A DNA stretch of 58,334 nucleotides, filler included, from Bipalium vagum (Eukaryota): the NCBI GenBank assembly GCA_037834085.1. It is 3 parts of 3 records of this genome, joined end to end, with 100 filler letters (N's around TTAATTAATTAA, not from the genome) between each part and the next. Parts side by side here need not be neighbours in the genome. Positions count along the whole stretch, not along the records: positions 25,222 to 42,338 come from JBBMKC010077992.1; 2 more parts are not named here. The stretch is one strand, 5' to 3'. The translations under genes were made by a program, and so were the position numbers. Below, in pieces: positions 1-58,334 of the stretch. The notes beneath the pieces are model-generated. The model was given only the letters and a program-made list of their open reading frames with translations, made no database searches and was not told where the DNA came from. Numbering within the stretch: position 1 is the first letter of the stretch; each line of letters begins with the position of its first letter.

Positions 1-71
<71 letters not shown>
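1..71. repeat. (AAT)n microsatellite
   Basis: Perfect ATA/AAT trinucleotide run from the window start. Confidence 0.95.
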
Positions 72-72
<1 letters not shown>

Positions 73-332
73 GAACATAATTGCAATAGTAAAAACATCT
101 TAATAACAACCATAATTACAGTAAAATCAACTTATATTTTAAGTGGTCTTTATATTTCAGTCGAAACACTGAATAAAGTAAAGTTATTAATTTTTTGATA
201 ATGTTGATGATAATATCCTTTAAAAATCGTCAGTTAGTCAATAAAAATTTTTAAAAATGAAAGAAAAGTTTTTCATGAATAATTTAAGTCTTATAAAACT
301 TGCATCACGTACTTATTTTCTTAAACTTTTAG

Positions 333-3300
333 ATCTAGATCAAGACAAGGCATTGGTACATTGAAAAACGTAAATGGATTTTCTAGCTTTCCAACTCCGG
401 GAATTGATAATAATTTGAAAACAACTTTATCTTATTCCATGCCAGATTTATCAAATATGGGAGGCAAAGTAAAATTGAGGAAAAAGCGTCAAATTAAAGA
501 CAGGTTAATGGTTTTTTAATATTTTTCTTGATTTACATTGATTTTGTATGAATTTTGTGTTACGAAATAACGATTAATTTAGTATATTTCATTAAATATT
601 TTATATTTTCTTTGAAAGATCGGTGTGTACAAGTGAAAATCATTTTCACATTTTTTGTAAATTTAATTTTTAAGAACTTATTTAGAAATAATTATAGAAT
701 CTTAATAAATTTTAATATTTTGTATTATAATAATAATAATAGTGATTTAAAATATTATACATTTTTAGTATTTAAATTCAAAAATTTTTATGAAAAAGTA
801 ATTGGTAAATATTAAGATATTAAAAATTTTACTATTTATTGTTTATTGAATTATTTAGTTATTATTTTATTAAAGCTAATATTTTTAACTAACCGATTTG
901 AAAATTCATGTTGATAGAAGTGGCATAACACCCCTTATTTGGTGAGACTATCTGTTTATTAAATAAAAATATACGAAATGTTAAAATCAATCTGTAAAAC
1001 TACATTTAGTTTATTTACATATTGTTATTCACTTGATGATAATTGTTATACTACGTTGAATAATAAGAACAATTTCAGATAAAAAATTAATTGAATTTCT
1101 AAATGAATTTTAAAATCAAAAGAATATGTACAAAAATGGTGGACCAGAATTTCCAATAATAATTAATATTATTTTCGTTATAGATTTAGTACTAAAGTTG
1201 AGTTGTTTTTCGTTTATTGGTTAAAATGTTATTTCCTCGCATCCATGGAATCGTTTCGCAGACACTGCTAAAAATATAGACAAATGGATTCTGTTCAGGT
1301 TATTTTCACGCAACACTTGCTTCTTCTTAACTGTCAATTTAAATAAGAATATTGTAATTAAATAACAATTATTTGATATTACTCACAATAGCAACGTTGC
1401 CTAATTTTTCTTCTTAAGTTTTGAAGTCTGTTAATATTTTCTTCTCTTAGTCAACTGCTTTTTGAGATTGACCAATACAGATGACGGGTTCTATTATTTC
1501 CCTCTGCAAACTCTAAATTATTCAGCCTTTGTACCTAATAGTATTTTAAATTTAATGTTATTAATCAGTTTTATGATAAATTATCTTTTTACTTTTTGAA
1601 ATATATATTTATTCAATTTCAACGTTTTATTTATTGTACTAGAAATACTCAAAACGCTTAAAATTCCAAGATTATAAACGAAAATTTATACCTACAGTTC
1701 AAACTGTACTTTTAATGTTTTACTTTCTTGTCCCTCTTTAGAATTTTCTTTACATATATTTCTTATTTTACAAAAATTTGGTTCGATTCAAATCTCAAGT
1801 TTTTCATCTATTATACGTTTTTACTAAATAATAAAATTTATTTTTCTAATTAAAATTTACGAAAAATATTTTAAAATTTTAATGGCTTTGAAAAATTAAT
1901 ATCAAAGAATGTATATTTTAATTTCAATAACATTTCTTAAATTATACTAATTATAAAAAAATTGGCTCATTAATTCCATATCATATCATTTTCTTTTATT
2001 TAAAAGGTGTTTAAGTTCAATACTTTTAACAAAGAAATATTATTTTGTTTTACAATTTTTTCTTCATAATATTTTTAAAATAAGATTAAGATTTTTTTAT
2101 TATTAAGTTTTTTTTAATTACTGTAAAATTATAATATAAAATTAATATTTTGTGATAATTTTATTCATTTAACATATGTATAATTTTTTTACTTCTTATT
2201 ATTATATTTATTACTTTTGGAATAGGAAATATTTTAACTGAACTATACCGATTGTTAGGCGTGCTAATAAAAATTCGTTGTGCTCCAGAAAATGAAAACA
2301 ATTTTTAGTAGAAAAACGATTGTTGTAAATAAAAAGTTATGGTCTTTTTTCTTATGAATCGATTATATTATTGGAAAAAATATTTAGGAATTGTAGGAAA
2401 ACAATATGGTTATTGATTCCAACATTTTATTTATCGATATTTCCAATATTCTATTTATTCAAAAATATATAATTAATACGAAACATAAACAGGAAGTGAG
2501 TAATAAAGAATTTGTGCACTTTCAATAAACTAAGATATTTACTAATACAAATCTGCGAAACTCTTAAGTGATAAGATTCTTTTGAACTTTGGAAGTAAAA
2601 TAATGATTTTCCATTGTTCGTAGGTCATTATATTATTTAATCGTGTTTGTGAGTGAAGTGAAAATTGTGAGATTAAAACAGAAAGTAAATTAAATTGATT
2701 TACAATTCACAACATTTTTAATGATCAGTCATTTTCATAAATGAAATGATTTGTAATTTTTGTAATAAGAATTAAATGAACAAATACAATTATTATGTAA
2801 TAATATCAACTTAGAAAAGTGTTTGTGATTAAATGTGTTCAAAGAAAAAAATTTCTTTATTTATATTAATAATAATCTTTCTTTAAAAGTATTCTTTGTT
2901 TAAAAACTCATAGTTTATTAAATATTATATTATTTAGATCAAATATTCTCAGCTGTCTTTTTAAAATTGTGAATTTTAATGTAACAAGGTTTTGATTTAT
3001 GAAATCTTTCACTAAAGTGATATTCGGTTTCTTCATCATCAGTTTCTCTAATATCACATTTTATTGAATATTGTGATTGCCCTTTTCAGTATAATTACAA
3101 ATAACTTATTCTATTATTTTAGAATTCTCGATTCGAATTTTCGAAGGTTATTATAATTAATTTAAATATTTTTGTCAACTTTCACTGCTGTTATCGAATT
3201 TTTTGAGTGAAAAGATTTTGCGATTTTGTAAATGTTGACATTAAAAGTTAAAATTAAATTCTGATGTTGTGAATTTCTTCGAAATTGTGGTCGAAGTTTT

Positions 3301-6300
3301 GAGGTAATTTTTTTCAAAACTGGGTTAGTAGACGCTTCATTCTTGGGTAATATTTGTTGCCACTTTAATTGCACAGAATTGGAAATTTTAAAATACTTTA
3401 GCTGATGAGCACAGAGCTTGCTTTTCTTCCACTTTTTGTCTACAACTTGTCAAAATTTTCACACATTTGTTTTTACGTTAATAAATGTTGGTGTTGTATA
3501 CAATTCTAGCTGAATTATTATTTTTAGTTACAATCGCTTCTCGAGCATTTATGAATTAGAAGAGTAAGTGCAAAGGTTAAACGTCCGTGTTTTGTTGACT
3601 TTTTAGCATTGGAGATGATATTGTTCAAGATATTTATTATTTGCAATTAATAATTTATAACATCTTTGCCAACTAGTTTCCTGCATATATTTCTGACAAT
3701 GTTTCTATCTCCTTTGTGTTTTTCTGGTAGCAATGAGAATGTTGTAATTTGATCGTTATCTAGTTTTCAAATCTGCTTAGTGATATATTAACCTTTTTTC
3801 ATCTATGTGAAATGACTCTGAATTTTATATTAAGAACACAGTCTTGGATTTGTATGGGAAGTGATTTGACACAATCAAATTGCAATTTGGTGATTCCTGT
3901 CAACTCTTCTCCAGTAACAAACGACTCTTTGCAACTCGACGATCAAATGGGTGATAGCAACGAAAAGCTTACAATTTTTGAAATGCTGTCCAGTTCCAGA
4001 TTGCAACGACCGGCAAGCGCTTACGTGAGTATAGAGATATCGATATTAATGATAATTTTTATTGGTTATTTATTAAATTTTTAAAAACTAAATAAGTTTT
4101 CTTCTTATTTCTGTAACCAAGATACGATTTTCGAAATTCTATTTTTTAATATTTGTTAAATTTTATTTCAAGAATCTATGAAAATATTTTTAAATGATTT
4201 AATTTAATTTGCATTTGAAAATATGAAAGAGCAATGAAAATAATCGATCAGTTGCAAAAATCAAAATAAATTAAATATCAAGAAGTCAAAAGGTAAAAAG
4301 AGAATAAAATATGAAATATAAATTTTGCGTGACAAGTTGTCTTTAGTATTTAGTTTGTTCATTATCCTTTATTTTATTTTTTTAAAGATTTTATTAACAT
4401 TTTTAGGTATTTAGTCCTTCTCATAATATGAACGGAACTTTAACGTCAGATTCTGGGTTTTATTCAGATCAGAAATCAAAAATTCAATCGTCCATAGAGT
4501 TATCATCACTAGATTTCCTTATGCATTCTGAATCGATAATCAATGAGCAAGTAACCTTCCATCAGCTCAAAGCCAAACTAATGGCAGATCTCAGTCCTCA
4601 ATTCCAAGGAAATGTTTATTCAGAAATGAATAATATTCCAGCCAGTAAAAAGCCATATTTTTGCCTGCGGGACTGCGAAGATATAACAATGTCATCGGGT
4701 TTGCATTATGTCATTTGTGTACATGGGCTGGATGGAGAGCATCGTGATCTTCGATTAGTTAAAGCCTATTTGACTTTGGCTCTTCCGGAACAGCGATTCG
4801 AGTTTCTAATGTCAGAAGCCAATGAACAGGACACATTTACCGATATTGACATTATGAAAGAGCGACTGGTTGATGAAATTCTAGACAAAATATCTGAAAT
4901 ACGAGAGAAACCTGATAAGATAAGGTAAGAATTAATCCTATGCCCCAAATTCAATTATTGATTATTTTTATTTTGTTGTGTTTGTTCTCTATTAACGCAA
5001 AAATAAATAGAATTACATAAAAACTAAGTAAATTTTTTTATTATTAAATTGAACTAGCCTATTTGGGAACAAAATTTGAATACCTTATAAAGAATACAAA
5101 TAAATTTATTAAACATGGGTGTTAATAAAATTTTAATATATTAATTAATATTTATAAAATAAATTTAATTGTTATTAAAAATTTGAAAAATTTGTTGGAA
5201 AATGATAAAATTTTAAAGGATTATTTAACTGAGGATATTCAAAGTGCGGAAAAACCATACGAACTTATGATATCGAAATAATGTTAGTAGAATAAAGTGA
5301 TCAAATAAAGTTAAGTGATGATACAAAGAGAAAAAAATTATCAGCCAAAATACTGTTTAATTTTTATCCTTTTATTTTGAACTCCAAAGGAACTCATGTG
5401 GATAGCGGTATGAACTGCGGATATCTGATGTTCTCAATGAATATAAAACTTCGTTTTTTCTAATTTGTTTTACCATAATTCCAAAAATATCATAGAAAGG
5501 CAATTGTGTACGTTAGAAGGTAACGTATGAAAAAGTTTAGCAGATGGATACGTAATAAATAGGACGAGGCGAAAGATTTTTGAGAATATTATCAGTAAAG
5601 ATGATATAGAATCAACAGTAATCATAAAGAGCAATGGCTTGACAATCAACAAGAATTGATAGAAGATAACTTCTCGATACGGAAATTTCAAGTAGAAACG
5701 AAATCTTAATAAAGCTAGAAAAAAGACTAAAACATAAATCAGACCCATTCAAGATCATGGAGACTTTTATCATCTAAAACCACAAGTATAATTGAGATAA
5801 AGAGATGCGGAATAACTAGGGAGAAGCTCATTATAAATTATACCTTTCCAATGCCATCAAACTGAAACAAAACATTATAAAAACTCAAACTTATTTTGAG
5901 AAACACTTTGATTTACTCGCAATATCTTGCATTTTATATTGTTATCAATATTCATTTTTATCATATATTGTTAGCGGTTTTGAAAAATTTTCCTCGCTTC
6001 GTTCCAATAGGAAATTGCAACCAAAAAGGCACTCATTCTTGTTTTTTCTAATAACTTGTAAAGAGATCAATGAAAGAATGAGCTCAGCAAAATTATTCCT
6101 ACCTAAACTATAAATCACATCTAATCTTTTCGGTCATATTTCATTTTGTGTTTAGTTACAATTATTTCATTCGCAAAAAATTAAGATTTACGAGAAATAT
6201 GTATAATCCGCCTATTTATTATATACTTAAAATATGGTAAAGAATCAATTATAACGTCACCCTAATATGGCATGACAGGTGAAAAGTATTCATGAAACTA

Positions 6301-9300
6301 AAGAAAAAATCAAAAATTCCATTTATTATTATTATTAATTAAAAAATAATATTTTATTATCGATTGTCGATAATTAATATCTAATCAGAAGGAAATTCTC
6401 AATACATTTGATAAATAAAATGACAATTTTCGAGTACAAAAGAACATCAACATCGGTAACACTTTGAATATCTAGATAGCTTCTAATCGAAAATCAGTTT
6501 TTGAACATTTTTCTGATAGTTCTTTATTACAGAACTGAACTCGAATATATTTCCATTTGTAACAAATATTTTATTGATTTTTTTTGTTATTTCATGACCA
6601 TTATTACTAATAATATTATATTCATTTTTGAGGTGTTGATTAATACACTAAAGGAAAAATATACCCCTCAATGGTTGCCGCATGTTTGACATGCCTGTCT
6701 TAAGTGATTCGTTTAATATTTAGAATCATTCTTTATACTTTTTAATTTTCTATTAAAGATGTCCTGAAAAAATTAATTATTTTCCTTGGGCATTGTGATT
6801 TTGGTTTCCTTGTTAAACTCGATTTTGACTTTTGTTCTTTAATCTATTTAGCATATTTTAATATTTTTTGAGGACAATATTTAGAAAATCTAGTTTTTGA
6901 AACTTTTTTTTAATATTTTTCTTTACCTAACAAATTTATAAATTATTTCCTTCATTAATTTATAATTTTTTTATTTATCATAAAGAATGAATTCTTTGTC
7001 CGTTAAAACTCTTTCGAGATAAAACTGTTTTCAAAGATAATTTCTACTTATATTTCATTTACATAACGCTTCCCATATTCTTATTATGAAAAAAATTCCG
7101 AGAAAATCTACAAAAATCATCGTATTGATTTTTTTATTTTGTAGATAAATATGCATCGAGTATTATTGATTCACAATTGTTTTAGAAAATAATAAAAAGT
7201 CAAGGAAATAAAATTGTATTTACTTGTGTTTTGCTACGCTTATTTAATGCGTTGATAGGAAAAATTATTTTCCAATGAGAAATTAATTGATATTTATTTT
7301 TGAAAAGACAAATTAAAAGTACTCTTTTTCTAATTTCAAGAATTTTCTTCTGTTTTGTGATGTCAGGGTGAAATTTTTGAGTGAGCAAATGTTAAGAAAT
7401 TTTCAAAGGGGATGTTTTAACCTCACAATTGACATTGAAGCAAAATTCGAAAATGGTCTACTCACTGGGTTTTCTAAAAGGTGTAATAATAATTGTCCTA
7501 ATGGGAACATTTATAAGATCTATTACTTTACTCGATGTAATAATCGTACAGTTCAACAGAATAATTGATTGAATAAATGGTAATTAGTGAATTTGTTTTA
7601 AGTATGTAAACACTGTCGTATAACCATACGTAATTGATTTATTATCAGAGTGAAGTAAGGTAATAAATTTGAAGTTTGAAGCGTCTGTCCTAAGATTTTG
7701 AATCTGGATTTACAGAGTATCGTACCCAAAATGTAGAGCATAGTTTTCGGCATATAAAGGTGTGTTAATATCAAAAGAAATGTAATATTGCTTTGGCTTT
7801 TTTTGAAAATATAGATTTCAGAAACCTTTACAAATAGAAAATTAAAATATTTTAAGTCATATAATAATTCCTTTACATCAGAAATGTTTTTTCTCTCAAA
7901 GGGTATTTTATTAATAGATTCAAAACTAGACCATTGATTATAAGGGTTTATAGGCCAAAAGTATTTTTTATCATTTAAAATCATTTACAATTTTCATTTG
8001 AACGTAGTTCGGCTATAATTATTTTAAAAAATATGCCTCCGGTCTAAAAACTAAGAGTTAATGTGAAAGTTTTCAAGTCGATTAAAAGATTGAGTTTAGA
8101 AATGAATTCAAACTGAGGGAAAAATGGCCCGGTGATAGGTTTTAGTCCTCGATTAAATTTAATTGTTTTATAACTTGAACTTTACTCTTTTTATTAATAA
8201 TATTATTATTGATTCTGTTTTAAAACCAATCCAACTTTACTCCATTTAGCTTCATTGGACACAGTCTGGGATGTTTATTAATCAGAGCTGCCATTGCCAG
8301 TCCAAGAATGGCCCAACTGATCCCCAGATTTTACACCTTTTTGTCACTCGGTGGTCCTCATTTAGGAACAGTTTATGGATCAAGTATGTTGGTCAATGTT
8401 GGACTTTGGGTAATGCAAAAAGTTCGAAAATCGATCTGCTTGCAACAATTGGGCATGAAAGACTGTGCAACGGATTTGCGTCAGTCATATCTCTATGGAC
8501 TTAGTGGTCAACCTGGACTGGAGTACTTTAAATACGTTTTATTGGCCAGCTCATCTCAAGACAGATATGTTCCATATCACAGCACTCGAATCGAATTGTG
8601 TAAAGCCGCAGTCAAAGACAATTCAGAAATGGGTTTGTTCTATTTGATATTTCTAATTAAATTACAATGCATTAAAACTCAAATTTATTAATCAGTTAAA
8701 CTTTTTTATTTTTTAAAAATTTTAATTTGTGAATTCACCATGGATTTTTTCATGATAATAATAGTGAATATTTTTAATTTATGATTTCATGAAAAATATT
8801 CTAAACAAAGTTTAAATAGATCTCTTAATTCTGAATACTTTCTCGTTAGACATTATGTCACTGTCGCTTAATCAAAACCCTTATCTGCTTACTTCTCTAT
8901 CATTTATATTCGGTTCTAACTCACTATATCGGAACTGAAATGTTAATCAATGTTCAATTGATAGATTAAAATGAATTTGATTGACTGAATCCCAATGTCA
9001 TTTTAATTGAAAAATTACTCTAAACATATTAATTTTCAAATGGATTTTTTGAATGCCAATTTTCGAACGTTTTTTTCATTTAATAATTTATTTTATCTCA
9101 CAAGATTTAAATATTTCAATAACTTACGGTATTTTTAAAAAACTGATTTAAAAGCTGTGTTTAAATAATGCATGAAAGTTGTCAAAAAAATTTTCAATAA
9201 ATATTAATGGCATTATTTAATATTTCGTAGGTGCTTTTGTTATTATTTTCTAAGATGAAGATGAAATCGATGTTTTTTCGATGATTTGAATTATTTTGTT

Positions 9301-10986
9301 TTGATCATTTTAGCACATACATTTAAACAGTTCTTTTATTATTTTTATTTTATTAATATCTTTAATTGATTTATTTTGCCTTCTATTAAAGTACTGTTAT
9401 CCTTACTGCAAACATTTTTTTTAACATTCTTTTTGGTTTTCTAGCATCTGTAACTTAATTTTATTTTCATTTAACCATTGATTGATCATTTGTGCAATAA
9501 AATTTGAAATATTTGTATAAGATCAATTTCTATAAACAACGCCAACAAAATAATCTAATTTTTTCTTTCGGTTTTCTGTTAGGAATTCATTTTTGGCTAT
9601 TAACATAATATTATTATTTTCTAATTTTTTTTCAAACTTGATCGTAGTTTTTGAAATCCTTTGCAAATATACATGATACTCAAGATTATCTTCTGCAATT
9701 GTTATTTTAAAAATTACGAATGCTTGCAGCTTATATTATTATTTATATTTGACTTAAGAAAAGTGATAAAAAAAAATTACAAATAATCATAAAAAGAAAG
9801 ATGTTATTTTCAAGTAAGATAAAATAAGTGTAATATCTTCATTATCTAAAGGATAAAAATTACATTTTGACATGAAAATTTAATAATTTTGATATTGATA
9901 GAAAAATCCAAACCATTTTGGAGTTTACAGAGTTATTCCAGTTCATTTCTTTATTGAAGAAAAGAAAAAATAAAATTCTTCATTAAACGAATGCTCCTTA
10001 TTATTTATTTATTTATTATTTTTTATTTACTCTTAAATGAGTTGGTGATGTGATATTTTTACTTTAATCTTAAATTTTTATTCACAACTCCTTAAAAATT
10101 AAGGTTATTTATTAATTGTGAAATTAAAAGATTGTATTTTGTATGGTTTGATCTTCATGTAATTCAAATTCCTTTATCGTAAGAAATGAGTTTCAATGTT
10201 GATATTATTTTATTAAATTTTGTTATATTATTTCTCACAAAATCAAAATTTTGTAAAAAAATCCTATTCTCTTACAATTTTTAATTTCATTTTAAACTTT
10301 TATTTATTGAGTTTCTATGTTCTTTATTTATGGTTTTTAGAAGTTTGTTTTAATAATTTTAAAAAAAAGTCTACCTTACATAAAAATATTAGAATTCATA
10401 ATAATTTTCACAATATATAATTTTTTCATAACTTTTATTTTATTTATCATATTATCATGATATTAAGATAATTAAAAAACTCATTGATCGATAATATTTT
10501 TTTTTAAAAATTTTAAGGAATTGATATCTTAAAATAAAAGTAATCAATTGATTTTAGTTAATTTCTTTGAAATTTTTTTGATTTTTAAAATTAACAATAT
10601 AGACTTATTAAAATATATTCGGAAATGATAATATTCATATTGATTGAATTATTGACATATCTTATCAATATTATTAGATTATGCTACTTCGAATAATAAC
10701 AGGAATCGGTATTTTAGTGAATTTCTTTTCTTTAGAGATTTCATGAGGCTCAAAATTTTAATTTAGTTTCTCTTTTTCAGGCGTAGTTTACATGGAAATG
10801 GTAACGAAGCTTCTTCAACGATTATTACGTTCCGGTAAAACCACAGTGATCCGTTATGACGCTCATTACACATTACCAAGATCGGCCAACAATTACATTG
10901 GTCGAGCAGCCCATATCGCTCTAATTGATTCTGAACTGTTTCTTGAAAAGTTTATCAGTGTCAGCGCAGCCAAATATTTCCGATAA
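333..10986 (+). CDS. FAM135: FAM135-like protein (DUF676 putative serine esterase/lipase, alpha/beta hydrolase), 5'-partial; exons 333-503, 3835-4024, 4407-4924, 8250-8632, 10781-10986
   Basis: All junctions are GT-AG with matching phases (2,0,2,1). The spliced product has HYVICVHGLDG, DLRLVK, FLMSEANEQDTF, ISFIGHSLG (nucleophile elbow split across an intron), FLSLGGPHLG, SSQDRYVPYHS and IGRAAHIALIDSELFLEKF, which is typical of the FAM135A/B C-terminus. The first two exons are less certain. Confidence 0.9.
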
Positions 10987-13210
10987 CAAAGTTATTGTGA
11001 TAAATCTGTGCCTTTTCCATCTTCTCTCAGTGCTGTATTGATTGATTTGACAAATTACAGATATAATGTCGATACAACTTTGGATGAGATTTGAATTCGT
11101 ATTCGAGTTCCGTTTCAGAAAGTTACAGTATCGATCGATTTTTGACTGTTGTCTGCAGTCTCAAACGTGAAATTTTTTTATTATGTTCAAAATTTAACCA
11201 CAAGATGGGTTATGACTGTTATAAAAATAATAATAAATCCTTACACTGATATTGATTAGTCCAGTTCCAATGGTGCAATGGTGGTGGTCATTGCCAACAT
11301 TCTTTTTCTTTTGCTGACCATCGTCTGAAGAAAGAAGAGATTTCAAAATTTGGCCGGAAATTATGATGTTTTTTTAATGTCATTATTATTCAACTGATTA
11401 TTGAATATCCTTTATTCCATTCACACATATTTTGACTGTTCACAAATGTTCTTCGTTGATCAATTTCATTATAATAATTGTCAGATCGTATTCACAATTT
11501 GTACACCTCCCAGTCTCTGAATCTTTATGAAAAATTTTGATTTTTCTCAAGAAACAAAATTTTAATTGATTTTTTAAGAAAATATTATTTCTCTTGTTTC
11601 CAGTGCCGTTTTGATCTAAATTTTTAATTAAGTTTTCCCATCTTTGAACTACTTAATTTCTTTTCTATTTTTAGTTATATTCTAACACAGATATTTCCTT
11701 TTTGACCGACTGCAATCTCCGCCATGTAACGAGGTAAATTTAAACCACCTTTTTAGATCGTTCTGACAATGTTAAATAGATATTGTAAAATTTGTTAACA
11801 TTTCAAGTAAACAAACAAGGTTGAACTTAATAAAGAGCCAACAATAATTTTTGCTGTAATTCTTTGATAATGAGTACTTAAAATCCCTTTCACCTGTTTA
11901 TTTTTTATCGATTTTTCATATTTAAGCTTACGGTGATATATATAATGATGGATACTTATTATAAACTTTAATCTTCTTCCAATAATTTTTTTTGTTTCCA
12001 TCATTAGAATTCAAGAGTTAGAAATTAAAACTGGTTTTAAAAAATAAAATGTAAAGACTTGAAATTCTTTGATTTCGATAATTATGAGATTTATTGAAAA
12101 TAAGTCAGAATAATAATTCAATTTGTGATATTTATTTAAGGAAAACTAATTATATTATTTTTATTACTATTATTTACATTATTCCTAAGAACCAAACACA
12201 TCTGACCAACGAAGAAGACAATTTTTCGGTTATAGAGATGGTTAATTAAACGTAAAAATTAATCTGTTAATAATCATAGGGTGCGACTTGTTATCACTAC
12301 CACCTTAAATCCAACTCGGGATTACATAATAGCATTAAAGTTACCTAAAATAAGAATTTCTTAATGATCAGATAATAAATGATATTAATTTAAATTAGTA
12401 AGAATTAAAATACCGAGTTTTTAAATTTTTGATTTCAAATTTATTTTGTGAATTTTAAATAAAACAAATTTAGGTCGGTAAATTAGTAAATGTGACTCTC
12501 AAACTTTAGATTAATTACTAAAATAAATAATTCAAAATAAAATTTTTATAAAAATGTCCAAACAAAGTAAGCTGTTAAGGCTCAGTTATCCGGGAATTTA
12601 AAGGATAAAAAATTACTTGTAAGATTGTTTTTGTAATTATTATTTTATTGTTCATTCTCTTTTAACAGGTAATTATTATTTAATTTTATTGCCCATTAAA
12701 ACTTACATCGACGATTTAACAGTTATTATTCCTTGTGATTCATTTATCAATTCTATCGAGTTTGTTATTGTTATCATTGTGATTCGTGTGTGCTACTGTG
12801 ATATAAATACAAATTATTGCTTTACTGATTTTTGTAATTTTGCACCAGCTAATAGTTGGAGTCAGGTTAAAATTGATACACTGAATATTAAACAAAATTG
12901 TCATAGATAAAGGGAAATCAGCTGTATTAAAAGGATATGTGCAAATTAAAGTTGAAATAAATGATTAATATTGGTAAGTTTGACTTCAAAAAGGCGAGAA
13001 CCAAAAAACAATATTTCTAATATTACATTTTAATTAATATAACATAACAAAAATTAATTTATAAATATTTATTAAAAAATTTTAAGTTTTCTTTTAAAAA
13101 GCAAATAATTAAATTAATGTTAATAGAAATTTTATTAATTTGTTCAATTAAATAGATAAAATTAAAATAAATAATTATTCAACTACACAATTATTTTCAT
13201 CAAATAAATA

Positions 13211-14145
13211 CAGGGTGGGCAAAAAGTAGATCACCAAAACACAAATTTCGTTTGATAAATTAATAACAAGAAATATGTTATATTGATAAAATCAAATAAA
13301 CATGTGTTTATAAATGTTCAAAATGCTGGTCATTAGCATTGAAACAGAAATCTAGTCTCTTTTCAAAGCTTTTAAAAACCGGCCAAGTAAGTCATTTTTT
13401 CCGTCAATATGGTTACAGGCTTCAATGATTCTCTGACGCAGATGAACATCACCTGTTATTTTTGTGGAATACTCCATTCGTTTCATGTGGCTCCAAAAGT
13501 AAAAGTCCATTGGAGTCAAATTTGGTGATCGGGGGTTCATTCTACTGTGCCTCTGGATCCAATCAAAATTTTCATTTAACCAATTACGCACGATTGTCCC
13601 ATAATGCTGTGGAGCACTATACTTCATGAACTATAATGACATACTATCATCAATAAGATCAAATTGCGGTATGAAAACCTTCAGATTTGATAAACTGCCG
13701 CATCGAGCTTGGAATGGCAAGTTCCAATGAAGATCGCCGCACGGATTTCATTGGAGTTTTCTGAATTTTTCGGATGACACGCATCCGTGTTTTTTCAAGA
13801 ATTCGGGTCTTCCTCTCTTTTGTTTGACTAAGACATTACCAGATTCCCGAAATTTAATCAACAGTTGCTCAAATGTTGTATGAGAGACATGCTTTTTATC
13901 AGGATGAGTCTGATTAAATCTCTCAGCCAGTCTATTTGTAGCACCATCGCAATCACACACCAATACGAGTTTAACTCGTTGATCAACTGATAACGCCATA
14001 ATATCTTTAATATAAAAAATAGATATAAAATAAAATGTAATTAACAATAAATTTAATTATACCTCGTCAAATTTTAATAATTTGATGCACTTAAACTAAT
14101 AAATTTTCTTATTATGTTTTAGTGCGCTACTTTTTGTCCATCCTG
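13211..14145 (-). mobile_element. Internally deleted Tc1/mariner-superfamily (IS630-Tc1-mariner, DUF4817-HTH type) DNA transposon with both TIRs
   Basis: TA|CAGGGTGGGCAAAAAGTAGATCACCAAAACA at 13211 is matched by an imperfect inverted copy ending at 14145|TA. ORF remnants: HTH (LAERFNQTHPDK...KFRESGNV...GRP) and DDE C-terminus (APQHY...RSPNLTPMDFYFWSHMK). Confidence 0.88.
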
Positions 14146-14768
14146 TATTATACGCAATCTTGACTATAAATTCGGAAAGTGTAGATAAAGTATGAAGCAG
14201 TAAAAATTTATCAATAGTGACAAAAAACCATTATGGATAAACAGGTACGATTGAGGATCTCAATTGCACGATGGACGACTATAATTTAAGAAAAATAACT
14301 TTTGTCTTACTAAAATGTTAAAGCATACTTGAACATCAAAATATTATTTTACTTTAATTGCTTACATTGTTACACAATGCATATATTCTAGAATTTCATA
14401 CATTAAAAGATTAGATTATGTTAATGATTTAAGAAATATCTTTCATACTTTGTAATTTCTAAAAAAGGTACTTTATAATTTAAGTTGTTATAAAGAATTT
14501 CATATGAGACGAAAATTTCGTAAATACATATTAATGAAATTCATTGGTTTAAATTCTTACTATTCTTATTAAATAAGTTTAAATAAAAACTGATTTAATG
14601 TAAATAGAACAAATAAAAACTTCTATATAAATGATTAATCTAAATGTCATGGATCATTAAATGATGTTGCTAAATTTTATACAATCATTTTTACTTAATT
14701 CATAAGAAGTTATTGTTTGTTTAGATTAATAAATAAATCACCGGTTTTGGGAATTGTGATAATATTTC

Positions 14769-14818
14769 GTAAACATATTTGTAAACACTCGTTATTTACA
14801 ACCAGTGCATTGTAAATA
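14769..14818. promoter_or_regulatory. Cluster of forkhead-consensus sites upstream of the FoxK start codon
   Basis: GTAAACA at 14769 and 14781, TATTTAC (reverse GTAAATA) at 14793, GTAAATA at 14812. Confidence 0.3.
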
Positions 14819-14855
14819 AAGAGTATAAACTACAATCTTTAAAAACATTGAAATT

Positions 14856-22291
<7,436 letters not shown>

Positions 22292-23649
22292 TTTTCAATG
22301 TGATCAGCAGTTGTGATTTCTGTGGTGATTGAGATCATTTTTCATTTTAATATTGTGATATATATACATATATAAATACAAAATATATTTAATAATAATA
22401 ATAGTCTTTTATCCGCTAATTCTTTTTGGCAATATACGTCTTTTCTCGTATTCTCTCGAAAACCTTGAAATTTGCATTTAGAATCCACCACATTTTCAAT
22501 TCTCAATCGTCTTCAATTGTTACATATTTCACTGTATTTTTTTTATAAATTTATTTTCTGAATGAATCTCTGCTTAAAAAAGGATGATGATGATGACGAT
22601 GTGTTACGCGTGATTGTGTGTATGTATGTGTACAAATATTAATTCCGAAAATTATTTCGAAATTGTTTGGGAAGATATTTTAATTTTTGTTTTTAGCCCT
22701 TAGTGATTGTTATTTGGTCTGTGCAATCATTTAAAAAGATTTTATATTTAAATATATTGACTTGGTTTCATTTTAGATTTAACGGGAATTATATTATTTA
22801 TGTTTTGTCAATTGCTCATTGTTAACGTGTCTCCTTTATTCTCTTTCGATAAATGAAAGTTACATTATTGCAGAGAAAATTTGATTTTGTGAGAAACATG
22901 TTGGCTTATTTTTTTATTGCTATTTTCATTTTATCTGATTCAGTTTCAAAAATTGTTAAACTTCAATTAACAATTATTTTATTGAGAATAATATACAAAA
23001 TTTTGTGTACATAATTGATTATCAATAGATTATTTGTAAGCCAAAACCTGGTTAAAAATGTAAGTAATTAATTTAAGTGTTATCAATTATAAAAAAGGAG
23101 AAATAAGAATGGCAATTAAGAAATTTCGGAAATATTCTCTTTCTAGTTCATATTCTGAGTAATTTGTGGACAAAATTCTTATTTTGTCTAAATTTATTTA
23201 ATTTTCTTGAGGTAATGTGATATTTCAAAATTACACGAACAATTTTAAGTCTAATAAATTCATATTTTAATGCTTATTTATATCAGAAACTGAAATTTTA
23301 CTAAATATTTTAAAATGATAGAATTCCAAATTAATTAATATTAACTCAAGCACCAATCGGGATTGTTTTGAACAAAAATTATTCAAATCTTTGTTAGTTT
23401 TATTCAGACTAATGAAATTTACTGAGTTTTTTGAAGTGCTCTATCTGATAGAATGAAAAGTTTTATACCTTAAGATTCATTTTTAAATCACATTGATCAA
23501 ATAGGTCGTAATGGCACAATATTAATTGTTACTATAAGTATAATTTATATTGAGTTATATAGTAACCTAAGAATAATGTCAAGTATAATTCCGTTATTCA
23601 TTATATTTTTAAAAAAATTCAGCTTTTATGTTGGATAATGGATAGCAAT

Positions 23650-24050
23650 ACTAACAATGTATCACAGCTTTATTTTTTGCAATGGAGACATCATGTATGT
23701 GTATTTGTTGTATACAATATTCGACAGGTTTTTTAGACATATACATTTTGAAACTTCAGCGTCCACGGAAGTATAAGCGTTTCACCAACAGTATATTTCA
23801 TATTTTATAAATAGTTTGAACAACTGATCCCATAGATGAAAACTTAGATAATCTGTTTAATTCCAGGTAACGCAAATCTGATATATTCTTTAATTAGTTC
23901 AAAATCTTGTCTACTCATAATTTTTTCTGCTTTTTACTAAATGGATCTTACCAGTCCTCCTTGATCTTTGTAAATACCTATTAAAATAATCAATTCAGAT
24001 ATTTAACCAGTTCAACGTCATCAATTATTAAATTGTTGTGCATACTACAG
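23650..24050 (-). mobile_element. Decayed piggyBac transposase fragment
   Basis: Minus-strand frames give IMSRQDFELIKEYIRF and YTVGETLI/FRGR*SFKMYMSKKPVEYCI, resembling PGBD motifs MSRxRF and VDE..FRGR.SFRQY.PSKP.KYG. Confidence 0.6.
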
Positions 24051-24289
24051 TATAAATCGTCTAATCCGTATGCAATTTTCGGTCCCAAATTAATTGACCA
24101 TTAAACTCATAAATTATATTGAAGAATCCGGAGTTTCGTCAATACCGATTAAAATTTCTGGTCCTACTTACATAAAAAATTTCGTATTTAATTCATGTCA
24201 AATATGCTTTGCTTAAATATTCTAAAATAGTTTTAAAATTATAAATTTAAAGTAATTTAATACGCCAATTATAAAATTTTAAATTAATA

Positions 24290-24575
24290 TTTTAGATGAC
24301 AACAAAGCGATTAAGATGTAAAATAAATTTTTAAAAAAATTTGAAATAATTTGCTTTTCAGAGATACTTAAAAATATCTATATTGCTAAGCAATTTAATA
24401 TTAAGCTACAAACTCCATGTGACATTTTAAAAAATGAATCAAACATTAAAGAAATGTTAAAGAAATATGAACAAACAGCCAAATCATTATTACAATGGTT
24501 TACTGGAATGCGCGTAAATCAGCCTAATTACCATTAAGTGGAGAAATGATCAGACAGAAAGCAACTAATTATGCT
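24290..24575 (+). mobile_element. pogo/Tigger (CENP-B-like HTH) transposase N-terminal fragment
   Basis: IAKQFNIKLQTPCDILKNESNI...LLQWFTGMR.../PLSGEMIRQKATNYA, resembling HTH_psq and CENP-B HTH. Confidence 0.6.
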
Positions 24576-24579
24576 TTCG

Positions 24580-25121
24580 TTAGTTGAGTTAGACACTGCT
24601 GAGATAATTCATCCGCATTTGAAATTGAGGTGTAATTGGCTTTTTAGTCTTGAAAATGAATTCGATGGCTTTATGATCCGTTCTTACTAGAGATCTTTTA
24701 CCATATAGATAATGCTTGAAATGATTGCAGAAATAGTATATAGCTAATAATTCCTTCCTTGTAATACAATACCATTTTCGTGGCTATTCATTGCATGTGA
24801 CCCGTACGCAATAACTCTCTTTTCCGTTATCGTCGATCTGTGATAATAAGGCTTCAATTGCCTCAAAACTGGCATCAGTATCTAATACAAATTGCTTTTT
24901 AATATCTGGAAACGCTAGTACTGGGGTTTCTGTTAAAGCTTCTTTCAACTCTTGGAAAGCTAAATTGCATGCACCGGTCCAAAAAAGCTTCTCCTTGTTC
25001 TTGCCACACAATTCTTCTAGAGCTCTTGATTTTCTTGAATAGTCATCGATAAATTTTCTATAATAATTACAGATACCAAGGAAGCTTCTTAAATTCTTTA
25101 TGCATTTTGGTCTTTCGAAGG
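24580..25121 (-). mobile_element. Ty3/Gypsy LTR retrotransposon RT-RNase H fragment, truncated by an assembly gap
   Basis: LRSFLGICNYYRKFIDDYS...AFQELKEALTETPVLAFPD..KQFVLDTDAS...TRKELLAIYYFCNHFKHYLYG...RTDHKA. Confidence 0.9.
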
Positions 25122-25221
25122 NNNNNNNNNNNNNNNNNNNNNNNNNNNNNNNNNNNNNNNNNNNNTTAATTAATTAANNNNNNNNNNNNNNNNNNNNNNN
25201 NNNNNNNNNNNNNNNNNNNNN
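25122..25221. other. Assembly gap spacer N44-TTAATTAATTAA-N44
   Basis: Exactly 100 bp with a palindromic all-frame stop linker; identical design to 42339-42438. Confidence 0.95.
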
Positions 25222-25334
25222 TAATTAATATAAGTACTACTATATTAAATATAATTATACAACTTTTATTTCATTACTTACATTATTCATGAAGTTATGA
25301 CATTTATTACTGCCAAAAATTTTGTTGCTCAGTA

Positions 25335-25605
25335 TATTTGTAATGAAGAATATTTTAAATGATATAAACACCAATGTGGGTATAAAACATGTCCAATTTG
25401 TAATGAAAAATACAAACCTCCAATCATTAATTACAAATGTTATTTAAAAAGTAATGAAGGAGAATTTAAACAAAGTAATAAATATTTTTTTTGATTTTGA
25501 AGCTACTCAAGAAAATGCTGATTATCATGAAATGAATTACGCAATTGCTTATGATTCAGAAAGAACACTTTATTATAAAATATAAAATAATTCAATTACA
25601 TTTTT
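25335..25605 (+). mobile_element. Polinton/Maverick pPolB fragment (second copy)
   Basis: Close nucleotide similarity to 40815-41089: Cys-rich segment and FFDFEATQE..HEMNYAIAYD. Confidence 0.75.
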
Positions 25606-26349
25606 TAAACTTATTAATGAAAAAATTTTGATTTAAAGATTTTAAATGTAATTCACCTGGGTATTTTTCAGTTGTAAATTTATTTAAAAATTTATTATTT
25701 TTGATTTGTGATTGGATGTCTCCTCCTGTTTTTATAAAAAAGATGGACATTTTTCTTGAATTTTTTCATTAGTACTTTTTTAGTACTATTAGTATTTTTA
25801 TTAGTACTTTTATTAGTATCTTTAGTTTTATTTTTCAAATGTATGTTTATCTTTAAATGTTTTGATTTATTATATTTTGAAATATATTTGTCACAAATTT
25901 CACAATACTATTTTTCCACTGTCGTTTTTTATTTAAAAATGTTATTTTATTTTGATAAAATTTTAATATTCCATCCTTAGATTTTCATCTATTTTCGAGT
26001 AATTATAAATAATTATATCAATCAGATTTTCATGTTGTTCTTTTATTTTATTTTTATATGATTCAAATGTGCAATAATCTATTAACTATAATAAATCTTT
26101 AGAATAGGATTTTTAATCTTCTAAATTAAAATTTTTAGCTCTTAAAAATATTTCATAATATTTATTTTGTGGAAATTTATTTTGTATTATATTATATTTG
26201 TATTTATATTTGTATTATATTTAATTCTAGATTGGAAAGGTTATTTAAATCGTTTCTTTTCGTCTTCATTTTTAAAGAAAAAATTTGATTTTTTTAGTTT
26301 TAAATTTTTAGTTTTTTTATTTTGATTTATTTTCTGTTTATGTTTTTGT

Positions 26350-26480
26350 TATTTTTTTAGTTATTTTTTAGTTATTTATTTAGTTATTTATTTAGTTATT
26401 TATTTAGTCATTTATTTAGTTATTTAGTTATTTATTTAGTTATTTATTTAGTTATTTATTTAGTTATTTATTTAGTTATA
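26350..26480. repeat. AT-rich ~12-bp minisatellite (TTATTTATTTAG)n
   Basis: Tandem TTAGTTATTTAT units are directly visible. Confidence 0.85.
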
Positions 26481-26779
26481 TTTTAATTTATTTTTTTAGT
26501 TATTTTTTATGACTTAAAGCGTACCCTGTTTGTAAACACGTTTTTGACGAACAAACGAGTATGTCAAATTAAATGATTAAAAAACCAAATGGCTTTCATT
26601 GTTCACATTTCTTCTGTAGGTTTGAGTCACTAAATTTACCAAAAAAATCGAACTGTGTATTGAGAAGATATTGAAATGTTTCAGACAGCAGATGAAAGAC
26701 AGTAGAGTTTAGTTGTGAGTGAGAATGTTAAAATTCAAATGTTCACCTATTGCACAGCAACCAGGAAGACAGCTGATGC

Positions 26780-27750
26780 ATATGAAATAAAAAATTGATG
26801 AAATTGTTTCATAAATATTATCAGCAGAAGTTTTAGCTTAGTATAAAAGTCCATGGAATTCTCCGTTGGTGGTGGTAGTGAAGAAGGATTGGTCAGTAGG
26901 AATATGCATTGATTTCAGACGAATAAATAATATCACGGAAAAATTTACTTTTCCTTTCACAAATATAAAAATTCTATTGGATTGTTTAGCTGATTCCAAG
27001 TACTTTTCATCAATTGATTTGAGTTGTAGATTATATATATATATATAATCATATTATCAAATGGATTTGTCAGAAACTTCAAGACTGGCTTTCAGTAAAC
27101 AAGGTCAATTTTTTTAACCGTTTACTTTTTGGCTTAATAACAAAGGAGAAGACCATTGTGTTGTTGACGGTTTGTCAGGATTATCAGATGTTTATGTTCT
27201 CCATGTCAGACAATGCATCAACATGCAAAATTAAAAAAGCTGAAAGCCAGATATATCACTGTTGTTGAGAAAAGTGATTCTAGTCTGGAATTAATGCATA
27301 GAAAAAGAATGAACAAAATTCAGATCTAATGATAACTAAGATCAAATGTTATTTGAAAGAGGAGAGAAGAAAAATATTCGAAAAGTTGACAGAATAACCT
27401 TAATATAAGGGATAATTTGAATATCGTTGATAATTTACTTGTTTTAAGAAAGAATGTACGAAACCTAACATTATTTCCGAAAGATTGTAGAGGAATTTGT
27501 GAAGGAGATCCATTCAAAATTGTGTCATTTTGGAAGTAATAAGATATTCCCTTTTTTTTAAATGGAATTTTGGCAATCAATGTTGAACACAATTAAAACT
27601 TGTTTAAAGAACTGTGTTATTTGTGCTAAAAGAATAATAGATTAGATGCGTACCAAGGAAGATATTACCCCCAGAAGAAGTTCTCACTTATAGAGCAAAG
27701 CCTCTTGTGGTAGCTTTTAAGGAAAGGTTTGGAGCTGTAAGCTGGTTTAC
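26780..27750 (+). mobile_element. Decayed Ty3/Gypsy pol fragment (RT N-terminus and downstream remnants)
   Basis: KSPWNSPLVVVVKKDWSVGICIDFRRINNITEKFTFPF...LADSKYFSSIDL; the 3' boundary is approximate. Confidence 0.75.
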
Positions 27751-29001
27751 TTAGATGAAACAACTGTCAGCTTACAACAAACCAGAAATTTTTGCCACCA
27801 TACTCGCCTCAATTAAACCTGATCGAAGAATTTTTAACAGCTTGAAGTCGCAAATATCATCCTTTATAAGAACCATTATAGATCAGGACTATTTAAAAGG
27901 ATTGATTACCCAAGTATGCATGCATGACGATATCCATTTAAGTGATTATTTTCGCAATATAAATCCTTGGAGAGACAAGAATTTCGTCCCGAGTGTTTTA
28001 TTGTTTTTATATCTACATTTCCACTCGTTTATTTTTTATGAAATATATATGATTTTTTTCTATAAATTTCTATATTTTTAATGTCAATCGGTTTTTAATC
28101 AGAACTAGAAGTTATTTTTTGAACAGATTTATTAAGTGATAAAACAAATAATATTTTAACAAATTTTCTCAGACCTGAAAATTCATTATTTTATTAAATC
28201 TTAAAAATAAGTTTACTTTTAAAATCTCATTCATACTTTTTAAATATTTTAAAATTTAAATAAATAATTAAAAAAATTCCCTAGGTCTAATTAGCCGCCT
28301 CATATATATATTTCTGAATAATTTTTTATATATTTCTGCATAACCTTGTATATTTTTTAGACTTTAAATGAGAAATTAATGCTGTTTTAGTTTTAAAATT
28401 TGTATTACATTCAATACAAAATAAATCCTCAAAATAAAAAAATTAATTTAAATAGTTTTTATAAAAGTTAAATGTTTATTACGTGAAAATTAATGAGTTA
28501 ATAAATTTATAAAATTTTGAAATTTGTAACTTTTTTTATAAAAATTTATATAAATCATTAAATTTATAAAAAAAATTGACAACTTGCAAAATCAATAATG
28601 AAAAAATTAATGAAATTTCAATAATAAAAAGTCAATAATCAATGAAGTCATTGAAATATTGAAATTTGAAAAAATGTGATAGTAATGAGGAAAAAGCTAA
28701 TTTTGTTGGTATTAAATTTTCGATATTCGGTATTCGATTCGATATTGAGGTATTGCAGTATTCGGTAATGCATATTCATAAAATTTCAAATTGGATTTAT
28801 TGGATATTCAGTATTTGGGCTTTGGTGTTGGTAGCAATTAGCAGTTTCCCACTACTTACATTTTCCTTTAAAACTATTTTCAAGACAAAAATAATAAAAT
28901 TATCAAGAGTATGCGATAATAAGTTAATAAATATTTATAATTTTTAAATTTTTTTTGATTTTGAAGTTAATTATGTAAATAATATTCTTAAAAATATTTA
29001 C

Positions 29002-32000
29002 GTCAAATGCCGGTGCATTTTCAGCTGGCTTTATTTCAAATGGTAAACTAGCAATATCTTCACTCAAGTCTGTGGTTGGTAAAGTTCTCGTTGACTGAAT
29101 AGCATTGCATTGTAAATTATTCTTTTTTCCTATACACCCTGGTTTTGCTTTCAAAACGCATCCTATTTTTTTCTCCAAACTAATTTCTGGTTTTATCCAA
29201 TATCTGTGGCAAAGAAAGAAATTCAATTTAAAAAGATATTTTTAATTCTTTTTTATTAATTAAATAAATAATTAGTATTCTACAGAATTTATCTTATGGG
29301 TTTATTATTATAAATATTTTTAAGAATATTAATCAAATGGATCTCAAATTATTCTTATGAAATATAATTTAAATTTTAAATATTTTTTTAAAAAATGCAT
29401 TTAAAATATATATTAAAACTCTTCCAGTAATATTAATAAGGTGTTACTAGTAGGTAATCTTTTAAAATAGTAAACAAAAGTGAGTTAAGTTTGAAAATAA
29501 ATGTAGAAATTAAATATATCAGTAAAATAAAATAATAAATAAGAATTATCCAGTTTTGCGCAATTTCATAAAAACATTCAGATAAAAAGATAACAGAAAT
29601 ATAATAAATGGTAAATATGTTATTAAGAAAACTTTTTCAATATTTTTTATTTATCTCTGATAAAGTGCAATAAACAAATTTCAAACTCAATATGATAATA
29701 CTCAAATGTCTTATATTTAATATTATTACTGCTATCAAAAAATTTATATAATTGCAATTTCAATAAACATCAATCTTAAAAACCATAAAAAATTACATAT
29801 ATGTGGGCCAATATTTAATATTATCCGGGTCGTCAACAGGTATGTTAAAATCACTGTCCATTACATTAATATTTTCTGAGGTCTCTGTGTTTTCGTTAAT
29901 TTCCAATGATTCGACCTTATTACTTATTTCTTGTATATCTTCAGAGATTAAAAACTTTTCGAAAAATTTATCTTTCCTTTGTTTTGTTTTCTTTTGTTTG
30001 ATTTCATAATTTTCTTGTTCTAATTTAGAGATTTCAATTGTTTTACTCAACTCATTCTCTACCTGATTCAATTCTTCAACTCCTAAAAATAATAGTTCTT
30101 CACCAACCTTAATTATATTATCTGAAACTATATTTTGGTCAATTTCCAGACTATTTTCCAATTCATTTTTCGATTCATCATCTTTCAGCACAGCATTACT
30201 CAAAATATTTTTACTCATCAAATCTTTACTTAACAAATCTTTGCTCAAATCTTCTTTATTTAAATGATCATTTTTCAAACCAACTTCAGAATTAGTCGTT
30301 GGTATACAATTTATTTGTTCGTGATCTGAGGTTGGGGAAACTTCCAAAATTTGATTATCTTCAATTTTTGATACTGTTGTTCTACAACAAAATTTATTTG
30401 ACTGAGTTTCAGGAATATTTGCTTGTTTCTCCTTAAAGTCCTCCGGTTTATTTAATTCTTGAACTTTCACAATTGAAATATTCTCATTAATAATAATTTC
30501 CTCTTTTACAATGTTTTCGTTCAATGATTCATTTGAGAATTTTGATTTTCTTTGATACCCAATATGGCACTTTTCTCTTTTATTAACATTTACAATGTCA
30601 GGAGAATTCCTATCATTATTTATATTACTTTCCCATTTTAAAAATCTATGGTCATTTTGAGTTTCCTTATATTTTTCCGCATTACTCTGATTTGTCCCAT
30701 GTTCATTTTCTTCTTTTGATTTATCATTTAAAAATGACCAAGGCACTTCCAATTTAGATTCTTTGCCCAAAGATTTATGAACCTCAATCTTATCAAATTC
30801 CTTATATTTTGTACCATTGTTTAAATTATTTTTTTGTGAGATGTCGGGCTTATAACTCTCATAACAATTGTTGAAAACTATAATATTATGTCTATTTGGA
30901 TCGTATAATTTGTGTTGAGATAATATTTTTGACTTTTCAATTAATCGATTTTTTTCTCTGACTTCACGTTCCTTTTCACATTTCGATTTGAAATCTTTTC
31001 TCTCTTCTTCCAATCTTTTTAGTCGATTGAACTGTTGTAACTTTAACTTGTTCATATTTTCTTGCTCCAGTTGTTTCTTTTCCTTTAAAAACAGTTCTTC
31101 GTCAACTGGTTTATCGGTTTTGCTTTTATCCATTTTATTTTCAATTTGAATTGGCTTATTGACTTTAGATTGGAATGAAGAATTTTTAATTTTATTATTT
31201 TCACAACAGTTTTTTTTTTCGGAGACGTTATTTATTTTAATTAAAATCGGTTCATAACTTTCATTTTCATTATACAATTTTTGCATATTTTCTTCTCCAG
31301 GTTCGTCTTTTTTCTCAAAATTTTCATTAATTTGTTCATTTTCATATTCTTCCATATTGTAATCGAATATCAGTTTAGATTCCACATCATCCTTACTACT
31401 TTCTGTTGGTTTAGATATTTTATCTTTATGAATTGTATTTCCTTCATTGAGTAAGTATTGTTGGTCCTGTAAAACTTTATTATTCTTAAAATGCTTTTCA
31501 CGAATATCACTATCTTGGCAGCATAGATTACAACTTTTATCTTTATTATATTTATCGATATTTGTAGACTTTATTTTGATATTATCTTCTTTGTTAACAT
31601 CTTTCTTTACACTTTTTATGATGTGTTTTTCTTGTATTTTTGTCGAATTTTGGTCTTCATATTCCTTAGATCTTTTTAGAACTTTAATTTCAGAATCAGT
31701 TGAAGATTCTGGGTGAGATTCTTTAGCTTGTGGAACTTTTAAGAGTGGATTATAATTAGATCCTAAAAGAATTTCCTGACTTCTATAAATTTTTATATTC
31801 TTTGAATTATCGGATTTTATACAACACTGACCACATGTTCTATAACCAGTGGTAACTATATGTTTATCAGTAACAACTGGACTATTTTCTTTTATTTCTG
31901 TTTTGGTACACAAGTTACATTTTGTCTTTTCATCTAATTCCTTCTTTTTTATATTTATTAAATAACTGCTTGGTTCAGAGGTCTTTGCTGGTTCACTAGA

Positions 32001-35000
32001 ATCGTCTTTATTCTTTGAAATTTCTGATTTGACACAGCACTGGGCACATGTTCTATCACCAGTGGTAACTATATGCTTATCAGTAACACCTAAGCTTTTT
32101 TCTTTTATTTCTGTTTTGGTACACAAGTTACATTTTGTCTTTTCATCTGATTTCTTTTTTTTTATATTTATTAAATTACTGCTTGGTTCAGAAGTCTTAG
32201 GTGGTTCACTAGAATCGTCTTTATTCTTTGCAATGTCTGATTTTATACAACACTGAGCACATGTTCTATCTCCGGTTGTAATTAAATGTTTATCGGTAAC
32301 AAGTGATCTATCTTGCATTATTTCTGTTTTAGTACATAAATTACATATTTTATTTTCACCCGCTTCCTTTTTTATATTTATTAAATTTCTGCTTGGTTCA
32401 GAAGTCTTTGGTGGTTCACTAGAATCGTCTTTATTCTTTGAAATTTCTGATTTGACACAGCACTGGGCACATGTTCTATCACCAGTAGTAACTGTATGCT
32501 TATCAGTAACAACTGAGCTGTTTTCTTTTATTTCTGTTTTGGTACACAAATTACATTTTGTCTTTTCATCTGATTTCTTCTTTTCTATATTTATTAAATT
32601 ACTGCTTGGTTCAGAAGTCTTAGGTGGTTCACTAGAATCGTCTTTATTCTTTGCAATGTCTGATTTTATACAACACTGAGCACATGTTCTATCTCCGGTT
32701 GTAATTAAATGTTTATCGGTAACAAGTGATCTATCTTGCATTATTTCTGTTTTAGTACATAAATTACATATTTTATTTTCACCCGCTTCCTTTTTTATAT
32801 TTATTAAATTTCTGCTTGGTTCAGAAGTCTTTGGTGGTTCACTAGAATCGTCTTTATTCTTTGAAATTTCTGATTTGACACAGCACTGGGCACATGTTCT
32901 ATCACCAGTAGTAACTGTATGCTTATCAGTAACAACTGAGCTGTTTTCTTTTATTTCTGTTTTGGTACACAAATTACATTTTGTCTTTTCATCTGATTTC
33001 TTCTTTTCTATATTTATTAAATTACTGCTTGGTTCAGAAGTCTTAGGTGGTTCACTAGAATCGTCTTTATTCTTTGAAATTTCTGATTTGACACAGCACT
33101 GAGCACATGTTCTATCTCTTGTGTTAATTAAATATTTATCAGTAACAACTGGTCTATCCTCCTTAATTTCAGTTTTAGCACACAAATAACATTTTTCATT
33201 TTCACCGGCTTCTTTTTTTATACTTATTATGTGTTTGTTTGGCTCAAAATTCTTATATTCTTCATTAGATTTGTCTAGATTCTTTGAAATGTCTGAGTTG
33301 ACACAGCACTGACCACATATTCGATCTCCAGAGGTAGTTAAATGCTTATTAGTAACGACTACAGAGTCTTCTCTTATTTCAGCATGAGAGCAGAAACTAC
33401 ATTTATTTTTTTCAACATTTGTTTTCTCTTTTTTAATTAGTAAATTACTCTTTGTTGTGTTCTCTTTTTTTTCGTCATAATTCATTTCATTAATTTTAAT
33501 ACTTTCTAGAATTTCTTTCGATTGATCTCTCAGAATTTCTTTTTGATTGGATTTAGTTTCCTTTAGATTTACATATTCCTCACATGGGTCTACCTTAATA
33601 ATTTTTGTGGTACAACATTCAATTGAAACATTTTGGTTTATATATTTTACTATGTTATCAGAATTTGCATCAGTTGGCAAATTTTCACTTGATAAAGCCT
33701 CAATAAACAATAGGTCTTTTTTTGTTTCTGTTTTTTTACAACAAATGCATTCTGTTTGCGTTTTATGATTAAATTTCTCACTACCTTTTAACTGTTCTGA
33801 AATTGAATTTGACTTGTATTTTGTTATTAATATATTCACATCCTTATCGTTTTCATCTGTTTGTTTGTCTAGATTTTGATCTGTACTTAAAATATTTTTT
33901 TCATTTTGTTGCTTATCATTGTAACTACATATGCATGTTTCACCACAAATATTTTTAGTTTTTCTACTTCTTAAATCTTCACTGAATTCATATTCTGGTT
34001 CTTTTGGTGTAACTTTCAAATTTACATCACTTTTATTTGCAGATTTACAAATATCTTTGCACCTTACATTGTTACACAAACAAAAAGATCTTTGATTTTT
34101 TTCGATACCTTTGCTTTCTTCTAATTCATTTTTTTGATATTGACTTTTGATTCTCTGATCGTTATCTTTGTCTGTACATCTCATAACACATACATCTCCA
34201 CAGATTGTGTTATTTTTCCTTATTTTATTTCTATTTGTATTTTCTATATCATTTTCAATGTTATCGTTATAAATAGATTCATCTGGCTCTTTGTAAGATT
34301 TTACAGTCATATTCTGTTCATCATTTTCCTGAGATTGAGATTTTACTCTTTTCTGATCATTATAACATGTACATTTTCCGCACAATACTTTACTCTTTCC
34401 AGTTACATTTTTCGGTACTGTCTCTTTATTTTTTAGTGAATCATTTTCAATATTTGCACAACAAATAGGCTTAGATGATTCTTCCTCGTGTGATTTAATG
34501 GGCTGCTCTTCACTCTCTTGATAATGAGATTTCACTCTCTTCTCATCTTCATTCTTACATGTGCATCTCTTTATACATGTATTGCAATAGACCGTTTGTA
34601 TTTTTTCACTTTTATTTTCCTTTATTTTATTTTTTGACTCTTTAATTTCATTTTTTTGTAAGTCATTTTTAATATTTGACCAACAAATAGGTTCTTTTTG
34701 AGATCTTATTGTTATATTTTTTTTAACTTTCTGTTCTTCATTTACTTCAGATTGAGATTTTACTTTCATTGGTTCATCATTTTGACATGAACACTTCCTG
34801 ATACATGTATTATCACAGATTGCTTTACTTTTCCAGTGTTCATTTTCCTGTATTTTATTTTTGTAATCATCGAATTCATCTTTTTCAACAGGTGATACTT
34901 CCTCGTGGGATCTTTCATTCATGTCTTGCTTCATTTTTAGTTTTTCATTCTCTTGAGATTGGGATTTAATTTGTTTCTGATCATTTTTACAAGTACATTT

Positions 35001-50779: not shown

Positions 50780-51110
50780 ATAAAATCGAGTTGATGTAAA
50801 TGTCTCAGGACAGTTGCTTGATGTTTACATTAAACATTTACACCAAAGTCGCGTGAACATGAAGGATTGTCTTTCAAGGCTGTAATCAATTCATCATCCA
50901 GTAGCAGTGAAGGTCGACCTAAAAGTGAATTGTTTTCAATGTTTAAATCTCCATTGTTGAAGCGCTTGAACCGCTTAGCAGTAGTCTTCTGAGCAACAAT
51001 CCCTTCACCTTCTAAATCGAATATCTCTCTGCAAGCATCCATCATTCTAAAGTCTCTTTCCCAATAGTGGCGCAACAACATTCTTATCTTAAATTTTGAA
51101 ATCTGCACAA
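50780..51110 (-). mobile_element. mariner (Mos1-like) transposase N-terminal HTH fragment
   Basis: IRMLLRHYWERD..ACREIFDLEGEGIVAQKTTAKRFKRFNNGDLNIEN...GRPS. Confidence 0.8.
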
Positions 51111-54100
51111 AAGTCCCAGTAGAAAAATGAAAAAATGAAGAACTATATTCTAACAAATTGTAAGTTCTTCAACACAACTAAAACTGACATTTCAATGTAA
51201 TAAAGATTTAACTCCATATCGATGAGCTTTCCTACAACTTTTAGACACTTTTTTCATGGCTTCCGCAAAAGTAGATGTTTCTCTCCTTGTGAGCACAGAT
51301 TTTAACCTTCTCTGGAAACATTGAATTTTCTTTGATAGATAATTATTGGCATACACTTTTCCTGTCAAGTTCGCCAAAAATCCTCGGTTGGGTGCTTTTA
51401 TGAATATTTGGTGGATTTTCTTCTTTATGAACGTATGGAATTTTTGAGTACTCCATTTCTGATAAACTATCTTTGGCGTAATATGCTGAGGTTAGTTCTC
51501 TTCAATGGTGTCTTGTGATGAAATCTGCAACTTTTGGGAGGCAAAATGTTTGGTAGTGCTCAACTTTCAATGATAGACCAGACTCGAAAATTTGAGGTTC
51601 AGACATTCTTTTCTCTGAAATAGCGAGTCACAACAAAACCTTTGATGGAAACTTGGTGCGGTCGATAAATTTTAATTCGTCAGCAATTTAATATTGAAAA
51701 TGCTCGTAAAATGAGATATTAAAATTATTCTTTTTGCAAGTTATGTCGTCAGATCCATAAATTATTTTTTTATGAATATTAATCTAACTTTATCTTCACC
51801 TACGATTATATAAAGAGACGGTTATTCCCAGCAAAAACCAGGCAAATAAAAAGAAAGTTTGTTTTTGAAGAGATATGTTGTTTAAAAAGAAGATTTGTTT
51901 TGACAGAAATTTTTTGCTATCAAAGAAGATTTATCTTTGCAGAGCTTGTTAATATCTGAAGACATTCTAATGAGACTTTTTTTATTATGCCACAGAAAAT
52001 GCAAAAGGATTTACCAAGGGAACCCAACGAGTTTTTGAATCCCTAGGTGATCTGAAAAGGACTTAGATGATGACTCAGGGACCCCTTATCGCTCCTGGTG
52101 AGGATATTTTCAATTTTCTTTGTTTTCTTTATTTTTATTATTAATCTAAATGTCATTTTAATCATTTGGTTTTGAATTATTTATTGTGCTTGATTTTTTT
52201 GATTTTCAGACAGTTGAACAATCATGATTTTTAGACATTTGAACGATTCTGATTGTGAGTTTTGGTGACGAGTGTAAAGATCGTTTTGGAATGTTTAATA
52301 AAGTTAATAAAGTGATTGTTTTGATTCAACTAGGGTTTTATTGTGGAGTTTTGATTCAGTTGAGTTTAAATTTGCGTAACTGTATAAGCAAAACGAACAC
52401 AAAATTAGAAAGTGAGGAGTTATCGATTTTCGAGCGAAAGTTACTTGCTAAGGTATAATAGTAACTGTACTAAAAGTAATTGGTTAATTCCATTCTTTAT
52501 TCTTATATATTAGTATATTATTAAAAGTGTGCTTGCTTTTACTTTTTATCTTTACAAAGTTATGTAATAATAATAATAATAATAATATACGATAATAATA
52601 TAATATCGTATTAACTATAAATTGCAAAACTTTAAATTTCTTACTTTAGATATTATATCTGGTTTACTTTATTGTGTTGTTTGGGGTGCTGGTCGGGGAT
52701 AAAAAGGTTATGGTTCAATTGATTTTCTCGAAACAGTTCAAAAATTCAATTTTCAATATAAATTCCACAAGAGTGACTGACATTGATAGTGTCATCTCTT
52801 CTATTACAGGTAATAAAATCAATATTATTTAGTCTCCATGTAAAACTGAAAAGTCCGTTTTATTTTTATTATGAATCAGGTAGGCCATCATTACACTTTA
52901 TTATTTTTTAACTTGTACTTTTAATTCTGTTAACCGCGGCTTCTATCAGTAATCCCAAATCTTTATCAATATTTCGTATATTCCTCAGCTTTATCCCATA
53001 TTAGCTCTAAGATTGTTATTGTATAGTCGACGATGACCAATTAGTTCTCCAAACATGAGGTGAAACTTTATTCGCCCTCTTGAGAGCATTACAAAGTTAC
53101 TGCCTCTCTGAGAGCAAAAATTAGACCTGATAAGAGTCATCAGAAATTGGCTATGGCAATTCTCTAAAAACCCGAGTCACACATGGAGTGAACTGAAAAC
53201 CCCACTAGGACATCAATATTTAGGATTTTTATTCATTTTTTTATTTTTTATTGATTAGTCAGTTAATATGCTTTTTAAGGCCAAAAATATTGATTTTTAA
53301 AAATTTCAAATAGTTACTATGTGAATAAAGTATATTTAATTTAAAATATATCTACGACTTTAAAAATTCTAAATAAATTTTTAACTTTATTACAATCAAT
53401 AATTGCAGCCCTGAAGAGAACTATTAATATTCTCATTAACAATAGTTATAAAAATGTATTAAAGTTTTAAAACTAATGACCTTGAAAACTGTAAATATTA
53501 ATTTAAACAAAACAAGATCAAACCGATTTTCAACGGAAATATAATTATTTTCCTAAAGTAATAAAAATAATTTTTCTTTACTTTGATCTATTTTGTCTAT
53601 TGTATTATTTTTTTTCAAAAATTTCACTTAAAAGAAAAGATTGAATAGCTTTTTGATTTTCAGATTCCTGGCTGCAATATGTAATATTATTTTTTATCTT
53701 ATGTATTTATGTGCATATCTGTGCGTTCTTCTATTTCGTATGCAAGTGGACCTACTTTTATGGACAAGTAATATTTACTTACATATTATTCCAAACTATT
53801 AATAATTAACTATATAATTATACTTTTTTCATTATTATTATTATTATTTATTATTATAATTATTATTATTATTATTAAATTATTAAATTAAACTATCGCC
53901 ACTAAAAGATTATCACCTCTCAACATGATTTTTATATTCTTTAGTTTATCCTGTGTCTGTTTACCGTTATTGTTCTGATGGCTACATACTCGGCTTTAGC
54001 AACCATGAACGTGGACCAAGTGAGCAGATTTATATTTTACGTATTAATACTACTACTGATGAGCATAATCTGAAGGGAATCCAAATTCAAAGAGGAACTA

Positions 54101-54499
54101 AACAATATTAAACTCTTTTAATGAATAGAATATTTAATATAAGAATACTAACACTAGTAAACTATTTGTGGACCGTTAGCACTTTACTATGGTTGTATAT
54201 CGCAACCAAGCTCCACCGATTTCTGACAAATGACCAAAAATCTTTGAGGACGTGACTTGTCGTGATGAAAAAAAATTTCTCTATAATTGGCCAATTTTTG
54301 ATTGCTTCTGTTGCAACCAAATATTTAATTTTGATATGTACTGACAGTATAAACGGAAATCAATTGTTCCTCTGGGACAATAAGTGTTTGAAGATACAAC
54401 GCCCTTTCAATCTCACCATAAGCAAAACAATTATTTTTCGATCAAATCACGTTGTGCTACTGTTTGAGCTGAGTAAAGGTTTGTTTAAATTTATCTTTT

Positions 54500-54900
54500 A
54501 GTTTTTTGTTTACATTTATATTTTTAAAAGCGGATGACATCCGTTATGGCAATGACCATTCTGTCAAAGATGTCAATCGATATTTAGCGTTATCCCCATG
54601 TTATCCTCGCCTTTTTTAAATTGTTGAAAAATAGTTTTTTGATCAATAAACCCAGTCCATTTGATACAGCATACCTTTATATTGTTCTTTTTTTTAAATT
54701 TCATTTATTTTGACAAGTTTTCCAACTTATTTGTTTTAAAACAACCTCATATCATTATTAATTCATCATCCGTTTTCCAGATTTTCTGCGTACATATGTT
54801 TTCATTTATGACCCGAAAATTTCAAAATTTGACTCATCAGGCCATAGAAATTTTTCCATTGTTTCAATGACCAATTTTGTATTGATGTGCCTATATATTT
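54500..54900 (-). mobile_element. Decayed Tc1-type transposase catalytic fragment
   Basis: Frameshifted LWPDESKF/EIFGS..KTYVRR and IMI*GCFKTNKLENL resemble Tc1 WSDESKF and VMVWGCF. Confidence 0.55.
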
Positions 54901-55299
54901 TTTCTTATTTTCTTTTCTTAACAGTGGCTTTAAACTACAATACGCCGAAATGGCCCAGCTTAATTTTGCACGCGAAGAAAAGTATATTGAATTTTTATTT
55001 ATGTAATGATTGCACTCTATTTTTCTATATTGATAACTCTCTGTTGGCTGTCATTGTAAAATCTATTTATAAATGTATCGATTTAATTGATTTTTTTAAT
55101 AAAACATGGTTTTTATATGTATAATCCGACTTTTGGGGTAAAAGTTAGAAATTCAATGCTTTTACATTTCAAGACTAGAACTGGCTTTGATAAAAATAGT
55201 TTTGCATCGATCGAAAAAAATAATTCGTAATGTCTCATGCCTAATGAAAGTTTCGATTAAGAAGTTCAATTATCATTTATTCATGAAGAGTTGGAAAAG

Positions 55300-55870
55300 G
55301 TTTGTATGATATTGACGAATTGCACTGATAATAGTAAATAGTTGCTATATAACAATATTAAACGTTCAGTACAGTGGTTAGACATTTGTGAATGTCCAAA
55401 GTTCTTCCCAAAATCGATTCAACATGAAAAAAGATAATTGTTACGAGATGGTTGTGTTCAAAAGCAATAATTCATTACTATTACCTGAAAGGGAGAAATA
55501 ATAACAAAAACTAGAAACTGATATTATTCAAGAAAATTTGAAAAGAATGTACCCAGCATTGATCAATAGAAAAGGTCCAATTGTATTACCCGACAATTCC
55601 CGTCTGCATATCGCAAAGCAAACAATGAATAAGCTGAAAAGCCTGAATTATGAAATTCTGCCACATCCACCTTACTCTGCCGATCTCCCGCCAACTGATT
55701 TCCATTTATTCAAACATTCACAAAATATATTTTGAATGGAAAAAGATTTCAGATCGAAGAGGCGCTAAAAAGGTAATTTGAACAGTTCATTGCTTCCAGG
55801 TCTACCAAATTCTACCGCATAGGACTGGAAAATCTACCAATTCGTTGGCAAAACTGTTTAACACTAATTG
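55300..55870 (+). mobile_element. mariner transposase C-terminal remnant
   Basis: KGPIVLPDNSRLHIAK..YEILPHPPYSADLPPTDFHLFKH; downstream FYRIGLENLPIRWQNCL. Confidence 0.85.
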
Positions 55871-55899
55871 TTTTTATATTAATCTATAAATATAGGGAC

Positions 55900-56210
55900 T
55901 CAGGAAAATGATAACCTCCTTCATGCAGTCGATTTCAAATGGTTTTGGTTGAGAAAATTGTTCAGGTTGAAACAATGTCTTCTGCAAGTTTTTGGATTTT
56001 TCATAACTTTTTTAACAATATCTCTTGTTAGTCGACTTGTTAGTGACCTTGGTCTGCCTGATCTCTTCTCATTTGCAGTGGATCAAGCTTGAAAGTTTTT
56101 ATTTCATATTGAACTGCAGAAGAGGATAGCTTCAGTATAGCAAAAGCTAATTTTTCCTTTACTCTTCTTTTTTATTACTCTTCTAAATCGACCTTTTCGT
56201 GTGTCATTTT
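55900..56210 (-). mobile_element. Tc1-type transposase N-terminal HTH remnant
   Basis: LKLSSSAVQYEIKTFK/STANEKRSGRPRSLTSRLTRDIVKKVMKNPK. Confidence 0.55.
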
Positions 56211-56334
56211 AAAGTCTTTAAAAAATATAAGGTGTAGGAAAATGTTTTAGTCCATTTTTAAAAAACTTAAATGTTATTAAAAAGGTAATATATTTATTTT
56301 TATACGACAGGGATTCAAAACATTACAGTTATCA

Positions 56335-57374
56335 ACAAAATATCCATTAATGGAAATCACTTTTTGCTATCTTTTAGGTAATTGCCGAATCCCAGAACGA
56401 TAAAAAGATATTGGTTTTGACGCAAAATAATTCTTGATAAAATCTCGTATCTGGTTAGCATTTTTGAAACATCTGGCTAATTCATGTTGCATTGAGTGAA
56501 ACAAATGAAAATCTGTAGGAGCAAGGTCTGGAGAATAAGCCGCTTGAGGAAGTACTTCCCAACCTAATTGTAAGATTGTTTCTTGAGTATGTTTGTCGCT
56601 ATATGCGGTCTGGTATTGTCGTATACCAGGACAATCTTACGCGATCCTTGCCCGAAAAAAAGATCTCTTTTTCTTGATTTGTTTAGCCAAATGCAGCAAT
56701 TTTTATTAAAACGTTCCGCATTAATGTTTGAATTAGAATATAGAATTATAATGGTTGAATTGAATCATAATGAATGGGTCCTTTCATATCCCACCAGATG
56801 CAAAGGAATACTTTCTTATTGTGAATATTGTTTTGACAGCTGAAGTAGCTGGCATTCCAGATTCTACCCACGAATTTTTGGTTTTGGATTATTGTAATTA
56901 ATCCATTTTTCATCTCCAGTGACGATTTTCCTTTTTTATTAAGTCTTTTTTTATTTGTCTAGAAATAAGGGATGCGCATGTTGTTAATCGGCATAAAATA
57001 TGGCTTTCGGAAAGTTCGTGCGGAATCCACTTTCCAGCCTTCTGAATTTTTCCCATGTCGTGTAACCGTATCCCAACAGTTCTTTGATCAACGGCAAGTT
57101 GCTTAGCGAGTTCTACTTGCGTCTGGACTGCATTTTCATTCAGCAGCTTTTCCAATTTGGTTGATTTCAATATCTGTGGAGCGCCACTACGTGGTCGAAC
57201 GATAACATCAAAATTTCCGTCTTTGAATCGACGATACCAGTATTTACATGTACCAAGGGATACGGCATTATTAACAAGAACAGGACATATTGATTTAAAT
57301 GCCTGGGATGCATTTTTGCCTTGATCAAATTCATATCTTATGCAACACTGAAAGAACAATTTTTCATCACTCAT
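56335..57374 (-). mobile_element. Near-full-length frameshifted mariner transposase pseudogene
   Basis: HTH (IRYEFDQGKNASQAFKSI...WYRRFKDGNFDV..RPRSGAP), WIPHELSE, IVTGDEKWINYNN, YDNTRPH and AYSPDLAPTDFHLF across shifted frames. Confidence 0.9.
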
Positions 57375-58334
57375 TTTGAAGACTGATATTTTGTTTTTTT
57401 AAAATAACTCAAGTATAAAATTAATATATTTATAAAATTTAATATATTGATTGACAATGTAAAATTTCGCGGCAGTTATTTGAGAATAATAATTGATTAA
57501 TAAAACAACGATGAAAAAATGGTTTAAAATTTATGCCTACACATAATATATTGATTATTATTAAGCAAAATAGCCGATTAAAACAATTGTTATTTTGGTT
57601 AATTAGATTATTTTCGTTTTCCATCACTATAATATTTTAAACAAAATTTAATTAATTTAATAAATTCTTTTTAGTCTATTTTAAATCATTTATTATTTAT
57701 GACAAGTGATAACAATAATAATAATAATAATAATAAAAGTAATAATTTCAATTTCTTTATGTTTACTGTTATAATTGTAAAACTTGTGTCATTATCCTGA
57801 ATTTTATTAATTTTTTATTCCAGCTGAAAGCGTATGTTTTCGATTATTCGAAAAGTTTGATGATGTCATATGAGGGTCAAGGAGGAAATTCATTCAAAAC
57901 AGTTCTAGTTGATTACTTTCAAACAAAAGTATTAAATTCAAATAAAAATAATTATCTAATGATAAAAATTTATCTGAAAATATTTATTTTTATTTTTATT
58001 TTTATTATTAGTAGTATTGTTAGTACTTTAATTTTATTATTATTATTATTATTATTATTTATTATTATTATTATTATTATTATTTATTATTATTAAATTT
58101 ATATTATTTAAAAAATATTATTATATTATTATTTAATTTAAAAAGTTATCAATTTTAGAGAAACTTAACGCATTATTCTTTATTTACCGATTTATTATCG
58201 GTATCGTTTAAAGAGAATTCATTAACCATGGTTTTAGTGGGTTCAGTGAATAAATATTATTAGGGGTTTTAATTAATTTCCGCCGTTTTTAGAACAAAAA
58301 GAACATTTATTTTTACTACAATCATAATAAATAG

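Follow-up and report, generated by a model that had tools for sequence, protein, structure and literature searches.

The flatworm Bipalium vagum encodes, in one giant open frame, eight assembled tandem units of about 70 amino acids that share five invariant cysteines, and this array is under coding constraint with selection on its cysteines. The explanation that we prefer, at a probability of roughly 45%, is that the units fold as small zinc-binding beads, with a treble-clef-like layout, on a disordered and probably intracellular scaffold; binding of zinc, or of metal in general, is what we infer from the sequence. The module is likely a new lineage-specific repeat and not a new kind of system. 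The array lies in JBBMKC010077992.1 (assembly GCA_037834085.1), which is part of the window analysed here, a stretch of 58,334 nucleotides.

As assembled, the array consists of eight regularly spaced units

The initial annotation had described eight CxxC-x24-CxxCC units of about 70-71 amino acids with a Ser/Pro/Glu/Lys linker, a spacer usually containing TDKH, five invariant cysteines and diverged terminal units, and this description agrees well with our results. The pattern C..C.{24}C..CC has exactly eight matches, at amino acids 1072-1598 (nt 33401..31821), while the mean was 0.0006 matches per shuffled protein in 10,000 shuffles. Start-to-start distances are 70, 71, 70, 71, 70, 71 and 71 amino acids, and the cores are separated by 24 or 25 residues of Ser, Pro, Glu and Lys. 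Both the five cysteines and the exact 24-residue spacing are kept in 8/8 units, including unit 1, which has diverged furthest, with differences at 29-30 of its 99 core nucleotides. TDKH is present in six of the eight (unit 1 has TNKH and unit 2 TDKY), its histidine is kept in seven, and I14, V21, T22, R32, Q36 and S41 are invariant among the units as well. Cysteine makes up 40 of the 527 array residues (7.6%). The strand, on which the earlier description was silent, is the minus strand.

Table 1. Positions of the array, of related cysteine motifs and of the predicted gene parts within the window
Feature	Position	Strand	Basis or remark
Young array, 8 assembled units and linkers	31805..33416	-	TRF, motif matching
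Motif spans, units 1-4	33401-33303, 33191-33093, 32978-32880, 32768-32670	-	
Motif spans, units 5-8	32555-32457, 32345-32247, 32132-32034, 31919-31821	-	
Exact 914-nt tandem duplication with a 423-nt period, copy number as assembled	32163..33076	.	Lag-423 self-comparison
Older decayed Cys array, about 6-7 units of about 68 aa, aa about 460-910	33885..35237	-	DNA self-match
Stray half-unit CICC-KKTETK, aa 956 onward	33715..33749	-	Top 0.35% of 1,711 non-array 8-mers, a rank to be read with the motif having been picked after inspection
Stray half-unit CNLCC-QDSDI, aa 1695 onward	31495..31532	-	Top 2.2%
Predicted giant exon, 6,817 nt, entered in phase 1, left in phase 2	29797..36613	-	Splice sites read from sequence
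Predicted GT-AG intron, 45 nt, phase 1 on both sides	36614..36658	-	Sequence
Predicted upstream exon, about 120 codons, starting at a phase-0 acceptor or an ATG near 36926	36659..37019	-	
Predicted GT-AG intron of 593 nt (17% GC), in phase 2 at either end	29204..29796	-	Sequence
Predicted downstream exon, 67 codons, YWIKPE..., then a GT donor	29002..29203	-	

Units alternate in type, and their number is eight as assembled

By sequence, units 3, 5, 7 and 8 form an A group (FastTree support 0.96), and a 24-residue 'KKEA' linker, common to units 2, 4 and 6, precedes each of these three. Units 3 and 5 are identical at 210/210 nucleotides and units 4 and 6 at 211/213, and TRF called periods of 213 and 423 (31796-33360), which bears out the earlier claim of near-identical pairs forming a 423-bp dimer. 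Units 3-6 sit within a single perfect tandem, with zero mismatches over 491 nt at lag 423, and both differences between units 4 and 6 fall just outside it. The A/B higher-order structure proposed before persists when this tandem is left aside. The "recent unequal-crossover expansion" is not established, since its sole basis is a single perfect duplication of 423 nt, which might instead be a loop unrolled during assembly. The dimer number is therefore beyond the reach of short reads, and arrays of 6, 8 or 10 units are indistinguishable.

It was also plausible to ask whether the array might have been built by the assembler, or whether its frame might be dead or unexpressed. The perfect tandem of units 3-6 could indeed have been over- or under-counted, but we consider this explanation very improbable, as six mutually diverged units are incompatible with an assembly loop. 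The contig of run X1 matches 33450-38262 without a difference at a depth of 23.9, but X1, which behaves as DNA and possibly derives from the source sample itself, does not count as independent support. Judged by its length, this contig ends at 33072, the edge of the duplicated 31-mers. The run branches precisely at the border of the array, so the repeat is real. The frame itself also speaks against a dead gene. Spanning 29793-36614, it comprises 2,273 codons with one stop (1 in 2,274 codons, vs 74-391 in the other five frames), despite a stop chance of 8% per codon in this DNA. GC content is asymmetric between its three codon positions (0.36/0.29/0.21, as compared with 0.17-0.20 for the non-coding flanks), and frame-consistent splice sites are predicted at both exon ends.

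The array is part of a predicted giant exon with no signal-like segment

Because predicted frame-consistent GT-AG introns flank the open frame, it is likely a single exon of a flatworm gene. Over three predicted exons, the encoded protein would likely reach at least about 2,450-2,460 amino acids, in line with the giant protein that the initial annotation had assumed. The giant exon is rich in Lys, Glu, Asn and Ser, contains 102 Cys in 2,273 residues (4.5%) and has no hydrophobic segment, and the net charge of the protein is near zero. A filtered scan of the contig returned no additional exons. Inverted repeats at about 28140 and about 38850 brought up the idea of a transposon cargo, which we rejected: these repeats are about 78% alike and belong to a high-copy family, while the gene has single-copy depth.

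These properties bear on the idea of a secreted disulfide-bonded repeat protein (an adhesive, mucus or cocoon component) in which the ten cysteines of an A/B pair would form five disulfides. On one hand, the cysteine count of a pair is even, the 5' end of the gene lies beyond the exons seen and could still encode a signal peptide, and flatworm glue proteins are giants with long central tandem repeats left unassembled by short reads, according to the excerpted text of PMC8621496. On the other hand, no signal-like or membrane segment was found in the three predicted exons (best 19-residue hydropathy 0.91), the upstream exon having neither a hydrophobic leader nor a known domain, N-glycosylation sequons are at chance level in the same exons (32 vs 33.5 expected), and neither the vWD, C8, TIL, EGF, LDL and TSP-1 Pfam families nor the lectin domains of ap1/ap2 were detected in their about 2,460 residues, though exons beyond these three could carry such domains. 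Secretion is probably the less favoured location, and a protein of this kind seems quite unlikely to us.

Cysteine codons are conserved while the overall constraint is weak

Pooled over the array cores, pN/pS was 0.159/0.337 = 0.47, and omega was below 1 in 15/15 pairs of the six distinct cores, which are not independent pairs. A ratio near 0.5 is weak constraint. At cysteine codons, 0/10 columns vary at positions 1-2, vs 34/82 elsewhere (Fisher p 0.012), while 2/5 third positions do vary, so that all changes in these codons are synonymous. In a charge-hydropathy comparison (boundary 0.42), the cores fall on the ordered side (0.46), and the linkers (0.30) and the remaining protein (0.36-0.37) on the disordered side, which on composition supports a bead-on-string arrangement.

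One could still propose a largely unstructured repeat, whose cysteine clusters serve as short linear motifs (in loose metal or redox buffering, or in S-acylation beside basic residues) and whose copy number, under little selection, rose through slippage and unequal exchange. The value of 0.47, the low confidence of our structural models, the lack of a relative in any collection searched, and the presence in the same exon of a decaying older array and of half-units that stray singly would all be in keeping with it. We nevertheless regard it as unlikely, in view of the exact 24-residue spacing, the lack of any non-synonymous change at cysteines and the position of the cores on the ordered side; moreover, the invariant non-cysteine residues would be more in keeping with a unit that folds than with a simple linear motif.

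Predicted structure points to a possible treble-clef-like layout of putative zinc ligands

A 46-residue unit should be easy to express and assay. Models built from 6-row alignments were of low confidence, with a mean pLDDT of 58 for one 46-residue unit and 38 for two units. A hairpin (21-29/32-39 or 32-40) was predicted in 3/3 modelled units, with a block pLDDT of 43-69; in these low-confidence models, the turn is at 30-31, the second cysteine cluster (34-38) lies in a strand, and no helix follows the second cysteine pair in either of them. The initial annotation had called the module Zn-ribbon-like. In a zinc ribbon, both knuckles sit at the turns of hairpins, whereas a treble clef requires a helix after the hairpin, whose N-terminus supplies the second two ligands. 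As the second cluster is predicted along the second strand of the hairpin and not at its turn, the ribbon appears to fit worse than a treble-clef-type layout. With the 46-residue model, Foldseek gave 0 matches at E<=0.001 and VIA-align a best Z of 3.4 among 48,161 chains, none above background; as nulls from a weak model, these show neither novelty nor difference of fold.

In the bead explanation that we prefer, the first CxxC would form a zinc knuckle, the loop after it would lead into a beta-hairpin (TDKHxxTTG-DRTC), and the CxxC(C) ending the second strand would provide the other two ligands. The fifth cysteine and the histidine would then be spare or second-site ligands, and eight beads on flexible 24/25-residue linkers could offer multivalent binding to a repeated partner. 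An odd number of cysteines per unit would not be expected to close as self-contained disulfides.

Other cysteine clusters in the exon suggest a local origin

Units of the older array follow the pattern PIC[CW]xxI[ED]N...C-x3-C-x3-C-x-C, and its DNA matches itself at a lag of 67 amino acids (62.6% over 788 nt, E 1.8e-54); the decay consists of lost cysteines and indels. A profile of this array did not recover the young one (best 2.7 bits without null2 correction), and common ancestry of the two is therefore not supported. Outside the young array, vicinal CC pairs are enriched across the protein (10 vs 2.2 expected), and the two halves of a unit show weak mutual resemblance. The downstream stray motif, CNLCC-QDSDI, resembles both unit halves fused together. 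We propose that the unit was probably born locally from cysteine-cluster motifs already dispersed in the exon and then spread through tandem duplication, the young array being a second wave after the older upstream one. A far more specific version, which we hold to be rather improbable, is that of a metal-binding fold born within one flatworm lineage: the 70-residue unit would derive from a duplicated CxxC(C)-x-K-[ST]-E-I half-motif, of which the exon still keeps stray copies, and offer six ligands (five Cys and one His), three zinc ions would be bound by each A/B pair, and cysteine repeats would have been born de novo and decayed in two waves. One zinc ion of the three would bridge the A and B units, which would account for their alternation.

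Clusters of the CC, CxC and CxxC types recur at about 35-70 amino acids over 1,150 residues, in two unrelated-looking arrays, and scattered thiol clusters would fit the CC enrichment and the resemblance between halves as well as discrete fingers do. They might belong to a thiol cross-linking structural protein, for instance of the sperm tail or of a hardening cytoskeletal structure, in which cysteine clusters hold zinc during assembly of the structure and are later oxidised to inter-chain disulfides; at its zinc-bound stage this overlaps with the bead explanation. An odd cysteine per unit would be available for such bonds, the order of zinc first and disulfide later is known in mammalian outer dense fibres from the portion of PMC11354358 used here, and a giant disordered testis protein that contains tandem repeats but lacks any known motif has been described in mouse (Laidx; PMC7263670, in excerpt). 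We find this role somewhat unlikely, as no RIIa or other sperm-protein domain was found in the exons seen and the conserved hydrophobic and hairpin residues exceed what plain cross-linking would need.

Homology searches returned no true relative

That the module matches no named domain, as stated before, was borne out by the unit HMM, Pfam and PDB searches, in collections where genomes and transcriptomes of free-living flatworms are sparse. Pfam gave no known domain for the open frame, taken whole or in parts, for the exons on either side of it or for the six distinct units, the sole zinc-finger score being zf-Vps39_C (E 0.13, in 2/6 distinct units). No true relative was found with the unit HMM among 1.84 billion cluster representatives; its two matches at E<=0.001 were rejected as unrelated repetitive proteins, scored by summed weak stretches and without the motif. 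Word-indexed protein searches were equally negative, both with the array region as query (scores for 7,999 candidates, limited to 1,250-3,978 amino acids) and with the downstream exon (12 candidates), and an exact look-up of eight proteins from the window found 0/8. There was no usable match to either array in the ESM Atlas, and of 167, 589 and 58 pattern matches in metagenome and viral contig scans, none was confirmed. In the PDB, searched by sequence, the array had no relative (one pilin match, E 1.6) and two further queries gave no matches; for the upstream exon, matches with protein A were discarded, being sums over repeated domains with a best single-domain E of 1.8-2.6. In the openly accessible literature searched, no description of the motif was found.

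Comparison with known systems

Treble-clef fingers run from a knuckle, with the consensus CPXCG, through a loop and a hairpin to a second ligand pair (PMC4999995, in the portion used here). The array unit resembles treble-clef C4 fingers of that description in its CxxC, loop, predicted beta-hairpin and second cysteine pair and in its size of about 35-45 residues, but the Pro and Gly of CPXCG occur in 0/8 units, in spite of CxxC in 8/8, and the extra vicinal cysteine, the histidine, the 24-residue spacer and the lack of a predicted terminal helix set it apart. With the weak model, no sequence or fold match to a treble clef was found. Comparison with the profiles of E. coli YacG and ClpX 1-60 aligned only 8 and 9 knuckle columns, at probabilities of 3.7% and 6.9%; for the ClpX C4 zinc-binding domain, the units had no Pfam match and no similarity over both cysteine pairs.

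The zf-FCS/MYM/TRASH fingers, by the excerpted account in PMC4047054, have the consensus CX2CX14-30FCSX2C and occur in tandem clusters of up to 10. All eight units read C-x2-C-x23-[TI]-C-[AG]-Q-C, a spacing within CX2C-X14-30-xCxX2C, and likewise form a similar-sized array in a large protein. Unlike these fingers, they have T/I and A/G in place of the Phe and Ser of FCS in 8/8 cases, end in CC and carry long Ser/Pro/Glu/Lys linkers, and no such family was detected by Pfam in the six distinct units at E<=10, with HMMER filters dropping most weak matches. Metallothioneins, as far as the partial text of PMC12097635 describes them, share with the array the CxxC, CC and CxC clusters, the repeated modules and the hydrophilic character, yet they are of low molecular weight with 15-30% Cys, as opposed to 7.6% in the array, 4.5% overall, about 2,460 residues or more and long cysteine-free spacers. 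Judged by its sequence, the unit is outside the definitions of both zf-FCS fingers and metallothioneins.

The flatworm proteins Mlig-ap1 and Mlig-ap2 are likewise giants with two central tandem arrays that are tough for short reads, but the excerpted description (PMC8621496) gives them vWD, C8, TIL, EGF, LDL and TSP-1 domains, units of 221-255 amino acids and Gly-Arg-Lys tracts, whereas we found units of about 70 amino acids, no such tracts and no leader. In its great length, its predicted disorder, its tandem repeats and its lack of a known domain, the frame recalls mouse Laidx, a lineage-specific testis protein, and cysteine clusters able to bind zinc recall outer dense fibre proteins, within the parts of PMC7263670 and PMC11354358 drawn on here; both likenesses are analogies only. 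If the unit is a zinc finger, it would represent an unnamed family without a relative among the cluster representatives searched, and an array adjoining its likely precursors, the half-units, and a decaying older array would be a compact case for the birth of a repeat domain. At present, it adds one more to the lineage-specific cysteine-rich repeats that occupy giant exons, as is known from other animals.

Eight assembled cysteine units lie in one predicted giant exon

The tandem module (eight units, hereafter the young array) is real, coding and constrained at its cysteines, has no relative detectable in the collections searched, and lies in a predicted giant exon of a gene that is probably from a free-living flatworm. 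The open frame at 29793-36614 (minus strand) runs for 2,273 codons with one stop, and C-x2-C-x24-C-x2-CC matches exactly eight times in frame (aa 1072-1598, nt 33401 to 31821); the shuffled protein gives a mean of 0.0006 matches. The eight units of the initial annotation were thus recovered, on the minus strand and with starts spaced by 70, 71, 70, 71, 70, 71 and 71 aa, as was the TDKH it described as usual in the spacer, present in 6/8 units (His kept in 7/8). Unit 1 differs from every other unit at 29-30 per 99 core bases. As units 3, 5, 7 and 8 form one group (support 0.96) and a shorter, 24-aa linker directly precedes each of units 2, 4 and 6, the order is 1-B-A-B-A-B-A-A', A and B being two alternating unit types, and this alternation predates the last duplication.

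The window is AT-rich (GC 21-37% in 2-kb bins) and seems to consist of three contigs linked by 100-base spacers; the gene sits on the middle contig (25222-42338). Splice sites at both exon ends agree with the frame, and because two frame-consistent GT-AG introns bound it, the predicted exon would measure 6,817 nt and have neighbouring exons of roughly 120 and 67 codons; the three predicted exons would total about 2,460 aa, and the gene may extend further at either end. GC by codon position is 0.36/0.29/0.21 in frame, against 0.17-0.20 in flanking non-coding DNA, a coding-type asymmetry.

Features located in the stretch (positions along the whole stretch)
Feature	Position	Strand	Remarks
Older Cys array, PIC[CW]xxI[ED]N...C-x3-C-x3-C-x-C, about 68-aa period	33885-35237 (aa ~460-910)	-	DNA self-match
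Predicted GT-AG intron, 45 nt	36658-36614	-	phase 1, splice sites read from sequence
Predicted GT-AG intron, 593 nt	29796-29204	-	phase 2, splice sites read from sequence
Joining spacers, 100 bases	25122-25221; 42339-42438		44 N, 12-base all-frame stop word, 44 N
High-copy repeat copies, inverted, flanking gene	28060-28200; 38800-38940		about 78% alike
Poly(A)-binding-protein-like gene	42645-45253	-	RRMs in one long uninterrupted frame
FAM135-like exons (DUF676)	4407-8691	+	
FHA + forkhead exons, His/Gln-rich and acidic tail	14829-22291	+	
Decayed LTR-retrotransposon pieces	24589-25122; 26842-28081; 39038-40037		protease by Pfam
Direct repeats, 15.5 kb apart	25334-25645; 40817-41130		84-92% alike
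Mariner/Mos1-type transposase fragment	56910-57398	-	HTH_48

Genes either side of a spacer need not be true neighbours. The high-copy repeat has a summed depth of 3,000-8,000 versus ~25, and its copies flanking the gene are likely independent insertions. The poly(A)-binding-protein-like gene has Asp/Gly-rich insertions in its RRM frame, and its MLLE domain lies further downstream in another frame; it may be a retrocopy or a gene with a single intron. We take the FHA and forkhead exons to be FOXK-like by architecture; the LTR pieces presumably include RT, RNase H and integrase, judged by motif. The direct repeats contain decayed Cys-containing frames, which may resemble Polinton-type DNA polymerase fragments.

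The number of units may be six, eight or ten

The claimed near-identity of units 3/5 and 4/6 was borne out (210/210 and 211/213 nt), and so was the 423 period: 32163-33076 is a perfect tandem with zero mismatches, both unit 4/6 differences sitting just outside it. The sequence was compared with contigs of one public run that contains this DNA (share 0.97) and may be the source sample. Over the region compared (33450-39000), run contigs keep the whole of the 45-nt predicted intron and have a flat depth near 25, and the run therefore behaves as DNA. One 5,191-base contig matches 33450-38262 without any difference; from 5,191 minus 4,813 bases we infer its end at 33072, the exact point where 31-mers of the window cease to be unique, so the reads contain several copies of array sequence. 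Since the short-read graph is identical for one, two or more passes of the 423-nt loop, 6, 8 or 10 units are possible. The earlier proposal of recent unequal crossover depends on this copy-number-uncertain tandem and is not established; the six units that have diverged from one another cannot have been produced by the assembly.

Cores are constrained and predicted to be ordered

Among the six distinct 46-codon cores (the Cys-bearing parts), pooled pN/pS comes to 0.159/0.337 = 0.47; all 15 pairs, which are not independent of one another, have an omega below 1 (0.17-0.71). The five cysteines proposed as invariant indeed never change residue, with TGT/TGC switching at two positions; their first and second codon positions vary at 0/10 sites versus 34/82 elsewhere (p 0.012). 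With the long open frame and its coding asymmetry, a dead gene or artefact is very improbable.

Relative to the charge-hydropathy boundary the cores fall on the ordered side and everything else in the protein, linkers included, on the disordered side. The AlphaFold2 models, built from six-row alignments, are weak (a one-unit model with mean pLDDT 58 and a two-unit model with 38); they draw the same hairpin in 3/3 units and no helix. Weakly selected Cys motifs of loose structure might suit such models; given that 16/46 core columns are invariant, including Ile14, Val21, Thr22, Arg32, Gln36 and Ser41, we judge them improbable. A secreted, disulfide-bonded, glue-like protein, for which PMC8621496 offers an analogy, seems more doubtful still: no signal-like or membrane segment is seen in the predicted exons, and sequons are at chance level.

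The same exon carries an older, decayed array

Upstream of the young array, the older one shows a DNA self-match of 62.6% over 788 nt (E 1.8e-54), several copies having lost cysteines. Pfam, Atlas and metagenome searches gave no relative of it. As its profile fails to detect the young array, common ancestry of the two appears unsupported by that profile. The halves of the young unit are alike after the last Cys (xKTEI vs xKSEI; top 1.1% of 1,711 background 8-mers, for a motif chosen after inspection), and lone half-units occur at aa 956 and aa 1695. CC doublets outside the young array number 10 against 2.2 expected (0/5,000 shuffles reach 10). Older array, stray half-units and CC excess together make this exon a long-standing host of Cys-cluster repeats, which have expanded there at least twice.

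The module is probably lineage-restricted

No relative of the young unit was found in Pfam, which agrees with the initial annotation's failure to name a domain, nor in the indexed protein search, the PDB by sequence, or metagenome and viral contigs; a profile search of 1,835,955,588 representatives gave two matches, both spurious. The host was placed with the FAM135 exon of the first contig. Of its 18 best matches 16 are named proteins, and every one of these comes from a neodermatan flatworm (63-65% identity). A 36-row tree was built from this exon and 35 of the 120 listed matches, hand-picked for spread. In it the exon sits on a long branch without firm placement, neither within the neodermatan clade (96/83) nor within a clade formed by 22 other rows (88/82). 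The host is therefore likely to be a free-living flatworm, provided that all contigs derive from one organism. Coverage of such flatworms in the searched collections is thin: among the matches listed, none to this conserved exon exceeds 65% identity. The lack of relatives thus marks the module as lineage-restricted without confining it to one species.

Comparison with known cysteine systems

The module is a bead-on-string repeat rich in Cys, and probably a zinc finger. The reading that we favour, at a rough probability of 0.45, is that each unit would be a zinc-binding bead and the protein around the beads a disordered scaffold inside the cell. A thiol cross-linking structural protein is less likely; it has analogies in the zinc-then-disulfide chemistry of sperm outer dense fibres (PMC11354358) and in giant disordered testis genes (PMC7263670). 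A newly born fold, its A/B pair sharing three zinc ions, we regard as improbable.

Metallothioneins, with 15-30% Cys according to PMC12097635, are ruled out by the 7.6% of the array. For zinc-binding beads the closer likenesses are to treble clefs and zf-FCS fingers. We do not claim membership in either, since FCS residues are missing in 8/8 young units, neither Pro nor Gly occurs in the knuckle, the weak models predict no helix, and the alignments with ClpX and YacG are confined to the knuckle. With the hairpin as predicted, the young unit would have the treble-clef element order of CxxC, loop, hairpin and CxxC (PMC4999995), and its spacing lies within the limits given for zf-FCS fingers; these too are found as tandem clusters (PMC4047054).
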